Virus record (IMG/VR): IMGVR_UViG_3300008265_000001 | Source of the DNA: a virus | Reading direction: 5' to 3' (one strand) | DNA length: 64,000 nt | Shown here: positions 1 to 64,000 of the stretch, piece by piece | Layout: each line of letters starts with the position of its first letter | Position numbering within the stretch: position 1 is the first letter of the stretch | The notes under the pieces: generated by a model | Told to the model about the DNA's origin: nothing | The model's database searches: none | Seen by the model: only the letters and a program-made list of their open reading frames with translations | Translations under genes and position numbers: made by a program

Positions 1-876
1 TTCCAAAAAACTAGTAATTTCTTCCTCAGTAGCAAAACGCCACCCTAACCATTCAGGTTCACAACTTTTAAATCTTCTTTGAGCGGTAATGAGAGCTATT
101 TTTTGAAATCGGGCAGCTTGAGAAATTGATATATAATATTTATCGTCTATTATTACAGGTTTGCTATTAGGAGAAGCTGCCCTCATGTTAGTTTTAGCTT
201 CTTCTGTAACAATTTTCCCTTTGGCTGACGCACTCATTTTTGCTCTGGTTTCAGGTGAGAATACCCTTCCTTTACCCGCAGCGCTTATTTTGTCTCTAGT
301 TTCTTTACTACAATTTTTACTATTAATACTAATTTTAGCTTTAGCCTCTTCAGTATGACGATAACCAAGACCATTAGTATTACCTTTACAAGAAATACTT
401 CTTTTGGCTCTGGTTTCAGGTGATTGTACCTTACCTTTCAGTGAGTTACTTATTTTTTCACGTGTTTGAATATCACGTTCTTTCCCTTTTTTAGCAGCCG
501 CAATCTTAGCTTTGGTTTCTTGTGTAATAACCTTACCTTTGTTAAAAGCACTAATTTTTGCCTTATGCTCTTCTGTAAGAGCTAAGCCTTTACATCCCCT
601 TCCACCAATTTTCATATTGTAGATATCTTCACGGCTTATAAACTCTTTATTGACCATCTCTTCTTCAGCTTCATAAGCATCATCGGCGCAGCTAAATTCA
701 GCTAACGTAGCTCTAGTAAAATTTTCTCTGCCATGTTTATTGATTGCCGCACGTAGACCGTCACCACTACCTAAATATTTCCTAGATTTTGCAGTATTGG
801 CAACTTTATGTACCCCAACATAAATCTTGCCATTCAACAAATTCGTAGTTTTATACAAAATCCAAGTGTCAGCCAT
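1..876 (-). CDS. GIY-YIG homing endonuclease with NUMOD3-like repeats, partial (C-terminus runs off window start)
   Basis: Absent from the ORF track because no stop falls in the window. I checked the frame is open over 1..876. From the ATG (rc of 874..876) it reads MADTWILYKTTNLLNGKIYVGVHKVANTAKSRKYLGSGDGLRAAINKHGRENF. Paralog of 5448..6224. Confidence 0.85.
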   Translation of the reverse strand, partial: MADTWILYKTTNLLNGKIYVGVHKVANTAKSRKYLGSGDGLRAAINKHGRENFTRATLAEFSCADDAYEAEEEMVNKEFISREDIYNMKIGGRGCKGLALTEEHKAKISAFNKGKVITQETKAKIAAAKKGKERDIQTREKISNSLKGKVQSPETRAKRSISCKGNTNGLGYRHTEEAKAKISINSKNCSKETRDKISAAGKGRVFSPETRAKMSASAKGKIVTEEAKTNMRAASPNSKPVIIDDKYYISISQAARFQKIALITAQRRFKSCEPEWLGWRFATEEEITSFLE

Positions 877-893
877 TGCAAATATCCCATATC

Positions 894-918
894 CATGTAT
901 AATAAATACAGTATAACA
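894..918. promoter_or_regulatory. conserved core of divergent intergenic region, copy 1 (TATAAT at 898..903 on +)
   Basis: CATGTATAATAAATACAGTATAACA is the exact reverse complement of 5405..5429. It sits between divergent starts at 876 (-) and 933 (+). Confidence 0.35.
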
Positions 919-932
919 CACGTGAGTACAAA

Positions 933-1085
933 ATGCGTCCTGATAAAAGCAAAAGATTAAATGCGAAATTGTCCGTAAAAAGACATGAAAAGTTGATGAA
1001 ATATGCCGAGTCGCAAGATAAGGATATGACATCAGCTATAGAGTGCTGGATTGATAGTCTTCCAGAAGTCCAAGTGTTAAACTAA
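933..1085 (+). CDS. small ribbon-helix-helix-like protein (50 aa)
   Basis: Below the ORF-track size cutoff. Reads MRPDKSKRLNAKLSVKRHEKLMKYAESQDKDMTSAIECWIDSLPEVQVLN, with a basic strand-helix-helix layout. Paralog at 5235..5387. Confidence 0.55.
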   Translation: MRPDKSKRLNAKLSVKRHEKLMKYAESQDKDMTSAIECWIDSLPEVQVLN

Positions 1086-1110
1086 AGTAAACACTTCCAT
1101 TACCAACCCA

Positions 1111-1575
1111 ATGACATACCAAACTTCAGACTTCTTTTTTAAAAGTTTAGCTACTCAAGGTCAAGCCATCATAAACACTTTGAAAAACAAAGGTCAACAA
1201 GCGTTAGTGCCTAAAACAAAGCAAAGCGCTATAGATGCGTTCAATCAAAAGAATGTAGCAGCTATTGGCAATCAAAAACTGAATAACTCACCATTCTCAC
1301 TAACTCGCGACCAACGCTCTGCAAATGTGAAGTATGGAACTGCTCCAGATGCCCGTGTAGAGGCTTTGGCATCACAGTCTGTAGGCAGAGGATTATCTAA
1401 GCAACAAGCTCCTAGACAGCCCCAAAGAAAGCTTGCGCCTGATGAATTCTATGATGCGGCGGGAGTGATACGTCGAAAAATGAGTGTTGGTAATTGGAAG
1501 AGTCAACAACAATTCCAGACGGGGCAATATGGAGGATTTTCAGCGCCTAATTTCGTACATTTTGCAAATTTCTAA
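1111..1575 (+). CDS. hypothetical protein, Q/N/K-rich
   Basis: Track ORF that follows 933..1085 and is followed 3 nt later by 1578..3512. Confidence 0.6.
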   Translation: MTYQTSDFFFKSLATQGQAIINTLKNKGQQALVPKTKQSAIDAFNQKNVAAIGNQKLNNSPFSLTRDQRSANVKYGTAPDARVEALASQSVGRGLSKQQAPRQPQRKLAPDEFYDAAGVIRRKMSVGNWKSQQQFQTGQYGGFSAPNFVHFANF

Positions 1576-1577
1576 AA

Positions 1578-3512
1578 ATGGGGAAATTTGTCAAACGTGA
1601 GAACAATGGGCGCGTATTCCTAAAAGACTCGCAAACAGATGAGTGGTTACTTATATCGAACCAATCGACCGTAGACACAAAAGTACAAACGAGAACGAAA
1701 CAAAGAACCAGTAAGGAATCCCTCTTTAAACTTGTTACAGTAAAAAGATTAGAAGGTATTTCTTTAGAAACTATCACTTCTCGACTAAGAACTTCTCAAG
1801 CCAACTTAGAAAGAGCTGCTGTATTAGCCCAATTTCCTATTCCAGCGCCTGTTAAGTTCCCAGAAACAGATGAGGATGCTATAAACTATTTCTCTGTTTT
1901 TATTGATGAAGATTTGAGGGGTAGTAATGAGCCAATCTTCACTTTTTTCTCTTCTAGCTACCAAACACAAATCCGCGCCTATGTTAGCGCCAATTCTGCC
2001 AATCGTGGTGGTTGGAGTGTTCACTTAGCTTATGTCAAATCGGTTAAAGACAAGCAAGATGGGCTTAAAGAAATCGACTGGACTTTGGTTAGCATCGATA
2101 ACGCAGATATAGCCCCTTATGGTGGTTCTACGCCTATAACAGAGCGTCAGACATACCAACTAGACCTAGATGCCACTGGATTGCCTCGGTGCTTCAAGTC
2201 AAACTTCTCACTCGATAATTTGACTTATCTTGGTGGAGGTATATGGTCATGCCTAGTTATCGACCCAGAAGACCGCATACCTGTTTACGGTGTAGCTTCC
2301 ACCAGCGATACCCGCTATAAACGTATTTCTAATGGTGTAGGAGGGAACTCGGTCACTGTGACATCATATAGTGTCACTCCAACATACTCTTTTACGTGGT
2401 GTCGTGGTCAGTCAGTACTTAGAAAGCGTACTCGTAGTGCAGCAGTTGAGTTTGACCAAGAAGCATTTGATGACAGCGCTGTGCTTGTGCAGAAAAGGAA
2501 ATCATTCTACTCTCTTGACCTAACTTTGCGTCCTGAAATGTCGAGCAATCAATTGGTGCAAAAGACAATCACTGAAGTATGCAACTCAGAGGCTACTTAT
2601 GTCGGTAACACCAATTATTTTCTGTTCTCTCCAAGGCAGTCGCCCGATTATGGGACAGATTTAGCTCGATTCAGCTTACAAAAATATCAGCAGCAGTCTA
2701 ACGTCATTCGTCCTAATGCTTGGGGTGTTTTGGCAGCATCTAAGGAAGGCTCATTGCTTTTGCACCTCGATATGGGCATGGCAGAAGGAAAAATCGAGCA
2801 TCCTTACGAAATCAAGAGTACGGTTGGCAAAAGAGGTGTTAGTTACGAGTGGCAATACAAAAGTTGGTGGGCATACGGGAAAATTCAGGATTATTACCCA
2901 TTAACTAAAAATCAGTATACCTATTTTGTCAGTCGAACATTTGGCACTGAGGTTCCTTCGACTTTATTTGTTGATGGTAGTGCGCCTTATGGAGCTTTGA
3001 TAAAAACTGCGCCAAATCAAGTACAAACTACTTGGGATGCACCGCCTTTGCCTGAGACTGGCTATTTTCCGATTCGTCGAGGAGAATTTAGCTTCGTGTT
3101 GCGGTATTCGATGCCACCATTCTTTTCGCACGAAGGTTGTTACTACTATCAAGTCAATCCAGAGCGTATAGGCTCAAGCTCGTCATCTGGTGACAGGGTT
3201 TACGATAATAGTGTTGCACCAGCACAGCCTAGCTTCAGTCTAGCGCCATCTTTCAGTTCACAAGATGATACTAACCCAAATTCCAAGCAAAACGGCTATA
3301 TAGCTACATACACGCAAATTTTAGGGGCTTTAGATGGTGCAAGTGTTAGTAGCTTCAATATTGGATATAGACCGATTGCTGCAAGTGATACTGAGTCGAT
3401 TTTGGTACTTTCACCTAATCCAGAGCAGAAGTTGAGATTGAGCCAAGAGCCATCGTTATTTCCTAATGCTTTTATAGGAAGTGTAAATGAGAATATTGTA
3501 ATTAATGATTAA
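1578..3512 (+). CDS. hypothetical large protein (644 aa), possibly virion-associated
   Basis: Long uninterrupted ORF with no motif I recognise. Confidence 0.7.
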   Translation: MGKFVKRENNGRVFLKDSQTDEWLLISNQSTVDTKVQTRTKQRTSKESLFKLVTVKRLEGISLETITSRLRTSQANLERAAVLAQFPIPAPVKFPETDEDAINYFSVFIDEDLRGSNEPIFTFFSSSYQTQIRAYVSANSANRGGWSVHLAYVKSVKDKQDGLKEIDWTLVSIDNADIAPYGGSTPITERQTYQLDLDATGLPRCFKSNFSLDNLTYLGGGIWSCLVIDPEDRIPVYGVASTSDTRYKRISNGVGGNSVTVTSYSVTPTYSFTWCRGQSVLRKRTRSAAVEFDQEAFDDSAVLVQKRKSFYSLDLTLRPEMSSNQLVQKTITEVCNSEATYVGNTNYFLFSPRQSPDYGTDLARFSLQKYQQQSNVIRPNAWGVLAASKEGSLLLHLDMGMAEGKIEHPYEIKSTVGKRGVSYEWQYKSWWAYGKIQDYYPLTKNQYTYFVSRTFGTEVPSTLFVDGSAPYGALIKTAPNQVQTTWDAPPLPETGYFPIRRGEFSFVLRYSMPPFFSHEGCYYYQVNPERIGSSSSSGDRVYDNSVAPAQPSFSLAPSFSSQDDTNPNSKQNGYIATYTQILGALDGASVSSFNIGYRPIAASDTESILVLSPNPEQKLRLSQEPSLFPNAFIGSVNENIVIND

Positions 3513-3698
3513 GCGGTTGAGGAATTACGATATCCTGACTCCTACTTGGAAGGTAGGCATATTTCCTCTATACTACAACCGCATGAACACCAATATTAGC
3601 TTCCGTCTCCACCTGTGGTAGCCTAGCCTTTATGCGGCTAGACGCAGCGTTGAAACTGCCACTTTCACTAAGCAATCCGAGACACTCGGAAGGGTGTA

Positions 3699-3778
3699 AG
3701 CCAGTCGCGGGAATCGAACAAACCGCTATCTGTTGGTTATGAGCCAACCGTGATTATTATCCATGTCACTCCACTGGC
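3699..3778 (-). tRNA. tRNA-like element with CAU anticodon (Met/Ile2-type), non-canonical T stem
   Basis: The minus strand reads GCCAGTG GA GTGA CATGGATAATAA TCAC G GTTGG CTCATAA CCAAC AGATA GCGG(TTT)G TTCGATT CCCGC GACTGGC T. The anticodon arm and TTCGATT T-loop are perfect. The acceptor has 6 bp plus a G-G mismatch, and there is a 3-nt bulge in the T stem. Confidence 0.4.
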
Positions 3779-3827
3779 ATTTATTAATATAACACAATAT
3801 TATTGACTTACATATCTATCTTAAGGA

Positions 3828-4226
3828 CTATTCTGCAAATTCTCCATATTTCAAGTATTTTTCCAAAGCTTTGTGTGAGGCAATATATTCTTTACGCAAT
3901 CGATGAAACTGTTTGTCAGCAATCTCGTTGAAATGACTATAACAAAGGAAGCAGTAGCTAAATCCCTCGTTGTCGATACGGTCGTGAAGTGCTTGCAAAT
4001 CTTCGTCACTAAGGTTGATACTAGTAGATTCCACAAGCTCTACAGTATTAACATTTAGTCTTGCAGGAGTAGTTTCACCGTTAACCCAATATACTTCAAA
4101 ATGACCACCAGCTAAATTAGCTTCATCGTAGTCAGATACTGTACCAACTGTACCTGACGGAATTAAAGCTTCACCGTAGACTATTTGTGCAATAGCTACA
4201 ACTTTGTCGCCTCTGTTTATTGACAT
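3828..4226 (-). CDS. hypothetical protein
   Basis: Track ORF 3828..4244. I prefer the ATG at 4226 (MSINRGDKVV), which is preceded by GGAG. Confidence 0.65.
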   Translation of the reverse strand: MSINRGDKVVAIAQIVYGEALIPSGTVGTVSDYDEANLAGGHFEVYWVNGETTPARLNVNTVELVESTSINLSDEDLQALHDRIDNEGFSYCFLCYSHFNEIADKQFHRLRKEYIASHKALEKYLKYGEFAE

Positions 4227-4284
4227 ATTATCTCCAAGGAACAAATTTCATAACAAGCAAAATTGCCAAAATCCAAGTAATCAC

Positions 4285-4479
4285 TTATTTTTCCTCGTCA
4301 GGTGCAACTTCGTAAACTTCAGAAATCAGTAATCTATGCTGACCGAACAAAGACGTGCCAACATTTATTTCTATGTCCGTAGTGTGAAATTCACCTTGGT
4401 CAAGTCCAATAGTTGCTTCTGGGTATTCTGCTTCAAAAGATTGAAGATATTTGATAAATTCTGGAAGTGTGTATTTCAT
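4285..4479 (-). CDS. hypothetical protein (64 aa)
   Basis: Track ORF in line with the neighbouring minus-strand genes. Confidence 0.55.
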   Translation of the reverse strand: MKYTLPEFIKYLQSFEAEYPEATIGLDQGEFHTTDIEINVGTSLFGQHRLLISEVYEVAPDEEK

Positions 4480-4488
4480 AATTACTAG

Positions 4489-5235
4489 TTAACCATAAAA
4501 GCATGAAACATTATATGTAACCAGAGAGGTATCTTGCTGTTCTGGTCGAAAACTGCGGTCTTCGCTGTAAGTTTGTAAATATTGCACATTGCTGCCAAAA
4601 ATGCCGTAAATATCAGCCGTGAAAATTGATTGTCGTTCTGGGAGTTGTTGCCAAGAGGTATTGCTGCTACTTGGGTAGGTTTTGGTAGGTTCTAGGCATC
4701 TGTAGTAGCGATTGGTGTATTTTACTAAACTTCCTTTTGCGAATGGCTCAAAGACGCTGCTAGGACTTGCTCCAAGGTCTGCGAATTGGTCTGTGGGTTT
4801 TTGGATTGTGTTGGTTATAAACTTGCTGTCAACAATCAGAGAATAACGTGGGTCAAACTTGGGAATGAGAAACTCACGAAAATATACGGTATTCAAGGCA
4901 AGCCCAGAATTACCTAGAATTGGATGAATTTCGCTTTTTCGACCGATTTCGCGCCTGTTGATTTTCTCTTTAAAGATTTGTGGAGTGACGGAGCCTGTAA
5001 GTCGGGTTTCTGTGCCGAGACGATTTATGAGTGAAATCGTTGGGCGGTAAGAGGTGGAGGCATTTATGATGTTGGTAAGGGCATAGAGGGGGAAGTGCTT
5101 GTCAAAACTTCCGTTTAAGCTGAAATGGGCATCATTGTCCTCAGCGATGAATAGCGTAGAGAATGGTTTTCCAACTTGGTTTCGAGGAGCGAGGAATGAG
5201 TGACCAGAGACGACTGGGAAGGTGAAATCGGGCAT
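4489..5235 (-). CDS. hypothetical protein with possible carbohydrate-binding-like C-terminal motif
   Basis: Track ORF. GSLVKYTNRYYRCLEPTKTYPSSSNTSWQQL resembles CBM5/12-type motifs (weak). Its start overlaps the upstream stop (TAATG). Confidence 0.7.
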   Translation of the reverse strand: MPDFTFPVVSGHSFLAPRNQVGKPFSTLFIAEDNDAHFSLNGSFDKHFPLYALTNIINASTSYRPTISLINRLGTETRLTGSVTPQIFKEKINRREIGRKSEIHPILGNSGLALNTVYFREFLIPKFDPRYSLIVDSKFITNTIQKPTDQFADLGASPSSVFEPFAKGSLVKYTNRYYRCLEPTKTYPSSSNTSWQQLPERQSIFTADIYGIFGSNVQYLQTYSEDRSFRPEQQDTSLVTYNVSCFYG

Positions 5236-5387
5236 TATTTTGCTGTTGTGTCAGGTAAAGAGTCAATCCAATCCTCAAAAAGACAGGTCATCTTTTTTTG
5301 GCGGGAGTCAGCATAGTTCTTGAATTTATCCATGCGCTTCTCAGATATAACCGCATTAAATCTTTTGCTTTTATCGATATTGCTCAT
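5235..5387 (-). CDS. small ribbon-helix-helix-like protein (50 aa), paralog of 933..1085
   Basis: Hand-translated as MSNIDKSKRFNAVISEKRMDKFKNYADSRQKKMTCLFEDWIDSLPDTTAK. It shares DKSKR.NA..S.KR..K...YA.S....MT.....WIDSLP with copy 1. Confidence 0.55.
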   Translation of the reverse strand: MSNIDKSKRFNAVISEKRMDKFKNYADSRQKKMTCLFEDWIDSLPDTTAK

Positions 5388-5404
5388 TGTTTATGTTTTT
5401 TATA

Positions 5405-5429
5405 TGTTATACTGTATTTATTATACATG
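5405..5429. promoter_or_regulatory. conserved core of divergent intergenic region, copy 2
   Basis: TGTTATACTGTATTTATTATACATG matches rc of 894..918 at 25/25 nt. It sits between starts at 5387 (-) and 5448 (+). Confidence 0.35.
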
Positions 5430-5447
5430 AAAGGATGGGTATGTGCA

Positions 5448-6224
5448 ATGGCTGAGACTTGGATATTATATCGAACTACGAATTTGTTGAATGGCAAGAT
5501 TTATGTTGGGGTACATAAAGTATCTGATACCAAGCACTCAAGACGTTATTTAGGTAGCGGAACAATTCTAAAGCCAGCTATTGAAAAATACGGCAGGAAA
5601 AATTTTACTAGGACTACATTGGCAGAATTTAATAATTGTAAAGATGCCTATAAAGCTGAAGCAGAAATGGTTAATGAGGAGTTCCTTAAACGCACTGATA
5701 TTTACAATGTAAAACTGGGAGGGGAGGGTAGTGTAGGCTTTAAACCTACCGAGCAGACTAAAATAAAGATGAGTATTGCAAACAGAGGGAGAGTTGCTAA
5801 CGAAGAACAAAAGCTAAATTACAGCAGAGGTCAACTTGGTAATAAAAAATGGTTAGGTAAACACCATACGGAGGAGTCTAAAGCGAAAATCAGTGCTGCT
5901 AACAAGGGACATACACGCACTGTAGGTAAAATTTTAACTCCAGAAAATAAAGCTAAACTAATAGCTTCAAATATAGGTAGGGTTAAATCCAAAGAAGAGA
6001 TTGAAAAACTCAGGGTAGCTAATAGCGGAGCAAATAACTCTGGAAGTATAGCAGTTGTGATAAATGGGGTATATTATCCTACAAAAAAATTTGCAGCCGA
6101 AGGGGAAAAAGTAGTTCCAGCTACTGTATCGGACAGAATTAAAAGTCCTAAGTCGAAATGGGATGGTTGGAGACTGGCTACTGATGAAGAAAAATCTATC
6201 TATGGTTCTAGTACGCTAGAATAG
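5448..6224 (+). CDS. GIY-YIG homing endonuclease with NUMOD3-like repeats
   Basis: Track ORF 5298..6224. The likely start is the ATG at 5448 (MAETWILYRTTNLLNGKIYVGVHKV...YLGSG). It contains repeated K..S.AN.G....E..K units. Confidence 0.9.
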   Translation: MAETWILYRTTNLLNGKIYVGVHKVSDTKHSRRYLGSGTILKPAIEKYGRKNFTRTTLAEFNNCKDAYKAEAEMVNEEFLKRTDIYNVKLGGEGSVGFKPTEQTKIKMSIANRGRVANEEQKLNYSRGQLGNKKWLGKHHTEESKAKISAANKGHTRTVGKILTPENKAKLIASNIGRVKSKEEIEKLRVANSGANNSGSIAVVINGVYYPTKKFAAEGEKVVPATVSDRIKSPKSKWDGWRLATDEEKSIYGSSTLE

Positions 6225-6251
6225 ACTAATACTTTAATATAAAAACTAAAA

Positions 6252-7781
6252 ATGCCTGTCGCAGAAGAAGCCATACAATTAAGCTTATTAGAAGACCTAG
6301 ACGATTCTTTGTTGTTTGCTGGGACTCCTACTCCAATGGCAGCACTTCGCCAAGGGCAATATACGAGCGAGTACCAGAGCCTCACGACAGACGCACTTGC
6401 ATCGATAACTCACCCTAACGAAAACGAGCGCCCTCCACTGAAATTGCTCAGCGAGATGGCAAACCGCGACCCCATAGCTGCCCAGTGTCTAGCTTTCAAG
6501 GCACTACGCGCCCAAAATTCGTTTGGTTCATACGTCCATCCTAAGAAAGAGATAGAAGCTTTTGTAAATAGCAATCTCAAAACTCTCCCTAAAAGTTTTA
6601 AGAAAATTCTGTTTCAATTATTCTCCTCAGTCATCCTACACGGTGTCGCGGTCGCAGAATTTACAAAATCATCGAAGGTGCGAGGATATAGGGGGCAGTG
6701 GCGAATTGCGAATATTAACGTATTAAATCCTGAAAATATCATTAGTTTCGGAAAAACGATAAATAAGGGTGGGCATATAGAATTTATCGAGTACGACAAT
6801 GGAAATGGAAAAATAGTGAAAATTCCATATCAGAAATGTCTGCATATTACGAATAATTCAGGTTCCGCCTTTGACCGCATGGCTGTTTGGGGTATTGGTG
6901 ACGGTCTGAGCGCTCTGAATTATTACAAATTAAAAAAAATTGTGCTCACACATCTAGCTCTCCGCATCAAAAACGACAGCGAAGGTCTACTCTGGGCAAA
7001 AACACCTAACAACGGCACAACCACAATGGTTGATACCCAAGGTAACGTCAAAAAAGATTCCAAGGGCAAGCCACTTCAATTAACAAAACAAGCTGCTCTC
7101 AGTCATCAACTAAAAGACATTCAAAAACGCGGATTCATTGTTACTGACAACGATGTTGAACTCAGCCGCATCCAAATTCAAAACACCAGCGAAAATCACT
7201 TCAAAGCGCTAGAATACATCGACAGAGGCATTCAATCAAGCTTTGCTATACCTTCGGGCATCTTTGACGTTAATAGTGGCTCAGGCACAACAAATCTAGG
7301 TAACAACGGCTTTGGTCAAAACTTCAAGATGACCTTTGACTCGACAATCTTTGCCTTAACAACCACACTCAAACACGAAATTATCCACAAGATGATTCGT
7401 GGCTTATTGCACGATAACTTCCCTTCCAGTTGGTTCAGTGAAGATTGGGGCGAGTTTGTATTCGATGTCGAAGAAGACCAAGCAACAGTTAACGGTCGTC
7501 TTAGCACCATCACCTCTCTCATTGCATCTGGCATTATCCCTGCTGATGACGTTGAGGTACTTGGGCTTATCCGTAAGAATCTCGGATTACCTTCGCTTGA
7601 CGATGAGGAAAAACGCAAAAAAGAAGAAGACGCGCTCAAGGCTGAGGTACAAAAAGAACTTGAGAAACAAAGTCAGGTACTATCCTTACAGGCTCAGATA
7701 AATCAGCTTCAGGCTCCTCCTGCACCGCCAGAAGGACAAGCTGAACAATATCCTCCTCAAGAGGGAGGTCAAGAAGGTTAG
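6252..7781 (+). CDS. putative portal protein
   Basis: 509 aa with a charged coiled-coil C-terminus (EEKRKKEEDALKAEVQKELEKQ), placed among virion genes. The size and layout are portal-like, but I saw no diagnostic motif. Confidence 0.45.
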   Translation: MPVAEEAIQLSLLEDLDDSLLFAGTPTPMAALRQGQYTSEYQSLTTDALASITHPNENERPPLKLLSEMANRDPIAAQCLAFKALRAQNSFGSYVHPKKEIEAFVNSNLKTLPKSFKKILFQLFSSVILHGVAVAEFTKSSKVRGYRGQWRIANINVLNPENIISFGKTINKGGHIEFIEYDNGNGKIVKIPYQKCLHITNNSGSAFDRMAVWGIGDGLSALNYYKLKKIVLTHLALRIKNDSEGLLWAKTPNNGTTTMVDTQGNVKKDSKGKPLQLTKQAALSHQLKDIQKRGFIVTDNDVELSRIQIQNTSENHFKALEYIDRGIQSSFAIPSGIFDVNSGSGTTNLGNNGFGQNFKMTFDSTIFALTTTLKHEIIHKMIRGLLHDNFPSSWFSEDWGEFVFDVEEDQATVNGRLSTITSLIASGIIPADDVEVLGLIRKNLGLPSLDDEEKRKKEEDALKAEVQKELEKQSQVLSLQAQINQLQAPPAPPEGQAEQYPPQEGGQEG

Positions 7782-7849
7782 GGTTTGTGTTATATTAAGT
7801 AGATACGATTTCTGTATTCATAAAAATAATTTGTTTCATTACACGTGAA

Positions 7850-7878
7850 CCCCTCTAATTAGTTTTAGAGGGGTTTTT
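7850..7878 (+). terminator. rho-independent terminator after portal-like gene
   Basis: CCCCTCTA attagttt TAGAGGGG followed by TTTTTCTTTT, between convergent genes. Confidence 0.6.
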
Positions 7879-7885
7879 CTTTTGT

Positions 7886-8734
7886 CTAAGCCATGAACTT
7901 AGTAAAAGTCACACCTAAGATTGGAAAATCCTCTTTAGAGTAGACGGCAACTTTAGCTTGATTGCCGTTGATAATGCGATACCCACGCTTAATAGGTTGT
8001 TGGCGCAAAGTTTTGTACGTCTCTGCAATTGCACGACCTAGACCAAGCATTTTACCTCGTTCAAGACCGCCAGCAAGAATGCCCTTCTCTTGAGCAAGCC
8101 ATTCGGTCACACTCCAAGTACGCTCGTTAGCTGGGGCAAGAATGTAGTCCGAATCCTCTTTTTCAAGTTCAGCAAGTTCGATTTCTTCAAAAAGAACATT
8201 AAGTCCTTTCATGTGATTATCAGCAACTGTCTTTACAGTACGCCAAGATTTCACCTCTTTTGTTAGCGACTCGACGTTTTGATTGGTTGAACGGACATCA
8301 GCAAGAAGGGCATTGAGAGTCTCGTTTAAGCTGTGATGACTCATTGAATCTGAAAATCCAGTAACTTTTTTGACCCAACTTGTGAATCCCATTTCTAGGA
8401 ATTTATCCAGAGAACGTTTAGCAATTTCAGTTGGTGTCTTGGCATCTGTCGCGTAATGCTTGATAACTTGTGCAGCTACTCTAGCGGTAACAATTCTAGC
8501 ACCTCTCACGCCAGTTAGAGACTGGTGAAAAATCTCATCTGCAAAGGGTTTCAGCGATTCGGGCAGTGTTTTAGAGACACCTGAAAACATTTCACTTAAA
8601 TAGCCCCGACTAATACCACAGAGCCTAGAAAGCCCTGCAATAGATACCCCTGCTTCAGTGCCGTCATTACTCACATAAAACTCAATACCGTTTTCAGCGA
8701 CAATTGGTTTTACTGTTTCGATTTGTGCATTCAT
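7886..8734 (-). CDS. hypothetical protein with HTH-like N-terminal segment
   Basis: Track ORF. GVSIAGLSRLCGISRGYLSEMF looks helix-turn-helix-like. Confidence 0.6.
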   Translation of the reverse strand: MNAQIETVKPIVAENGIEFYVSNDGTEAGVSIAGLSRLCGISRGYLSEMFSGVSKTLPESLKPFADEIFHQSLTGVRGARIVTARVAAQVIKHYATDAKTPTEIAKRSLDKFLEMGFTSWVKKVTGFSDSMSHHSLNETLNALLADVRSTNQNVESLTKEVKSWRTVKTVADNHMKGLNVLFEEIELAELEKEDSDYILAPANERTWSVTEWLAQEKGILAGGLERGKMLGLGRAIAETYKTLRQQPIKRGYRIINGNQAKVAVYSKEDFPILGVTFTKFMA

Positions 8735-8873
8735 AAAAATAAGTTAGTGATTGACTACCTAATTAATATAGCACACAATTTTATAAACCGCACAATAAAT
8801 TTTTGTCCGAACGCCCTTTCCTTGTTCAGTATGACTTTCAAGCTATTTTTGTCCTCTAAATGCGCGAACGCCC

Positions 8874-9029
8874 TTAGCCTTCTTTTTCTGCCTCTGCTTG
8901 CTCTTTTTTCTTTCTGACGTATTTTTTAGTTTCTTTCTCTACAACAGGACTGATTAAATTTTGTAGCCCTGTTTGATAAATATTTGCAAAATTGCTATTA
9001 GGTGCAGCAAAGTAAGTAAAGTGTTTCAT
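8874..9029 (-). CDS. small hypothetical protein (51 aa)
   Basis: Hand-translated as MKHFTYFAAPNSNFANIYQTGLQNLISPVVEKETKKYVRKKKEQAEAEKEG. It fills the gap between two minus-strand genes. Confidence 0.3.
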   Translation of the reverse strand: MKHFTYFAAPNSNFANIYQTGLQNLISPVVEKETKKYVRKKKEQAEAEKEG

Positions 9030-9036
9030 AATTCTG

Positions 9037-11736
9037 TTATGGAGTAGTATCGATTGTTACAGTAGATGAGTAGTTTGAGATTTTGTTACTATTGAACCCG
9101 TAGATTCGGGCAAAGTATTGAATTGTCCCGCTTAATCCAAATATAACAAATTTGTTATCGGCACTTCTTGTAACACTAAGCTCTTCCAAAATAGTAAAAG
9201 TATTTGCACGACTAATTTCAAGTGTGTAATCAGTTGCATTACTTACTTGCGAAAAAGTTAGTTCTGCCTGACTCTCATCAATTATATTGACATTAGTGAT
9301 ACTTGGCGCAGAAGAAATAGCAAGCTCAGTGTACGGCTCAGCAGGTGTATTGATTGTCAGTGTAGTTGATGGCGAAGCAGTGCGATTAGTTCCGTCATAT
9401 CCATAAGCACGTAAATAATATGTGCGGTTAGGCTTAAGTAGCAGTTCTAAATTATTGGCTTCGCTTTCAATATAGGTGTTGTCAAGCGTAAAACCACTAT
9501 CTCGCGCCAAATTGAGTAAATACTTGGAATAACCACTTAACACTATGCTTGCTCGGTCAAAATCAGCGCTTCCGCTAAGAGCTACTGTAGGAATCGTAAG
9601 AGATGCAGTGCTAGGTTCTTCTGTATCACTAAACAGATTAGTTTTGAATAAGTATGGTATAGAAACGTTCGAGTTTGAGTCATAAATTAGTACCTGATAT
9701 TGTGTGTCAGCAGAAAGAGACTCGAATGTGTAGCTATTAACATCCCCAACATTTTTTGGGAACGTGAAGCCACTTAGAGGCACATAATTGCCAGTATCTA
9801 GCACTTTTAGTTGGACGCTATACGAAGTAGCTCCAGCACTGCGTTTCCAGAGGGCAGAAAAGGAGGTTTTTCCAATTATGCCTTTATAGACCGCCAAAGC
9901 TGATGTATTGACTGTATTGGAGTAAATGCCCCCATTAAAGTTGCCTCGGATATAGTAATTGGTACTAGAGTCGAGCAAATTTTCTACATTGAAGCTGCCA
10001 TTGTCTGCTACGCTCCTCGGATACCCCTTTAGCAAGAATTTGAAGTCAGAGTCAGTACTAACTTCGAGATTGTTGAGGTTGTACGTCCAAGTAAGTAGAT
10101 TTTTAGCTAGTTGCAGTATGGGGGCAGCAGCTTTGGTGGTGAATGTCTGTATCGCAGTTGTTTTTGTGTCTCCAGATGCAGTCTTACCAGTGATTGTGTA
10201 GCTGTAATTGCTGCTCGGCTCCAAAAATAGGTCGATTGTATGTGTGTTGGTGTTGCCGAGACTCTTGTTACGATAGAAGTTGACTCCTAAGTAAGCATTT
10301 GACTCAGTTTTCCACACTGAAAGCAAATAATCTGTGTAGCTACCATTTAAAGTCCACCCAATGACTGCCGAAGTATCGGTAATGCTAGTTGTAGCAACTC
10401 CAGTGATGCTTGTAAGGGCTGCTGAGGTCGTTGTAGTGACTGAATTGGAGTAATCTGAGGACTGGCTTGAATTGAGCGCCCTAATACGTGAATAGTATGT
10501 AGTTGCAGGGCTAATTCCTTCATTTAGTAGCAAAGACCCAACATTGCCAACAATAGTTGAATAAGCAATAGAAGCAAAAACTGATGAAGTACTTAATTCA
10601 AATAAATAACGGTTGGCGTAACTGCGTAAAACCCACTGAAACAAAATGCTTCGAGAAGTGATTGTTGTTGGAGTTAGTAATTGTGGAGGATTCAGTGACG
10701 AGTTAAGTGAAAGAGTAGCGACAATTTGAGTAGCTGAATATGCAGTTGTTTGCCATACAGAAATTGCCCTGACTCGAACGTAATAAATTGTATTTGCCGT
10801 TAGTCCTGTGAAATTGGCAAAGTTATTTTTGGTAGTTACGGTTTGAGTAATAACACTAAAATCTGAAGTTGCTGAAATCTGGATACTGTAACTATCCGCC
10901 AAAGTCACTTTGCCCCAGTATGCAGAAAAAGAACTTAGGTAAATGTCGGTAATATTACTAATATTGGGAGTTGCAAGGTTCTGGAATTGCTCGTCGTAAG
11001 TTAGTGCGTCATGGAGCGTCGTAAAAGTGACTACATTGCTGTTTGCTGACGTAGTTGTGCCATCGGAAGCTCTGACACGGTAATAGTATTGAGTGAGCGC
11101 CGTAAGTGACCCTATATCGCGAAAACTAACATCTCCAGCGTTGACATTGTTGAGGATTAGTGAAGTGAAAGCGGCATCGGTTGCCAAATCTACAAAATAA
11201 GTGGTAGCGTCAGTTACTTTGCCCCAATTAAGTCGAGCCGCAATAGCTGTGAGATTAGTTGTGCCTAAAGCATCGGAAATGGGGAAGTTTGGTATGGTTG
11301 AGAGCGAAGCAGAAGTCCACGCCGAAAGTCCAGTTGCATTAGAGAAGCGTAAACGATAATAGTAGAGTGTGTTTGCCGTCAAGCCGCCAATAGTGAGTGC
11401 TATAGTTTCTTTTTCTGTCCCAACTACGTTGCTGCCAAGCAAGAACGTCAAATTGGAGTAAAGTGGTGCGCTGAAATCGGCATTTACTGATACGTCTAGT
11501 TTTAATTCTTTTATGTACTCATTAGGTGCAGATTTTTGTATTTCTATTTTTAAGGAACTACTGTTTTTTTCTGCTGCTATTATTATTGGTTGAGAAGGTG
11601 ATGGAGGCGTAACGCCAATACCAAGTGAGGATGCAGGAGTAGTTACCGATACTATGTTTGAGTATGCAGATTCACCATCAAGATTGACAGCTTTAGTGCG
11701 GTAGTAGTAGGTAGTTGAAGGTTTAATTAAAGTCAT
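9037..11736 (-). CDS. virion protein made of ~10 fibronectin type III-like modules
   Basis: F-strand-like Y(Y)xR motifs recur about every 90 aa: YYYRTKAVN, YYYRLRF, YYYRVRA, YYVRVRA, YYSRIRA, YYIRGNF, YYLRAYG, YFARIYG. Confidence 0.85.
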   Translation of the reverse strand: MTLIKPSTTYYYRTKAVNLDGESAYSNIVSVTTPASSLGIGVTPPSPSQPIIIAAEKNSSSLKIEIQKSAPNEYIKELKLDVSVNADFSAPLYSNLTFLLGSNVVGTEKETIALTIGGLTANTLYYYRLRFSNATGLSAWTSASLSTIPNFPISDALGTTNLTAIAARLNWGKVTDATTYFVDLATDAAFTSLILNNVNAGDVSFRDIGSLTALTQYYYRVRASDGTTTSANSNVVTFTTLHDALTYDEQFQNLATPNISNITDIYLSSFSAYWGKVTLADSYSIQISATSDFSVITQTVTTKNNFANFTGLTANTIYYVRVRAISVWQTTAYSATQIVATLSLNSSLNPPQLLTPTTITSRSILFQWVLRSYANRYLFELSTSSVFASIAYSTIVGNVGSLLLNEGISPATTYYSRIRALNSSQSSDYSNSVTTTTSAALTSITGVATTSITDTSAVIGWTLNGSYTDYLLSVWKTESNAYLGVNFYRNKSLGNTNTHTIDLFLEPSSNYSYTITGKTASGDTKTTAIQTFTTKAAAPILQLAKNLLTWTYNLNNLEVSTDSDFKFLLKGYPRSVADNGSFNVENLLDSSTNYYIRGNFNGGIYSNTVNTSALAVYKGIIGKTSFSALWKRSAGATSYSVQLKVLDTGNYVPLSGFTFPKNVGDVNSYTFESLSADTQYQVLIYDSNSNVSIPYLFKTNLFSDTEEPSTASLTIPTVALSGSADFDRASIVLSGYSKYLLNLARDSGFTLDNTYIESEANNLELLLKPNRTYYLRAYGYDGTNRTASPSTTLTINTPAEPYTELAISSAPSITNVNIIDESQAELTFSQVSNATDYTLEISRANTFTILEELSVTRSADNKFVIFGLSGTIQYFARIYGFNSNKISNYSSTVTIDTTP

Positions 11737-11740
11737 TGTA

Positions 11741-12568
11741 TTAAGCTAACGGAGGGGAATTTTTATAACGGTGGGAGTTTGGAAGATTTGATGTTATTCC
11801 CCATTTATGATGTAGGCGACCTATTATTTTATCTGTTAAATCTGTTGATAAACTTATAGGAGTTATAACCAACTCGCATATTTCTCCTTCAAATCTTAAA
11901 GCAGCATAATTAGCCCATTGACCTATGTAAAATGGGCTAGATGAGATATTAGGGATAGAGGTAGAGTGTCCAGTAGATACATCTAATATTCCATTTGTTT
12001 GTGCAATAGATGTACTTGCAATTTGACCAACTTTTTTAATATAGGCTTGAGTTAGAAACGTGTTATTTAATACGGATTTAATCTTGAAAGGCTGAGCGCC
12101 AGCATAAGCATATTGGGTGAAAGTATTGTCATCATATATCCCAAAAGCCTTTAAAGCTGTTCCAACATCTCCCCAACCATAAACTACACCTTTTGTAGTA
12201 TTAGTTTTCTTATATAAAATAAATACTGAAAACTGAGGATTACCAGTTAAAGGGAAATTAGTACCAGAAGCCATAAAATGATTAATACCATCAAATCTTA
12301 TGGTATTTAGACTATTTAACCCACCAGTAATATAAGTAGGTTGATTGGTTGAAGTTGATTGTAAAAGATTTATAGAATTACCTGACTTATCATTCCATTG
12401 ACTTACACCTGTTGAAATTGTAATAGTGGAAGAGTCTGAAGCATCTAGCCAAAGTAATAGATTAAGTTTATCAAAGTCCCATAGTTTAGTAGTTATTTTA
12501 GGTAAATTATATAAACCATTCTCTATTCCTAAATTTTTTGGAAATCCGAATAATCCATTACTAGACAT
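11741..12568 (-). CDS. LamG/concanavalin-A-like lectin domain protein
   Basis: LLWLDASDSSTI...QWNDKSGN...IRFDG and a C-terminal EICELVITPISLS pattern. The ATG at 12568 overlaps the upstream stop. Confidence 0.75.
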   Translation of the reverse strand: MSSNGLFGFPKNLGIENGLYNLPKITTKLWDFDKLNLLLWLDASDSSTITISTGVSQWNDKSGNSINLLQSTSTNQPTYITGGLNSLNTIRFDGINHFMASGTNFPLTGNPQFSVFILYKKTNTTKGVVYGWGDVGTALKAFGIYDDNTFTQYAYAGAQPFKIKSVLNNTFLTQAYIKKVGQIASTSIAQTNGILDVSTGHSTSIPNISSSPFYIGQWANYAALRFEGEICELVITPISLSTDLTDKIIGRLHHKWGITSNLPNSHRYKNSPPLA

Positions 12569-12950
12569 CGAAATCTCCTCCTTCAACTATTATTCTAAAA
12601 TTTTCGCTATTATGAGTGGAGGCTTTTATACTTTTTCCAGCAGCTATAATCCACCCTAAATTAATAACCTCAAAAGTAAAAGCTTTAACTGTGCTACTTG
12701 GGGTAATTGCAGACACTGTAATCTCCAGTTTTAAATCTGTATTTATACCATCAAAAATATAAAAACGAATCATACCGTTAGTTGTTGTATCAGTAGCCGT
12801 TATAGTTATTCTTTCAACCCTAGACCCTAAAGTAGGATGTGCAATAAATAAGCTTACTGTAGTACCAGTACCATCTCTATTAGTATTAGCTACTGATAAT
12901 AAACCACGTTCGGTACGTGGGGTTTTTGTAAAGTTGGGTGTTATTGCCAT
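12561..12950 (-). CDS. hypothetical structural protein (129 aa)
   Basis: Track ORF coupled to both neighbours. Confidence 0.65.
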   Translation of the reverse strand: MAITPNFTKTPRTERGLLSVANTNRDGTGTTVSLFIAHPTLGSRVERITITATDTTTNGMIRFYIFDGINTDLKLEITVSAITPSSTVKAFTFEVINLGWIIAAGKSIKASTHNSENFRIIVEGGDFDV

Positions 12951-13984
12951 TAGGTGAAATTATTCCACTCGTAAAGTCCTGATTTGCTACCTTCTATTGT
13001 AACAGTTACATCACCTCCAGTATTTGTCGCTATCACACCCGCACCAACAAAATTAAGACTAGTTGCCGCAGATGTCAATGTAGAACCTTCATTAAGCACT
13101 GTAATACTAGCTGCACTGCCGCTTGGAGTACCCCAACTACCATCTTCGCGCAAGTATCTAGATGTGCCACTTCCTGTTGGTGCAGGAACAAGACCCGCAA
13201 CTGTATATGTGAATACAGCAAGGTCAGTCATATCGGATTTTACTAGAGTTCGCCAAGTTGGATTAGCTGAATTAGTTCCGTCTCCTGTTTGACTGAGTAC
13301 TTTTAGTTGAGTTGTTGTATTTCCTGAAAATCTTGTAGGCGTACCACTTGCCCCTCCTATAATAAGGTCGCCAAGAGTTGTCATTGGGTTAGCAAAACCT
13401 CCAGATGTACCATTGGTTGCGGCTGTTACACGACCTTTACTATCTACAGTGATGTTTGGATTAACATAGCTACCTGCGGTAACTCCCGAATTTGCAAGAG
13501 TCAGCGTTATACTTGTTGCCCCACTGCCAGTTGCATCACCAGATATAGTAATATTTTGGTTTGCTGAAAGTTTACTCGCTAGGTCGCTCGTCAGGTTTGT
13601 AATTTTTGACTGACTAAGGCTGCTAACTTGTGAATCTCCAATGCTCCCGCCAACCACAGAAAAAGTAAGTGCGTTGGCTGCATCATTATAACTAGCGCTG
13701 ATTGTTGAGCTATTTTGTACGAGCGCCGCAATTCTGTCATCTACCGTCTCGTTGAAATTAAGAATATCACTCGTTGCAACATCAGCCTTAAGCTTGAACC
13801 ATCTACCTATTCCTGATGCTGGCAACAACACCGAAACATCATCCGCAGTAGCGGTAGAAGTGCTGCCATAGCTAAACCATGCATTAACTGACCTGCAAAG
13901 CCGCGCATAGCCATCCAGAAGCAAAGCTGTTGGGAGTGCCTTGATTGCGCTTATGTCACTGATTGAATATCCTATTTTGACCAT
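12950..13984 (-). CDS. tail fibre protein
   Basis: NSGVTAGSYVNPNITVDSKGRVTAATNG and GLVPAPTGSGTSRYLREDGSWGTP are classic tail-fibre repeat motifs. I prefer the ATG at 13984 (MVKIGYSISD). Confidence 0.8.
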   Translation of the reverse strand: MVKIGYSISDISAIKALPTALLLDGYARLCRSVNAWFSYGSTSTATADDVSVLLPASGIGRWFKLKADVATSDILNFNETVDDRIAALVQNSSTISASYNDAANALTFSVVGGSIGDSQVSSLSQSKITNLTSDLASKLSANQNITISGDATGSGATSITLTLANSGVTAGSYVNPNITVDSKGRVTAATNGTSGGFANPMTTLGDLIIGGASGTPTRFSGNTTTQLKVLSQTGDGTNSANPTWRTLVKSDMTDLAVFTYTVAGLVPAPTGSGTSRYLREDGSWGTPSGSAASITVLNEGSTLTSAATSLNFVGAGVIATNTGGDVTVTIEGSKSGLYEWNNFT

Positions 13985-14024
13985 GATATTATTGTAGTAT
14001 ATAAATTTAAAAAGCAAAAAGCGA

Positions 14025-14427
14025 ATGGCGCTCACAGATAAATTAACCGCAGAAAAAGCTGGGTTGGAGTCTTATTTAGATTCTGAGCGTGGAGCTAGGC
14101 TTGAGCAGAGTCAAATCTGGACAGTAAATAACAAAATTTTTACACCTGATTGGGAGGGGTTGAAGAACAGAGCATTGGGGGGGTGATTTATATCCTATTT
14201 TTCAACGACTTACTATTGCATCATTAGCTTCTGAAGCTAACACAATTAACACGGCAAGAGGTGACATTACCGATGCTATTTTAACAGTAAAAGTTGAAGC
14301 TGCACTTGCCAGTGGTTTTCAACTATTGACACAAATTGGTGGCTATCAGTTTACACAAGAAGAGAAGGATTTATGGCAATCTGCTATAGATGAGTTACAT
14401 TTTAGCTCTTTAGTTTACTTACCTTAA
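14025..14427 (+). CDS. candidate gene split over two frames at a G7 run (14177..14183)
   Basis: Frame A, 14025..14186, reads MALTDKLTAEKAGLESYLDSERGARLEQSQIWTVNNKIFTPDWEGLKNRALGG*. The +1 frame is open over 14164..14427 with no ATG (..DLYPIFQRLTIASLASEANTINTARGDITDAILTVKVEAALASGFQLLTQIGGYQFTQEEKDLWQSAIDELHFSSLVYLP*). Neither part is in the ORF track. Confidence 0.4.
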
Positions 14428-14449
14428 TGCAACAATATATTTTTAATTT

Positions 14450-15217
14450 ATGAGAATTTCAGCATACGCAAGAGCAACAAATCCTAAATACGCCAATTTT
14501 GCTGTAGATTGGGCAGGTTTAGCAGGTCAGCTTGGTACTAAGGCTGGTAAAGCTTTATCCACTACTGGAGGCACAGCTAAACTTGGTGCTGGCATCGGCG
14601 CAGGTGTCGGTGCAATTAACTATCTCAGGAGTGAAGACAAGTCGATTGGCAATCTTGCAGGTCAAGTAGCTGGTGGTGCTGCATTGGGTGGCGCTGCTGG
14701 TTATGGTGGGTCAAGTCTACGAAATGCTTGGCAAGCACGTAAGGCTGGCAATCAGGCTATGTTGGCTCCTGCGGCTTCTACAATGCCTCAACCACAAGCA
14801 CCAGTCCCTACAAGTAATGGTCAACCTATCCAAACTGCTCCACCTAAACAACAAGCTCAATTACCTGCGGCTCAACCTATTCAACGACCACAGCCTACTC
14901 AGAATGGGGTAATAGTAACACCTGCCCCTGCAAGTCAGCAGACTATTGATACTACGGCTATCACTGTCCCAAATGCAAGTGGAAAAACCCAATCTGGCAA
15001 TTCTCAGCCATATCCTTTAGCTAATCAAAATACTCAAGGAGTGGGACAAGAACAAATCGGTACACTTTCACAAAAACGTAGGAAAGTTCAATTAAAAACT
15101 GCCCCAGCAGGAACGTATCAAACTAATGGATTGCCTCCTACTATAAGTAACAACAGTAAAGCTGAATCCCCTTTTGCCAATTTTAAAGTGCGTCGTTACA
15201 ACGGCTTTGTGTATTAG
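14450..15217 (+). CDS. Gly/Ala-rich then Gln/Pro-rich protein, possible internal virion protein
   Basis: Track ORF. The N-terminal half contains GAGIGAGVGAINYL and AGGAALGGAAGYGG, and the middle is Q/P-rich. Confidence 0.7.
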   Translation: MRISAYARATNPKYANFAVDWAGLAGQLGTKAGKALSTTGGTAKLGAGIGAGVGAINYLRSEDKSIGNLAGQVAGGAALGGAAGYGGSSLRNAWQARKAGNQAMLAPAASTMPQPQAPVPTSNGQPIQTAPPKQQAQLPAAQPIQRPQPTQNGVIVTPAPASQQTIDTTAITVPNASGKTQSGNSQPYPLANQNTQGVGQEQIGTLSQKRRKVQLKTAPAGTYQTNGLPPTISNNSKAESPFANFKVRRYNGFVY

Positions 15218-15224
15218 TGAAGTT

Positions 15225-16130
15225 TTATCCTACTGAATCCCATAGCGACTCACTCATACCATCCCACTGCTCATTTGACAGGGAATCCCATAGGTAGCTT
15301 GCAATTACTATTAAGGAACTACTAAACAACAATCTTGAATTTGCCTCTAAGTTTCGGATTTTTATCGGTAATTGAAATTTAATATGTGGGGCAGAAAGAG
15401 ATGAAGTTGCCAGCTCTAGTTTGCTTTCGGTTGTCAGCAGCAATTTGTCAAATTTTAACTCTGACTGCGGTATATAATCCGATACCCGTCTTCCAAGCTC
15501 TAAAAGATGTACATTTTCAATAGCTGGCACAAAAAGCAAGAAATTAAGCAACTCACCCCCAAATCCTTCTCCTAAAACAAACGAAGATAAATTTGGTAAC
15601 ATATATCCAGCATCAAGCTTGGTATTTTGTTGGAAATCAGCTAAATTTATCGATGTGTTGGTCATTCCAGTAACAACATCATGTGAAAGTAGGCAAACTT
15701 GTGTAGTTTCGAGGTCGCCAAAAGCTAATTCTCGGTCAGCAACGTTAAGTCGAGAGTAGTTTTGAGCAAAGTTTGTAGATGTGTAGTCAATTTCTAATAG
15801 TTTGGGCAGATTTGGATTGATTTTACCTACTTTTAGCAGTGAGTTGTTAGAGTTTTTTGATACGATGAGCAGAGAATAGCTGGAAGCACCAGAAATGATG
15901 CCTGAGACGCGAGGAAATAGTTTCTGGGTAGAAGTGAAGGTCATGCCTTGAGCACCACGTATAGGAAAGTTTAGTGCGCCTGTAGAAATGAAGTCGTAAT
16001 CTGTGTTGCCAGTAAGGTTTAGCTGAGTGAAGGTTGACCCAACAATAGATGTATAAGCCATATTGGTAAAGTCCAAGTAACTACGGCATGGAAGTGAATT
16101 TGTCTCGATATAATCTAGGGATAATGTCAT
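15225..16130 (-). CDS. hypothetical protein (301 aa)
   Basis: Track ORF with no competing frame. Confidence 0.7.
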   Translation of the reverse strand: MTLSLDYIETNSLPCRSYLDFTNMAYTSIVGSTFTQLNLTGNTDYDFISTGALNFPIRGAQGMTFTSTQKLFPRVSGIISGASSYSLLIVSKNSNNSLLKVGKINPNLPKLLEIDYTSTNFAQNYSRLNVADRELAFGDLETTQVCLLSHDVVTGMTNTSINLADFQQNTKLDAGYMLPNLSSFVLGEGFGGELLNFLLFVPAIENVHLLELGRRVSDYIPQSELKFDKLLLTTESKLELATSSLSAPHIKFQLPIKIRNLEANSRLLFSSSLIVIASYLWDSLSNEQWDGMSESLWDSVG

Positions 16131-16164
16131 GTGTTAGGCTTAGTATTATTTATATTTTACTATT

Positions 16165-16650
16165 ATGACCATTTATCTAGCTTGCGATATCGGCTTCAGG
16201 AATCTCGGTTTCTCTGTGATACAGGCAGAAAAAGAGAGTCTTAAGTTACTGTACGCTGAAAATTTTGTTACAACTGGCAAGACTATATCTGAAAATTTAA
16301 ATGAAATAGCGACACATTTCAAGCAATTAGTTAAACAATATCAGCCAGACACTTACATTTTTGAAGACCCTGTGATGAAGGGTGCAACTGGGGCAAAGTT
16401 GAATCAGGTAATTGGTTTGCTGAGATATTTATCGTATAAGTATGAGTTAGCTGAATTTTGTTATAAGCCAACTGAAGTTAAGAAAGCGGTCACATCAGGA
16501 GGTGGGGCAGATAAGCAACAGGTGATTGATGCAGTTGAAAAAGTATTCCCAGAACGTAAGTTCTCTTTAAGAGATAACCACTGCGCGGATAGTACGGCAG
16601 TGGCGCTTTGTCATATTTATAAAACTAAAATTCAGATTGCGGGTTTATGA
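16165..16650 (+). CDS. RuvC-like Holliday junction resolvase
   Basis: Acidic catalytic positions are laid out as in RuvC: LACDIGFRNLG, IFEDP, DNHCADSTAVAL. Confidence 0.8.
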   Translation: MTIYLACDIGFRNLGFSVIQAEKESLKLLYAENFVTTGKTISENLNEIATHFKQLVKQYQPDTYIFEDPVMKGATGAKLNQVIGLLRYLSYKYELAEFCYKPTEVKKAVTSGGGADKQQVIDAVEKVFPERKFSLRDNHCADSTAVALCHIYKTKIQIAGL

Positions 16651-16909
16651 GTTTGTAAAGAAGTCTGCCAACATTTATATCAACACTATTTTGCATCTTT
16701 TTACGGTCTGGCTTAGTTAAAAACTCTTCTGGAGTATAGGTTAACTCTAAATTGTACGTCTTGCCGTCTTTAGTACGCATTTTACGAGTAAGGCATATAG
16801 CTTCAGGTGATTTTACAATTTCACAAGAAATATCTTTCCGTTCCCCAACAACACCTAAACAACTCTCTAGATACATTTCTAGAATTTCTAACTTTTTCAT
16901 GTTTTTCAC
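16625..16909 (-). CDS. hypothetical protein (94 aa)
   Basis: Track ORF, convergent with the RuvC-like gene. Confidence 0.55.
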   Translation of the reverse strand: MKNMKKLEILEMYLESCLGVVGERKDISCEIVKSPEAICLTRKMRTKDGKTYNLELTYTPEEFLTKPDRKKMQNSVDINVGRLLYKLINPQSEF

Positions 16910-16936
16910 TATTCACTAGAAATTACTATAGCATAA

Positions 16937-16966
16937 TTGTCGTGTAGTAAATATTTAGTGTATAAT
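16937..16966 (+). promoter_or_regulatory. sigma70-like promoter candidate (TTGTCG-18-TATAAT)
   Basis: TTGTCG at 16937..16942 and TATAAT at 16961..16966, about 34 nt upstream of the ATG at 17000. Confidence 0.3.
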
Positions 16967-16999
16967 AAATATGTAGTAAATAATTTCCTAACCTATATT

Positions 17000-17677
17000 A
17001 TGTTCTCAGAATTAATTTCACAATCTCAGCGTGTTTCCGATGATTACGTCAATGTAACTTTGTGGTGTAAAAAATTTGATAAAAAATGGGCGCAATTCAT
17101 GCACCTTGCAGAAGCTATCAATTTCATTGAGTCTCTATCATTAAATCTAAAGGTTGCCAAACCCAACCTTATAGAAACTAAACGTGGAAAAGGAGGCGGT
17201 ACATGGGTTCATCCCCTTCTGGCAATTAAAATTGCAGAATGGCTCAGTCCAGATTTTGAGGTTTTTGTCAAGCAGACTTTTGCGGCTTACCTAAAAGCTG
17301 ATATGTCTCTTGCAGACTCTATCGTTGAACGTAGTGATGACCTTGAAGCAATTACTCGTCACAACACTAAATCAGTTGCGAGACAAAAGCAACTTGAAAA
17401 ATATCATGGACTCATGGGCGAACTTCGAGGTCGTGAATGTGAAGATATGCACTTTGCTACTGTCAACAAACACAATAACAAGCTTGTGGGTATTGAAACC
17501 CGTAAAAATGGTCTAACTGCTGATGAAGTAACTATTGTGTCTCTACTTGAAGATTTTGAAAAATTGCAACTGTCTCGCAACCCAGACGCAAAAAAGTGGA
17601 AGGCTGTTAATTCAGTTAAAGATTCTGGCGACAAACTCATGGGGTTCCTAGACCAAAACTTACTTCCCGCAATCTAG
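17000..17677 (+). CDS. KilA-N domain protein (paralog A)
   Basis: GGGTWVHPLLAIKIAEWLSPDFEVFV is a KilA-N signature. The start was chosen by alignment with the paralog at 32075..32770 (MFSELIS vs MFDELVS). Confidence 0.8.
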   Translation: MFSELISQSQRVSDDYVNVTLWCKKFDKKWAQFMHLAEAINFIESLSLNLKVAKPNLIETKRGKGGGTWVHPLLAIKIAEWLSPDFEVFVKQTFAAYLKADMSLADSIVERSDDLEAITRHNTKSVARQKQLEKYHGLMGELRGRECEDMHFATVNKHNNKLVGIETRKNGLTADEVTIVSLLEDFEKLQLSRNPDAKKWKAVNSVKDSGDKLMGFLDQNLLPAI

Positions 17678-17817
17678 CCGCGAACACACAATTAGCTTAC
17701 AGTAAGGGTTTCGGATTTCTAATTTTACTTTAGAGGTCTGGAATCCTTAGTTTACGTTGTTTAAGCCGCGAACTAGCTTGTGGTCTATACTTAATAGATA
17801 TAGATAAGCGCAGAAAA

Positions 17818-18174
17818 ATGGCTGACACAATAAAACCGCACAAAAAGGGCGACACTTGGGACGGAGTTGAGTTTCACTTCGAGACTGAAAATAATGGCAT
17901 ATATTCTGACATGGACTTAACTGGCTATTCTTTTTCTGCCAAATTTAAAACTAGCCCTCAAGGTTCTGTAATTTGGGAATTTAGTACTACTAATGATAAA
18001 ATCACTTGTCCAGTACCTACAAATGGCAAGATATATTTTATGCCTCAAGTTATACAATACAATCCTCAACGCTACATATTTGGTATAGAAATGACTGCTC
18101 CTGATGGACGAGTTACCACTATTACAGACGGTGCTAACCCGTTAGTGTGGACTATTTTACCTGATATAACATAA
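17818..18174 (+). CDS. hypothetical virion protein (118 aa)
   Basis: First gene of a tightly coupled plus-strand structural block. Confidence 0.7.
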   Translation: MADTIKPHKKGDTWDGVEFHFETENNGIYSDMDLTGYSFSAKFKTSPQGSVIWEFSTTNDKITCPVPTNGKIYFMPQVIQYNPQRYIFGIEMTAPDGRVTTITDGANPLVWTILPDIT

Positions 18175-18602
18175 TGAGAGTAACAGTAAATCAAACCACT
18201 CAAGAATATAGAATAACTGCAACTGAAAATATAAATCAGTTTCGTATTCTTGTTTCAGAGTCATTAGCAACTAACATACGAGTTACAGTAGCATCTTTAG
18301 GAGTTAGTGGTCTTAGTGCTTATACTATAGCCTTGATAAACGGTTTTGTTGGTACTGAGCAGGAGTGGCTTCAAAGTTTGAAAGGGCAAGAAGCAACTTT
18401 AAACACTTGGATTTACTATGTAAGCACTTGGGACACTGCTCCTACATTTGTAGAGAATATTGTAGGTGGCTCAGTCTACAGCTATACCTACAATGCTACA
18501 ATTAGGTATAGATTTGTACCCTCTCCTTATACGCCTTCTCAAGATGCTTTTTACAGCACTTACAATAGTCCAACTTTAAGCGGTTTAATAGTTTCAAGAT
18601 AA
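18174..18602 (+). CDS. hypothetical virion protein (142 aa)
   Basis: Track ORF whose start abuts the previous stop. Confidence 0.7.
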   Translation: MRVTVNQTTQEYRITATENINQFRILVSESLATNIRVTVASLGVSGLSAYTIALINGFVGTEQEWLQSLKGQEATLNTWIYYVSTWDTAPTFVENIVGGSVYSYTYNATIRYRFVPSPYTPSQDAFYSTYNSPTLSGLIVSR

Positions 18603-18603
18603 A

Positions 18604-19011
18604 ATGAGTAAATCAAATACTTACGAAAATGACTTGATGTTATTCACTTTTAATGCTACTGCAATCAGTGGTATTGGTGGTAACTTATTTGTCTCTCTGC
18701 ATAACGCAGATGTTGGTGAAGCTGGTGTTCAAACTACATCAGAAATTTCTTATACAGGTTATGCTCGGATATCTGTACCGAGAGATAATACAGGATGGAC
18801 TGTTGTAGATAATAACGCAGTAAACGCAGCTCAAATTCAATTTGCCAACTGTACAGGAGGAACTGACACTGCTACTCACTGGGCTATTGGGACAGCTTCC
18901 ACAGGCACAGGAAAAGTACTTTATAAGGGCGCATTAAACTCTTCTCTTGCTATCTCACTAAATATTCAACCAATTATCGGTGCTGGCGCTTTAAGCATCA
19001 CAGAGGACTAA
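18604..19011 (+). CDS. hypothetical virion protein (135 aa)
   Basis: Track ORF, coupled to its neighbours. Confidence 0.7.
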   Translation: MSKSNTYENDLMLFTFNATAISGIGGNLFVSLHNADVGEAGVQTTSEISYTGYARISVPRDNTGWTVVDNNAVNAAQIQFANCTGGTDTATHWAIGTASTGTGKVLYKGALNSSLAISLNIQPIIGAGALSITED

Positions 19012-19016
19012 AGTAA

Positions 19017-19919
19017 ATGGGTTTTTCAAGTATCGATGCTCTTGTCAATGCAATTACAGTAAATAATACAATTGCAAAATTAGGTTTTAATAGAACTATT
19101 CAAACTGGCGCAACTTCAGCAGCAGGTAGATGGCATGAATTATTATCCGCAGGTGGTACTGGAGGTCAGATGGTCTTAACTGGTACTGCTGGGATAGGTA
19201 TTTCAAGAAACCGTTCTAGTGTGGGTGCTTTGCCTCTTAATGCGGATGTTGCTACTCTTACTCGTCATTTATTATCAATGACAGCAATTACGCCCTCAGC
19301 AACGGCAGTGCCTTCTTATTTGCTACTTACAGATATTATTCATTTGTATCCGTCACTAGCTTTAACTGGCGCTCCTAGCACTTTATCAAATCACCCAACT
19401 TGGACAGGCACTGGAAACACTCGATTAACCAATGCTAACGGTGTACAAGCTTCACTTATTGTCACAACTGCTACAACTGCTGGTAACGGTCAAATCACCT
19501 TAACTTATACAAATGAAGCTGGTACTTCTGGACGTACTACAGTGGCTCCTACAGGGTCACTTTTTGCTCCTGCTACAGCAACTCCAGTTGGTGCTTGTTA
19601 TGGTCAAACTAATACGGCTGTTACAGTTGGAGGTCTTTTCCATCCAATGCAAGCAGGGGATTTAGGTATTCAATCTGTCCAGTCTTATGTAATCAATACT
19701 GGAGCAACTTCTGGTGTAGGTTGCCTAGTTTTACATCGTCCAATTGCATATATCCCTCTTGTTGCTGCTAACGTAGCTGGCGAACGCGATTTTCTTAACC
19801 AAATTCCAGCTTTACCTAGAATTTATGATGATTCTTGCTTGGGAATGTTTATTCAAGTTGGCGGAGCTTTAACTGCGGGTAGTGTTGTCTTTGGAGAAAT
19901 TCAATATGCTTGGAACTAG
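19017..19919 (+). CDS. hypothetical virion protein (300 aa), possible major capsid or tube protein
   Basis: Only its position in the structural block and its size support this. No motif recognised. Confidence 0.55.
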   Translation: MGFSSIDALVNAITVNNTIAKLGFNRTIQTGATSAAGRWHELLSAGGTGGQMVLTGTAGIGISRNRSSVGALPLNADVATLTRHLLSMTAITPSATAVPSYLLLTDIIHLYPSLALTGAPSTLSNHPTWTGTGNTRLTNANGVQASLIVTTATTAGNGQITLTYTNEAGTSGRTTVAPTGSLFAPATATPVGACYGQTNTAVTVGGLFHPMQAGDLGIQSVQSYVINTGATSGVGCLVLHRPIAYIPLVAANVAGERDFLNQIPALPRIYDDSCLGMFIQVGGALTAGSVVFGEIQYAWN

Positions 19920-20076
19920 TTTAAAAATCCCATTAGCTGCACCGCCTTATAATGAAGGTACTGTAGTAGGTTTTGAAGTTGTTGATGGAAGATTTATTAG
20001 AGTTAACAGTAAACAAGAAGCTCTAGATTTAATTATTGCCCTGCAAACTATAGCAGATAATTGGAATGCTAACTAA
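19906..20076 (+). CDS. small hypothetical protein
   Basis: Track ORF 19882..20076. The internal ATG at 19906 overlaps the stop of the upstream gene. Confidence 0.45.
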   Translation: MLGTSLKIPLAAPPYNEGTVVGFEVVDGRFIRVNSKQEALDLIIALQTIADNWNAN

Positions 20077-22132
20077 TAACGGGATAACTGCTAATGGTAT
20101 TAGATTTCTTGGTGGTGGGGCAGCCTCTACTTCTATAGATTCTCTCAATAGAGTTGGTCGGTCTATGGCTAATAGAGTAGCTTTCAGTAAAACAACCTCA
20201 TTTCCTGTAGGCTATTACGAAAATGCTTTAAAGCGACCATTATCTGTAGGTGAAATTGGTAGCACTTTTAGAACTTTTGGTGCAGCTACAACCTCAAGCT
20301 CTCTTTTTGGTATAGGTTCTGTAGTAGCGACACTTAATCTTGCTGGATTAATTACAAGCACAGGATTTTTAATACGAGGTGTTGTAAAATCTGGTTCTGC
20401 TGCTGGTATTGCTACTTTTGAACCATTAACTTTAGACGGAAAAGGTATTATTGGAGCCACTTTAAATATCGGCTTTAAACCTTCAGCATTTGATATTGCC
20501 CAAGAAGTTTGGGGGGCAATTGCTTCACTTAACAATGTAATTGGAACAATGGGAGAAGTTCTGAACAGTGCGACAGGTGGAGGCGGTGGAGGCGGTGGAG
20601 GCGGTGGAGCTAGTGCATCTAGTATTGCTACTGCTGTTTGGGATAGATTATTATCTGGGCATCAAATATCTGGAAGTGCAGGTAAAGCTTTATCTGATGC
20701 TGGTGGTGGTAGTTCTCCTAGTACTATTGCTGGTGCAGTTAGAACCGAACTTTCTACAGAATTAGGGAGAATTGATGCAACTGTTTCTAGTCGCTTAGCT
20801 TCTGCTGGATACACAGCACCTGATAACGCAACAATATCTACCATAAACACTAAATTAGGGACACCTTCTGTTTCCCTTAGTGCTGACATTGCAACCAGAG
20901 CATCTCAAACTAGTGTTAATTCCATACCAGTCACAACATTACTTTCTTCTGACCTTAGACTTAATAATCTCGATGCTGCAATAAGCAGCCGATTACCCAC
21001 CGCAAGTTATTCTGCACCTATATCTGCCTCTACTATTTCATCTCAAGTAAGGACGGAGCTTTCCACAGAGTTGGCACGAATTGATGTAGCTATCTCAAGC
21101 AGAAATGCAACTACTCCGCCTACAGTTTCTCAAATTAGAACAGAACTTGATACCAACTCTACTAAGTTAGATGTTGCAGTCAGCACAAGACTAGCTGGAG
21201 TTACCTATACAATACCTCCAACAGCTTCTCAAGTTGCCACGCAAGTTCGTACCGAATTAACAACTGAACTTGGAAGAATTGACGCAGCAATTTCCACTCG
21301 CTTATCTTCTGCTGGATATACTTCTCCAGATAATACAACAATTGAAACTATAAATACAAAAATAGGTACTCCATCTATTTCTTTATCTGATGACATAGCT
21401 ACTAGAGCATCACAAACAACTTTAGATGCAATACCAACTAATACGTTGTTATCGAATGATTCTAGACTTAATAATCTTGATGCAACTATATCTAGCAGAT
21501 TGGCAACAACAGGATACTCTGCCCCAGTTTCTGCTGGTACATTAGCTTCCCAAGTAAGAACTGAACTTTCTGTAGAACTTTCAAGAATAGATGTTGCAAC
21601 TTCAAGTCGATTAGCAAGTGTTTCTTATACAATCCCCCCTACCGTAGCCGCTATTCGTTCGGAAATTGACACTAATTCAACAAAACTAGATGTAGCAATA
21701 AGCACACGCTTAGCTTTTGGGGCTTATAGCACACCTCCTACAGCTTCAGTTATTGCTGGTCAAGTCCGAACTGAACTTGCTACAGAATTATCTAGGATTG
21801 ATGTTCCAACTTCAACTAGACTTGCATCAGCTAATTACACAATACCAAATAATTCTGGTATTGCATCTATTCTTGAAGATACCAATGAATTACAAAATAA
21901 TCAAAATCAATGGATAACTGCGACAGGTTTTGCTACACCAACTAATGTAAGCAATGCTCAAACAGCTATAATAAGTGAGATTAATACTAACGAAACTAAA
22001 TTAGATAGTATTAAGGCTAAAACAGACATTTTAGTTAATACAGATTTATCAAGTATAGAAGCTGATTTAGTTATTATTAATGAAGGTGTTAAAAAAGCTA
22101 GTCTACTTGTACCACACTCAGAGGATTTATAA
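20066..22132 (+). CDS. fibre/whisker-like virion protein built from tandem repeats, with an 11-Gly run
   Basis: The ~30-aa unit VRTEL..EL.RID...S.RLA...Y..P is repeated many times and organised into two ~168-aa super-repeats. Confidence 0.8.
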   Translation: MLTNNGITANGIRFLGGGAASTSIDSLNRVGRSMANRVAFSKTTSFPVGYYENALKRPLSVGEIGSTFRTFGAATTSSSLFGIGSVVATLNLAGLITSTGFLIRGVVKSGSAAGIATFEPLTLDGKGIIGATLNIGFKPSAFDIAQEVWGAIASLNNVIGTMGEVLNSATGGGGGGGGGGGASASSIATAVWDRLLSGHQISGSAGKALSDAGGGSSPSTIAGAVRTELSTELGRIDATVSSRLASAGYTAPDNATISTINTKLGTPSVSLSADIATRASQTSVNSIPVTTLLSSDLRLNNLDAAISSRLPTASYSAPISASTISSQVRTELSTELARIDVAISSRNATTPPTVSQIRTELDTNSTKLDVAVSTRLAGVTYTIPPTASQVATQVRTELTTELGRIDAAISTRLSSAGYTSPDNTTIETINTKIGTPSISLSDDIATRASQTTLDAIPTNTLLSNDSRLNNLDATISSRLATTGYSAPVSAGTLASQVRTELSVELSRIDVATSSRLASVSYTIPPTVAAIRSEIDTNSTKLDVAISTRLAFGAYSTPPTASVIAGQVRTELATELSRIDVPTSTRLASANYTIPNNSGIASILEDTNELQNNQNQWITATGFATPTNVSNAQTAIISEINTNETKLDSIKAKTDILVNTDLSSIEADLVIINEGVKKASLLVPHSEDL
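20576..20608 (+). repeat. perfect 9-nt tandem repeat (GGTGGAGGC) x3.7 encoding Gly11
   Basis: Read directly: ggtggaggc ggtggaggc ggtggaggc ggtgga. Confidence 0.9.
20737..21850 (+). repeat. in-frame tandem duplication, ~504-nt unit x2 plus a partial third
   Basis: Units start near 20737, 21241 and 21760. The protein segments AVRTELSTELGRIDATVSSRLASAGYTAPDNATISTINTKLGTPSVSLSADIATRASQ and QVRTELTTELGRIDAAISTRLSSAGYTSPDNTTIETINTKIGTPSISLSDDIATRASQ align. Confidence 0.85.
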
Positions 22133-22483
22133 TTGGATACTTTTCAGAAGTCGATTTTAGGTGGTAGCACAAATGGTTTGCCAATAGCCATCAATGCTAC
22201 TACTTCAGGTAGTGCCAACACTATACACACTGCGGGGTCTACTGATATTCATGAACTCTGGGTATCGGCATTTAACTATTCTAATATTGACCAAACTTTA
22301 TATGTGTTAATAGGAGGTTCGAGCGCCTCTCAAATATTCTCACAAGTAATTCCAGCAGGTCGTGGACTAGTGCCAATTCTTTCTGGAGTCACAGTAACTG
22401 GGAGTTTAGTAATTAAGGCTTACGCTTCGCTTACTGCTTCGATTAGTGTAGTTGGTTTTGCTAATGTCATTGTAACGGTATAA
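22133..22483 (+). CDS. hypothetical virion protein (116 aa, TTG start)
   Basis: Track ORF starting directly after the previous stop. Confidence 0.6.
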   Translation: MDTFQKSILGGSTNGLPIAINATTSGSANTIHTAGSTDIHELWVSAFNYSNIDQTLYVLIGGSSASQIFSQVIPAGRGLVPILSGVTVTGSLVIKAYASLTASISVVGFANVIVTV

Positions 22484-22485
22484 CG

Positions 22486-25400
22486 ATGCACCCACGCTTT
22501 ACTTTTGCCCCTGAGCCACTCCAACTCACAGAATCAGAGCAGAATTACCTTCCTACTCTTCTAGACGTATATGACAGCAGCACGACCGCTTACTCCGCAT
22601 CCTCTACAAGCTACTCAGCCGTAACAAACAAGTACGATTTTTCCTTTTTTGGGCAATTTTATCCCTCTGGAGTTATAAATCAAACTTTATTCACTGTAGG
22701 GGATATTTTCTACTTTGCAATCGTATCTGGTGTGCTAGTAATTAAGCGTCAGATAGCTTCGGGCATCTTCGAGACTGTATCCAGTGGTCTTACTATAAAC
22801 GATGCCTCTTGGTCGCTGCTGCGCGTTGTCAGAAAGGGAAGTGTGCTGAGTATTAAGGTGAATGAGTCGTCGGCTACCCTCACCTTCAACTACAAGATTC
22901 AGTCTGGCACTTTTAAGATTGGCAACTTTACTGGTGATGTTAAAAATATCGGCTACAAGTCTGTGGCATTACCTTGGCTTTTATCAATAAGTGCAGATGT
23001 TTTCGCTAGCGCGTTGACGGCTTACAGACCGAGCAACAACCAAATCTGCTATTTAAAATATGCTGATGAAATTGGCAACTTCACAAAACTCATAGACACA
23101 ACTACAAATGACTACAAAACACAGACAAAGCTAGTAACGCCAAATTCCCTTGCCATACAAAGCGCCCGACCTCTCACATCAAGTTTTACAGTCGAGCTAC
23201 GTTTTTTATCGGCTAACATCGGCGCAAATGTAGAACTACTAAGCTACTGGGACTCGCCCAACCTCAGTTTTTTTGTAAGGAAACTAGACAATCTACTGAA
23301 ATTTGGCAGACTCAACTCAAATGCCATTAATCTGCAAGACATTGGCAGTTTTGACCCTTCCAACGAGGTTCAGGTACTGAAGCTGGAGTTTAACCAGTTT
23401 GCAGTCAAAGTATGGCTCAATGGCTTACTAAAGCTTACTACGACGCTGCAAATAAAAATACCGAGCTACAAGTTCTGGTTTAATTCAAGTAAATATCAAG
23501 CGCCTACAGGAAACTTTAGCCTAATTTCTTTTTCTGCCTATGAGCGCATAGCGAATCTTGACCAATATTTTCCTCAAGTCGCTACGCTCCTTCCTCAATC
23601 CAAGGTCGAGCAGTTTTACCCAATTAATTTCAGGAACAAAACGTCTTCAACTTTTCAGGGGATTTTTTCTAGGCGAATTTTTTCTGTCGCTGGAAGCTCA
23701 GCCGTCGCCCCTAACTCAACAACTACTTATACAATCACCCAAACTGGCAGCTACTCAGATTCCACAGTGTACTTTTTACACTTACTAATACCTGATAATT
23801 CCGACTGGCAAGTAAATGAAGCGACTCTAAATGTTAGTACTGTGTCTGTAGCACCTAATTCACTAACAGCTACTTTCCAGTTAGTTCTTAGTAATTTTGC
23901 AGTACGACCAGCCCGAACTCCAATCACTATAAGGGTTTCAAACGGCACTTACTATCAAGACTACGAAGTAAGTCTCAATGAATCACGTACTTTTGGCATC
24001 ACAAACATTTCTGGCTATCTTGATGGCTACTTTGCTAAATCGAGCATCACAAGCGGCACAATACCTAATCTCACCGCAACAGCCAATGCAACAACAAGCT
24101 CAACACTAGAAACTTCGCTTTTATACGGCAAGACCTACAACATCGCAAGCTCAGGGCAGAAAATAAATCTGGCAGCTTCTATTGCAGGAGTTCGCACCTT
24201 GTTTTTTGTATATCGAGAGTTGGCGGCTAAGTCGTATCGCAAATATGTTGGCTCAAGTTCTGGTTACACATTTAATGGCGGCTCTGGTACTCAACTGGTC
24301 GGCTCACTTCAGTTTACGTCTGGTGATTTTGTAAAAGTGTCTACGCAGTCTGGTCGCTTCAGTAAAGTTGCAATTTCGGAAGATGAAAGTAATTTAGTTT
24401 ACATTGACGACTTGGCGAACACAGTCAAAGTAGTGCGGCGAATCACTGGAGTTTGGGCATTTGGCTCGGCAGTAACTTTGCCTTTGACTTCTGGTGATGC
24501 GGCTGCTCTAGCTAATGCTTCACTGCAAATAAACAGCACTGGCGACTTGATTTGTATCGGTGTCAAGAATAGCAACTTGGGTGAAGGGCGCGTACTTCAC
24601 TTCACTCGAACTGGTGTCGCTACATGGACATCGAGCCTCAATTTAGGGCAAACTAGCCCAGTACCTTACGTGGATGGTTTTGGTCTTTCAGCTTTTGTAA
24701 AAGATGACAATACAGCACTTTTAGCTTCAGTCCAAGGAAGCAATCATATATATAAATTTACTTCTTCTGCTGGAATCTACAACACGACCCCCAGTAACGT
24801 CTTCAACTTTTTAGGGAAAAAAATTCTGGGCAATTTTGATTTGTCGCGATGGGCGGCGATGGACAACTCAGGTAATGTTCGGGTTTTCGACTCAGACGCA
24901 CTTACACAAACGATTACAGGCGCAGATTTGGATTTTGCGCTGAAGGATGATTACTTGGCGACCGCTAATTTCTCTGGTGAGGTGAAAATTTGGAAATACG
25001 AAACTGGCGCTTGGACAGTCATCAAGACCATCACAAGCTCAACTACCAACTTTGGATACTCACTATCCTTTAACGCCAGCTATGACCTGCTAGTGGGAAG
25101 CCCGAACGAAAGTACCTCTTTTCTGTACCTCTTTTCTGGCAACTGGGCTACACCGACTACGTTTGCCAGTACTGGGCTATATGGCTATGCGAATGCTCTA
25201 ACGGCTGATAGTGTTCTGATAAGCAACTACACAGACCAATTGGAGTTCTACAGTAGCGATGGAGCAAGTATTCCTCAAATAATTACAGATGTGCGACAAA
25301 AAAAAGCATCTGTAGCACTCACAAGTAATGTGGATAGCACAGACGCTCAGGTATTGGTATTTAGTTCAAGCAGTGGGCTGACGATTGATTCAATAGCATC

Positions 25401-25527
25401 AGACATAAACGGATTGTGGTTAGGCTGCTTGCTTTATAATAGACAGCTTACTACGGCTGAGATTCAGGGAATCGAACAAAACATTGAAGAGTATCTTGGG
25501 CTGGCGGAGAGGTCACTTTACGTTTAA
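22486..25527 (+). CDS. large virion protein (1013 aa) with LamG-like regions
   Basis: WSLLRVVRKGSVLSIKVNES near the N-terminus and LWLGCLLYNRQLTTAEIQGIEQ at the C-terminus are LamG-type patterns. Confidence 0.75.
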   Translation: MHPRFTFAPEPLQLTESEQNYLPTLLDVYDSSTTAYSASSTSYSAVTNKYDFSFFGQFYPSGVINQTLFTVGDIFYFAIVSGVLVIKRQIASGIFETVSSGLTINDASWSLLRVVRKGSVLSIKVNESSATLTFNYKIQSGTFKIGNFTGDVKNIGYKSVALPWLLSISADVFASALTAYRPSNNQICYLKYADEIGNFTKLIDTTTNDYKTQTKLVTPNSLAIQSARPLTSSFTVELRFLSANIGANVELLSYWDSPNLSFFVRKLDNLLKFGRLNSNAINLQDIGSFDPSNEVQVLKLEFNQFAVKVWLNGLLKLTTTLQIKIPSYKFWFNSSKYQAPTGNFSLISFSAYERIANLDQYFPQVATLLPQSKVEQFYPINFRNKTSSTFQGIFSRRIFSVAGSSAVAPNSTTTYTITQTGSYSDSTVYFLHLLIPDNSDWQVNEATLNVSTVSVAPNSLTATFQLVLSNFAVRPARTPITIRVSNGTYYQDYEVSLNESRTFGITNISGYLDGYFAKSSITSGTIPNLTATANATTSSTLETSLLYGKTYNIASSGQKINLAASIAGVRTLFFVYRELAAKSYRKYVGSSSGYTFNGGSGTQLVGSLQFTSGDFVKVSTQSGRFSKVAISEDESNLVYIDDLANTVKVVRRITGVWAFGSAVTLPLTSGDAAALANASLQINSTGDLICIGVKNSNLGEGRVLHFTRTGVATWTSSLNLGQTSPVPYVDGFGLSAFVKDDNTALLASVQGSNHIYKFTSSAGIYNTTPSNVFNFLGKKILGNFDLSRWAAMDNSGNVRVFDSDALTQTITGADLDFALKDDYLATANFSGEVKIWKYETGAWTVIKTITSSTTNFGYSLSFNASYDLLVGSPNESTSFLYLFSGNWATPTTFASTGLYGYANALTADSVLISNYTDQLEFYSSDGASIPQIITDVRQKKASVALTSNVDSTDAQVLVFSSSSGLTIDSIASDINGLWLGCLLYNRQLTTAEIQGIEQNIEEYLGLAERSLYV

Positions 25528-25988
25528 ACTTCTTCACCTACCCTGAAGGCTGATTCGTAAATATCTTTGAGTAACTCCTCATTAAACTTATCTTTGTCGT
25601 CAAAGTATTGGTCGAGAGAGGTGTTTATTTCTTCGATGATGCTGGAATGCCATTTGTCAAGAGTTTTATAATCTGTATTAGCATCGAAAGCTAATCTCTG
25701 TACGCGAACACCCTCACCGAAAATTTTCTCAAAGTGTATATCACCAATTGTCGTTTCTGTTGTAGGGAAGGAGATTAAATAGAGTGTTTTGAGTGGGTTG
25801 ACGTTCTCGCCTGTCTTAAGGTACTTAAACAGCTTGTCTACATACTCTCTTTCTGCGGGTAAGTCTATAACAATGTTACGGTTGTGAGCAAATAGTGAGA
25901 TACTTCCAGACTCGTAAACTTCAAGACGGATTGGAAAGTCTTGTTGTGAGACGATTTCTTCGATTTCAGATTGTGTTGTAAGTGTCAT
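25524..25988 (-). CDS. hypothetical protein (154 aa)
   Basis: Track ORF, convergent with and overlapping the end of 22486..25527. Confidence 0.65.
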   Translation of the reverse strand: MTLTTQSEIEEIVSQQDFPIRLEVYESGSISLFAHNRNIVIDLPAEREYVDKLFKYLKTGENVNPLKTLYLISFPTTETTIGDIHFEKIFGEGVRVQRLAFDANTDYKTLDKWHSSIIEEINTSLDQYFDDKDKFNEELLKDIYESAFRVGEEV

Positions 25989-26123
25989 GTTTTTAGTTGT
26001 GTGTATGTTGCAATGTAGTAAATAGTCATTTGCGTATAAAGTATGTCGAGAGAAATCCCAAAGTTAAAGGTAGGACTATATTAAATAGTAACCACCAAAA
26101 AAGTAATCCAGATTCAATATTAG

Positions 26124-26408
26124 TCATTTACTGTACCAAAAGCTCCCATTAATTTGCCACCAGATGAATCTCAGGCTAAAGTAAGTGTAATCTTCCTTCA
26201 TGTATTGATTATTGATGAACCGAGTTGCAATGTAGAACTGGAACAGAGGAATGAAGATTACTCCTCCAAGCTTCCAAGGCTTTTCCCAGATGACACTTCG
26301 CTCGACTCCATCACGACATTTGTGTTTGCCGCGAATGAAGTTAACGGGGAAGATTGTTACGAATCGATGTTTGATGCGAGGGTCGTTTTTTGCTAGACCA
26401 TTATACAT
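26124..26408 (-). CDS. hypothetical protein (94 aa)
   Basis: Chosen over the overlapping plus-strand ORFs because the flanking genes are on the minus strand and 26410..26889 ends 2 nt upstream. Confidence 0.4.
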   Translation of the reverse strand: MYNGLAKNDPRIKHRFVTIFPVNFIRGKHKCRDGVERSVIWEKPWKLGGVIFIPLFQFYIATRFINNQYMKEDYTYFSLRFIWWQINGSFWYSK

Positions 26409-26409
26409 A

Positions 26410-26889
26410 TTACACCTTAATTGCTACTTCATAGGTCGCTTCAGGCTCAGGCAGTGCCGCAACACGTTGTTTGAAGTCGAACTCCATGAACTCAATCTCT
26501 TCGTTGGTTTGGAGCGCTGCAATCTTTTGTTGGAATAGTTCAATCTGTTTTTGCAACTTTTGAACTTCGCCTTCATTAGCTGCAATCAAATCAGTTCTAG
26601 CCCCATCAATGTTGTTTGCCAGTTCAAGTAGCTCGTCGGTTAGCACGATTTTGCCAGCCTTGCGCTTGACTTGAATGCTCGATTTGCCCAGCTTCGCGAT
26701 TGTGCCAGTTTTCGCTACGTCAAAGCGTTTTGTGAAGAGTTCTGTCACTTTTACCTTTACGTCTTTCAACTCGGCTTGGACGCTCTTTTCTTGGCTGCTG
26801 AGATTGATTGCAGAAAGGAGTAACTCGTTCTCTTCTGGTGAAAGTTCGGTGGTGGCGTTAGATACAGCGAGAATTTGTGGTGCAGTCAT
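26410..26889 (-). CDS. hypothetical coiled-coil protein (159 aa)
   Basis: Track ORF with a heptad-like charged sequence. Confidence 0.65.
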   Translation of the reverse strand: MTAPQILAVSNATTELSPEENELLLSAINLSSQEKSVQAELKDVKVKVTELFTKRFDVAKTGTIAKLGKSSIQVKRKAGKIVLTDELLELANNIDGARTDLIAANEGEVQKLQKQIELFQQKIAALQTNEEIEFMEFDFKQRVAALPEPEATYEVAIKV

Positions 26890-26892
26890 GTG

Positions 26893-26985
26893 TTAGTTAC
26901 CAAAGTAAAGTTTAAGTGCAATGTAGCAAAGGAATGCAGGAATACCGAGTGCCAATGTAAGTGGCAAGATTAGGTGAAGGAACAT
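26893..26985 (-). CDS. small membrane protein (30 aa)
   Basis: Hand-translated as MFLHLILPLTLALGIPAFLCYIALKLYFGN. Confidence 0.35.
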   Translation of the reverse strand: MFLHLILPLTLALGIPAFLCYIALKLYFGN

Positions 26986-26986
26986 A

Positions 26987-27133
26987 TTATTTTTTGCGTC
27001 CTCGCAACGATTGAATATATCCCAACAATACTTCAAAAGCTACAGATAAAAGTAGTAATATCGTCAGGACTAAAAACAAAGATATTGCACTTAGTAAGAG
27101 AAAGGTGCATAGAGCAGTTAGTGTTTCAATCAT
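26987..27133 (-). CDS. small membrane protein (48 aa)
   Basis: Hand-translated as MIETLTALCTFLLLSAISLFLVLTILLLLSVAFEVLLGYIQSLRGRKK. Confidence 0.4.
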   Translation of the reverse strand: MIETLTALCTFLLLSAISLFLVLTILLLLSVAFEVLLGYIQSLRGRKK

Positions 27134-27237
27134 AATAATTTAATAGTAAACGTCAGTTCTATTGTCTGCATCCATCTTTAGATACATTTGTTTTATATGT
27201 TATGGTGGTTTACGAACTTAAGTAAAGGAATCACGAT

Positions 27238-27594
27238 TTGCTTATCAAAACATTATCGGCAGCAAGTTTGGCACTACTAGCAACAGTCTCAAACCCTGCA
27301 AACGCCCTAGCTGAATGCTTCAACGCCACTGCAACTTATTACTCGGATTACTACGAAGGTAGGCAAACCGCAAACGGCGAAACGTTCAGTAATTCAGGCT
27401 ATACAGCCGCAATAGCAGACTGGAGGAGTTTCGGTAGCTACAGAGTCACAAACGAGCGTACAGGAGCATCTGTGGAGGTCTACGCGAATGATAGAGGTGA
27501 CTTTGGAGATAATATCGATTTGTCACAAGCTGCATTTGATGCTATTGGGAATTTAGACAGTGGAGTGTTAGATGTACAGGTCTGTAGGCTTTAG
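27238..27594 (+). CDS. secreted RlpA-like (DPBB) domain protein, candidate cell-wall-acting enzyme
   Basis: Signal-peptide-like N-terminus (LALLATVSNPANA), then ATYYSDYYEGRQTANGETFSNSGYTAA, which matches the RlpA-type motif. TTG start with AAGGA upstream. Confidence 0.75.
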   Translation: MLIKTLSAASLALLATVSNPANALAECFNATATYYSDYYEGRQTANGETFSNSGYTAAIADWRSFGSYRVTNERTGASVEVYANDRGDFGDNIDLSQAAFDAIGNLDSGVLDVQVCRL

Positions 27595-27875
27595 CTAAGC
27601 AATTGCCTCAGAGCTTCTTCATGTTTTGGGGCGAAGTAAATAGATTCTCCGTAAGTGGAGTCTTCTGGCTCAACATCAGCAAAAATATAGAAAAGATAAA
27701 GTAAATTCATGTAAGGCTCCCCAATATTAGTCTGGCAAATCCTTTGAGGAATAATTTGGCGTACAACACCTTCACTGATGAGGTATACCTTATTTTCGAT
27801 TTTGAATACAGATTGGTGGTTATCGAAGCGGAGTGTGGGATGAGAACGGAAGTTCGTGAGTACTTTGTTGTTCAT
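27591..27875 (-). CDS. hypothetical protein (94 aa)
   Basis: Track ORF. Confidence 0.6.
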   Translation of the reverse strand: MNNKVLTNFRSHPTLRFDNHQSVFKIENKVYLISEGVVRQIIPQRICQTNIGEPYMNLLYLFYIFADVEPEDSTYGESIYFAPKHEEALRQLLS

Positions 27876-28516
27876 GGTTTTAGGTAAAATACTGCTCCAT
27901 TTTTATACGTTTGTTTAGACCAACCTAAGCGGAGTAGTGAATCAGCAACAACTTTCTTGTCAAGTCCTTGGGTATCTTTAAGAATCTCAGACACTGTAAT
28001 TCGCGCTTTGCGAGTACCTTCAAGCAACTTAGTGATAACTCGGTCAACATACTCAACTGTTTCCACTGAGCCTTGATGTTTTGCAAGTTTTAGAGCTTTC
28101 TTCAAAGCGGTAAGAAGAAATTTATACTCAAAGTTGTATCGATAGTTGAAATTCTCACTCAACTTGCTGCTCAGTATGTCAATTGGGCTAAGGTCAAACC
28201 CATAGGCTCCTTTTTCTGCTTCTACACCATTGAAAATGATTTTTTGGGTATCTTTATCAATATCAAATCCACGAAGGTACTCAGGGTTGCTACGAAGGAA
28301 ATTAGCAAGACCGTCAACTTGTGCAATTTGAGCAGTGTCGAGGCTGTACTTATTTAGTGTGTTTGCTTGGTCGGCAAGAGCGATTGCTACCATTTTCCAA
28401 AGATTTTCTTGACTCTCTCTTGGACTGTTTTCGACCATGCAAGAAATTTTATCCATAGGTATCGGGGGCTTGAGTAGGCGTACTAATTCGATTTCCGTAA
28501 TCTTGGTTATATTCAT
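27872..28516 (-). CDS. hypothetical protein
   Basis: Track ORF 27872..28558. The first ATG is at 28516 (MNITKITEIE). Confidence 0.55.
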   Translation of the reverse strand: MNITKITEIELVRLLKPPIPMDKISCMVENSPRESQENLWKMVAIALADQANTLNKYSLDTAQIAQVDGLANFLRSNPEYLRGFDIDKDTQKIIFNGVEAEKGAYGFDLSPIDILSSKLSENFNYRYNFEYKFLLTALKKALKLAKHQGSVETVEYVDRVITKLLEGTRKARITVSEILKDTQGLDKKVVADSLLRLGWSKQTYKNGAVFYLKP

Positions 28517-28837
28517 TAATGAGTTTTTGTTTCTTTTTATTAATATAACACAAACCACAAAGAAGGCTATATCTATCTAAAGGAGTACTCAATATCAAAC
28601 CCTAAAACCACAACAAAACACCAACTTAACTTTCTTTGGCGAAGCAGACCTCACAAAAAGCACAACCTCACCAAAATTAAATCACAAACCACAAATCCGT
28701 TTTTTAGACTGTATTGTAGAATCCTTACACAGATTGAATTTCGAGCTTACTAATTTTTGTGTTTAATTCGCTAGGAATACTCCTACTACTTCTACTAAAA
28801 TCTTCACAGCCCTGCGGCGACTGAGCATCTACTAGCT

Positions 28838-29194
28838 TCAATGCCACCAACTAGGCACTTCAATTTTGTGCTGATTCTTAGCAACCCACTCTTTAGCTCT
28901 GGCATACTCATAATCCCTTATGCTACGCTCTGCATCTCTGCAGAACTCGAAAGGTCGGTCACAGACAATACCGTTGTATTTTTTGCAAACATACCAAGCA
29001 CTACCGTAAAACGGGTCATCTTGCACATTAATCGCGTAGGCATCTTTGACAATACCTTCAGCAACTTTTTCAGCAAACGCATCCAAATAGTCTAGTGTGC
29101 GCTGCTTCTTATCTATAACAGGATATTTGCGCCCTGACCAAGACTCGGTAGCTTCGTACAGAGATTCAATCCAACTGCGTAATAATTTTTTCAT
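28838..29194 (-). CDS. hypothetical protein (118 aa)
   Basis: Track ORF. Confidence 0.6.
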   Translation of the reverse strand: MKKLLRSWIESLYEATESWSGRKYPVIDKKQRTLDYLDAFAEKVAEGIVKDAYAINVQDDPFYGSAWYVCKKYNGIVCDRPFEFCRDAERSIRDYEYARAKEWVAKNQHKIEVPSWWH

Positions 29195-29195
29195 G

Positions 29196-29828
29196 TTAAG
29201 CTACAGCCTCTAGGTAGGGATTCCGAACAGTAATCACAGTTTCCTCGTCAGTAATCTCCGACTCAAGCGCAGGATAGCCGCTAGTATTCATGACAGCATC
29301 TTTCCAAAGAATATCTTCGCCATTCACATCTATCATGTTATGCCAAGCTATATGTGGGTAAGAAGGGTCATGAGCCGAGTAGTCCGTCTTGTAAACCGCC
29401 ACATAGGAAATCTCAACAATCTCAGGATTGAGCAACCACCACTTTTTACGCATCAACTGCACAAAGCGCTCGTTGTTATCTTTCTGCTGCTGGTTCAGGT
29501 ATTCGGTGATAGCGCAGTTTTTATTCAGTTGTTCTTCGTAGATAGATTCTAATGTGTCTGAGTGCGACAATTTAATCTCAACGCTTGCTGAAGGTAACTG
29601 CTCTGCAATCTCTTTCAAGTGCTTGATACCTCTGTCAACCAACTCTTCAACTCTAGTAACTGACCAGTCTAAATCTGGCTCATCAGTGTATTTAACTTTA
29701 AGACCTTCACCCTCAAAAGTAATAGAGCGCTCATCCCAATCGATGTCGAAAGTGAAATGAAGTCTCTGAGTACCTCTGGTGAGATATAGATGTTTTTCGG
29801 TAAGGCTGACTTCTGCTGTAAAACTCAT
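29196..29828 (-). CDS. hypothetical protein (210 aa)
   Basis: Track ORF. Confidence 0.65.
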   Translation of the reverse strand: MSFTAEVSLTEKHLYLTRGTQRLHFTFDIDWDERSITFEGEGLKVKYTDEPDLDWSVTRVEELVDRGIKHLKEIAEQLPSASVEIKLSHSDTLESIYEEQLNKNCAITEYLNQQQKDNNERFVQLMRKKWWLLNPEIVEISYVAVYKTDYSAHDPSYPHIAWHNMIDVNGEDILWKDAVMNTSGYPALESEITDEETVITVRNPYLEAVA

Positions 29829-29861
29829 GTTAATAACCTCTAAAATTATTTAATGTGACTC

Positions 29862-29889
29862 GCAGCTAGCGTCAGCTGACGCTAGCTGC
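29862..29889. repeat. 28-bp perfect palindrome GCAGCTAGCGTCAGCTGACGCTAGCTGC
   Basis: Read directly. It is its own reverse complement and lies in an 86-nt gap between two minus-strand genes. Confidence 0.9.
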
Positions 29890-29914
29890 AGAAAAGAACG
29901 CCAGTTAAATTGAT

Positions 29915-30358
29915 TTATTGAAACAATGCTATCCAGTCAATCTCATCAACACGTTTCTGAGTTATACTTCCGTCTGTGTTGCTGAAATCCATCAAAGTGT
30001 CATCTACAAAAGGTTTGCCAGCAAATCGGTCTTGATAAAACTGGTCGGTAAATCTCATGATAGTTCTAGTAAGGCATTCATGTAGTGAGTGAATATTTAC
30101 TCGTAGCCATTCAGCCGAAGGCTCTGACCAGTTTAGAGTCTTTTCGTCAAAGAAATAGTCGATAGCCAATGCTTTGTCTTTAGAGGTATGGGGGATAGTG
30201 CGCCTAAAAGATACTTGCCCCTTTTCCCAAGCGAAGTAAATTCTGACTGTGATGCCTAGTTTAGTGCAAAGTCCGACAAGATAAGTCTCAATAATATCTT
30301 GATACTTACTGAGTTGATTTGGGTGAGTTGACATATTATGCCTGTGTAATGTTCTCAC
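29915..30358 (-). CDS. hypothetical protein
   Basis: Track ORF (GTG start). An alternative ATG at 30334 is possible. Confidence 0.6.
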   Translation of the reverse strand: MRTLHRHNMSTHPNQLSKYQDIIETYLVGLCTKLGITVRIYFAWEKGQVSFRRTIPHTSKDKALAIDYFFDEKTLNWSEPSAEWLRVNIHSLHECLTRTIMRFTDQFYQDRFAGKPFVDDTLMDFSNTDGSITQKRVDEIDWIALFQ

Positions 30359-30397
30359 TTAGATTAACACAACCTCACCCGCATTGCAATACCTCTT

Positions 30398-30406
30398 TGG
30401 TACAAT
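30398..30406 (+). promoter_or_regulatory. extended -10-like box TGgTACAAT, 6 nt before the ATG at 30413
   Basis: Read directly. No Shine-Dalgarno between the box and the ATG. Confidence 0.3.
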
Positions 30407-30412
30407 AGATTC

Positions 30413-31813
30413 ATGACCATACTCTTCAGCATTTGCGTTGACACCACAGAAAAAGTAATTAAGCAGCAAACCATCACAGCCGCTTCTTTACCTATCATAG
30501 CAACTATTCTCAACTCATCTGATGTAAATATCACATCAACACTGTTTGGCATCTCCTCTCTACCATTAGACGCAAGCTACTGGACAGTCACAGGCAACAC
30601 CTGCAATAATAGCAGTGATATAAATTTTGGATTCGCCCTAACTGACTATGCGTTACCCCTCAAACTCCGCCTTACTACCTCTGACGGCATTATCGTTGCT
30701 AATGCTGCACTTTTGGATGTAACCGTAGAAACTGGCTCAGAACTGACTTTATACGCTGATACAGGCGTAACACTGACACTGGACTTCGGCACGGCTACGC
30801 TCAGCAACGCGATACTCAACCTACTCTTCAAGGGTAACAACACTTTCCCCAGCGCACTCAGTGCCAAATATTACGACAACAGCGATGCATTGCAAGCAAC
30901 CATTTCCCTGATGCCGAGCAAATGGTCAGAAAAAGAAGTCGGTACACTTGGCGAGATATTTTTCGAGTATGGTAACACACAGACGCTCCCTACGATAAAC
31001 AGTATTGTGAATTTGGCGCGAATAACTGATGCCAGTAACAATATTTGGTTCGAGGCAGACATATCTATACCTACGAACTTGAAGCCAAGTTCTATCATTT
31101 ACTCTAATAGCTTAGTATTAAGAATCCAAGACCCAGAGATAAATCTGGCGACATATACTTCGCCAAGCAACAATTCGAGCCTTCTGCACTTAGATTTCAA
31201 TGGACGGCTGAGTGACCAAAGCAGTAATTCAAAAATTGCATCGATGTCGGGTATCGAGTATGACTCAGAAAATAAATTATTTGGAACTGAGTGTCTAGTG
31301 GCTTCTGCGGGTACATCTATATCTTACGAGGGAGTAGTGTTTCCTAATGAATTTACACTGAATGCTTTTGTATATTTTACGACAGCCGCAGCAGGTCGTT
31401 TGACGACGTTGGCAGAAAAGAATGGGGTGTTCAAGTTAGCCAAAACTTCGAGTAATAACCTTGAGGTGTCAATAAACAATTCGGTGATTATTTCAACTTC
31501 GTGGGTTCCAGCTATAAATACATGGAATCACGTTTGGGTGCAAAAAACAGGCTCTCAGCTACGTTTGCGGGTCAATAGTGCAGACATAAACACGATAGCT
31601 TCTTATGCGACTACAACAGCAAGCAACAGCAACCCATTCGTAGTTTGCTCAGGGATTTTGGGGCTTTGCAACGGAATTTACCTCAGTTCAAGTAGTGCCG
31701 AGACTTTTGCGCCTTTTGTCCAGCCGTTGCCGAAGAGACGAAATTGTTGGGATGATATTTCGGTTTACGAGTGGCTAAATCTGGGGTTTTTACAATTGAA
31801 GAGCTATTTTTAG
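30413..31813 (+). CDS. LamG-domain protein (466 aa), fibre or receptor-binding candidate
   Basis: LLHLDFNGRLSDQSSNS...WNHVWVQKTGSQLRLRVNS is a LamG-type pattern. Confidence 0.75.
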   Translation: MTILFSICVDTTEKVIKQQTITAASLPIIATILNSSDVNITSTLFGISSLPLDASYWTVTGNTCNNSSDINFGFALTDYALPLKLRLTTSDGIIVANAALLDVTVETGSELTLYADTGVTLTLDFGTATLSNAILNLLFKGNNTFPSALSAKYYDNSDALQATISLMPSKWSEKEVGTLGEIFFEYGNTQTLPTINSIVNLARITDASNNIWFEADISIPTNLKPSSIIYSNSLVLRIQDPEINLATYTSPSNNSSLLHLDFNGRLSDQSSNSKIASMSGIEYDSENKLFGTECLVASAGTSISYEGVVFPNEFTLNAFVYFTTAAAGRLTTLAEKNGVFKLAKTSSNNLEVSINNSVIISTSWVPAINTWNHVWVQKTGSQLRLRVNSADINTIASYATTTASNSNPFVVCSGILGLCNGIYLSSSSAETFAPFVQPLPKRRNCWDDISVYEWLNLGFLQLKSYF

Positions 31814-31844
31814 GGTAGAATAAATAAAACCTAAAGGAACAAAC

Positions 31845-32078
31845 ATGGAACTCGATTTTAGTAAGCTTACGGAAAATCAGATACGAATCGCGGAGAAGGC
31901 TCAGGGGCTGGCTTTAGTAGACTTGAGTGAGAAAAATAGTGAAATGGTGTCGGAGCATCTTTCGATATTGTTTCAGATTCTGGAAATGAGCGAAGTTTTT
32001 TGGGATGAAGATGATGACGACGAGGACGAGCCTGTTGTTAAGCCCGACCCCGTTCCCGAAGATAATCGTAAATATTAA
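31845..32078 (+). CDS. small acidic protein (77 aa)
   Basis: Track ORF. AAAGGAA lies upstream, TAGAAT is at 31816..31821, and the tail is DEDDDDEDE. Confidence 0.55.
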   Translation: MELDFSKLTENQIRIAEKAQGLALVDLSEKNSEMVSEHLSILFQILEMSEVFWDEDDDDEDEPVVKPDPVPEDNRKY

Positions 32079-32770
32079 GTTGCAGTTCTAGCTTCTGGGA
32101 TTAGTTCTCCAGCTAAAAACTGCATCAAGCGATTCCCTGCATCCTTGGTTAGATTCACAGCTTTCCAAGGTTTTGTGGGGATTTCACCTGATAGTCTCAG
32201 TCTCTCGAAGTTTTCCAAAATAGTTACGACACTGACTTCATCTTTGGTCAGCCCTGCCTTGCGAGTCTCCACACCGATAAGTTGGTTGTTGTGCTTGTTC
32301 ACGGTTGCGAAGTGTATATCCTCGCATTTGTGTTTCCGCAATTCATTCATCAGGTCATGGTAGCCTTCAAGTTGCTTTTGTCGAGCAGCAGACTTAGTGT
32401 TGTGCCTTTTTAGCCCTTCAAGGTCATCGGTGCGCTCTACGATGGAATCTGCCAAACTAATATCAGCTTCGATGTAGGCAACAAATACTTCCTTCACAAA
32501 GACTTCAAAATCTGGACTCAACCATTCTGCAAGTTTGATTGCAATAAGTGGATGAATCCATGTACCACCACCTCGTCCTTGCTTAGTTTGAATAACCTCG
32601 ACTAAATCGAGGCTTAAATTCTTGCAACAAGCTTTGACAAAAATAGTAGTACTGTCTAAATCCTTAAACCTCCACCACTCCTTACCCTTACCGAATTGTT
32701 TGCACCATTTCGTAGCGTTAACGTAATTGTCATTTTCGCGCTTAGCGCTACTTACTAATTCATCAAACAT
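32075..32770 (-). CDS. KilA-N domain protein (paralog B)
   Basis: GGGTWIHPLIAIKLAEWLSPDFEVFV. Roughly two-thirds identical to 17000..17677 by eye over the C-terminal 150 aa. Confidence 0.8.
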   Translation of the reverse strand: MFDELVSSAKRENDNYVNATKWCKQFGKGKEWWRFKDLDSTTIFVKACCKNLSLDLVEVIQTKQGRGGGTWIHPLIAIKLAEWLSPDFEVFVKEVFVAYIEADISLADSIVERTDDLEGLKRHNTKSAARQKQLEGYHDLMNELRKHKCEDIHFATVNKHNNQLIGVETRKAGLTKDEVSVVTILENFERLRLSGEIPTKPWKAVNLTKDAGNRLMQFLAGELIPEARTAT

Positions 32771-32845
32771 TTGTTTTGCTGTTTACAACAACTTCATTGA
32801 AGCATCTATAATTTTATAAAACATCTATCTGAAGACATATACTAG

Positions 32846-32867
32846 AAAACCCAACATTGCTGCTGGG
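32846..32867 (-). terminator. possible terminator after phoH
   Basis: The minus strand reads CCCAGCA gcaa TGTTGGG TTTTC (7-bp stem with one G-U). Confidence 0.4.
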
Positions 32868-32897
32868 TCGTAGAAGGTTATTATCGGATACAGTCAG

Positions 32898-33602
32898 TTA
32901 AAGTTGCCCTTGCTGACGTAAATCATGCTCAGCAAGCAAATACCTTTTGCAAAGACCGCTTCTCACGATGTCTTCGATTTTAAAGTCTACACGTTGAAAG
33001 TCTTCTGGCATATTTGCTAACACCTTGAGGAAAGTAAGTACCCCAGACTTCTCATCTTCAAAACGAAAATCACTCTGGCGGTAATCTCCTGCGAAAATTA
33101 TACGAGAATTTTCTCCGATTCTCGTGATTACGCTGTCTAATTCGTGAAAATTTAAGTTTTGAAACTCATCGACAATGACTACGGAGTTTGAAATGGTAAG
33201 ACCCCTCACGAAAGAAGTGCTTTTGAACTCTAATGTTTTCTCTTTCTTCAGTGCATCATAAGGATTGGAGATTGTAGGTAACAATTCTGAAAATATTGCG
33301 CGATAGCAGTCCTCGAACGGGGCTTGCTTCTCAGACAAATCTCCTTTCAAGAAGCCTTGGTTACGAGTTGGGACTGTTGAACGGAAAATAACTACTCTCT
33401 CGTACTTTTTCAGTAGTAGCGACTTGAGAGCAAGATACAGCGCTAGGAAGGATTTTCCTGTTCCTGCATTCCCGCTTAGTACAAGGTTATAGTTCTCCGA
33501 CCAGTAATCTACAGCGAGTTGCTGGTTCTCTGTCTTCGGCTTTACTGTAAGAAGCTTATCTGTGGAAAATAGTGCGGTGGATTGGTTTCTTTGTTTAGCC
33601 AA
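32898..33602 (-). CDS. phoH: PhoH-like ATPase
   Basis: Walker A LSGNAGTGKSFLALYLAL and Walker B VVIVDEFQN. The size and layout are typical of phage PhoH. TTG start. Confidence 0.85.
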   Translation of the reverse strand: MAKQRNQSTALFSTDKLLTVKPKTENQQLAVDYWSENYNLVLSGNAGTGKSFLALYLALKSLLLKKYERVVIFRSTVPTRNQGFLKGDLSEKQAPFEDCYRAIFSELLPTISNPYDALKKEKTLEFKSTSFVRGLTISNSVVIVDEFQNLNFHELDSVITRIGENSRIIFAGDYRQSDFRFEDEKSGVLTFLKVLANMPEDFQRVDFKIEDIVRSGLCKRYLLAEHDLRQQGQL

Positions 33603-33631
33603 AATCTTTGCCTATGAGTTAGTTTTAATGA

Positions 33632-33862
33632 TTATACATTAAACAAACTACTCCAAGCAGCGTCTTCACTCGTAAACCAATCAAGACAAAGTATGCGAGT
33701 CTTTTTGCTCACAATGCACCATCTAGTCTCCATAAAGTCACCAATCATCTTACAGCCTTGTACCACATCGAATTTGGAGCGAATTTCAGCTTCTCGGTCA
33801 TTAAGGGCTTTTGCAATCTTTTCGAGTCGTTCAATATCGAATTTACTCAGCTTCATAGTCAT
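33632..33862 (-). CDS. hypothetical protein
   Basis: Track ORF 33632..33940, trimmed to the ATG at 33862 or 33856, which overlaps the upstream stop. Confidence 0.5.
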   Translation of the reverse strand: MTMKLSKFDIERLEKIAKALNDREAEIRSKFDVVQGCKMIGDFMETRWCIVSKKTRILCLDWFTSEDAAWSSLFNV

Positions 33863-34118
33863 CTTGATAAAAATGCCAGTGGCTAAGGTTAGTCCAAAAT
33901 TGCTCCAGTTCTTCCTCTCTAGTACCAAAGTACCGTTCATCGGAAGGTTTGAAAAAGATGTCTACCCAATCAAAAAATAAACAAACCATATAGCCTAGAC
34001 AAATTTGCGTGTCCCAGTACCACTCTACCCACCCCAGAAAGCTCTGAAGTTTTGGTTTGGTTGGATACACCATTTGGTCTTCTTCGGTAGCTTTTAAAGC
34101 ACGTTCAATGAGATTCAT
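33843..34118 (-). CDS. hypothetical protein
   Basis: Track ORF trimmed to the ATG at 34118, next to the upstream stop. Confidence 0.5.
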   Translation of the reverse strand: MNLIERALKATEEDQMVYPTKPKLQSFLGWVEWYWDTQICLGYMVCLFFDWVDIFFKPSDERYFGTREEELEQFWTNLSHWHFYQDDYEAE

Positions 34119-34119
34119 G

Positions 34120-34479
34120 TCACTCCATCCCCTTAAGTAACTCATAATATTTCTCTTCCCAGTATTGCTCTTTCTTTTCTGCTAAAGCTTGCAACTCAGC
34201 AGGTGATTTACCACTCTTTTTCTGCACAGTCACAAGGATAGTTTCGTGCGTTTCTAGGTGGTCTAGGCTGAACTCGATGTAGTTAGGCGCTTCCATCTCG
34301 TCAAGTAGCTCATGGAATGCTTCAGCCACGATAGGAACGATTTTTGACTTTAGTTTTAGGTCGATACTGTTGTCCTTGATTTGCATACTTTCGAGTGAGA
34401 TTTCGCCACAAATAGCTTGGCGAAGTTGGTCTTCCAGTTGTCTCACGTAGGGGAACAGTCTAAGAAAATGTCTAATCAT
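34120..34479 (-). CDS. hypothetical protein (119 aa)
   Basis: Track ORF. Confidence 0.6.
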   Translation of the reverse strand: MIRHFLRLFPYVRQLEDQLRQAICGEISLESMQIKDNSIDLKLKSKIVPIVAEAFHELLDEMEAPNYIEFSLDHLETHETILVTVQKKSGKSPAELQALAEKKEQYWEEKYYELLKGME

Positions 34480-34757
34480 ATTAACTCCATAGCTTTGTAA
34501 ACTTCTTGTGGAATATTTTCAGGCTGCAACCAACCTAAATTAAGGCAAACTCCGTAGTTATACCAATCACGACCGCAAAACTTTTCAAGATAGTACCAAC
34601 AACGTTTTACTGGTATGAAATCTTGTGCGTTCAGTATTTCTCGAACGCTGTAGTGAGGACAACTCTCTTTGATTGACATGATGAGTTTCAGTAAAATCAA
34701 CTCATCGTACTGATACCCCATTACCCTTGTTCGACAACAGTTTTTAGGTTTTCGCAT
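34476..34757 (-). CDS. hypothetical Cys-rich protein (93 aa)
   Basis: Track ORF with ATGA overlap. Confidence 0.55.
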   Translation of the reverse strand: MRKPKNCCRTRVMGYQYDELILLKLIMSIKESCPHYSVREILNAQDFIPVKRCWYYLEKFCGRDWYNYGVCLNLGWLQPENIPQEVYKAMELI

Positions 34758-34978
34758 CAGATTGCCGCAAGTGCCTTAAGGAGTTCAGCGCGTTCAGTAG
34801 TTATATAAGTTCCACCCTCTTTAGGTAATTTAAATTCAGTATCAGCAACATCGTAATGCTTAGGTGTGACATCATAAATCCTAAATCTACCTTGCTCAGT
34901 AGTTGGGTGAATAGTGGAGATATGTTCAAGTACAATTACCGTACCGTTTCGTAATGTATATAAGTGTCTTGTGTTCAT
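34757..34978 (-). CDS. hypothetical protein (73 aa)
   Basis: Track ORF. Confidence 0.55.
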   Translation of the reverse strand: MNTRHLYTLRNGTVIVLEHISTIHPTTEQGRFRIYDVTPKHYDVADTEFKLPKEGGTYITTERAELLKALAAI

Positions 34979-35041
34979 GTGCTTCTCTCGTAATTAACTA
35001 TTTGATATTACTCACAACACTTATCCATGTCATCATCCCAA

Positions 35042-35050
35042 TGGTAGAAT
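35042..35050 (+). promoter_or_regulatory. extended -10-like box TGgTAGAAT, 9 nt before the ATG at 35060
   Basis: TGGTAGAATAG is nearly identical to TGGTACAATAG at 30398. No SD. Confidence 0.3.
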
Positions 35051-35059
35051 AGTTACACC

Positions 35060-36832
35060 ATGAGCAGACCACCACGCAACGGCTATACGATAAACAGCGA
35101 TTTAGAGCTTTCGGCACTAGAGTCTTCATTATTACCTGAAAATACACCGCTAATCAACTTCGACCGCAAATGTTGGGGCGTTTACACGAACGTCGCCAGC
35201 AGCCTTAACGCATCATCTGGTTTCGAGTACATACCTCAGAACTCAATCGACGCATACACACTCACCTCAATCACCATTTCGACCGACACATACTCTCTTG
35301 ACCTCGCTGGCGCGACCCAATACATCAGTATCACCCTAGCAACCAACACGACCCTCACAATTCTCAATGCTGGCAAGTACACCAAATACTTCATCGAGTT
35401 GGTTCCAAATGGTCACATAATCAAGAATTTCACTGAACTTTTCGCGCTACCTAAGCAATACAGCCAAGCAACACTTCTCACAGCATATTTCGGCAAGCAA
35501 GTACTTGAACTACAATACATTAACAAACTTTACGCAAATATCAACTACTCCGACAACATCACTCCTGCTGGCGCAGTCGGTGCGGCAGAAAAAATAAATT
35601 GGGTAGCTCCTGCATCTGAAATTTTATATCTGGCGTTCGCATCTTCGGTCACGACGTATACAGGAAGCGGCATATCAAGCGTAAGTGCCACTGTAGGAAC
35701 TCCGAGTATCAGCAAGTCGCGCCTCTTACTTGGCTCCACTGGGCGGCTCGAAGCAACTAAGACCAGCGCACTAGATTTTGACGAAACTGATTTCACCATC
35801 TCCTTCTTTTCTGCCAAGACGAGCGTAGGCGAGTACGGTTGTATTCTAGGCAGCCACAAAGCGAGTAGCATAGGCTTTTATGTGGGTGTAGCGGCTGATA
35901 GCACCTTGTTTGCTGTCTTTGGTAGTAACGTACTTTCTTGTGCCTTACCAGACGATATCAAGGAGCATAGCGTCATCATTAATCGAATTGGGCGAGTCTA
36001 CAAAATATTTATAGATGGTATACTGAGCGCTCACCTCAAAGCAGCTAACAATTTCAACAACAACTCAACCGAGCCATTATGTATCGGCACTTTGAAGACT
36101 GCTACTGGAACACCCTCATGGACTTCACAAAGTTGGCAAGGATATCTGCGCCAGCTCACTATCAATACAGCAGCTAGCATTCCTTTTTCTGCCAATGATG
36201 TTCCACCAAAAGATACGTTAACTTCAACAACAGTCTTGCTGCTCAAATATAACGTCAATCACCTCGATTTTGCCCAGTACAGCCTCACAAGAAGTTTTAC
36301 GTCGAATGTTACGGTTCAACCACTCATTTCGTCAGGGAGGCTCAATAAGTACTCGCATATCGGCTATACAAACAGTAACTTGGAGATAACTGGCAATGTG
36401 ACGCTTGAAGCCAAGATATTCAATCCTATTGGCAACACTCGCGGAGCTATTATCGATGTTGAAGGTGGTTTTACGTGGGGCATCTATGACCTCAAGCTCA
36501 GAATCGTCTTTGGCAGCTTCACTTTGGATGGTGTGACTGATATTCCAGATAGTACAGTAGTTGATGTGTCTTTTGTAAAATCTGGTACAACTTGTTCGCT
36601 ATTCTTGAATGGAGTTCTTGAATCTACCAATACAACAAGCGAAGTGATGAATGCAAGCTCGTCAAGCTCGGAGTTCAGCATCAAACGTACTTTCACTCAA
36701 GATAGTGCGATAGCAAGTCTCAATACTTCATTGTTCCGCAGTAGGAGTTGGATTGAGATTGCACAGTTACGAGTCACCAAATCTGCGCGATACACTGGTG
36801 ACTATATTCCTGATGTTTTTTATGGTTCGTAA
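35060..36832 (+). CDS. protein with two LamG-like domains (590 aa)
   Basis: FTISFFSAKTS...HSVIINRIGRVYKIFIDG, and a second unit VTLEAKIF...VDVSFVKSGTTCSLFLNG. Confidence 0.75.
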   Translation: MSRPPRNGYTINSDLELSALESSLLPENTPLINFDRKCWGVYTNVASSLNASSGFEYIPQNSIDAYTLTSITISTDTYSLDLAGATQYISITLATNTTLTILNAGKYTKYFIELVPNGHIIKNFTELFALPKQYSQATLLTAYFGKQVLELQYINKLYANINYSDNITPAGAVGAAEKINWVAPASEILYLAFASSVTTYTGSGISSVSATVGTPSISKSRLLLGSTGRLEATKTSALDFDETDFTISFFSAKTSVGEYGCILGSHKASSIGFYVGVAADSTLFAVFGSNVLSCALPDDIKEHSVIINRIGRVYKIFIDGILSAHLKAANNFNNNSTEPLCIGTLKTATGTPSWTSQSWQGYLRQLTINTAASIPFSANDVPPKDTLTSTTVLLLKYNVNHLDFAQYSLTRSFTSNVTVQPLISSGRLNKYSHIGYTNSNLEITGNVTLEAKIFNPIGNTRGAIIDVEGGFTWGIYDLKLRIVFGSFTLDGVTDIPDSTVVDVSFVKSGTTCSLFLNGVLESTNTTSEVMNASSSSSEFSIKRTFTQDSAIASLNTSLFRSRSWIEIAQLRVTKSARYTGDYIPDVFYGS

Positions 36833-37341
36833 GAATCGTCTACTAGTGAGTCTAGACATATTTCGTTATTTTTAAGCCACGCTTCAGTTTCAAGCACTTT
36901 AGTATAAAGACCTCGCATTTCGGGGGATTCTCTGTACCACGCATAGTAGTTGTCTTCTGCATTCCTTTTCCACGACATTTCATGGTCAGACTTCGCTGTT
37001 AGTTCTGCATAAATTGATTGGCTAGGTGTGGGTGGTTTTTCTCCAGAATCTTTTGCCACTTTCGCTAGTTTTCTGAAATTTCTAATTTCTTCAGATTCTT
37101 GTAGTGGGGCAAATTTATAAATCCCCATCTTAGATGCCAATTCAGGACTAATTAATCTAGGGGAGAGTCCTGATACAGCGTCATAGTCCCACCTTTCCGT
37201 GTTGATGTATACCCAACCTTCAGCCTCCATCTTAGTGACATATAAGGATGTGACTAGTTGTTTCTGTAGCCTTGCGTTCTCTACAGCTTCATCTAGCAAA
37301 GCTATTTGAGATTGATACCAGTCTAAGTCAATTTTTTCCAT
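36820..37341 (-). CDS. hypothetical protein
   Basis: Track ORF trimmed to the ATG at 37341 (MEKIDLDWYQ). Confidence 0.6.
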   Translation of the reverse strand: MEKIDLDWYQSQIALLDEAVENARLQKQLVTSLYVTKMEAEGWVYINTERWDYDAVSGLSPRLISPELASKMGIYKFAPLQESEEIRNFRKLAKVAKDSGEKPPTPSQSIYAELTAKSDHEMSWKRNAEDNYYAWYRESPEMRGLYTKVLETEAWLKNNEICLDSLVDDSYEP

Positions 37342-37343
37342 GA

Positions 37344-37352
37344 TGTTAAAAT
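37344..37352 (+). promoter_or_regulatory. extended -10-like box TGtTAAAAT, 6 nt before the ATG at 37359
   Basis: Read directly. No SD. Confidence 0.3.
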
Positions 37353-37358
37353 AAATAA

Positions 37359-37868
37359 ATGGCTCATCCAATTACATTCAGTACGCTTACTGAAGTCCTC
37401 AATCTAGATGTCAGCTCAATTCCCCAAGGATTTGCGGTTGTCTGCATTGAATTGAAGTCTTGGCTAATATACGATGCCACAGCTTCAGATGCAACTGTCG
37501 CAGGGCAGATATTCGCGCCTACGGCTGGTGCTGGGCGATGGTTTAGGTCGAACAATACTGCAAACAAACTAGACACGATTACGAGCGTCACAACCACTAC
37601 GTCCACGACTGTAGCTGATTTTACGAGTGTCGAGCAGGTTCGAGTGGTCTTTACACAAAACAGCACCATTAATCTACAGACGGTGCTGAGAAATGGTGCT
37701 GGTAGCTTGTTGTTAGATAGGAATAGTGGGGCTTGGACTATTACGGGATTTGACTCGCGCTTTAGATTTGGGAGTCTTTCTAGTCCTGCTTTTACTAGTA
37801 ATTTCTTGATTGTAAATTTTATATGTATAAATAGTTTGATATATGTTACAGAATATAATTCCTATTAA
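37359..37868 (+). CDS. short protein sharing the N-terminal domain of tail fibre 12950..13984
   Basis: LIYDATASDATVAGQIFAPTAGAGRWFRS parallels FSYGSTSTATADDVSVLLPASGIGRWFKL. Confidence 0.6.
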   Translation: MAHPITFSTLTEVLNLDVSSIPQGFAVVCIELKSWLIYDATASDATVAGQIFAPTAGAGRWFRSNNTANKLDTITSVTTTTSTTVADFTSVEQVRVVFTQNSTINLQTVLRNGAGSLLLDRNSGAWTITGFDSRFRFGSLSSPAFTSNFLIVNFICINSLIYVTEYNSY

Positions 37869-37871
37869 CGC

Positions 37872-38768
37872 CTAATTTATTTTCCATTTAATACTTAATT
37901 TATTTTCCATATCAAGTCTCCATGCCAAAGCATCTGCCCTACTAAAGAATGTGGGTGAGTTGTAATGCTTTTTATTAACGACAATTCTCGCTCTAAACTT
38001 TCCATTCCCGATATCATATACACCTTTACCAGAATTATCTCTTGCATTTAGTTTTTTATTTCTTATTAGTGTTTCTAGTTCTTTAATACTTCCCTCCCCA
38101 AACTTGTACACTTTTTCTGCCTCTAACTGTATAGCCAAAGCTTCTTCTCTTGTGGAATATGTTCCACAGCAAATTGTATTTTTATTAAGGTATATTCTTA
38201 CTTGCCATCTACCATCATCAAGTAATTTAATTCCTTTATTTGTCTGGATATTTTTATTTTTTTCTTTTATCTCCGATAAATATTTATAACTATCTCCCTC
38301 GGAAAATGTGCTAAATTTAGAAATTAAATTCTCTTTTTCTTTCAGTGCTTCTTCTTTTGTACAAAATGAGCCTACTCTTGCGGTTATACCTTTAAACTTA
38401 AGTCTTAACCTCCATTTATCATTTCTTTTATCTATGTGGCAGTTTATGTAGTATGACTCTCTTTCTGAAGGTCTAAAAACACTTTTGCAAATATTGTAGC
38501 AAAAATCCCAATTCTCAATACTGTCCAGATAAGTTTGTTCCAAATCTAGTAGCTTTTCTCTAGTAGATTCTTCAACAACAGTAAAATCAAAAACCTTTTC
38601 TCCGTATTTATTCCAAGCTTTTTGTAAATATTTGTTATCATGTATACCCTTTCTTAAATGTAATTTATGAGAGTTCCACCTAGTCCTTATACAAACTGAG
38701 CTGCCAACATAATACTTATTATTAGCAGTATTAGTAATAAAATAAATTCCTGATGTGTTCTTTTCCAT
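37872..38768 (-). CDS. GIY-YIG homing endonuclease with three AP2-like DNA-binding repeats
   Basis: GIYFITNTANNKYYVGSS...R...H...YL, then DKWRLRLKFKGITARVGSFCTKEEAL, GRWQVRIYLNKNTICCGTYSTREEAL and GKFRARIVVNKKHYNSPTFFSRADAL. Confidence 0.85.
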   Translation of the reverse strand: MEKNTSGIYFITNTANNKYYVGSSVCIRTRWNSHKLHLRKGIHDNKYLQKAWNKYGEKVFDFTVVEESTREKLLDLEQTYLDSIENWDFCYNICKSVFRPSERESYYINCHIDKRNDKWRLRLKFKGITARVGSFCTKEEALKEKENLISKFSTFSEGDSYKYLSEIKEKNKNIQTNKGIKLLDDGRWQVRIYLNKNTICCGTYSTREEALAIQLEAEKVYKFGEGSIKELETLIRNKKLNARDNSGKGVYDIGNGKFRARIVVNKKHYNSPTFFSRADALAWRLDMENKLSIKWKIN

Positions 38769-38775
38769 AATCACT

Positions 38776-38795
38776 ATTATAATTTTTTTTTTTTT
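38776..38795 (-). promoter_or_regulatory. TATAAT 7 nt before the ATG at 38768, preceded by an A13 tract
   Basis: The minus strand reads AAAAAAAAAAAAATTATAATAGTGATTATG. The homopolymer spans 38783..38795. Confidence 0.3.
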
Positions 38796-38880
38796 CTTCG
38801 CTTTTTCAAGTAACTTTGCAATTATTGAGTTTACCTGTATCAACAATCTCATCTATGTGAAATCAGTTACGAGCTACTAG

Positions 38881-40017
38881 TTACTTTTTGCTGTCATATT
38901 CTGGGTTCATGACCTTGACCGACAAATCGTTTGAGTAAAGTGTACGAACTACAATACCTTCAATGACTCGACCAGCCTCTTTCTCTCTTTTAAAAACATC
39001 AGAAGCAAATGAAATAAGTTCATCGTAATTTCTAGGATGTAATTGAAAGAAAAGTCTTGCTGGAGTGTATTGGAGTTTTAGCTCATGACAAATAATTTCG
39101 AGATTGTGAGGTTGTCCATAATGGATTCGAGTTGCAAAACCGCTCGCCAAATCATCAACACCGAAAAGAATTAGTCCTTGCTTCAACTGAGCATGAGGAT
39201 TCAGCTTGTTACCACTTCCTTTCAAACCCTGACCATAGATTTCACCACGAAAAGCGAGTTCGACGTTGTGCTTTTTGCAGTATTCCATACCACGTTCGTA
39301 CAGACCAGAAGACTTAGCCAACTTGACCCAACTATCAGCAGTGTCGTCAGTGATTTTCTTTTCCAGTGAACGAGAACAGATACCAGTGTACCAGTTACCT
39401 TCGACATCCTTCTTGAAATACTCGGTAAAAGAGCTTCCATCAACTTTGATAGTGTATGCAACTTCTGCCCCACTCGCAAGAACCCGATTAATGTGAGATT
39501 TGAGGTTAGCGCAGTTTTCTTCATCTGTGGAGTACAGAAAAGAAGGTAGTGTGCCTCTAGTTAGTCCTGTAGCGCCTTTCTCTGGCTCTTCATACTTAGT
39601 AATGCCCAATGCTGCTGCAAGGTCTTCAGCCGCCAACAATTCGCTTGGAAGCTCATTTGTGTTGAGTAAGATACCGACAGAGTAAATTGGGTCAGAACTG
39701 TTCTCGAAACTGAAATTGAACTTGAGCGCTCGAATGCGATTGTTTTTGCCAAGTCGAGATTTGTTAGGGTCGCCGTTAGGGGCTGTGAAACTTGCAAACA
39801 GAGGTGAGTCGGGCAAACAGTAGTCGGGCTGAATGTAGACTGCCTTGGAACCTACTTGGTAGATGCCCTTTTGCGAGACGACATTATAGCCGCACTCGTC
39901 TCCATTACTGAAGTTGAGGTTGACAACTTGAATGGACGACGCTTCTTCGCCATTTTTGTAGATAGGGATGATGCGGGAGATTGTTACGATTTCGACAGGG
40001 GCAATGGTGTTGGTCAT
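38881..40017 (-). CDS. ATP-dependent RNA ligase, DRB0094/Rnl5-like (N-terminal OB-like plus adenylyltransferase)
   Basis: Motif I is YTIKVDGSS, motif IV-like is IEGIVVR and motif V-like is VKVMNPEY. The N-terminus (KGIYQVGSKAVYIQPDYCLPD) resembles that family. Confidence 0.7.
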   Translation of the reverse strand: MTNTIAPVEIVTISRIIPIYKNGEEASSIQVVNLNFSNGDECGYNVVSQKGIYQVGSKAVYIQPDYCLPDSPLFASFTAPNGDPNKSRLGKNNRIRALKFNFSFENSSDPIYSVGILLNTNELPSELLAAEDLAAALGITKYEEPEKGATGLTRGTLPSFLYSTDEENCANLKSHINRVLASGAEVAYTIKVDGSSFTEYFKKDVEGNWYTGICSRSLEKKITDDTADSWVKLAKSSGLYERGMEYCKKHNVELAFRGEIYGQGLKGSGNKLNPHAQLKQGLILFGVDDLASGFATRIHYGQPHNLEIICHELKLQYTPARLFFQLHPRNYDELISFASDVFKREKEAGRVIEGIVVRTLYSNDLSVKVMNPEYDSKK

Positions 40018-40256
40018 AGTTCTTTCACTAGGTTGATTGTGTCGGGAATTTTGGATTGTTTTTCGTTACGGAGCCATTGATTGATTGCAGTTTCGGCAGC
40101 TTCAACGCTTTCGTAATGAGTTATTACTGTAGAACCATCGTAAGCAATAATATCCCTTTCTGTCCTGTACCAAAAGAAACAGAATCGTTCTTTAATGAAG
40201 TAATAATCTTCAGAGACATTGTGGAAAATCTTGAATCGTGGTGGTAATTTAATCAT
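40014..40256 (-). CDS. hypothetical protein (80 aa)
   Basis: Track ORF trimmed to the ATG at 40256, which overlaps the upstream stop. Confidence 0.5.
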   Translation of the reverse strand: MIKLPPRFKIFHNVSEDYYFIKERFCFFWYRTERDIIAYDGSTVITHYESVEAAETAINQWLRNEKQSKIPDTINLVKEL

Positions 40257-40527
40257 CCATGTATTCCTCAAGTTGTTGATGTGCTTGCTGCAATGCCTCT
40301 CGACGGTCACTCCGCTTAGCTGCTCGTTTGTAGGGTAGGTCATTATATCTACTATCTACTCCCTGTTTGTCGCCCCAGTTAGAGCCTCCATAATTTCTGC
40401 TGACCCTGCGCCGTACTTTATTCCATCTAGCTGCGCGTGGGTGCGTGAAGGGACTGCCAAGAGACTTGATGAGTCGATGCAGAAAACGAAGAAAGAATAA
40501 ATCTCTGTGTTTGCGAGTCCGTGACAT
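40249..40527 (-). CDS. hypothetical highly basic protein (92 aa)
   Basis: Track ORF, R/K-rich. Confidence 0.5.
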   Translation of the reverse strand: MSRTRKHRDLFFLRFLHRLIKSLGSPFTHPRAARWNKVRRRVSRNYGGSNWGDKQGVDSRYNDLPYKRAAKRSDRREALQQAHQQLEEYMDD

Positions 40528-40582
40528 TTTGTTGCTCCTGAATAACTAATGAAAGTATGGCAGAAAGGAAGTATTAAAGCGT

Positions 40583-41059
40583 CTACTCGTAGAGGTAGAT
40601 TTGGTGGTCGGGCATACAATCAGCAAACTGTTCAATCAAAGGTCGCACATCTTCCCAATCAAGACCACCCAGACCGCAGCCAAGCTTAGGTATGTGAATG
40701 TTGTGAGTTTGTCTTCTCCACTCTAGGTAATCTAAATTAGGACTTGCAGCTAGTTCTAATAATCCTGACTTAATCCAGTGTAAATGAGAAGGGTCTTTCC
40801 AGTGCTTTTTAGTTGGGAAAAGTACGATACTTAAACAAGAGTCATCAAAAGATATAAATTCAGGAAAACCTACTCGAAGATAATGTTTTTCGCAGAGATT
40901 CTTATATTGCCAAACTAAATTTGGGTACTTGTTTTTGAAGTCGAGCGCTAAGCCCTTACCCATGACTCCGACCGTGTTCACAGGAATGAAGATGGAGTTC
41001 TCAGGCTTAGTCAGGTCAACATCGAGAATGTCAGAGCCTTTTGGCATTGATTTAAGCAT
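40583..41059 (-). CDS. macro domain protein, TARG1/DarG-like
   Basis: VNTVGVMGKGLALDFKNKYP, LFPTKKHWKDPS and IPKLGCGLGGLDWEDV match the TARG1/DarG-type macrodomain layout. Confidence 0.8.
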   Translation of the reverse strand: MLKSMPKGSDILDVDLTKPENSIFIPVNTVGVMGKGLALDFKNKYPNLVWQYKNLCEKHYLRVGFPEFISFDDSCLSIVLFPTKKHWKDPSHLHWIKSGLLELAASPNLDYLEWRRQTHNIHIPKLGCGLGGLDWEDVRPLIEQFADCMPDHQIYLYE

Positions 41060-41333
41060 CTTTAATCTCCAATAATGAATCTATATTGCTTTCAACAAGG
41101 AATTGTATAGCTTCCTTCATGTCGTAAGAAGCATTATCAGCTAGTTTAAAGTAGAATCTAGCATTGTCGTATTTGATTTTAATCTGGCTGTACTGAAACC
41201 CTTCAAGTTTAGTTAGATGGCTTTCAAACAAATCATCGAGAAATTCTGCGACAGAAGCCTCGTTTATATCTAATCCATAATGCCCTTGCTCTAAATATTG
41301 TGCATATTTTGTGTTGAAGTCTTTGTCAAGCAT
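41052..41333 (-). CDS. hypothetical protein (93 aa)
   Basis: Track ORF. Confidence 0.55.
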   Translation of the reverse strand: MLDKDFNTKYAQYLEQGHYGLDINEASVAEFLDDLFESHLTKLEGFQYSQIKIKYDNARFYFKLADNASYDMKEAIQFLVESNIDSLLEIKDA

Positions 41334-42000
41334 CTTGGCGACTCCCGAAAACTCTTTCTATACGTTCATCCATTTCAGCTACAACTTTCTTCAAATTATC
41401 TGTGTTGATTTGAGGGTTAGTGATTTTTCTGGTAGTTTCAGCAAAATTCCCTTGTTTCGGAGGTGAGTCAGGACTGACATCATCGGCAACTTCTTTTTCT
41501 ACATCTGAGGCGTAGCCGAACATAGACTCACCAAGAGATTCTCTCATTTTATTGAGGTGTTTCGATGCTGCATTTTCTATTTTCTCAACTGCAATCGCAA
41601 TTTTTTCTAGGGCGGTTTTTTCTGAAGCTTGGTACTCAAAGTCATTGGGGTGAAACTCTTCGTAACGAATTTCGGGGTACTGTGTCACTGCTTTACCATT
41701 AAAGAACAATGTGCGATATTGACCGCCATATTCACCATCACTGACAGATAAACAGAAACAAGTGTCAGGAAAAGCAGTGAATGCTGGAGCAAGGTCTTCA
41801 ACCACGTTTCGCCAAGTGTAAGGCTCTTCAGTAGTTAAAAAGTTTGTCCCTAACTCTAAATCTTCAATATCTTCAAGAGTGAAGTCGTCTGCGGAAATTT
41901 CCTTTTCAATCTTTTTCGTAACAGCAAGTGCAATCTCTTGTAAGGGCTTCTCAGAGTAGTCTTCGAGAATTGAAATGCTGTAGCGGCGAGGGTCTGACAT
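41326..42000 (-). CDS. hypothetical acidic protein
   Basis: Track ORF 41326..42015 (TTG). I prefer the ATG at 42000 (MSDPRRYS). Confidence 0.6.
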   Translation of the reverse strand: MSDPRRYSISILEDYSEKPLQEIALAVTKKIEKEISADDFTLEDIEDLELGTNFLTTEEPYTWRNVVEDLAPAFTAFPDTCFCLSVSDGEYGGQYRTLFFNGKAVTQYPEIRYEEFHPNDFEYQASEKTALEKIAIAVEKIENAASKHLNKMRESLGESMFGYASDVEKEVADDVSPDSPPKQGNFAETTRKITNPQINTDNLKKVVAEMDERIERVFGSRQDA

Positions 42001-42001
42001 A

Positions 42002-42121
42002 TTATTGAAGCTCAATTAAAGTGCGAACAAATAAAAGTGTAATCTGAAGTGCCAACGTTGTCAACACTATAACGAAAAGATACTCCAACATTAGTTTGTA
42101 GAGTTGGTCGAAATCAAACAT
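42002..42121 (-). CDS. small membrane protein (39 aa)
   Basis: Hand-translated as MFDFDQLYKLMLEYLFVIVLTTLALQITLLFVRTLIELQ. Confidence 0.3.
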   Translation of the reverse strand: MFDFDQLYKLMLEYLFVIVLTTLALQITLLFVRTLIELQ

Positions 42122-42140
42122 GGCTATACCTCTAGATATG

Positions 42141-42164
42141 AAAAAGGGGCAACGCATCGCCCCT
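42141..42164 (-). terminator. rho-independent terminator after 42225..42806
   Basis: The minus strand reads AGGGGC gatgcgtt GCCCCT TTTTCAT. Confidence 0.55.
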
Positions 42165-42224
42165 CATTAAGTTCATTGCTTCAGCCTTTCAATAAAGATA
42201 GGGAGAATCAGTTCGCGCAATTCT

Positions 42225-42806
42225 TTACGACTTCGATTCAAGCCGACCAACAAATACCGCTTCATTCTTGCTTCGTGACTCCACTGGAACTCGGATATCA
42301 AGTACACCACCCTCGTAGCTCAACACAGGTGCTGAAGTGGCAATTAGATAGCTGGGAATCTTGCTAGAGAATTTCCCTTTACCTGCACGTTCAGTCCAAG
42401 TAAATTCAAGCTTGTTGTCTTTGGTGAGTGTAGCAGTCGCTGAAGTTTTATCGAGGTCGAAGATGCCTAGAGAGACATAGAATTGATTGTCATACTGGTT
42501 TTCAATGTAATCCCCTGCTTTTCTAGCAGTCAGTAAGACATCGTTGTGGAAGATAGTTACAGGCTCAAGAAACTTCTCTACTTCAGCATTACGAGCAGCG
42601 ATTTTAGCGGAAAGCTTTTCAACAAACTCTTTACCAGCAGTTTTATCTGTCTGGTATCGTTTACCCACGCATTTGTAGTTCTCGTTAGGATTGGGGCTAG
42701 GTAAATCTAGCTCCTGAAAAGCTTTGTTGATTTTGACGGCTGCATTAACAAACTCAGGGTTAACAGCAACACCAATTAGGTCAGAAAGATAAAAACTGTT
42801 GGGCAT
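42225..42806 (-). CDS. hypothetical protein (193 aa)
   Basis: Track ORF. Confidence 0.65.
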   Translation of the reverse strand: MPNSFYLSDLIGVAVNPEFVNAAVKINKAFQELDLPSPNPNENYKCVGKRYQTDKTAGKEFVEKLSAKIAARNAEVEKFLEPVTIFHNDVLLTARKAGDYIENQYDNQFYVSLGIFDLDKTSATATLTKDNKLEFTWTERAGKGKFSSKIPSYLIATSAPVLSYEGGVLDIRVPVESRSKNEAVFVGRLESKS

Positions 42807-42815
42807 AATTATTAG

Positions 42816-43223
42816 TTATTCAGGAAATGCTGCGAAATCGTCATGTACAAGATTGATATTTTCAGTATCGCTTACAGTTGGTTCTGGTGCAATACTTCTT
42901 GGGGTAGGTTTTACCGTCTTTGTGGTAGCGGCTTTCCGAATACGCTTCTCTGTGACGACAGGAGGAGGTGTTTGTTGCTCTTGCACAGGCTCTGGCGCAG
43001 CTTCCAGTGCGCGGAATGCAGAAAGAGAGTTCTGTACCACGTTCAGACGATTTCGTAAGTGCCCTTCACGACTCTTGGCTTCGGCTATATCGAGTAGTTC
43101 ATTTATCAGGTGGGACTCTTCAGCTTCGAGCACAATTATTAAGGTATTGGCTTGTGGCAATACTTCTAGGTCTTGCTGCGTTTGTGGACGAGTGTAGCGC
43201 TTAGTGCTTGTTAGTAGTGACAT
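42816..43223 (-). CDS. hypothetical protein (135 aa)
   Basis: Track ORF. Several antisense ORFs overlap it, but the minus strand fits the operon. Confidence 0.55.
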   Translation of the reverse strand: MSLLTSTKRYTRPQTQQDLEVLPQANTLIIVLEAEESHLINELLDIAEAKSREGHLRNRLNVVQNSLSAFRALEAAPEPVQEQQTPPPVVTEKRIRKAATTKTVKPTPRSIAPEPTVSDTENINLVHDDFAAFPE

Positions 43224-43815
43224 TTGTTGTTTTTGGTTTACGTGTTGTGCTGGTACGGCGATTCAAGTCCTCGTAAGGATTCTTGATTTTTTCGTTCTCT
43301 TGTTCGGCTAGCGCTTCGTTGAGCCAATCATACTGAGAGGCATCCATATCTTCATCATCATTGTAATGCGAATAGTCGAGGAAGTTATATCCTTTGCCAC
43401 TTTTCAGGTCGAAGCTGACCCAAAATTCGTCTAACGACTCAGCAGAAAAGAATGTTTGGGGCGACAGTAGGATAGCGCTGTGATGGTCAAGTCCGAACTC
43501 TTGACGAAACTTTGCCCCCTTTTTAGATTGGATAAACTCTTTGACGGCTTGGTAATCGAGCCATCCAAAAGTGAAGTATACAGCTACTTTTCTACCGTAG
43601 ATTTGTAGAATGGTGTTGTATGCAGCCAACTCCTCCCAAGTTGTTGCTTCGTTGAGGTCGAATCTGTCGCGCTTGAATTTCTCAACTGCTTTGGGCAAGT
43701 TAATATAGCACCAGTTGCGGAGCTTGTCGATGTCAAGGCGTTTTAGCTTGATTTGTGGGTAATCTAGTTGCCGAATGAGGCTGCTGACTCGAAGTCTAAT
43801 GTCATGTTTTACCAT
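43201..43815 (-). CDS. hypothetical protein (204 aa)
   Basis: Track ORF. Confidence 0.65.
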   Translation of the reverse strand: MVKHDIRLRVSSLIRQLDYPQIKLKRLDIDKLRNWCYINLPKAVEKFKRDRFDLNEATTWEELAAYNTILQIYGRKVAVYFTFGWLDYQAVKEFIQSKKGAKFRQEFGLDHHSAILLSPQTFFSAESLDEFWVSFDLKSGKGYNFLDYSHYNDDEDMDASQYDWLNEALAEQENEKIKNPYEDLNRRTSTTRKPKTTNVTTNKH

Positions 43816-43916
43816 TAAGACTTGTTGCTCCCGTCAGTACCTACAAGCCAAATAATCAACTGACATACAGCTACAGTACCGAAAGTTGCAATGAGAAATA
43901 CTATGAAATTAAACAT
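43815..43916 (-). CDS. small membrane protein (33 aa)
   Basis: Hand-translated as MFNFIVFLIATFGTVAVCQLIIWLVGTDGSNKS. TAATG overlap with the next gene. Confidence 0.35.
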   Translation of the reverse strand: MFNFIVFLIATFGTVAVCQLIIWLVGTDGSNKS

Positions 43917-43992
43917 AGAAAAATTACACGATGTTTACTGTTCTCAAGCTAACATCATGTAACTGTGGATTGTATCTATCTAGAGGAATAGA

Positions 43993-44931
43993 TTATAGAA
44001 GCTTAGGTTTGGTTAATACAGTTGGTTTAGGAATTTCACCTTCAATAGTGAAGTCAGCAGCGTTGAATTTTGGTGTGCCAAATGAATCTAGTTCACCAGA
44101 GTAGTTGTAGACCAGCTTTAGAGGCGGGTTCATGGGTGAATTATTGTTGCACGACCCTATAGGTTTATATTTTATAGTGCCGTTACCAAATTCAATAATC
44201 TGTTTAGCAGCTTCAATGTGAGATTCTTCGTTGTAAATATGAGCGTCACCAAATACCCAAGTGAGTGAGCCAACTTTTAAATTGCTGTGGAAAGCGAAGT
44301 AAGTAAGCAAAGCCCAGTATTGTACGATATTTGCCTGAAAACCAAGTAACATATCTTGACTTCTGGCATAATGTTTGATGTGCAATTCACCGTTTACAAC
44401 AAAGAACTGAAGTACTGTGGAATGGCAACAACTTGGGGTTTGAGGGTTATTGTTGGTCTTCGTAATGTTAGCCATCTCTCCTGTGTTCCAAGATGTCAGA
44501 ACTAAGCGGCGGGAGTGTTGGTGATTTTTTAAGCCGTCGAGAATGTAAGCGATTTGGTCAAAACCATCTAGGTCGTACTCATTCATCCCATGCTCATCTC
44601 TGCCATAGGTTGTAGTAGTTTGGTTACGAAATTGTTCAGCATACCCGTTTATGTAGTTGCCGTCCTTGTTAAGTTGTCCAGCCCACCACTTAGATAACTT
44701 CTCAGGGCATTTGAGGCTACCAGACATGAACCACTCCATCTCGGTCAGCGCGAGTTTCCATGCTGTCTTGCGGATAGTGATTAGCGGTAGAGAGTCAAAT
44801 GTTACGTTATCAAGAAAGGGATTGCAGTAGCACGAATGGTTACGTGTTTCGACCACGTTATTGAGTCTCAAAATGTCTTGCAGTAGAAAAGCGTAGGTGA
44901 GGTCGGCGGAAGTGTAGTTAGTTGTTGTCAT
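43993..44931 (-). CDS. ThyA-family enzyme (thymidylate synthase or dUMP hydroxymethylase)
   Basis: LTEMEWFMSG, SRRLVLTSWN, SCCHSTVLQFFV (catalytic Cys), YARSQDMLLGFQANIVQY (Asn retained, so uracil-specific) and GDAHIY. Confidence 0.8.
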   Translation of the reverse strand: MTTTNYTSADLTYAFLLQDILRLNNVVETRNHSCYCNPFLDNVTFDSLPLITIRKTAWKLALTEMEWFMSGSLKCPEKLSKWWAGQLNKDGNYINGYAEQFRNQTTTTYGRDEHGMNEYDLDGFDQIAYILDGLKNHQHSRRLVLTSWNTGEMANITKTNNNPQTPSCCHSTVLQFFVVNGELHIKHYARSQDMLLGFQANIVQYWALLTYFAFHSNLKVGSLTWVFGDAHIYNEESHIEAAKQIIEFGNGTIKYKPIGSCNNNSPMNPPLKLVYNYSGELDSFGTPKFNAADFTIEGEIPKPTVLTKPKLL

Positions 44932-45193
44932 GGTTTTCCCAGCTTATTTCGTAAATTTTACAGTTAGATTCACATCTCGTACCCATATCTGTGATAGTGT
45001 AACCCAAGTCTTGTAAGCGAACTTTAGTTTCATCTAAAAGATATTCGCCTCGCAAAGTAGTATAAACAACACTATTTTGCCCTTCACTCTGTAATTGGAA
45101 GAATAAGGCAGACAAATATTTTAGGCTATTGATTCTGTCTTTAGTTTCAAGTTTGGGGATATCTCTAACCGCACTCGCTGATAGTATTTGCAT
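44918..45193 (-). CDS. hypothetical protein
   Basis: Track ORF trimmed to the ATG at 45193. Confidence 0.5.
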   Translation of the reverse strand: MQILSASAVRDIPKLETKDRINSLKYLSALFFQLQSEGQNSVVYTTLRGEYLLDETKVRLQDLGYTITDMGTRCESNCKIYEISWENHDNN

Positions 45194-45659
45194 CGCCTCT
45201 CCTCTGTTGTAGTAATGTACGTCTTGCTTCAAGGTGGTTCAATAACCATCGATATTTGCGGCTTTCGTCAACCACATTTCCATCAGAGTCTACGTGATAG
45301 TACAGAAAAGGAAGTTCTGAGTCAGTGAACTCCTCTTGCCAGTATTCGCTCCACTTGATTTTTTGGTCGAGCGCCTTTTTGATTTTGGCTTGAAGCTCGG
45401 CTGCGGGTAATTGCTGTTTTTTAGGTAGCGCAGTGAGTTGAGTAGCAAGAAGTTCAGTTTCCCAATCGTGGACACGGTTAAGGCGGCTATCTTCTTTGCA
45501 AGTTAGATGATACCAGTAAGCGGCAACACATAGGAATCTCCCTTCAGGCATATTTAATTCGCAGAGAGTGCGGTGTGAAAGAAATTTGCCTAGAAAAGTC
45601 GCGCCCTTAGCCCAAACATTAATATGCCCAACACCATCAAGTTTAGGGTTAATTGCCAT
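45165..45659 (-). CDS. hypothetical protein, tandem paralog 2
   Basis: INPKLDGVGHINVWAKGATFLGKFLS...YRWLLNHLEARRTLL parallels the upstream gene. Confidence 0.65.
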   Translation of the reverse strand: MAINPKLDGVGHINVWAKGATFLGKFLSHRTLCELNMPEGRFLCVAAYWYHLTCKEDSRLNRVHDWETELLATQLTALPKKQQLPAAELQAKIKKALDQKIKWSEYWQEEFTDSELPFLYYHVDSDGNVVDESRKYRWLLNHLEARRTLLQQRRGDANTISECG

Positions 45660-46113
45660 TTCTTTTCTGCCTCTCTTTCAGTAATGTGCGTCGTGCTTCC
45701 CAGTGATTCATAATCCATCGGTATTTATCTGTAACGTCCTTCACGACACCTTTGAACACATAATAATGAACAAAAGGTAATTCAGATTTGGTAAACTCTT
45801 CAAGCCAATAAGGACTAGATTTGATTTTCAAGTCCATAGCCTTTTTGATTTTGGCTTGGAACTCTTCTTGTGGTACTTTTACTTGGGTTAACATCATCCC
45901 CAAATTCTTCGCATCAAAGCCTGACAAATGAAATAATTCAGAGGACTTTTCTTTGGTCGTTAAGTAATACCAGTATCCCTCTAAAGATTGGAATGTACCT
46001 TCAGGAAGTACAAGTTCATGTCTTGCAAAGTTCGTAAGAAATCTGCCAAGAGGAGTAGCACCTTTAGAATAGATATTAATGTGGGTCTTGCCGTCGAGTG
46101 TAGGGTCAATCAT
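45649..46113 (-). CDS. hypothetical protein, tandem paralog 1
   Basis: MIDPTLDGKTHINIYSKGATPLGRFLTNF...YRWIMNHWEARRTLL. The ATG at 46113 is preferred over the GTG at 46125. Confidence 0.65.
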   Translation of the reverse strand: MIDPTLDGKTHINIYSKGATPLGRFLTNFARHELVLPEGTFQSLEGYWYYLTTKEKSSELFHLSGFDAKNLGMMLTQVKVPQEEFQAKIKKAMDLKIKSSPYWLEEFTKSELPFVHYYVFKGVVKDVTDKYRWIMNHWEARRTLLKERQKRNGN

Positions 46114-46253
46114 GTTAGTAAGCACTTACAAATTAAATCACCAAAAGAATCGTAAATTTCGACAAAATCGCCTACGACTTGTGCGGTATTTTTATGTTTA
46201 GTACCAAAGTCAATTGATGCAGGTTTTTGAAGAATTATATTTCGGTCAGACAT
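46110..46253 (-). CDS. small hypothetical protein (47 aa)
   Basis: Hand-translated as MSDRNIILQKPASIDFGTKHKNTAQVVGDFVEIYDSFGDLICKCLLT. ATGA overlap with the next gene. Confidence 0.3.
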   Translation of the reverse strand: MSDRNIILQKPASIDFGTKHKNTAQVVGDFVEIYDSFGDLICKCLLT

Positions 46254-46304
46254 AATTCACCTTTTGGTGGAAGCGATAGTTGAAGAATGTCATATTGTCA
46301 CTAT

Positions 46305-46334
46305 AAATAAAAAGAGGGATAATAGCATCCCTCT
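46305..46334 (-). terminator. rho-independent terminator after the RNR beta gene
   Basis: The minus strand reads AGAGGGAT gctatt ATCCCTCT TTTTATTTAT. Confidence 0.65.
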
Positions 46335-46355
46335 CAAGTTGTAAATATAAAAATC

Positions 46356-47087
46356 TTAGACGTAGTTCGGTAAATTTTCGTTAGCTTGCTCGAAAAACGC
46401 TGGCATCCGAGATTTACGTGTTTCAACTAGCTCAGGGGCTACTCCACGATACAGTAGCGAATCACTTTGGCGAATCCAAAAATCCTTGCTAGCATGATTA
46501 AGGTTAGCTGCTGCGGTTACTTCACCAACCTTGTCCACCATCCAAGCGACAGTAGTTTTACGAAGACGGTCAAGATTAGCGGTTAAGTCGATACCCATAT
46601 CTTTGCAGAAAAGAGAATTGGTAACAACATGAATCTGTTCATCCATTGAGATGTCACTAGAAACGGTTCTAAGGGCGCTGTTACCTAGAAAACGTAGGAT
46701 AGGGAGCAGGACAAAAAATACAGAGCGCTCAAGCACCATAGCCTTGAGTACAGGATGTTCGGGAGCATTTACCCAAGCATTGACGATGGCGGCTGCTTCT
46801 TTGTCATAGTTCGGCAGTTTACCACCGAATGAGTCTGCGGCGAATTGCAGTGCTTGGTCATGGCGAATCTCGTCAACAATATTGCTTTCAAGAAGTTCGA
46901 GGCTATTTGCAGGGATTTCCTTCTTAGTAGCAGCTTCGATAAAGTTACCAACAGGGATTTCGAGCGCTCTTAGGGACAAGGCTCTGGCAAGTACATCTTC
47001 AGCCCCTTCCACTACGGGTTCATAAGTTGGGCGAACAGGTGTCCATTTGCGTTTTTTGGTGAGTAGGTCGGTGTAATTAGAAGTCAT
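46356..47087 (-). CDS. nrdB: ribonucleotide reductase small subunit-like ferritin-fold protein, very short (243 aa)
   Basis: Two ExxH motifs (VDEIRHD and MDEQIHV), MVLERSVFFVLLP in between, and a C-terminal ..NLPNYV. The ATG at 47087 lies 5 nt after the alpha stop. Confidence 0.7.
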   Translation of the reverse strand: MTSNYTDLLTKKRKWTPVRPTYEPVVEGAEDVLARALSLRALEIPVGNFIEAATKKEIPANSLELLESNIVDEIRHDQALQFAADSFGGKLPNYDKEAAAIVNAWVNAPEHPVLKAMVLERSVFFVLLPILRFLGNSALRTVSSDISMDEQIHVVTNSLFCKDMGIDLTANLDRLRKTTVAWMVDKVGEVTAAANLNHASKDFWIRQSDSLLYRGVAPELVETRKSRMPAFFEQANENLPNYV

Positions 47088-47091
47088 GGCG

Positions 47092-48801
47092 TTATTCCGA
47101 GCAAGATGTGCAGTGTGTACGAGAAGATTCAGCAGATGGTTCAAAACCGAATAGAGAAAAGTCAATAATTTCGCCACTAGGGACAGCAAAAGAACTTTTA
47201 TTTTGTGTGTCGGGCATTACTGGTAAAGAATAGTAAAGCGACTTGATTGGACTATCGAGGAAATCTTGGATGAATTGTTGGTCGGCATAAATTATGTCGC
47301 TCCACCAGTTCATGCTAATCGAGTGACCAAGACCTGTTGAGTCCATCAAGCGTTGGAAATAGCTGTTCAACTTAAAGAAGGTTTCCCAGCCTACTTCGGC
47401 AGCGATTTCAGTCTTGGGGTGATAGTCGTAGCTCTTGACACCAAAAGTAGCAGAGTCTCGTTCTACTAAACGATTGATTGGAGGTGCAATTTCGGGGGCA
47501 GTCGTGTATCCTTCACGGTCTACATAGTTATAAGAGCAAGTTGCCGTCGGTGCGATAGTGAATGCGCGTTCCATTCCATAAAGTTTTGCAATTTCAGCTC
47601 CTTGGTGATACCCCGATACAAGATTTTCAACAATTTTTAAAGCTTTGGCATTTACTGTTGGTTCATAGTATAGAAAGGAGTCAGAAAAGAAGTACTCAAA
47701 AGCTTCTACAAACTCTTTGTAACTTACCTCTTCAATAGCCAGTAGATTAGCCAAACCAAGGAAGCCGTAACCAATCTGACGGTCTTCTTCTGGTTTAAGG
47801 TAAATTCCAGAGTCGCCAACACCTGTAATTGCGTGAAGTTGGCATAGGATTTCTACACCTTCTTTCATTACTTGAGGAATCTCTTCGATGGTACAAGCGC
47901 CAAGATTTCCGTGCATTAACAAACACGTTGCTTTGTGTTTTATTGCGATTTCAAGGCAAACTTGCAGATAGATTCGTTCGCCCTTAGCGTCGTACAACTT
48001 CTTAACAAGCCAAACATCACCACCTTGCATTTTCTCGATTAAGTCAGCGAGAATTTCAGGATGAGAAGTAATGAGATGTTCATCAACATTGAGAGCGCGT
48101 TTTGCCCATGAGACTTGTTCGCGAGTCATGTTTAAAAACTCGGAAACGTATGGGTAGTCATAGTCGTAATGGAGTGTGATTGCACCATTTTTGAAGATGC
48201 CTCCACGACGAAGTACCTGATTTAGAGTGCTGTAGACACCAGAAAGAGTGGTCAGTGAAGTATCGGAAATGTAAGCGTATAGTGCAGAATAAATCGCCTT
48301 GAAGCTGCTTGCACCAGAAGCGGTCAATCCTTGTGGGTTAGTGGTTCCTTTTTTGCGTAGGCGGCTCAAATCGACGACAACAAATTTATCGCCAGAGTAG
48401 TTAAGGAACGCCAACCAAGAGTTCTCAATTGACAAAATATTATCTTTACCTTGTTCCATCGAATCAGCAACAGAAATTACATACTCGTATGATTTGGGGG
48501 GTGTAGTTAATTCTTCGTAAGAGGCATCATAATCACCAGAGCAGTTCTCACCCAGATAAACGCGCCAGCTAAACTTACGATTGATTGGAACGATATTTTC
48601 AGGTAAATGAATCGCCACACCTGCCGCATTGCGTAACGCCTTCGAGGTGAAAATGAAGCTTTCGTCGATGTTGTTGTCGTCGCACACAAACACTGTACAG
48701 CTAACTGGTAAGCGTGAGCCGCTATTCTTCATCCAGTCTTTGATTCTGCCTGTCACAGCCTGTTTTTCCCATGTCGGGAACTTAGTAATATCTAAAGTCA
48801 C
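47092..48801 (-). CDS. nrdA: ribonucleotide reductase large subunit, compact class I-like (569 aa, no ATP cone)
   Basis: DLSRLRKKGT...SGASSF, VLRRGGIFKNGA, YLQVCLEIAI (thiyl Cys/Glu loop), ATCLLMHGNLG, APTATCS, KSLYY and a C-terminal CTSC. Confidence 0.8.
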   Translation of the reverse strand: MTLDITKFPTWEKQAVTGRIKDWMKNSGSRLPVSCTVFVCDDNNIDESFIFTSKALRNAAGVAIHLPENIVPINRKFSWRVYLGENCSGDYDASYEELTTPPKSYEYVISVADSMEQGKDNILSIENSWLAFLNYSGDKFVVVDLSRLRKKGTTNPQGLTASGASSFKAIYSALYAYISDTSLTTLSGVYSTLNQVLRRGGIFKNGAITLHYDYDYPYVSEFLNMTREQVSWAKRALNVDEHLITSHPEILADLIEKMQGGDVWLVKKLYDAKGERIYLQVCLEIAIKHKATCLLMHGNLGACTIEEIPQVMKEGVEILCQLHAITGVGDSGIYLKPEEDRQIGYGFLGLANLLAIEEVSYKEFVEAFEYFFSDSFLYYEPTVNAKALKIVENLVSGYHQGAEIAKLYGMERAFTIAPTATCSYNYVDREGYTTAPEIAPPINRLVERDSATFGVKSYDYHPKTEIAAEVGWETFFKLNSYFQRLMDSTGLGHSISMNWWSDIIYADQQFIQDFLDSPIKSLYYSLPVMPDTQNKSSFAVPSGEIIDFSLFGFEPSAESSRTHCTSCSE

Positions 48802-48865
48802 GTTGGATTTTCTCGTTTTAAGTTTTACAATTCTAGCATCTAAGCTTTCTTTTCTGCAAGCATTT

Positions 48866-49531
48866 TTAGAATGCAGCTAGGTCGTACTTTTCCTCTAGCC
48901 AGTCGAGGTGAGACTCATTGGTACTAGCCTCAAGTGATGCACGTTTCATACTGTAAGTCCAGTTGTCGATTTGCTCAGGATGAATCTTGAAATAATTATC
49001 ATCAGAGCTAAAATAAGCGTAGTCAGGAAACTTAGAGCGAACCTTTTCAATATATGGGTCGTCGTCTTGATAGTTAGGATGTACGCGCACAATAGACTTG
49101 TTGTTAACACCAGCGTCAAATTCAGGAGTTGTGCTGATTGTTCGGTGCTTATACCATGTTAGAGATAAGTTGACAGCAAAGGAACTTAAAACCGAATCGT
49201 GCGTCTTTTGTCCCATCATCATTAGTTGAACGGGAATAGCAGTGTCTAGAGGCTCAAAAATCACCTTAGTTTCAGGAGACTTGCCGTAGCCTATACCTAC
49301 TTCACCAAAATCTTTGTATCCGTCCAACTTGAACCCAACGTCTATCAACAAATCGTAGATTGTCTTAGTACTTCTGCCACCAGCATAGAAATAAACATCA
49401 AGGTCAGTAGCTTCTCGTCCTAGATACCAATCGCGAGGCGCTCCACCAGCAATAATGGCGTGGCGGTCAATTTGCTCAATCATTGCGAGAACTTGGTCAG
49501 CGTAAGCTTGTTGCAGTTTAATAATCGACAT
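48866..49531 (-). CDS. pol-beta superfamily nucleotidyltransferase, CCA-adding/poly(A) polymerase head-like
   Basis: IIAGGAPRDWYLGREATDLDVYF matches the GG.(V/P)RD..LG....D.D head motif. At 221 aa it lacks the usual body and tail. Confidence 0.65.
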   Translation of the reverse strand: MSIIKLQQAYADQVLAMIEQIDRHAIIAGGAPRDWYLGREATDLDVYFYAGGRSTKTIYDLLIDVGFKLDGYKDFGEVGIGYGKSPETKVIFEPLDTAIPVQLMMMGQKTHDSVLSSFAVNLSLTWYKHRTISTTPEFDAGVNNKSIVRVHPNYQDDDPYIEKVRSKFPDYAYFSSDDNYFKIHPEQIDNWTYSMKRASLEASTNESHLDWLEEKYDLAAF

Positions 49532-49585
49532 GACGTTCTCCTTTTGTGTGTAATTAATGTAATTGAATGTGCGAGGCTAGGGCAA

Positions 49586-49813
49586 CTATCTTAGGGGTGA
49601 GATTGTAAACTCGTCTTGGATAATCTCTACAAATTGAGAGTAAGGTTTATTAAGAAAAAGCACTTCCTTGACAAACTTGAAGGCATCTTCATAAGAGTCA
49701 AAGTTTATAGGAAAAGAAAAACCTTCCCAGTCTGACTGTGATTCAATCGTCTTCCAGTAGTACCACCAAAGGAATTTACGCTGCTCTAAGACAGTCCAGT
49801 GAGTTTTAGCCAA
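49586..49813 (-). CDS. hypothetical protein (TTG start)
   Basis: Track ORF. Confidence 0.5.
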   Translation of the reverse strand: MAKTHWTVLEQRKFLWWYYWKTIESQSDWEGFSFPINFDSYEDAFKFVKEVLFLNKPYSQFVEIIQDEFTISPLR

Positions 49814-49865
49814 TTGACCATACTCGTCTCAATACTCGTTGCGAACAATGCGAAATAATTTCATG

Positions 49866-50072
49866 TTAGACCTCTTTTTTCAGTTGTAAGAACCAATTTT
49901 CAAGTATTTTGAACAGTTTGCGCTCTTGTTCAGGTGTCAACTGTGTTTTCGTCTCGATTTCAACGCGACTGTACGAGTAATTTGCATCTGGAGGAAACAG
50001 TCGAACGCCAATAGGTAGCCCGACTGTCGATTTTTGTGGTGTGCCGCGATATGAGCAGATAATTTTACTCAT
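49866..50072 (-). CDS. hypothetical protein (68 aa)
   Basis: Track ORF trimmed to the ATG at 50072, which overlaps the upstream stop. Confidence 0.5.
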   Translation of the reverse strand: MSKIICSYRGTPQKSTVGLPIGVRLFPPDANYSYSRVEIETKTQLTPEQERKLFKILENWFLQLKKEV

Positions 50073-50364
50073 TAGGCTTTGATTTACGAACTGAAGTTTT
50101 ACCGAGGATATATGCACCTTGAAATCCTTGCCCAAGAACCTCCCCAAGTTGCCTTACAAATTCAGGGTTTTGCAACATTTGGTGAATTTGAGGGGTATTT
50201 AGAATAGGAAGTACCTTGTTCTTGAAAAAGTCCCTAGCCATTTCACTAGCTACATAGTCTTGCTCAGAAATAGCTGAGGTGGAGGTTTTTACTTCGGCAA
50301 TACGCTTGCTAAGTACTGAAAAGTCGAGTTGGGATTCGGGCTGGTCGGGGGGTTCTGCTAGCAT
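50065..50364 (-). CDS. hypothetical protein
   Basis: Track ORF trimmed to the ATG at 50364 (MLAEPPDQ). Confidence 0.5.
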   Translation of the reverse strand: MLAEPPDQPESQLDFSVLSKRIAEVKTSTSAISEQDYVASEMARDFFKNKVLPILNTPQIHQMLQNPEFVRQLGEVLGQGFQGAYILGKTSVRKSKPNE

Positions 50365-50414
50365 GGGTTTGTAGGTAGTATAATTGTTGTAAATAATAAC
50401 ACAGAAAAGAGAAT

Positions 50415-50837
50415 ATGCAACACTTTGCAAACTTTGAGCTAAGCCCAGAGCAAAAAAGAACTGCTGATAGTCTGAACTACCTTAGACAAAATGACCCAGA
50501 AGAATTTAATAGGGTAAAAACTGCTGGGCAAGCCGTCAGAAAAAGAAATCAGAATGTAAATGTGCCGATTATCCAAAAACAAGTAGCTGCTGGCGGAGAT
50601 GCGAAGGAGTTGTTTGCAAATAACCGCCAAAACTACAATCAGACGTTTACGAAAGCTACTAATGCAAATCAAGCGGCTGGGGCTATGGGCAAAATTGGCA
50701 ACACAGCTAAGCGTTGGGGTGGTAAGGTTGCTGGGCTTGGAGGAGCCGCAGTTACAGCCTCGATGCTGCTTCCTATGGCATCTTCCCTGCTTCCTTTTGG
50801 TAAAGGTCAGACTAAAGAAGAAAACCAACCCTATTAG
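50415..50837 (+). CDS. hypothetical Q/N/A-rich protein with hydrophobic C-terminus
   Basis: Track ORF, the only plus-strand gene inside the minus-strand block. An antisense ORF of similar length also exists. Confidence 0.5.
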   Translation: MQHFANFELSPEQKRTADSLNYLRQNDPEEFNRVKTAGQAVRKRNQNVNVPIIQKQVAAGGDAKELFANNRQNYNQTFTKATNANQAAGAMGKIGNTAKRWGGKVAGLGGAAVTASMLLPMASSLLPFGKGQTKEENQPY

Positions 50838-50843
50838 ATTAAC

Positions 50844-52016
50844 CTAAGCCGAATAATCTGACATCTCTCTAATGACAGAAGAGATTAAATTTTGATTGTC
50901 AAAATAAAAACATTCAGACTTACCATCGAAAGTCTTTTTAGGAGTATATTTGTATTTCTTGAAGATTCGCTGAAGATGGTTCTCTAATTTAAATATTAGG
51001 CTAGGGTCGTCACTAGATATAACGTGGATAAGTTCGTATGCATAAGGCATATCGTTTTTAAAACGTCTCTTTATGGTGTTGTAAGTCCTCCCTACCTTAT
51101 AGAAGTTTTCTTCTTCGCCCGATAATTTTACAAAATATACTTTGTAACTATCGAAATATTTAGAGGATTTTGCATTTTTCTTCCAAGCTATTAATCCCCA
51201 ACCATGAGGGTTTTCATAGTTAGCTATATTAGTTTTATCTCTACCACAAACACTACAACCAGTACCTTGCAAATGACCACTTGGCAAGATTTTAAAGTCT
51301 CCGTGTTTAGGGCAGGTGACAGTTATCTTATCGGCTGCGGTTGTATAGATTAACTTATCGTAACTATAAAAGCTTGAGTGTTTTTCATTTGCCCTTTCTA
51401 TAAACTCTTGTCGCGTATATCTTTTCGCTTCCCCAACTCTCTCACCCCCACATTGGGGGCAACCATCTCCATCCAAATGCCCCATAGCAGATTGTAGAAA
51501 ATCTCCATGTTTAAGGCAAGTAATCTTACTTTTAGAGCCATAAAGAGTATATTCAAACCTATCGTAGCTATAAGTATTTCCGTGTATTTCTCTAGCCTTG
51601 TTTATAAAGTACAGGTTTTTATTGGTAGCACTTCTAAACGACGGGGAAGCTCCTCTTAGTATTGAGGCTGGCAACATTTCATGTAATCCATACTTATCTT
51701 TTAATGTTATTGGGCTATAAAGTCCTTTGCAATTAGACAAGAATTTATAGGGGAAGTTAGGGAATTTATTATATAAGCGTTTTAAAAATTCTTCGTGACT
51801 AACCCTACGTTTAGCTGCTGTCGCTTCGCAACCGCATTTATTACAACCCTCTCCCTGCATATGACCACTAGGCATCTGCTCAAATAAACCGTGAATCGGA
51901 CAAATTATTTTTACGGGAAAGGTACTAGATATGTACTCAGACAAAGAGTAGTCATATTTGTTACTATGACTTTTATTAGACCTCTCAATAAATGATGTGG
52001 TTGTTACTTTTGGCAT
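50844..52016 (-). CDS. putative homing endonuclease: three zinc-ribbon repeats plus C-terminal T5orf172/GIY-YIG-like domain
   Basis: Three copies of F(I/L).(R/K)..(K/E).H...Y.Y......(S/T)..KI...CP.HG.F.Q....H..G.GC..CG. The C-terminus reads YFVKLSGEEENFYKVGRTYNTIKRRF... Confidence 0.65.
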   Translation of the reverse strand: MPKVTTTSFIERSNKSHSNKYDYSLSEYISSTFPVKIICPIHGLFEQMPSGHMQGEGCNKCGCEATAAKRRVSHEEFLKRLYNKFPNFPYKFLSNCKGLYSPITLKDKYGLHEMLPASILRGASPSFRSATNKNLYFINKAREIHGNTYSYDRFEYTLYGSKSKITCLKHGDFLQSAMGHLDGDGCPQCGGERVGEAKRYTRQEFIERANEKHSSFYSYDKLIYTTAADKITVTCPKHGDFKILPSGHLQGTGCSVCGRDKTNIANYENPHGWGLIAWKKNAKSSKYFDSYKVYFVKLSGEEENFYKVGRTYNTIKRRFKNDMPYAYELIHVISSDDPSLIFKLENHLQRIFKKYKYTPKKTFDGKSECFYFDNQNLISSVIREMSDYSA

Positions 52017-52204
52017 ATTGGCAGTATTAGTTTTAGTAGCCTAGTTATACTAACATACAAATACGTCAGCATGATTTTACCAAACCTCATGAGCTTAATG
52101 CCCCAGAAGCCTCAACCTGAACAAGAACCTCCTTACTAAGCGCTTGGCTCCGTATCGTAGGGATATGGCTTCTTTTACAAAAACCTCTGAAGTTGTTTTC
52201 ATAC

Positions 52205-54772
52205 TTAGTGACATCCTGCCCATGAACGGGAAATTTTGAACTCAAAACCAAGATTGACTCTTAATTTTAAAGTTGATACTGATTTTGCAAGAGACTCAGT
52301 AATAGTTCTGGATATTACGCTAGGCATTGCCACGTAATAGCCACGTTTGCCTTTAGAGATAGGACTGATTTGCTCGCCTTGCCAAGAAGATACAAACTCT
52401 TCTGCAAGTTCTTTTGTTTCAAAATTACGAATTTCAACCATATTTTTAGTAATAGCAAGTTGGACTTCATCGTGCATTTCTATCATTGGACAGATTTCAG
52501 GCTTATTAACAAATGGGTCTGTGCAATACCCCTGCTCTTCAAAACTCTGCATCATGAATACAGTAGCATACTTAACAGAGATAACACCACCACTTTGAAA
52601 TAAGGCATTCAACAATGAATGTTTGCTTCGAGTCATAATTTTTCGCTTGTCCAAACCGAGAATATGTTGCTTTCCAGACTTCTCCCAGTAAGCCTCTAAT
52701 TTTTCTTTCAATGCCTTCAATGCTGGCATACCATTCCAGAAATCGTTATAGAGTTGTTGCGCTTTTTTCAAGCTAATTGATAGCATCTTTGCAAGTTTAG
52801 CTGGTTGCGCTCCGTATAGGCAAGCATAGCTAAAACTTTTAGCATCATCTCTACTAATTCCTAACTTCTTAGCGTTCAAAGAATGCAAATCATTTGGTTT
52901 TGCAGCTACCATTGCTTGAGCTAGTTCTTCTCCTCCTTGAAACGGTATTACATAGTGTCCAGATATACAATTTTCGAGGGAGTTTATATCGAAACCACCT
53001 TCCCAAAACTCGCTACCAGAGCCAAACAAGCCTCTAATAACTTCACCGTAAACACTTGATACTCTAGGTATATTGCAAACACCAATATGTTTGTATCGCG
53101 TTGTATTGCAGCCTATAGTAATGCAAGGGGTTGGTATTCTGCCATCTACCTCACGGAACTGAGCTAAGTATCCAGACGGAGGGCTTTCTTCATCGAAATC
53201 AAAATCCTCGGAGATGCCCCCCGCTATCGAATTTTTACGATGCTTATATGTCAAGTACAAAGCAAAATCTCCAGCAAAAGAAACAGCAGAACCCAACTTA
53301 GTTAAATTGGGGCAAAGCTCTTTTTCAACCCCTAAGCGCACCATCGGGCTTGTTGGGACTAAAACTGGTTTGTTTGATTTTATTTTCTCAGCCAGCACAG
53401 AAAAAAGACTATTCTCATCAAGCTCAAGAACTTCCAATCTCTGCTCTTTGTATTTACCATCTTCCAGAGTTTCTTTAACGTATCTTTGGAGCGCTGCAAG
53501 ACGTTTTTCATAAGGGATAGACTGTTTTTTAGAATCACAGATGAGATTTCTTTGTCTGTATTCGAGAGGATGCCAACCACACTCAATAAGGTAACTCTTC
53601 ACCCAATCTATATTATCGATATCAGCTTCAATATGAGTCTCTAGCGGCTCGTTATAGGGAAGAGGGTACATTTGCCCTTTATAAAATAAAATCCACTCTC
53701 CATCGATTTCATCAAGCGTTCCGTTAACTTTTTTAGCGAACTTCACCATAGATTCGGTAGGTTCAGTAAATTCTGGCACTAACGCCTCGTAATATGGCAA
53801 TTCATAGCACGTTGCATTGAACCAAAACGAAAAACTTCCTTCTTCATAGGCAATTTCTTCTTGGTTTTTTAGAAACTTTACAACCGCAGCCGACAATGTA
53901 CCATCTTTTTTCACCTGCACTTTAGGAAGATAGATAGCTTTGTGGGTTTTTAGCTGATTTGCTGGGGGGGTAACTTCCGCTAATTCGCCTTTATTACGAG
54001 GTTTGGGGGGTAATAGAGGATTAATGCTATCTGCAATCACCTTCATCTTTTCTTGTAAGTCTTGGACTGCTTCACGCGCTGCCTTTTCATCAAATGCAAA
54101 ACCAAAATGCTCTCTTCTAAGTGCCAAATCGCAAAGCTTCGATTCCATCTTAAAGGCTTGATGCCATCCTGAATACTCTAAATACTCAGACCACAAACGT
54201 TGAAACAGCTTGCAAGTGACTACAGTATCCTGAATACAATAATCGAGTAAAAGTGGTGTCCAGTTTAGGAATTGTTCACTTTTACCAGAATTTTTTTCAA
54301 TGTAACCTGCCTCAATGCAAGCACTTCTGTAGTCTTGCTTGTGTTCGCCAAGCCTCGCCCCCCAAGCTTCGAGCGAATGCCCCATTCCTTCAGGAGTATA
54401 GCGGTCAGGACTTAGCAAACGAGACAAGAGCAGTGTATCAACAATTTGGCAAGGCTGACCAAATACTTCATCGCTTTGGTCGAGGTATCCAATTCTATAG
54501 TCAAGAACACCAAATAGCTTCAGTGCTGGAAAGTCAAATGAGATGCCATTGTGAGCAACCAAGTGTGTGCAACCCTTGAGAACACCAGCAAGCCAATCCC
54601 TAGTAACACTTTCTTTTTCTGCACTCCAAGTCTCGCCTGTGTTCACATCACGCACAACAACACAGTGCAACTTCGCACTAGGCAGTAGTTTGTAAGGGAA
54701 GCTAGAATAGTCGAGCATCCCTGAGAGGAGGTTGTCAGTTTCAATATCCAGAACTAAAATTCTATCTGTCAC
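52205..54772 (-). CDS. family A DNA polymerase with 3'-5' exonuclease domain
   Basis: ExoI is VLDIETDN, ExoII is HNGISFDFP and ExoIII is YCIQDT. Pol motif A is DINSLE, motif B is RDDAKSFSYACLYG and motif C is MHDEVQ. GTG start abuts the upstream stop. Confidence 0.92.
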   Translation of the reverse strand: MTDRILVLDIETDNLLSGMLDYSSFPYKLLPSAKLHCVVVRDVNTGETWSAEKESVTRDWLAGVLKGCTHLVAHNGISFDFPALKLFGVLDYRIGYLDQSDEVFGQPCQIVDTLLLSRLLSPDRYTPEGMGHSLEAWGARLGEHKQDYRSACIEAGYIEKNSGKSEQFLNWTPLLLDYCIQDTVVTCKLFQRLWSEYLEYSGWHQAFKMESKLCDLALRREHFGFAFDEKAAREAVQDLQEKMKVIADSINPLLPPKPRNKGELAEVTPPANQLKTHKAIYLPKVQVKKDGTLSAAVVKFLKNQEEIAYEEGSFSFWFNATCYELPYYEALVPEFTEPTESMVKFAKKVNGTLDEIDGEWILFYKGQMYPLPYNEPLETHIEADIDNIDWVKSYLIECGWHPLEYRQRNLICDSKKQSIPYEKRLAALQRYVKETLEDGKYKEQRLEVLELDENSLFSVLAEKIKSNKPVLVPTSPMVRLGVEKELCPNLTKLGSAVSFAGDFALYLTYKHRKNSIAGGISEDFDFDEESPPSGYLAQFREVDGRIPTPCITIGCNTTRYKHIGVCNIPRVSSVYGEVIRGLFGSGSEFWEGGFDINSLENCISGHYVIPFQGGEELAQAMVAAKPNDLHSLNAKKLGISRDDAKSFSYACLYGAQPAKLAKMLSISLKKAQQLYNDFWNGMPALKALKEKLEAYWEKSGKQHILGLDKRKIMTRSKHSLLNALFQSGGVISVKYATVFMMQSFEEQGYCTDPFVNKPEICPMIEMHDEVQLAITKNMVEIRNFETKELAEEFVSSWQGEQISPISKGKRGYYVAMPSVISRTITESLAKSVSTLKLRVNLGFEFKISRSWAGCH

Positions 54773-55447
54773 TTAACCTTCCTCCAAATAGTTTAAAACA
54801 AACTTCACAAAATCATCAAAAGGCTGCGTAGCGCTGAAATCATTATTATCAAGCCAGTAGTCAGGTATCTCCACCTTGTTATAAAAATCCCACTGTAACA
54901 ACTCACTCTCTGGTGGGCGATGTGTACCGTACCGCATACTCTTGTTAGGTTCTACCCAACCATGAAGAGTCTCTCTTGCCTTCTGAGCCTTAGCAGCAGC
55001 TTCGTTGTGAATGTACACAACTTTACCACCTTGTCGCTTCACCCAATCGAGTTCATTCTGGTAACGTAAATCTGAAATGAGCAAAATACTTGCAGAATTA
55101 CCATACTTCCTATCGAGGGCATTAATAAACACATCTTCGCCAAGATTTTCGCGAAGTAATTGCCCTACTCTTTTCTGCACATCTCTTGAAGACCACTTAG
55201 ACTCGATGCCAGAACGGTTAGCGCCAAATACAAATCGTTTCTCTTCTTTCAAGCTGCGGTCTTGCAATTCCTTACCACTAATGCCAAGAATCGGAGCTAT
55301 GGCTTCATTCAACGAGTCTGCAAAGCGAGTTCTTACAGTAGACATGGTGTAGCGATGCTGATAAATCAATCGGGACTGCAAGCGATTCATGATGAAGTCT
55401 TTACCTCCGTTGATTGAAGATATAGCAGCTATAATTTTTCTAGTCAT
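54773..55447 (-). CDS. T4 gp1-like deoxynucleoside monophosphate kinase
   Basis: AISSINGGKDFI (an SGKD-type P-loop variant) and ISDLRYQNELDW. Confidence 0.65.
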   Translation of the reverse strand: MTRKIIAAISSINGGKDFIMNRLQSRLIYQHRYTMSTVRTRFADSLNEAIAPILGISGKELQDRSLKEEKRFVFGANRSGIESKWSSRDVQKRVGQLLRENLGEDVFINALDRKYGNSASILLISDLRYQNELDWVKRQGGKVVYIHNEAAAKAQKARETLHGWVEPNKSMRYGTHRPPESELLQWDFYNKVEIPDYWLDNNDFSATQPFDDFVKFVLNYLEEG

Positions 55448-56042
55448 TTTGTCTACTCTCTATTATCATTTTTACAAATTTCAAAGCTTCGTCATTAGTG
55501 TGATTATTCTTCATAAGGTTAGCACCTTTACAAACAAATTGAACATTCCCTTGGGCATATTCTTTACTGGAGTCAATCCTATCTAAACTAGCTCCCCATA
55601 AAGGTGTTCTAGGTCGTTTCTTTACCTCTAAAGTAGTTGCTCTAATCTCCATAGGTACACCCGTTAAAGCACATATACCTTTCTGACTGTCCCAGACATC
55701 CTTAAGGTATTGTAAAGTTAAATTTTCGTATTGTCTATGCCCTTTTTTGCGGGAACCATTTAGAAATAATCTAAAAGGGCTGAACTCATCTAAATTTTTC
55801 AATTTTCTTTGTATGTTTATATATCTTTTTTGTTCTGGTGATAGGGCTTTAGACCCTTTTAATCCCCTCAATCTAAGTTCTTCCTTATCGGTTAATTTTT
55901 GGGCAGTACAACTCACGCTACAGAATGTCATTTTAGACTTGTTTCTAGATAGTCTGTATTTCAATTCCGATTCAGTAAGTGAAATTAAAACCCCACAAAA
56001 ATCACAAGGGTAATTTACCCTCTTCTTAAAAGGTCTAGACAT
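55440..56042 (-). CDS. HNH-family endonuclease with N-terminal zinc finger
   Basis: CDFCG...CSVSC, then ASLDRIDSSKEYAQGNVQFVCKGANLMKNNH. Confidence 0.7.
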   Translation of the reverse strand: MSRPFKKRVNYPCDFCGVLISLTESELKYRLSRNKSKMTFCSVSCTAQKLTDKEELRLRGLKGSKALSPEQKRYINIQRKLKNLDEFSPFRLFLNGSRKKGHRQYENLTLQYLKDVWDSQKGICALTGVPMEIRATTLEVKKRPRTPLWGASLDRIDSSKEYAQGNVQFVCKGANLMKNNHTNDEALKFVKMIIESRQND

Positions 56043-56592
56043 TACTCATTACCTCTTTGTTTAATCTTCGTATATCTTCGACATTCGCCAAATTGTAAAT
56101 CGGAACCCCGAAATCCTGAGCAATTTTCATCGCTTGCGCTGTTCCGCCAACCAGTTTACCACCTTTTGTCCAACAAATTACAAAATCTACTGGGTCTTTA
56201 AGTGTAGTGCTGAGGACTTGGTAAGCATTTCTTGCTTGAAGTTTCCTTGCTCCTTGACTAAGTTTGTCAGGAGAAGGGTGATATTTGTTGACCAACTCTA
56301 AGGCTTCGTTCCAAGTAGAAGCAGTTGATGAATCAAAAAAACCTCTTGAGGGGTTATGTTCAAGGTCATTAAATCCGTTCCAAGGTAGGTACACTTTGTA
56401 AGGTATCTTAGAACTGCCAAAAGAAGCTTCAGCAGCCCCCATTGCAAACGCAGAGTCAGCACCGTTAGCACCTCCAGACCGAAGTATGTAACCCTTCTTA
56501 TAGAGTGTGCCAGCAATATACTGCATAGATTCAAGTACATCTTGGGGGGTTTCACGACTACCAATACCAGCGTAGAATTTTTTAGTAGCCAT
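56035..56592 (-). CDS. DprA/Smf-like Rossmann (SLOG) domain protein
   Basis: AGIGSRETP...LRSGGANGADSAFAMGA... Confidence 0.65.
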   Translation of the reverse strand: MATKKFYAGIGSRETPQDVLESMQYIAGTLYKKGYILRSGGANGADSAFAMGAAEASFGSSKIPYKVYLPWNGFNDLEHNPSRGFFDSSTASTWNEALELVNKYHPSPDKLSQGARKLQARNAYQVLSTTLKDPVDFVICWTKGGKLVGGTAQAMKIAQDFGVPIYNLANVEDIRRLNKEVMSNV

Positions 56593-56773
56593 TTTTCTTT
56601 GCCCTGTTACCGACAACAGAAATACCTATACTGGAGCCAAGAGCGATTCCAGATTGAGTAAAATAATTCCAAGCATTTTTTGGGTAGCCCATTGCTAAAA
56701 TAAGTGCAGATAAACTTACACCAAGAAGAAAGGCAGAAGCAGTTAGATAGTGGCGCAAAAACAATCTTTTCAT
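56582..56773 (-). CDS. small membrane protein
   Basis: Track ORF trimmed to the ATG at 56773. Two hydrophobic segments. Confidence 0.45.
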   Translation of the reverse strand: MKRLFLRHYLTASAFLLGVSLSALILAMGYPKNAWNYFTQSGIALGSSIGISVVGNRAKKNGY

Positions 56774-56774
56774 C

Positions 56775-58439
56775 TTAAAACTCATCTTCAATACTCTCCT
56801 CAGTAATAACCGAACTTTCTACAGCAACTACATTACCAGCAATACCATCGATTAACATCTCCTCTAGGACATACTCTGTCCCAGCTTCATCTACGACCGT
56901 GTAGGTAACATCGCGCAGACTTGCTTTCTCGCTTCTTGAAGTTACGGTGAAATCTTCGCCATTGTGGGATACAACATCACCAACTTGATATAAGAACGAA
57001 GTTGTCAGTTGCTTCAGTCGCTCACGCTCCTCGTCAGAAAAGAGAAGTTTGAGGGCAGCTTTGCGACGTTCGGTAGTCCAATCATGCGTTAAGTTGTAGA
57101 GAGCGCGTTTGTCCTTGCACAGCATTGCGTTATGTGCGTCAAGAACCGCAGGGGAGTATTGCTTGGCAGCTTTCTCAGGCTCAACCATCCAAAGTGACTC
57201 AGAGGGCATAACATAAGTCATTTGAGTGCCATCATGAACTGCAATAATTGTCTGGTTTTCAGTTAAATATCCCAAACTCTGCTTGACTTCAAATGTGCCT
57301 CCAAAAGATAGTAGGTCTTTCACGATATACGCTTTGCCATGATTCGCAGCAAAATGTCTAAGTAGTTTTCCAGTGAGTTCATGATTAGAATCAGCACTCT
57401 CAGATAGCACTTCAAGCCCGTCTAGCCCGTTTTCCAATTTAACCATGTTGTATTCGATTGTCATTGGCTTACCTTGCCTTGGAAGCGTTGTTAGGGTAAG
57501 TGGGGAGTTGGTATCTTTGTTGTAGTCTTCTTTTTTAGTCTTGAAAAGGGCAATAATGCCATCACTATTAGATGAAATTGAGGTTGAACCACTCAGAGCG
57601 TTGACCAAACTACCTTTTTGACCGTTTTTAGCTCCTTCTTTCGATAAATGGTGAATCACAACCCCGCAAGTATCTGTCTGCGTGAAAACTTGCTTCAATT
57701 TAGCTACAATTTTACCGAACTCACTAGAATTTTCTGAAAACTCGCTGTTAGCTGTTGAAGCTCGAAGACTGTCGATGATAACAAGTGTGGGCGAATACTC
57801 CATTATTCTCTTTTGCAAGTATGGAATCTCAATCGTCGCATCAAAAATTCTCTCGACTACTAAGGCATCAGGGTCAAAGTTGACTAGTAAGCTAGTTCCT
57901 TTATCATTCTTGTTACCAAACCCAGCCATGTAGACTCTGCTGGCAATAGTTTTTCTGTTTTCTTCCAATTGCCAATAAAGTACGCGACCTTTTTTAACTG
58001 GAAGACCTAAAAAGCGTCCAGAAATTGCGAACGAATAAGCTAGTTGGTATGCTAGGAGCGACTTTCCGCATTTTGGCTCAGCACCGAAGATGTACATACC
58101 GCCAGCTTGAAGGAGATTAGGAATAAGCCACTGGTCGGAGGGGTCGTAGCTCTCAAGTATTTTTTTGAGGTTCATGCTGCGTTCAAATACTGGAGTAGGA
58201 TTCATCAGTTCTTGAATGTCAGCACTGATGTTTTTAGGCTCGAAACCAAGAAGAGGATACCACTTAGAGGCTATCTTGTTGCGGAGTAACCTCAAAGCTT
58301 GTTTTTTGTTCTCAACCCCCTCTTCCTCCATGAACTTGACAAACCCTCGAAGGTCTTGAGCATACTCTGCCAATAATGCTTTGTGGTTATCAAGTGTGAA
58401 ATCAATTTTCTCTAACCCAAGGCTTTCTGTGTATTGCAT
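56775..58439 (-). CDS. RepA/DnaB-like replicative helicase (RecA-fold)
   Basis: Walker A is GAEPKCGKSLLAYQLA and Walker B is LVIIDSLRA. Confidence 0.85.
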   Translation of the reverse strand: MQYTESLGLEKIDFTLDNHKALLAEYAQDLRGFVKFMEEEGVENKKQALRLLRNKIASKWYPLLGFEPKNISADIQELMNPTPVFERSMNLKKILESYDPSDQWLIPNLLQAGGMYIFGAEPKCGKSLLAYQLAYSFAISGRFLGLPVKKGRVLYWQLEENRKTIASRVYMAGFGNKNDKGTSLLVNFDPDALVVERIFDATIEIPYLQKRIMEYSPTLVIIDSLRASTANSEFSENSSEFGKIVAKLKQVFTQTDTCGVVIHHLSKEGAKNGQKGSLVNALSGSTSISSNSDGIIALFKTKKEDYNKDTNSPLTLTTLPRQGKPMTIEYNMVKLENGLDGLEVLSESADSNHELTGKLLRHFAANHGKAYIVKDLLSFGGTFEVKQSLGYLTENQTIIAVHDGTQMTYVMPSESLWMVEPEKAAKQYSPAVLDAHNAMLCKDKRALYNLTHDWTTERRKAALKLLFSDEERERLKQLTTSFLYQVGDVVSHNGEDFTVTSRSEKASLRDVTYTVVDEAGTEYVLEEMLIDGIAGNVVAVESSVITEESIEDEF

Positions 58440-59389
58440 CCTTTTAATAATCCTAATAATTCTTCTCTAGTACAAATTTCCCAATTCTCAATTGCATCAG
58501 CCGCGTCGTAATTCTTTTCTGCACCTCGTCCGAGTAACTGCGCGATGTTGTAGCTTGATGCTGAGATGCCGCTTTTCCATGCTTCCTGTAAGAACTTCTG
58601 CGCTTTCTGTTTTCCAGTTTCATCATTGTCTTCCAAATAGATAATGTTTTTCACTTTGTAGGATAAGCATCTTAAGAACTTAGCTAGGTGTGACTGTTGG
58701 TAAACAAAAGAAGGAAAACTGACAGCATTTATACCAAGCTCTTGAAGATAAGAAGCGACCTTTTCCCCCTCGACAAAGACCACGAAAGCCGCCAAATAAC
58801 AAGACCTGTATACTGGGACATGATTGAACTTTGTAGGAACTTCATTTGACCATTCTCCATTGTCTTTTTTAATGCGAAAGTAAAAAAACTTTTTTTCATG
58901 TCTTGGGTCACACCTAATTAATTGAAAATCGTCGTAGGGATAGATAGTAAACTTTGTTTCATTCTCAAAGTAGGTAGACCAAGGTTTCTTGTAAGAGATA
59001 GAAGAGAAAAATTGGGTAACATCTATTTCACTAAGGTTAAGTGGCAGAGGCTTTATAATATCGCGAAGTTTTGGTATGCGTATCTGCCTTGGGGATGAGC
59101 TACGGCGAGGTCGAAACTCACCCTCTTGCAATTTGGCTGCAATCAGACTCGGTTGGTAGCCTGTGCCTTCTTTGCGGAGAAGATGACATTGACTGCTTGA
59201 ATAGCATGAGTATGCACCTTTCTTGGTTCCCTCCGCAACGATTTTAAGCTTATGTTCACCGCAAATAGGGCAATCTGCTGATATCCAACTCCTGTGGTTT
59301 GAGACATTCTCCAGCTTGTGCAAATAGGTTAGGATTTGAAAGTCATGCTGCTTTACTTCTATTCTGCCGTCAGAGTGTCTAATTCTCAT
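58412..59389 (-). CDS. DNA primase (zinc finger plus TOPRIM)
   Basis: CPICGEHKL...C....C, and TOPRIM residues VEGEKVA and YLEDNDETGKQKA. Confidence 0.8.
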   Translation of the reverse strand: MRIRHSDGRIEVKQHDFQILTYLHKLENVSNHRSWISADCPICGEHKLKIVAEGTKKGAYSCYSSSQCHLLRKEGTGYQPSLIAAKLQEGEFRPRRSSSPRQIRIPKLRDIIKPLPLNLSEIDVTQFFSSISYKKPWSTYFENETKFTIYPYDDFQLIRCDPRHEKKFFYFRIKKDNGEWSNEVPTKFNHVPVYRSCYLAAFVVFVEGEKVASYLQELGINAVSFPSFVYQQSHLAKFLRCLSYKVKNIIYLEDNDETGKQKAQKFLQEAWKSGISASSYNIAQLLGRGAEKNYDAADAIENWEICTREELLGLLKGCNTQKALG

Positions 59390-60324
59390 TTTATTGACTC
59401 AATCTCTTTAGGAATATTGCTTGTATACCCACCATTAACATAATCTGGTCGCCAGTTCGCATCACTTATCATCTGCTTCCAATTTCTCTCTAGTGGCTTA
59501 ATACCATAGAAATCTCGTAGAATATCCTTGAAAATCCTCCAATAATAGTTTAAATCCGAATGTGATAGATAAGCCAGCTTACTTCGTTCTTCGTTAACGT
59601 ATACGAGAACTGCACCCGTTATTCCAGCACCGTATCTTTCTTTAAAGTCAGTGCCTAAAGTCAAAGCAGCAGCGTAGAATGATGCCTGTAAGCAATTTTT
59701 AAACATAAAATCCACATTGTCTGAGCGACCTAGACTCTTCAGCTTAACACCGCCTTTTTTAAGTTTTTCGTAGCTTCTTTTAGTTTTTAAATCGCATATA
59801 ACAAATTTTTCTGAGATTATTTCTCCTGTTTTTACGGTTTTGAAAGTATTATCTGGGATTTTTACGAGATTATCATATCTACCAGCTAACATGAAATTTT
59901 CTGGATTTTTTTGGATATTACCGTGAAAAAATAATGGTTGCTCGACTTGTGCGTATTCGGGGTCTACGTGACTATAGAAGTTATCAATGGCAGTACAGGC
60001 TAACTTTTGCTCTACAAGGCTTCCTAGAGGGTATACGCCATCTATCAAGTAACTTTCGATTAAAGCATGAGCAGCAGTACCCACTCGCGCTGACTCTTGA
60101 CTGATTAAATCTGGGTCTTGACCTAATTTTCGCATTTTGTTACCCCACACTTCAAGGATATCCTCCCCCTTATCATTCGTTAAATCTTCGTATTGGCTTA
60201 ACACAGTCGTTGTCGAGGCACAGGACAAACCACATTTACTCGTATACTGGCGTTTCCCTGATTCTTCAGTTATTTCACCAGCATACTCAATGAACGGACG
60301 ATATTCAAACAGTTTCTTAGCCAT
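59386..60324 (-). CDS. PD-(D/E)XK family exonuclease
   Basis: GTAAHALIESY, RYDNLV and VICDLKTKR (D...D-x-K). I prefer the ATG at 60324. Confidence 0.7.
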   Translation of the reverse strand: MAKKLFEYRPFIEYAGEITEESGKRQYTSKCGLSCASTTTVLSQYEDLTNDKGEDILEVWGNKMRKLGQDPDLISQESARVGTAAHALIESYLIDGVYPLGSLVEQKLACTAIDNFYSHVDPEYAQVEQPLFFHGNIQKNPENFMLAGRYDNLVKIPDNTFKTVKTGEIISEKFVICDLKTKRSYEKLKKGGVKLKSLGRSDNVDFMFKNCLQASFYAAALTLGTDFKERYGAGITGAVLVYVNEERSKLAYLSHSDLNYYWRIFKDILRDFYGIKPLERNWKQMISDANWRPDYVNGGYTSNIPKEIESIK

Positions 60325-60985
60325 TAGTACGAACCGAAGTGCTGCCAAATCCGCCTCTATTCTTGTTACCAATCACTTCACTCCAGAACACACAATTCTC
60401 TTCCGTGAAGTCCAACCTAATATGCAGTATGTCGTCAAGGCTAGGAGCCACAACCTGCAACAATCGGTCGCCAGCATCAATATATGGCTTACGTCTGTGT
60501 AGAGGAGCTTTACCGAGTTGGGGATGATAGTCGAGATAGCAACCTAAAGTGTCCCCAGAAATAAGAGAGGAGCCTTGTAGTTCAATTCCTCGATAGGTCT
60601 TGTCAATTGTACCTACTGCATTAGATAAACGAAATGGAGATTTTCCAATACTACTGCGAGGTCGGATATCGAAATGGGTTGGGCATACAGTTTCAGGTCT
60701 ATCTTTTAGGTAGTAATGAAGATAATCCAAATCTGATTCTGAATTTGTAATATTATTTTGAATGCTGTCTATGAATGCAGGGTAGAGACTGTCATACATC
60801 GCAAAAACAGTCTCAAAACTGATAACACCAATAGTCTCGACAACTTCAGCATCATAAGGCTTCACATCCGTGACAAATGGAAGGTCAATACCTGCATCAC
60901 CAACTTTGTTGTACGCAGGTGCAGAGCTACCGTAGAATCGCTGTGCTGCGTCAGAAAGAGGAAGGGAGATTAGTAGTTTAGTCAT
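60317..60985 (-). CDS. dut: trimeric dUTPase with insertions
   Basis: GDAGIDL, PRSSIGK, GTIDKTYRG, GDRLLQVV and NRGGFGSTS correspond to the five dUTPase motifs. Confidence 0.8.
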   Translation of the reverse strand: MTKLLISLPLSDAAQRFYGSSAPAYNKVGDAGIDLPFVTDVKPYDAEVVETIGVISFETVFAMYDSLYPAFIDSIQNNITNSESDLDYLHYYLKDRPETVCPTHFDIRPRSSIGKSPFRLSNAVGTIDKTYRGIELQGSSLISGDTLGCYLDYHPQLGKAPLHRRKPYIDAGDRLLQVVAPSLDDILHIRLDFTEENCVFWSEVIGNKNRGGFGSTSVRTNG

Positions 60986-61158
60986 AGTACCTAAAAATAA
61001 ATAAATTGAAAGGGCGAGAACTTAATCATCGCTCCTCTTTAAAATGTCGAACCAACCTTGTCGAGAGTCACTGGTTACAGCACTTGTCAAACAGCTTCTG
61101 GATGCCATCCTGTAGGACAGAATGAAGGTCGCTTTTTTCATGCCAGCCGACATTGAGA

Positions 61159-61425
61159 TTAAATGGTAGTAGGTAGTTGTTGTTGAAGTAAATAACCTTC
61201 CAGTTGCCACAACTTGTTCTCGACCTGTTCTCTGGCAACTTTACGACCAATTTCAATGTCGAAGTTTTGCGGGTCAACACAAGCACCACGACCGATAATA
61301 GAGAATCCATTGCGAGTAGGGAATCGATAAGAGACAACAACTTCCTTATTCCAAAAAACAGCTTCTTGGGTTTCGGCAGAGTTTAGTAAATCTTGAATGT
61401 CTTGGGGTGTAATTTTGTTTTTCAT
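61159..61425 (-). CDS. Gp49/Gp66-like phage protein
   Basis: NGFSIIGRGACVDPQNFDIEIGRKVAREQVENKLWQLEGYLL resembles that family. Confidence 0.6.
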   Translation of the reverse strand: MKNKITPQDIQDLLNSAETQEAVFWNKEVVVSYRFPTRNGFSIIGRGACVDPQNFDIEIGRKVAREQVENKLWQLEGYLLQQQLPTTI

Positions 61426-61487
61426 TTTAGTTGGTGAGTGAAGGGCAAAGGACTAGCCAATGCCCATGTTACAATTACGAATTAAAC

Positions 61488-61880
61488 CTAAAAGTCCTCG
61501 TCGTCCTCTACCGCAGGAGCCGCAGACTTAGTTGCAGTCTTGGTAGTAGTAGCTGCACCATCTTTAGCTTTTTCAAGTACAACAATAGGGAACAACTGAA
61601 AAGGAGAAAGTTGGTAGTAAGTTTTACCGTTGTATTCCCGACTTGTCAGGATGCCTTCAATTACAACCTTATCTCCCTTCTCAATGCTGTCGTCAGTGGT
61701 GAGTGCCGAGATGAAGATGCTTGGAGCGTACTGTTCGCCATCTCGCTTTGCAGCAGTGTTTACCGAAACCGAGACATCAGTGTATTCAGAGAAGTTACCG
61801 TTAGCTTGCTTAGTTCCAGTCACACGACCGAAGAACTTTTCAACTTTGCCAGAACCGATTGCAGAAAATAAAGGAGCCAT
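61488..61880 (-). CDS. ssb: single-stranded DNA-binding protein
   Basis: OB-size protein with an Ala/Thr-rich linker and an acidic tail (VEDDEDF), placed next to erf. Confidence 0.7.
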   Translation of the reverse strand: MAPLFSAIGSGKVEKFFGRVTGTKQANGNFSEYTDVSVSVNTAAKRDGEQYAPSIFISALTTDDSIEKGDKVVIEGILTSREYNGKTYYQLSPFQLFPIVVLEKAKDGAATTTKTATKSAAPAVEDDEDF

Positions 61881-61954
61881 GTGTTTTTGTCTTTTGTTTG
61901 AGTAAATTTAATGTAGCAGTGAGTCAGTAGTAAAAGTATCTATCGAAAGACTGA

Positions 61955-62662
61955 TTAAGCAGCCACTTCGGGAGCCGCGCTTTTGTTAGGGTTGTAGCGG
62001 TCACGATTTTCCCAGCAAAGCATCTTCCACTTACCTGCTGTATCGTAGTGACCCTTCTTAGCGAAAGCGTCGAACTTGAGAGCGCGTTCGTCAGCACTTG
62101 CATGACAGTAAGGTGCATTCTTTTCTGCCCATTCCAAACACTCTTTTTTAGAGTACGCTAAAGGTTGTACTTCAGCTTGAGCAGTCACAGCAGCATTACC
62201 ATCATCATCGGCATCAGCAGACAAGTTAAGCAGCGCACAGATGGAGTAGCGTCGAGCGTAGGTTAGTGCAGAACCTTTTTGTTGCTCGTTAGCTGGGAGT
62301 GTGATTGGGTAGTCAATCTGAAAACTTTCACCAGTTGGAGCAAAAGTGATTCTCGTCACCAAATTCGTTTGCTCTTCTATTTTCTCGAAAAAGCTGAACA
62401 GAACCAAGTTATGTCTCAGCAGAGGTTCACGAATAGACTTCATGATAGAGTCTAAATCGGCATACTTGCTTTTGAAGTGCGGGTTGAGTTTGTCCTTGAT
62501 GATTGGCGTAAACTCAAGTTGTGCCTTGACAAGTGCAGAAAAGAGATTATCGGGCTGGTGTGAGTATGGCGCGTAAATTTCTGGTTGCGGCGAGACAACG
62601 AGTTCGGACGACTCTTGGCGGTCGTCGATTTGGTCGGTCGTAGCTGGTTTTCTAGGAGCCAT
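61955..62662 (-). CDS. erf: Erf-family single-strand annealing protein
   Basis: ALVKAQLEFTPIIKDKLNPHFKSKYADLDSIMKSIREPLLRHNL and GSALTYARRYSICALL. Confidence 0.8.
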   Translation of the reverse strand: MAPRKPATTDQIDDRQESSELVVSPQPEIYAPYSHQPDNLFSALVKAQLEFTPIIKDKLNPHFKSKYADLDSIMKSIREPLLRHNLVLFSFFEKIEEQTNLVTRITFAPTGESFQIDYPITLPANEQQKGSALTYARRYSICALLNLSADADDDGNAAVTAQAEVQPLAYSKKECLEWAEKNAPYCHASADERALKFDAFAKKGHYDTAGKWKMLCWENRDRYNPNKSAAPEVAA

Positions 62663-62720
62663 TTTGTTTTTCCTTGTAATAGTAGGGGTAGGTATCTCGC
62701 CTACCCAATTTAGTTGCGGT

Positions 62721-63044
62721 CTAGCTGTTTAGTTTAGCGGTCTTTACATCGGTCAAGCTGCTGCGAACTGCTTCGAGGCGACCATTGCGAACTGCACCAT
62801 TCAATTTAGTGCCTTTGATTTTCTCGCCATTGTCAATTTTTTCAACTAGGCGCTCTGCTTGAGATACCCAAACTTCAGCATCGTTAATTGCAAGAATGAG
62901 AAGTGCGCGATATTCATCGTTTGAGATAACTTCGGGTTCTTCGGTGATTGTCTCGGCTTCTTCAATTGCGGCTAAGGCTTGTTGTGCAACTTCAGGCTGA
63001 TATGCGACTGTGGTTTCGACTTCGTTGGTTTCTAGTGTAGGCAT
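62721..63044 (-). CDS. hypothetical acidic protein (107 aa)
   Basis: Track ORF. Confidence 0.55.
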   Translation of the reverse strand: MPTLETNEVETTVAYQPEVAQQALAAIEEAETITEEPEVISNDEYRALLILAINDAEVWVSQAERLVEKIDNGEKIKGTKLNGAVRNGRLEAVRSSLTDVKTAKLNS

Positions 63045-63120
63045 TTGTTTTCGGTGTTTTGCTCGATTGCTTAGTTAATATATCGTGTTGAGCAGGGTAG
63101 GTCATCTATCTTGCGACTGA

Positions 63121-63372
63121 TTAGTACCGAGGATTTCCGAGAATATCTTTGCCCTTCACTTGCGGCTCCTTGACTCGCCAAGACTTGAGTTGCCAATCGC
63201 GGTAGTTCCCCTTTCTGCCACGATAACTAGCCACTACCTTCTCATTTTCGAGGTCTACGCTGACGATTCGGAGAGTATCGAGAACTTGACGAGTCATTGT
63301 TGTGTGTCCAGCTTTCTCTTTTCTGACCTTGTATAGAATTTGGTCGGGTTTTAAATTTCTAAGTGTTGCCAT
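63121..63372 (-). CDS. hypothetical protein (83 aa)
   Basis: Track ORF. Confidence 0.55.
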   Translation of the reverse strand: MATLRNLKPDQILYKVRKEKAGHTTMTRQVLDTLRIVSVDLENEKVVASYRGRKGNYRDWQLKSWRVKEPQVKGKDILGNPRY

Positions 63373-63718
63373 CTGTCTTTCTCCAATTTATTGATTTGAA
63401 CTCTTTCAAGATTTTCAGTTTGATGGGGGTTCTAGCTATTTGCTTGCCATTGATTTCCATGCAGTAAGGATTTGAAGTAATTGTCCCGTCTGGATTTAGT
63501 TTAGTCTGACATACTCCGTCAAAACTGATATCGTAGTATTTTATCTTCGTTGTTTTCAGAGATGAAAATAGTCTAGCAACAGCTTCTAGGGGATAGTGAT
63601 TTAAAGTCAGAACCAGTGTGTCAGGAGGATAGACTGTAACGTCCTGCGGGAATACTTGGAACCCAAAATCTGTAATTTCTTTAAGGTCTTCGGGCAGTTG
63701 GAATTTATTGTTACTCAT
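63359..63718 (-). CDS. hypothetical protein (119 aa)
   Basis: Track ORF. Confidence 0.55.
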   Translation of the reverse strand: MSNNKFQLPEDLKEITDFGFQVFPQDVTVYPPDTLVLTLNHYPLEAVARLFSSLKTTKIKYYDISFDGVCQTKLNPDGTITSNPYCMEINGKQIARTPIKLKILKEFKSINWRKTDGNT

Positions 63719-63932
63719 CTGTTTTGTTTACCCAATCTTTGTTGATTTCAAGCCATTCTTTTAATTTAGTCATACATTTTACATGAGAGTCACCACAAAA
63801 AGCAACATCAGCACATGACTCTTCTTCTGGGGGATTGGAGGCAACCCACACCATTATTTTGTAGCGACCGTTCGGGAATATTTGGCGGTAGACGTAGTGA
63901 CCTTGGAAGCGAAAACCGCAAGTTGTTCTCAT
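63711..63932 (-). CDS. hypothetical Cys-containing protein (73 aa)
   Basis: Track ORF. Confidence 0.55.
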   Translation of the reverse strand: MRTTCGFRFQGHYVYRQIFPNGRYKIMVWVASNPPEEESCADVAFCGDSHVKCMTKLKEWLEINKDWVNKTDE

Positions 63933-64000
63933 AATTATCTCCAGATATAGAGAAAGACAGCGTTTTTAGGACTGTCTTTCGGGTGGTCTAGGCGGCTACA

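Follow-up and report, generated by a model that had tools for sequence, protein, structure and literature searches.

Controller (C) proteins are helix-turn-helix regulators found in restriction-modification systems, alongside a protecting methylase. They are usually encoded co-directionally with the nuclease, and when the element reaches a new genome they determine when and how strongly the nuclease is expressed. In phage T4, down-regulation of homing endonuclease genes (HEGs) and promoter displacement are established themes (PMC2988022). Control of the T4 endonucleases relies on the choice of promoter, on RNA structure or, in the case of I-TevI, on autorepression through the enzyme's own DNA-binding domain. 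In IS605-family transposons, the ribbon-helix-helix (RHH) protein Arc, first noted in PMC10690162, was shown in a 2026 preprint, which tested clostridial Arc proteins, to bind and repress a bidirectional promoter (bioRxiv 10.64898/2026.09.24.754181).

The 64,000-nucleotide window (the whole stretch of viral DNA analyzed here) is a relative of the Pseudanabaena phages PA-SR01 and Pam2 (cyanophage). It carries two inverted copies of one unit, each composed of a GIY-YIG/NUMOD3 HEG, a divergent promoter region of 56-60 nt and a gene for a 50-aa protein. Cassette A occupies site A, the gap between a large upstream ORF and a 154-aa gene, and comprises HEG-A (1..876, minus strand), a predicted divergent promoter region (877..932) and RHH-A (933..1085, plus strand; type MRPDKSKRLN), which is followed after 25 nt by the phage gene at 1111..1575. 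Cassette B occupies site B, the gap between a 248-aa gene and the portal gene. It consists of RHH-B (5235..5387, minus strand; type MSNIDKSKRFNAV), whose stop codon shares bases with the start codon of the 248-aa gene (TAATG), a predicted divergent promoter region (5388..5447) and HEG-B (5448..6224, plus strand), 27 nt downstream of which the portal gene starts. Neither gene has a further copy in the 64-kb window, and the genes between the cassettes (1111..5235) are native phage genes outside both units, their order kept in relatives. Every feature listed in a sequence-only reading of this DNA was found where it had been placed, and the two-gene unit that it described in duplicate and in opposite orientation is present both among the window ORFs and in the cassettes of relatives.

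The window HEGs resemble the T4-like Seg proteins and I-TevI in joining a GIY-YIG catalytic domain to NUMOD3 and C-terminal DNA-binding modules. The cassettes further share with Seg genes intergenic insertion, presence/absence polymorphism among related phages, and a setting in which expression has to be kept low and a substitute is needed for host promoters that the insertion displaces (PMC2988022). Unlike in T4, a separate RHH gene and a predicted two-way promoter travel with the nuclease, and this exact cassette is found at three sites. The window RHH proteins and the IS605 Arc are both RHH-fold micro-proteins of no more than 50 aa, often unannotated, whose genes diverge from that of a mobile-element nuclease, with a short bidirectional promoter region in between. 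The partner of Arc is TnpA/TnpB in bacterial insertion sequences, whereas in this lytic cyanophage the partner is a GIY-YIG HEG, which is protein-guided; TnpB is found only beside remoter family members. C proteins are likewise small DNA-binding regulators that travel with a nuclease gene, but they are helix-turn-helix proteins and mostly co-directional with it, whereas the RHH gene is divergent from the HEG. The view that such a unit had not been described holds in part: the HEG-RHH cassette is analyzed in neither of the two Arc preprints, relative to which it is new as a co-mobile or characterized unit, but both mention in passing homing endonucleases as neighbors of Arc-like RHH genes (bioRxiv 10.64898/2026.09.24.754181; PMC10690162).

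The identity proposed for the nucleases is well supported. HEG-B encodes 258 aa; HEG-A encodes at least 292 aa, its 3′ end lying beyond the window start and overlapping the 3′ end of the large upstream ORF. NUMOD3 scores 66 bits in HEG-A and 42 bits in HEG-B (Pfam cut-off 20.4), and both match PHROG 314, "homing endonuclease" (E 6e-51 and 2e-47, respectively); their GIY-YIG/SegE Pfam scores fall under the gathering cut-off. The GIY-YIG residues Y8, Y19, E71 and N87 are invariant in all nine cassettes compared, and the conserved arginine R32 is kept in both window HEGs and replaced by lysine in two of the other cassettes. The HEG family profile aligns in register, though weakly, with the I-TevI catalytic domain (1MK0, E 0.07), and the C-terminal region aligns weakly with the I-TevI DNA-binding domain (1I3J, E 0.038). 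The PA-SR01 orthologue of HEG-A is annotated as "putative group I intron endonuclease". Decay is seen in some cassettes.

The two small proteins of the window match no Pfam or PHROG model, so their assignment rests on family-level matches and predicted structure, which together support an RHH fold, as had been proposed. RHH-A and RHH-B, both 50 aa, are 56% identical over 43 aa. An AlphaFold (AF2) monomer built from a 53-sequence alignment has an extended segment (residues 8-14) and two helices (15-27 and 32-42) with a pLDDT of 91; with a shallow alignment the model was a single long helix instead. Nine of the top ten Foldseek matches are RHH chains (rmsd 0.7-1.4 Å over 33-36 residues), among them ParD, PutA, AmrZ and Arc, with E-values that are non-significant for this 50-aa query; the same holds for the first-ranked match, ParD (3.8 Å over 42 columns). 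Among the 53 family members, Pfam matches include DUF6364 (44/53), 56B_RHH (16/53, best 7.5e-6), RHH_10 (13/53), CopG_antitoxin (10/53) and ParG (6/53). A PDB profile search with the family returned ParG (E 0.26) and ParD (E 0.52), and an approximate P22 Arc sequence gave a weak alignment in register. Across cassettes the protein is 47-50 aa long, a minimal RHH core, and its dN/dS of 0.03-0.14 (0.03 for RHH-A against its own orthologues) indicates strong purifying selection. The site-B proteins closest to RHH-B are those of contigs L035, L037 and L038.

A compact bidirectional promoter region in each unit, as the sequence-only reading proposed, is predicted from opposed -10 boxes. In cassette A, a predicted -35 (TTGCAA, 876-881) and -10 (TATAAT, 898-903) face the RHH gene, and TGTTATACT, a predicted extended -10 at 910-918 on the minus strand, faces the HEG; the conserved core spans 894-918. 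In cassette B, TGTTATACT faces the HEG at 5405-5413 (plus strand), with TATAAT at 5420-5425 and TGCACA at 5442-5447 on the minus strand. The RHH-facing promoter scores 10/12 in a promoter scan, and both opposed -10 boxes, across the 56-60 nt spacer, are kept in all of about 20 cassettes. A 22-nt core occurs exactly twice in the 64 kb against 0.01 occurrences expected by chance, and the 25-nt core is kept in both cassette lineages. No operator was definable in the cassette promoter regions, and variation in the core does not track the residues of the RHH β-strand, both RHH types occurring with identical cores.

Comparison with relatives revealed that the HEG and its RHH partner come and go jointly at three intergenic sites (A, B and C). 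The window has cassettes A and B, PA-SR01 has A only and Pam2 has neither, and among relatives (metagenomic and IMG/VR contigs) all four A/B occupancy states occur. Both cassettes are found in six genomes (seven contigs, of which L031 and L032 are identical in sequence) and B alone in five distinct sequences (L028, L030, L034, L035/L036 and L038). Pam2 carries an HEG+RHH unit, its RHH gene unannotated, at site C, which in the window is a vacant 31-nt intergenic gap (31814..31844). When the window is compared with PA-SR01 and Pam2, the HEG-B cassette stands out as a cleanly inserted block of about 990 nt. The pairing of the small ORF with the nuclease is constant in close relatives: all RHH genes at least 60% identical to those of the window, with readable flanks, are divergent from a GIY-YIG/NUMOD3 gene. 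Remoter family members are divergent from TnpB or Rha-type genes, those adjoining TnpB being 37-53% identical.

The likeness between the two cassettes is uneven. Inverted repeats pair 693-887 with 5437-5631 (195 nt, 76%), 894-918 with 5405-5429 (25/25) and 942-965 with 5352-5375 (23/24), and in the alignment 803-850 is identical to 5474-5521 over 48 nt. As the sequence-only reading held, identity is concentrated at the promoter and 5′ ends: by bin it is 96% at 801-850, 40-74% in other well-aligned bins and close to zero at 401-500, a stretch in which the copies have different numbers of NUMOD3 repeats. Overall, the two HEGs are about 41-43% identical, with N-termini at 70% and C-terminal domains at 40%; the N-termini are no closer to each other than those of any two cassettes from different phages. 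Compared with its orthologue in L006 (95.5% identical), cassette A has 19 mismatches in 803..965 and nine in the 712 nt leftward, and it equals cassette B at 15 of the 19 mismatches in the tract and at 6 of 26 elsewhere (Fisher p = 3e-4). The perfect 48-nt match is part of a short, patchy gene-conversion tract (803..965, shared with 5352-5521) that reaches from the 5′ part of the HEG across the promoter into the 5′ part of the RHH gene. Of the two origins offered earlier, gene conversion is upheld by this local tract, and recent duplication is contradicted by the HEG identities; the cassettes are old paralogues. The RHH body also crosses sites, with the site-B RHH of L028 96% identical to the window's RHH-A, and identity between HEG C-terminal domains from different sites is never above 52%.

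The conversion tract shows that ectopic recombination between the copies does occur, and together with perfectly identical inverted repeats of 48 and 25 nt it lends some appeal to the proposal that the inverted cassettes serve as terminal repeats for flipping or mobilizing the 4 kb between them. Moreover, both ends carry an inward-pointing RHH gene, and a crossover in the promoter would keep a promoter for every gene, so inversion need not be lethal. We nevertheless consider this proposal very improbable. The enclosed segment encodes proteins of 154 and 644 aa (plus strand), a tRNA-Gly (3512-3582, minus strand) and proteins of 138, 64 and 248 aa (minus strand); the "tRNA-like element" reported there is a tRNA, an ordinary tRNA-Gly(TCC). 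These genes do point inward, but 11 viral contigs, single-cassette PA-SR01 and cassette-free Pam2 all have them in identical order and orientation, whether cassettes are present or absent. An inverted junction (e.g., portal-HEG-RHH-154-aa gene) was found in none of the six two-cassette genomes or the single-cassette contigs, and no genome or contig compared has the segment flipped or at another location. No recombinase, invertase or transposase domain was identified in 1-7781, and the cassettes come and go independently of each other. Their inverted orientation is explained by the native genes at sites A and B, which face each other. These results dispose of the more exciting notion of an invertible segment bounded by nuclease genes.

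The role of the RHH protein admits further readings. It could be an antitoxin-like or immunity partner that inhibits the nuclease protein directly or shields the phage's own DNA, without acting on transcription. Type II antitoxins are common among RHH proteins, family members weakly match CopG_antitoxin, ParD, HicB and TacA models, ParD leads the Foldseek matches, and the gene is tightly linked to a potentially toxic nuclease. We regard this role as unlikely, however, given that the bare core of 47-50 aa has no C-terminal toxin-binding extension, that HEG and RHH are divergent and not arranged as a co-directional antitoxin-toxin operon, that PADLOC defense models give no RHH match, and that the same family pairs with TnpB/Rha-type genes, Arc partners having been shown to act on promoters. 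A fortuitous linkage, in which an HEG inserted by chance next to an RHH gene that was already a native regulator of the phage, might be read from the remoter relatives that adjoin pRha/AntA or TnpB without an HEG and from the RHH leader of L016, which is similar to the cassette leader. From these observations we conclude that the RHH-promoter module is older than its association with the HEG; chance linkage itself is largely refuted by the vacant alleles at A, B and C, which are without HEG and RHH alike, and by the occurrence of the pair at three unrelated sites and its retention in all close homologues, and we give it very little credence. Since remoter RHH kin adjoin TnpB/Rha-type genes and Arc represses the IS605 promoter, the most likely role by analogy would be repression of the cassette's promoter.

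Thus, the window probably contains two independent, paralogous, free-standing homing-endonuclease cassettes at two intergenic sites, in each of which the RHH protein would repress the shared promoter. Each cassette would be one mobile unit, in which a region of 56-60 nt with opposed -10 boxes separates the genes for a GIY-YIG/NUMOD3 endonuclease and an RHH protein of 47-50 aa. In mixed infection the endonuclease would cleave cassette-free alleles of related phages, and recombinational repair would copy the entire unit into the cut allele (intronless homing). An RHH dimer on the shared promoter region may then lower transcription of the nuclease and of its own gene, as does Arc in IS605, and the near-consensus cassette promoter may substitute for the native promoter displaced by the insertion and drive downstream phage genes. 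One point against this explanation is that tight shut-off of the promoter by the RHH protein would starve those downstream genes too.

Homing endonucleases must be kept from damaging their own genome. To the known phage solutions of promoter choice, RNA structure and nuclease autorepression, a cassette-borne repressor with a two-way promoter would add another, and, if true, this would connect the homing endonucleases of phages with the regulatory scheme of Arc and TnpB in IS605 transposons. A broader and distinctly tentative possibility is that Arc-like RHH micro-proteins are a portable "governor" common to unlike nuclease-driven selfish elements (RNA-guided TnpB in IS605, protein-guided GIY-YIG HEGs in phages). 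The HEG-promoter-RHH unit might then also be a movable two-way promoter controlling neighboring structural genes (the 248-aa gene and possibly the portal gene), with ectopic recombination exchanging its RHH-promoter half between sites and the nuclease DNA-binding domain remaining tied to its site. Genes of 50 aa are being overlooked, as in the unannotated RHH copy of Pam2. The three-site, all-state polymorphism in cultured (PA-SR01, Pam2) and uncultured Pseudanabaena phages provides a natural system for homing, regulation and module exchange.

Two inverted copies of a two-gene cassette lie at the left end of the window, which shares ~80% DNA identity with the Pseudanabaena phages PA-SR01 (MT234670) and Pam2 (ON014754). 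Each copy consists of a GIY-YIG/NUMOD3 homing endonuclease gene (HEG), a divergent promoter region of 56-60 nt and a gene for a 50-aa ribbon-helix-helix (RHH) protein. Cassette A comprises HEG-A (1..876, minus strand) and RHH-A (933..1085, plus strand), and cassette B comprises RHH-B (5235..5387, minus strand) and HEG-B (5448..6224, plus strand). A repeat finder and pairwise alignment bore out the inverted unit described in the sequence-only reading, recovering a 195-nt inverted repeat (693-887 vs 5437-5631, 76% identity), a perfect inverted 48-mer (803-850 vs 5474-5521), a perfect inverted 25-mer core (894-918 vs 5405-5429), and, within the small ORFs, an inverted 23/24 match (942-965 vs 5352-5375). 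A 22-nt core occurs exactly twice in the 64 kb, where 0.01 occurrences are expected. Identity is 56% between the two 50-aa ORFs and 41-43% between the nucleases, and no additional copies of either gene were found elsewhere in the 64-kb window.

Comparison with relatives revealed that the two genes come and go together. Cassette A is located between a large ORF upstream and the following gene, which encodes 154 aa (site A), and cassette B is a clean ~990 nt insertion in a 42-nt gap between a 248-aa gene and the portal gene (site B). PA-SR01 has the left unit in the same position (HEG 54863-55642, 48-aa ORF 55699-55845) and lacks the right one; Pam2 has neither. Pam2 shows this architecture at a third location, site C, composed of the Seg-like nuclease Pam2_85 and a 48-aa ORF (ON014754 80698-80844; 3501-3647 of our Pam2 region L003) that is unannotated in GenBank and 69% identical to the window's RHH. 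In the window, site C is a vacant 31-nt gap (31814-31844). We surveyed metagenomic contigs and eleven IMG/VR contigs (comparison loci, L-numbers) along with the window, PA-SR01 and Pam2, and all combinations of A and B occupancy occur: both sites are filled in the window, L004, L029, L031/32, L033, and L037, A alone in PA-SR01, B alone in L028, L030, L034, L035/36, and L038, and neither in Pam2. RHH genes at least 60% identical to the window's are always divergent from a GIY-YIG/NUMOD3 gene wherever the flanks are readable. Given these patterns of presence, absence and pairing, the HEG, promoter region and RHH gene constitute a single unit of gain and loss, and the small ORF does travel with the nuclease at sites A, B, and C.

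Decay of the unit is also evident: the HEG at site A of L037 is truncated, and the unit in L027 is rearranged and frameshifted. In this short metagenome contig (465-983), the frameshifted 5' part of the HEG is co-oriented with the RHH gene and fused to it at about RHH codon 8, reflecting either rearrangement in a decaying cassette or chimeric assembly. In the 146-kb viral contig L028, whose site A has no HEG, the 3' half of an RHH gene (14432-14515) is fused after the homolog of the 154-aa gene, either as a remnant or as a recombination product. At the vacant site A of Pam2 (L002 ~3607-3621), the 15 nt CTATTTCTTTTTCTG agree at 14/15 positions with the 3' end of the PA-SR01 site-A HEG, and this remaining match suggests that the vacant allele arose through deletion of a former cassette.

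The operator of I-TevI resembles its homing site. By-eye resemblances of vacant sites to the cassette core (e.g., TATAATAGGCATAACA in vacant B) were not supported: local alignment against shuffles gave p ~0.02-1, mostly >0.05. Vacant sites A and B are each followed by a gene whose start carries the 10 nt GACTTTACTT (L002 ~3657 and ~7774), and occupied alleles differ from it, e.g., GATTTCACCTT (window 5235). This difference is possibly a target or immunity polymorphism and may be due to chance.

The small proteins of the window matched nothing in Pfam or PHROGs, and a word-based search with them returned ten close relatives only. A HMMER scan with a profile of these ten recovered 208 cluster representatives at E < 1e-3; a scan of metagenome contigs found distant relatives only. 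Among 53 family members, Pfam matches include DUF6364 (44/53), 56B_RHH (16/53, best 7.5e-6), RHH_10 (13/53), CopG_antitoxin (10/53), and ParG (6/53), and the HicB, RHH_1, Arc, and ParD models were likewise matched. AlphaFold with the 53-sequence alignment predicted an extended segment (residues 8-14), a helix (15-27), a turn and a second helix (32-42) with a pLDDT of 91. A single long helix, predicted from a shallow alignment of 12 near-identical sequences, was misleading. In Foldseek searches of the PDB, RHH chains (PutA, AmrZ, Arc) account for nine of the ten best matches and superpose at 0.7-1.4 Å over 33-36 residues, and rank 1 is ParD; with a query this short, the E-values do not reach significance. 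Read directly from the sequence, residues 8-14 (R-L-N-A-K-L-S) alternate between polar and hydrophobic, the pattern expected for the DNA-reading strand of an RHH protein. Codon comparisons gave dN/dS of 0.03-0.14, and thus the ORF is a real gene. We accept the RHH fold, as predicted by modeling and matched at the family level, in agreement with the RHH-like character first noticed in the 50-aa ORFs.

NUMOD3 repeats exceed the Pfam threshold in both window nucleases, and the GIY-YIG/SegE models match both below threshold only. PHROG 314 ("homing endonuclease") matches both (E 2e-47 and 6e-51), as do PADLOC "HEase" models. An alignment of nine cassette nucleases shows differing numbers of NUMOD3 repeats and invariant Y8, Y19, E71, and N87; at the Arg position of GIY-YIG, seven nucleases, both window copies among them, keep Arg, and the other two have Lys. 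Searching the PDB by sequence with one HEG as query gave no match. The profile of the nine aligned in register with the catalytic (1MK0, E 0.07) and DNA-binding (1I3J, E 0.038) domains of I-TevI. The window also encodes a third free-standing GIY-YIG endonuclease of another family (37872..38852, minus strand; 326 aa; Pfam GIY-YIG 40.5 bits), which adjoins an RNA ligase gene and has no RHH partner. Matches to window 37000-40200 cover only 64% in Pam2 and 56% in PA-SR01, consistent with its absence from both.

The cassette was thought to carry its own bidirectional promoter, and opposed predicted -10 elements are indeed kept in all cassettes. CATTG at the HEG start is kept throughout, and all cassettes have a TTGnnn hexamer 16-17 nt 5' of TATAAT/TATACT facing the RHH gene, a promoter matching the consensus at 10/12 positions in both window copies. 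In all cassettes, TGTTATA(C/A/G)T, an extended -10 toward the HEG, lies 6-9 nt beyond on the opposite strand. Because the two -10 boxes point at each other, the polymerase sites must overlap, and we infer that the RHH and HEG transcripts overlap at their 5' ends by a few bases. At site B, the RHH stop codon and the start of the 248-aa gene overlap (TAATG), and no native intergenic promoter is left; thus, the 248-aa gene now probably depends on the cassette promoter. Promoter displacement by insertion has been discussed as a problem for T4 (PMC2988022), and site B likewise shows it. Co-variation of RHH beta-strand residues with the core was considered and rejected, as identical cores accompany different strand residues, and no RHH operator could be defined.

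The two cassettes enclose genes for 154 and 644 aa, a tRNA, and genes for 138, 64, and 248 aa, a segment that had been proposed to invert or mobilize. Order, orientation and the inward-pointing layout are unchanged in PA-SR01 and in Pam2, which has no A or B cassette, so the layout is native. All contigs have the same order (large ORF, [A], 154-aa gene, 644-aa gene ... 248-aa gene, [B], portal). Neither the six genomes with two cassettes nor any contig with one shows an inversion junction, although these are assemblies, which a rare within-population inversion could escape, and a domain search of the cassette region found no recombinase domain. Thus, the proposal is not supported. Some content of the segment varies. 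The 154-aa gene (1111..1575, plus strand) is absent in L033, L035/36, and L037 and 45-62% identical in several others. The "tRNA-like element" (3512..3582, minus strand) is a tRNA with nothing odd about it, a normal and single tRNA-Gly(TCC), where Pam2 has four (Arg, Lys, Asn, Gly); L005 lacks the whole stretch from the tRNA to the 64-aa gene, marking a variable spot.

The similarity of the copies had been ascribed to recent duplication or gene conversion. Any two distinct cassettes share 59-73% identity in the HEG N-terminal domain (the identical L004 and L005 site-B HEGs were not counted as distinct), and the window pair, at 70%, is as distant from one another as from cassettes in other phages. 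Recent duplication was rejected in favor of old paralogs, and conversion stands for a patch at 803-965. Cassette A and its ortholog in L006 share 95.5% identity, with 19 mismatches in these 163 nt vs 9 across the 712 nt on the left; cassette A equals cassette B at 15/19 mismatch positions within the patch vs 6/26 elsewhere (Fisher p = 3e-4). As these dense mismatches mostly equal cassette B, we read 803-965 as a short, patchy tract of ectopic gene conversion between the inverted copies. The shared patch is slightly nearer to the B copy of L035, a hint that conversion ran from B to A. Conversion does not account for the 25-nt core, which is native to both lineages (L006 at site A; L035, L037, and L038 at site B); the core is conserved, and the flanking patches alone are converted. 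The identity is locally concentrated, as first noticed; the patch spans the HEG 5' end, promoter and RHH 5' end.

The halves of the cassette also differ in their ties to site. HEG C-terminal domains form site-pure groups, A vs B never exceeding 52% identity. The RHH body is not site-bound: the window's site-A type is found at site B in L004, L005, and L028-L032 (96% identical in L028), and its site-B type at site A in L004, L014, L015, and L029. Only the final few residues of each gene, beside the flanks, follow site. A rule of different RHH types in every two-cassette genome holds for the window and L004 (types swapped between sites) and fails in L037, whose two RHHs differ at ~7/38 core residues by eye.

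Distant RHH relatives (37-53% identity) are not beside HEGs. They are divergent from TnpB/OrfB_IS605 in L012 and seven of the nine metagenome loci L018-L026, and from Phage_pRha/AntA genes in L011, L013, and L016; the TnpB-adjoining loci are on cyanobacterial-type contigs. A 2023 preprint described Arc-like RHH proteins in IStrons, with homologs also adjoining homing endonucleases (PMC10690162). A September 2026 preprint showed by ChIP-seq and reporters that Arc, the RHH micro-protein of IS605 transposons, binds and represses the bidirectional promoter arc/tnpA-tnpB, and again found homing endonucleases among Arc neighbors (bioRxiv 10.64898/2026.09.24.754181). IS605 Arc is divergent from tnpB over that promoter, and the window RHH from a GIY-YIG HEG. 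By this analogy, the RHH most likely represses the divergent promoter of the cassette, which would limit nuclease expression and autoregulate the RHH. An antitoxin-like partnership with the nuclease is less likely, because the protein has nothing beyond the RHH core and is encoded divergently from the nuclease.

The sequence-only reading knew of no description of such a unit. Our literature searches found none of a co-mobile HEG-RHH cassette, and the PA-SR01 and Pam papers merely list the nuclease, but the association itself has been mentioned in passing (PMC10690162; bioRxiv 10.64898/2026.09.24.754181). Neither the kind of nuclease, the fold of its partner nor its probable regulatory logic is new. 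What is new, as judged from sequence comparison, is the co-mobility documented at three phage sites, the apparent movement of the RHH-promoter half from site to site as an exchangeable module, and, probably, the replacement of promoters for host genes by the cassette.

What the first reader, a model, noticed from the sequence alone, without database searches (positions are those of the whole stretch)
46356..48801. Minimal class I-like RNR: 569-aa alpha with Gln at the conserved Asn and 243-aa beta lacking the radical tyrosine
Alpha has class I hallmarks: a KSLYY tyrosine dyad and a C-terminal CTSC pair. It also has the thiyl loop ..CLEI.. and the second redox Cys in ATCLLMHGNLG. It has no ATP cone and is about 200 aa shorter than NrdA. 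In the loop aligned with SSNLCLEI it reads YLQVCLEI, so the near-universal Asn two residues before the thiyl Cys is Gln. I also could not place the first redox Cys confidently, because the region aligned by eye reads YEYVISVADS. Beta is about 100 aa shorter than typical R2. It keeps E...ExxH...E...ExxH. By my count the first ligand is Glu (ALEIP), not Asp, and the residue four positions after the first His (DEIRHDQAL) is Leu where the radical Tyr should be. Glu plus a non-Tyr residue is the class Ic (Mn/Fe, radical-free) pattern, here in an unusually small phage enzyme.
Basis: partly seen in the sequence, partly recalled or inferred. Interest (0 to 1): 0.65.

Follow-up and report, generated by a model that had tools for sequence, protein, structure and literature searches.

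The report
Long-form class Ø phage ribonucleotide reductase
These two phage genes encode a ribonucleotide reductase of the already described cyanophage-type "class Ø / Cyano SP" family, so the radical-tyrosine-free small subunit is ordinary for that family; the large subunit has two features I did not find described, a glutamine at the normally invariant active-site asparagine and an internally duplicated N-terminal element.

Summary
Both ORFs are real: alpha 47092-48801(-), 569 aa; beta 46356-47087(-), 243 aa. They lie 4 nt apart in a phage replication and nucleotide-metabolism module.

They are not a new kind of RNR.
- Alpha matches the cryo-EM structure of Synechococcus phage S-CBP4 RNR (7URG, E 1e-119). 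The AF2 model superposes on it with TM 0.91.
- Beta has exactly the published Cyano SP / class Ø pattern: Glu first ligand, Leu at the Tyr122 site, about 240 aa, penultimate Tyr (Harrison 2019; Burnim 2022).

Two features are absent from the papers I read.
1. Gln280 (CAA) sits at the universal Asn. It is conserved in relatives, with synonymous change around it. It occurs in 17 of 89 family clusters.
2. Alpha is a "long form", with 78 + 19 extra residues flanking loop 1. These hold a second, diverged copy of the betaA-alphaA element. Copy 1 keeps the redox Cys and has lost the D-S-M motif; copy 2 is the reverse (3/87 versus 82/87). Long forms are most of the family's clusters, yet only the short form has been studied.

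Likely function: an O2-dependent RNR whose oxidant is stored on the metal cluster. The metal is unknown.

The parts
47092..48801 (-). RNR alpha (catalytic) subunit, 569 aa, class Ø / Cyano SP family, long form
   Evidence: ORF. phmmer to 7URG, E 1.4e-119. phrog_367, E 2e-29. AF2 pLDDT 87.1, pTM 0.88. Foldseek to 7URG_A, E 4e-44, TMt 0.91.
46356..47087 (-). RNR beta (ferritin-like, radical-generating) subunit, 243 aa
   Evidence: ORF and ATG start. phrog_6799, E 6e-92. 49% identical to P-SSP7 beta YP_214198. AF2 pLDDT 90.0. The best Foldseek hits are class I R2 proteins.
48697..48699 (-). alpha C35, first redox-active Cys (E. coli C225, S-CBP4 C30)
   Evidence: Alignment to 7URG. Nearly invariant in the family. 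Aligned to PISC of class Id and AC134F of class II. Codon checked.
47950..47964 (-). alpha finger-loop motif Q280-V-C282-L-E284: Gln at the universal Asn site, thiyl Cys, catalytic Glu
47923..47925 (-). alpha C293, second redox-active Cys (E. coli C462, S-CBP4 C196)
47230..47235 (-). alpha Y523-Y524 tyrosine dyad (S-CBP4 Y420/Y421, E. coli Y730/Y731)
   Evidence: Invariant in alignments A1 and A2. Aligned to 7URG. Codons checked.
47101..47112 (-). alpha C-terminal C564-T-S-C567 redox shuttle, in a low-confidence (disordered) tail
   Evidence: Invariant Cys pair. pLDDT below 50 for residues 537-569.
48370..48603 (-). alpha residues 67-144: extra segment absent from S-CBP4. It holds a second, Cys-less copy of betaA-alphaA-betaB (YVISVADSME...IENSW...VVVD) that leads directly into loop 1 (LSRLRKKG).
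   Evidence: Alignment gap against short forms. Confidently folded as strand-helix-strand-helix-strand. An HMM of the short-form N-terminus hits it at 12.2 bits, E 3e-4, and hits 86 of 87 long forms against a shuffled maximum of 4.8 bits. Complementary motif retention.
48235..48291 (-). alpha residues 171-189: 19-aa extension that splits helix alphaB into two helices (164-179, 183-197)
   Evidence: Present as 19 aa in nearly all long forms.
46959..46961 (-). beta E43, first metal ligand (Glu, not Asp)
   Evidence: Invariant. Aligns with P-SSP7 E42 (Table 3 of PMC6370689).
46848..46874 (-). beta D72-E73-I-R-H76-D-Q-A-L80: second-sphere Asp, ligands Glu and His, and Leu at the Tyr122 position
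   Evidence: L80 is more than 90% conserved and is Phe in some members.
46728..46730 (-). beta E120, fourth metal ligand
   Evidence: Invariant. Aligns with P-SSP7 E117.
46629..46643 (-). beta D149-E150-Q-I-H153: second EXXH motif
   Evidence: Invariant. Aligns with P-SSP7 D146/E147/H150.
46362..46364 (-). beta Y242, penultimate residue; candidate inter-subunit radical-transfer Tyr (E. coli Y356 analogue)
   Evidence: Invariant in A4. Feature described for the class in PMC9531940.

Best explanation
The two genes encode the catalytic (alpha) and radical-generating (beta) subunits of an aerobic, ferritin-dependent ribonucleotide reductase of the class Ø / Cyano SP family. It is carried by a large phage to make dNTPs during replication.

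Inferred mechanism, by homology with class I enzymes and the S-CBP4 structure:
1. Beta assembles a di-metal centre on E43/E73/H76/E120/E150/H153.
2. Position 80 is Leu, so no tyrosyl radical can be stored there. The oxidising equivalent must be held on the metal cluster itself, as in class Ic/Id.
3. The oxidant is passed through beta Y242 to the stacked alpha dyad Y524/Y523 and then to C282. The resulting thiyl radical abstracts the substrate 3'-H.
4. E284 acts as base. C35 and C293 deliver the reducing equivalents and form a disulfide.
5. The flexible C564-x-x-C567 tail re-reduces that disulfide, using a thioredoxin or glutaredoxin that is not encoded in this window.

Gln280 replaces the Asn that normally hydrogen-bonds the substrate ribose. 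It is a tolerated, selected variant of this family, not a defect.

Alpha is a long form. An internal duplication of the betaA-alphaA(-betaB) element sits between the first betaB and loop 1. Copy 1 has kept the redox Cys. Copy 2 has kept the D-S-M / IE.SW motifs and loop 1, which is the specificity-effector side of the element.

What is shown: the homology, the residue map, the gene pairing and the conservation. What is inferred: the metal identity, the radical path, the role of Gln and the role of the duplication.
For: Alpha homology and fold:
- Alpha matches 7URG at E 1.4e-119, with exact alignment of C30/C185/C196/Y420/Y421.
- The family profile matches 7URG at E 4e-213. The next hits are class Id 6dqw (3e-15) and class II 1xjk (2e-12), with the Asn, thiyl Cys and first Cys columns aligned.
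- The AF2 model is confident and superposes on 7URG with TMt 0.91.

Beta:
- It begins 4 nt after alpha.
- It is 49% identical to P-SSP7 beta, with every published ligand aligned.
- All six ligands, D72, D149 and Y242 are invariant, and L80 is more than 90% conserved, across 60 homologues.
- The model is a helical ferritin-like bundle whose best PDB neighbours are R2 proteins.

Genomic context:
- The neighbourhood encodes DNA polymerase A, dNMP kinase, helicase-primase, thymidylate synthase and a nucleotidyltransferase.
- The same synteny is seen in related metagenomic phage contigs of up to 142 kb.

Gln280:
- All 7 close relatives have it, as do 94 of the 120 best homologues and 17 of 89 clusters that carry the Glu.
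- The codon is CAA or CAG, with synonymous variation in the flanking codons.
- Gln-type alphas are followed by a beta gene in long phage-like contigs.

Duplication.
Against: - No member of this family has a demonstrated enzymatic activity or a known metal cofactor. PMC9531940 and the 2026 preprint PMC12918982 both say it is not biochemically characterised.
- Beta has no significant sequence match to any Pfam, NCBIfam or PDB entry. Its Foldseek E-values to R2 proteins are weak, at best 4e-3.
- From memory (Kasrayan et al. 2002, not retrievable here), the Asn is essential in E. coli class Ia mutagenesis. An effect of Gln on catalysis therefore cannot be excluded.
- No thioredoxin or glutaredoxin motif was found in the window.
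Confidence: 0.85

Rival explanations
1. The enzyme is a true class Ic RNR: a Mn(IV)/Fe(III) cofactor, as in Chlamydia trachomatis NrdB. This is what the first reader proposed.
For: - The first-sphere ligands E/E/H/E/E/H and a non-Tyr residue at the radical site match class Ic (Table 3 of PMC6370689).
- C. trachomatis NrdB (4d8f) is among the Foldseek hits for beta.
Against: - The same first sphere is shared with class Id (Mn2).
- The second-sphere residue before the first EXXH is Asp72, whereas it is Glu in class Ic (PMC6370689, Table 3).
- Harrison et al. found the clade separate from NrdBz(c) in every tree and in the sequence similarity network.
- Beta gets no PF00268 hit and no PDB sequence hit even as a profile.
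- Beta ends one residue after the Tyr and so lacks the alpha-binding tail.
- The 4d8f Foldseek hit is rank 37, E 0.04.
Confidence: 0.15
2. Alpha is really a cobalamin-dependent class II-like reductase, possibly monomeric because of the extra residues around loop 1. The downstream ferritin-like gene would then be unrelated or accessory.
For: - Burnim et al. report that class Ø alphas hit class II far better than class I by BLAST (PMC9531940).
- The extra residues flank loop 1, the region that is expanded (29-82 aa) in monomeric class II enzymes (bioRxiv 10.1101/2022.04.23.489257).
- After the cyanophage hits (ranks 1-3), the next BFVD matches, at ranks 4-6, include a protein named as containing the B12-dependent RNR insertion domain (TMq 0.56-0.62).
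Against: - The YY dyad is invariant across the whole family. In 7URG it is stacked next to the thiyl Cys, in the space where class II enzymes place the adenosyl group (PMC9531940).
- A beta homologue directly follows alpha in every context inspected, with invariant metal ligands.
- The best non-Ø profile hit is class Id, not class II.
Confidence: 0.06
3. The Gln-for-Asn alpha is catalytically dead: a decaying gene or a pseudo-enzyme kept for another role.
For: From memory (not retrievable in this library), substitutions of the Asn inactivate E. coli class Ia.
Against: - The ORF is intact and all other catalytic residues are invariant.
- Gln is fixed across relatives with 82-87% amino-acid identity, with synonymous changes in the flanking codons.
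- Gln recurs on several branches of the family and in the most abundant metagenomic cluster.
- The partner beta is equally conserved.
- No second RNR was seen in the window: alpha matched only itself among the ORFs examined.
Confidence: 0.05

Closest known systems
Class Ø / Cyano SP RNR (Synechococcus phage S-CBP4 alpha, PDB 7URG; Prochlorococcus phage P-SSP7 nrd-020/021)
   Same: - Alpha is about 47% identical. It has the same barrel, the same Cys trio, YY dyad and C-terminal Cys pair, and no ATP cone.
- Beta is about 50% identical. It has the same six ligands and second-sphere Asp residues, Leu/Phe at the Tyr122 site, a penultimate Tyr and a length of about 240 aa.
- The gene order is the same, alpha then beta.
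   Different: - Alpha is 99 residues longer: 78 aa holding a second betaA-alphaA-betaB copy, plus a 19-aa alphaB extension.
- It has Gln rather than Asn two residues before the thiyl Cys.
- It has a CXXC tail rather than the CXC tail of S-CBP4.
- The host phage is much larger (relatives reach 142 kb) than the roughly 45-kb cyanopodoviruses. No isolate in the phage collection reaches 60% identity to either subunit.
Class Ic RNR (Chlamydia trachomatis NrdA/NrdB, Mn/Fe)
   Same: Glu as first ligand, and a redox-inert residue where the tyrosyl radical would sit. The oxidant is therefore presumably stored on the metal cluster.
   Different: - There is no detectable sequence homology of beta to PF00268.
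- The second sphere differs (Asp versus Glu).
- Beta lacks the C-terminal alpha-binding tail.
- Alpha lacks ATP cones.
- The clade is phylogenetically separate (PMC6370689).
Class Id RNR (Flavobacterium johnsoniae NrdAi/NrdBi, Mn2)
   Same: Best non-Ø profile match of alpha (6dqw, E 2.6e-15). A cone-less minimal alpha with an identical first coordination sphere.
   Different: Class Id beta keeps the Tyr (though it is unused) and is a recognisable PF00268 member. Class Id alpha has the canonical Asn and no duplicated N-terminal element.
Monomeric class II RNR (Lactobacillus leichmannii RTPR)
   Same: Extra residues in the betaB / loop 1 / alphaB region. In RTPR these fold back on alphaA and alphaB and mimic the dimer interface. 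Here, four helices (alphaA, alphaA', alphaB-a, alphaB-b) lie in one chain.
   Different: RTPR has a cobalamin cofactor and no beta subunit. No sequence similarity of the inserts was shown, and whether the window protein is monomeric is untested.

Membership tests
Class Ø / Cyano SP RNR | Alpha homologous to the S-CBP4 / P-SSP7 catalytic subunit over the whole barrel | tested here: met
   phmmer to 7URG, E 1.4e-119. Profile, E 4e-213. Foldseek TMt 0.91. 56 cyanophage records hit at 44-47% identity.
Class Ø / Cyano SP RNR | No ATP-cone; the barrel starts about 30 residues from the N-terminus | tested here: met
   No ATP-cone hit in Pfam. C35 on betaA.
Class Ø / Cyano SP RNR | Stacked YY dyad on betaJ, plus the thiyl Cys and two redox Cys | tested here: met
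   Y523/Y524, C282, C35 and C293 align with Y420/Y421, C185, C30 and C196 of 7URG. They are invariant or nearly so. Stacking itself could not be inspected because no coordinates were available.
Class Ø / Cyano SP RNR | C-terminal CXXC or CXC pair | tested here: met
   C564-T-S-C567.
Class Ø / Cyano SP RNR | Small (about 240 aa) ferritin-like gene immediately downstream of alpha | tested here: met
   243 aa, 4-nt spacer.
Class Ø / Cyano SP RNR | Beta has E + EXXH + E + EXXH, second-sphere D/D, Phe or Leu at the Tyr122 site, and Tyr as penultimate residue | tested here: met
   E43, D72/E73/H76, L80, E120, D149/E150/H153, Y242.
Class Ø / Cyano SP RNR | Minimal alpha architecture: few insertions, with about 412 aa average and 470 aa for S-CBP4 as described | tested here: not met
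   569 aa, with 78 + 19 extra, confidently folded residues. This is a descriptive rather than a mechanistic criterion. Most family clusters found here are also long.
Class Ø / Cyano SP RNR | Ferritin-dependent radical generation; metal cofactor | not testable with these tools
   This has not been established even for the type member (PMC9531940; PMC12918982).
All class I/II RNRs | Asn two residues before the thiyl Cys (E. coli N437) | tested here: not met
   Gln280, codon CAA.
Class Ic RNR | Glu first ligand and a non-Tyr residue at the radical site | tested here: met
   E43 and L80.
Class Ic RNR | Beta belongs to the NrdB (PF00268) lineage, NrdBz subgroup | tested here: not met
   No Pfam hit and no PDB sequence or profile hit. 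Published trees place the clade apart from NrdBzc (PMC6370689).
Class Ic RNR | Mn(IV)/Fe(III) cofactor | not testable with these tools
   Requires metal analysis and spectroscopy.
Monomeric class II RNR | Long insertion between betaB and alphaB that mimics the dimer interface | tested here: inconclusive
   97 extra residues flank loop 1, and four helices are predicted. The 3D packing could not be inspected.
Monomeric class II RNR | Cobalamin dependence with no beta subunit | tested here: not met
   A conserved beta gene is adjacent and the YY dyad is invariant. Cobalamin binding itself is not testable here.

The most novel reading that the evidence does not exclude
Long-form class Ø alpha subunits, including this one, carry an internal duplication of the betaA-alphaA(-betaB) element that has subfunctionalised.
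- Copy 1 supplies the redox Cys to the active site.
- Copy 2 supplies the D-S-M / IE.SW effector-site motifs and loop 1.
- The extra alphaA' helix and the split alphaB then build the four-helix specificity site within one chain. This would be a ferritin-dependent counterpart of the pseudo-dimeric monomeric class II enzymes.

Because long forms dominate the family and lie on its deep branches, the "minimal" S-CBP4-type enzyme would be a secondary reduction, not an ancestral state.

In addition, this family shows that the "essential" active-site Asn can be Gln. In a sister subclade outside the window, the catalytic Glu is replaced by Gly.
Probability: 0.3. Interest if true: 0.7.

Novelty: new variant of a known kind. 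Interest (0 to 1): 0.42.

Why it matters
The headline of the finding, a tyrosyl-radical-free mini-R2 paired with a cone-less alpha, is already in the literature, so it does not open a new question by itself. Three points remain of value.

1. **The Gln variant.** The Gln-for-Asn substitution is a natural, selected variant at a position treated as obligatory. RNR marker-gene pipelines discard sequences lacking "essential catalytic residues" (PMC6370689 methods), so they may be dropping a large, abundant part of this clade. The variant also gives enzymologists a ready-made test of what that Asn does.

2. **The long form.** Class Ø has been presented as the most minimal, ancestral-like RNR on the basis of 35 sequences and one short-form structure. 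Here most of the family's sequence clusters are about 100 aa longer, with a duplicated, complementarily degenerated N-terminal element next to the allosteric loop. This bears on the evolutionary model (minimal ancestor versus secondary reduction). It also bears on how specificity regulation and dimerisation work in this class.

3. **Annotation.** Neither subunit passes Pfam or NCBIfam thresholds, so such genes are routinely annotated as hypothetical.

Tried and rejected
- **Beta against the PDB by sequence.** A single-sequence search and a 44-sequence profile both found nothing. The fold assignment rests on AF2 plus Foldseek with weak E-values.
- **Family libraries.** Pfam and NCBIfam gave only a sub-threshold Ribonuc_red_lgC hit for alpha (14.3 bits against a cutoff of 23.9) and nothing for beta.
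- **Internal duplication by pairwise alignment.** A Smith-Waterman alignment of residues 25-69 against 70-150 was not significant (score 18 against a shuffled mean of 20.5). hhalign gave only a 9-column match at 43% probability. Only the profile-versus-many-targets test was convincing.
- **Compensating residue for Gln.** A search for a column co-varying with Gln/Asn found nothing that survives correction for about 500 columns. The best was p 1.7e-4 at residue 451; S/T at residue 421 gave p 7e-4.
- **Reductant.** A thioredoxin/glutaredoxin CxxC motif scan of the window found no credible candidate.
- **Literature on Asn437 and D232.** Searches of the held library found nothing usable. Statements about E. 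coli N437 mutants and about D232 / T. maritima D141 binding the effector are from memory.
- **3D placement of the two copies.** The prediction tool returns no coordinates, so it remains open which betaB is in the barrel and whether the helices form an intramolecular bundle.
- **Intein or recent mobile insertion.** I considered and rejected this reading of the extra segment. The segment is too short, lacks splicing motifs, is shared at 30-47% identity across the family, and is homologous to the protein's own N-terminus.
- **Sequencing error at Gln280.** Rejected, because CAA differs from AAY at two positions.
Full report
**1. What is there**

The window carries two co-directional ORFs on the minus strand.
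- The first is 47092-48801, 569 aa, starting at GTG.
- The second is 46356-47189. Its homologue-supported start is the ATG at 47087, giving 243 aa.
- Alpha ends ...HCTSCSE-TAA. Four bases later beta begins ATG ACT TCT....

The neighbourhood is a phage replication and nucleotide-metabolism module. It includes thymidylate synthase (43993-44931), a nucleotidyltransferase (48866-49531), an endonuclease (50844-52016), DNA polymerase A (52205-54772), dNMP kinase (54773-55447) and a helicase-primase (56775-58439). Elsewhere the window has portal and tail genes and an RNA ligase. Related metagenomic contigs of up to 142 kb keep the order polA ... alpha-beta ... thymidylate synthase.

**2. Checking the observation**

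- KSLYY (Y523/Y524);
- C564-T-S-C567;
- Y-L-Q280-V-C282-L-E284-I;
- A-T-C293-LLMHGNLG.

In beta:
- A-L-E43-I-P;
- D72-E73-I-R-H76-D-Q-A-L80;
- E120;
- D149-E150-Q-I-H153;
- Y242 as the penultimate residue.

No ATP-cone is detected.

The one error is the first redox Cys. It is C35 in PVSCTVF, not the YEYVISVADS region. HMMER aligns C35, C282, C293 and Y523/Y524 with C30, C185, C196 and Y420/Y421 of PDB 7URG. According to Burnim et al., these are the residues seen as the active-site disulfide, the finger-loop Cys and the stacked dyad in the cryo-EM map (PMC9531940).

A 57-sequence family profile aligns the column holding Q280 with the Asn of SNLCSE in class Id (6dqw) and of NPCGE in class II (1xjk). 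It aligns C35 with PISC and AC134F of the same two enzymes. So Gln280 really occupies the universal Asn site. The codon is CAA, two substitutions away from AAY.

**3. What it is**

Alpha matches only one solved structure by sequence: the Synechococcus phage S-CBP4 RNR, 7URG, at E 1.4e-119. In the phage genome collection it hits 56 records, all cyanophages or uncultured marine phages, at 44-47% identity. Beta hits the same 56 records at 47-52%.

Pfam and NCBIfam do not recognise either protein above threshold. PHROGs do: phrog_367 for alpha and phrog_6799 for beta, the latter at E 6e-92.

The AF2 model of alpha is confident (pLDDT 87.1, pTM 0.88). It superposes on 7URG with TM 0.91 normalised to the target. 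Class Ia, Ib, Id and II enzymes follow at TM of about 0.5.

The beta model (pLDDT 90.0) is an all-helical ferritin-like bundle. Its nearest PDB neighbours are R2 subunits of classes Ia, Ib, Ic, Id and Ie, with weak E-values. Other ferritin-like oxidases follow, such as cyanobacterial aldehyde-deformylating oxygenase.

This is therefore a member of the clade named Cyano SP by Harrison et al. 2019 (PMC6370689) and class Ø by Burnim et al. 2022 (PMC9531940).

**4. What was already known**

- Harrison et al. identified the overlooked beta of P-SSP7. They listed its ligands (E42, E71, H74, E117, E147, H150; second sphere D70, D146). They also noted the missing Tyr122 equivalent and showed that the clade branches away from class Ic. 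They proposed a new subclass.
- BLASTP of the window beta against P-SSP7 beta aligns every one of those residues, with L80 opposite P-SSP7 L78.
- Burnim et al. added four points: the ferritin-like proteins average 240 aa, they carry Phe or Leu at the radical site "much like class Ic", they end one residue after a conserved Tyr, and the alpha has a stacked YY dyad and a CXXC or CXC tail.
- A 2026 preprint still calls the group biochemically uncharacterised.

**5. What I did not find in that literature: (a) the glutamine**

- All close relatives of alpha (82-87% identity, P0002-P0008) have Y-L-Q-V-C-L-E.
- Among the 120 best 90%-identity clusters, 94 have Gln. Most are a very abundant short-form group with VYFQVCLEV.
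- In the unbiased 50%-identity representative library the whole family is small: 396 clusters at E <= 1e-3. Of the 89 representatives that carry the catalytic Glu, 17 have Gln and 72 have Asn, on several separate branches of a rough NJ tree.
- The Gln codon is CAA in the window and in loci L003-L006 and L008/L009, and CAG in L007. Flanking Leu, Val and Cys codons vary synonymously, which is the signature of selection for Gln.
- Gln-type alphas are followed by a beta homologue in phage-like contigs.
- No column co-varies convincingly with Gln/Asn.

I found no mention of this substitution in either class Ø paper ("asparagine" occurs 0 times in PMC9531940; N437 is used only as a trimming coordinate in PMC6370689). 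I recall from memory, not from the library, that Asn437 substitutions inactivate E. coli R1.

**6. What I did not find in that literature: (b) the long form and its internal duplication**

Relative to S-CBP4, alpha has two extra pieces:
- 78 residues (67-144) between the betaB strand (GVAIHL) and loop 1 (LSRLRKKG);
- 19 residues (171-189) inside helix alphaB.

AF2 folds the first piece confidently as strand 79-82, helix 95-99, strand 107-112, helix 125-133 and strand 141-144. It splits alphaB into helices 164-179 and 183-197.

The segment YEYVISVADSMEQGKDNILSIENSWLAFLNYSGDKFVVVD-LSRLRKKG parallels the single N-terminal element of short forms, PVSCTVFVVEDSMEGxDGIEASWRFTSKALRNAAGVAIH-LSKLRPKG.

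The statistics are as follows.
- A pairwise test was not significant, and hhalign was weak.
- An HMM was then built from short-form N-termini, deliberately excluding LS.LRPKG. It hits the extra segment in 86 of 87 long forms. The median is 7.1 bits, against a shuffled median of -3.2 and a shuffled maximum of 4.8. The best E-value is 1.9e-10, and the window scores 12.2 bits at E 3e-4.

Retention is complementary.
- In 87 long forms, the D-[ST]-[MILF] motif follows the redox Cys (copy 1) in only 3, but is present in copy 2 in 82.
- A Cys lies upstream of the copy-2 motif in only 4.
- In 15 short forms, the single copy has the motif in 13.

The motif is ancient. T. maritima has C134-FVVPVG-D-S-I-E at the aligned place. 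From memory, E. coli has C225-VLIECG-D232-S-L, and that Asp contacts the specificity effector.

The long form is not a curiosity of this phage. It accounts for 87 of about 107 near-full-length representatives and is found on all deep branches of the rough tree. Short forms are nested among them. BFVD holds no long-form model; the best hit there is short-form cyanophage SS120-1, at TMq 0.68. Long-form alphas at 30-45% identity are also followed by a beta homologue.

**7. How it most likely works**

What is shown:
- the homology and the residue map;
- the tight alpha-beta gene pair;
- invariance of the six ligands, of D72, D149 and Y242, and of the alpha Cys trio, Glu, YY dyad and Cys pair.

What is inferred from class I chemistry and from the S-CBP4 structure:
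1. An O2-activated di-metal cluster in beta stores the oxidant itself, because L80 cannot hold a radical.
2. Proton-coupled electron transfer runs from Y242 through Y524 and Y523 to C282.
3. The thiyl radical abstracts the substrate 3'-H.
4. E284 acts as base, with Gln280 as the hydrogen-bond partner of the ribose in place of Asn.
5. C35 and C293 reduce the substrate.
6. The disordered C564xxC567 tail re-reduces them, using a thioredoxin or glutaredoxin that is not found in the window.

The metal could be Mn/Fe as in class Ic, Mn2 as in class Id, or Fe2. This cannot be decided here.

For the duplication, the pattern suggests subfunctionalisation: copy 1 serves the active site, and copy 2 with loop 1 serves the specificity site. 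Monomeric class II enzymes use a 29-82-residue expansion of the same betaB-alphaB region to mimic the dimer interface. The window protein has four candidate bundle helices in one chain. A pseudo-dimeric monomer is therefore a reasonable but untested possibility. No coordinates were available to inspect the packing.

**8. Verdict**

The exception is the misplaced first Cys.
- I rate it a new variant of a known kind, on account of Gln280 and the duplicated long-form architecture.
- Interest is moderate. It would be higher for RNR specialists if the pseudo-dimer or secondary-reduction reading holds.

Noticed in passing
not in the window; proteins P0318, P0342, P0347, P0358, P0367 and about 30 other cluster representatives; loci L010:126-1853 and L011:4001-5716: A deep subclade of long-form class Ø-like alphas has Gly or Ala where the catalytic Glu (E. 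coli E441) should be (motif N-V-C-x-G-[IL] ... T-C-L-I-W-R). It keeps the Asn, the thiyl Cys, both redox Cys, the YY dyad and the CXXC tail. It is followed by a beta homologue (L010:1920-2693, 35% identical to the window beta, ligands kept) in phage-like context (MazG, ThyX, sliding clamp). Class I/II chemistry is thought to need that Glu.
   Followed up: partly
homologues P0101, P0244, P0253, P0325, P0356, P0371 (and P0005, P0007, P0010, P0067 at other sites): Many family members carry inteins. In several the intein sits exactly at the thiyl Cys: the intein starts at N-V-|C and ends ...HN|C-L-E, so the catalytic Cys is the +1 extein residue. Two members of the window's own 82-87% clade (942 and 965 aa) carry an intein further upstream, before about residue 207. 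The window gene has none.
   Followed up: partly
window 45165-45659 (-) and 45649-46125 (-): Two tandem paralogous ORFs (164 and 158 aa) lie immediately downstream of beta. Both match phrog_652 / phrog_11222, of unknown function, and they overlap by 11 nt. Relatives have one or two small ORFs in this slot.
   Followed up: no
window 43993-44931 (-) versus locus L003:8525-9292: The window and most relatives carry a ThyA-type thymidylate synthase downstream of the RNR. One close relative (a 142-kb contig) has a ThyX (Thy1) gene in the equivalent slot, a non-orthologous replacement within one phage lineage.
   Followed up: no
window 50844-52016 (-), 55440-56042 (-), 37872-38852 (-): Several homing-type endonuclease genes (HNH, GIY-YIG, endonuclease VII-like) are interspersed in the replication module. 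The slot between polA and the RNR holds different endonucleases (HNH_3 or DUF723) in different relatives, which suggests mobile-element turnover.
   Followed up: no
window 46356-48801: Neither RNR subunit reaches the Pfam or NCBIfam cutoffs (alpha 14.3 bits against 23.9; beta no hit). Source names for relatives are mostly "hypothetical protein", and RefSeq calls the beta "class Ia beta subunit", which the residues contradict.
   Followed up: yes
proteins P0143, P0165 (beta homologues): Beta homologues at 55-57% identity occur in Calothrix genome assemblies (a 9.9-Mb contig). This indicates either prophage or cellular copies of the class Ø system in filamentous cyanobacteria.
   Followed up: no
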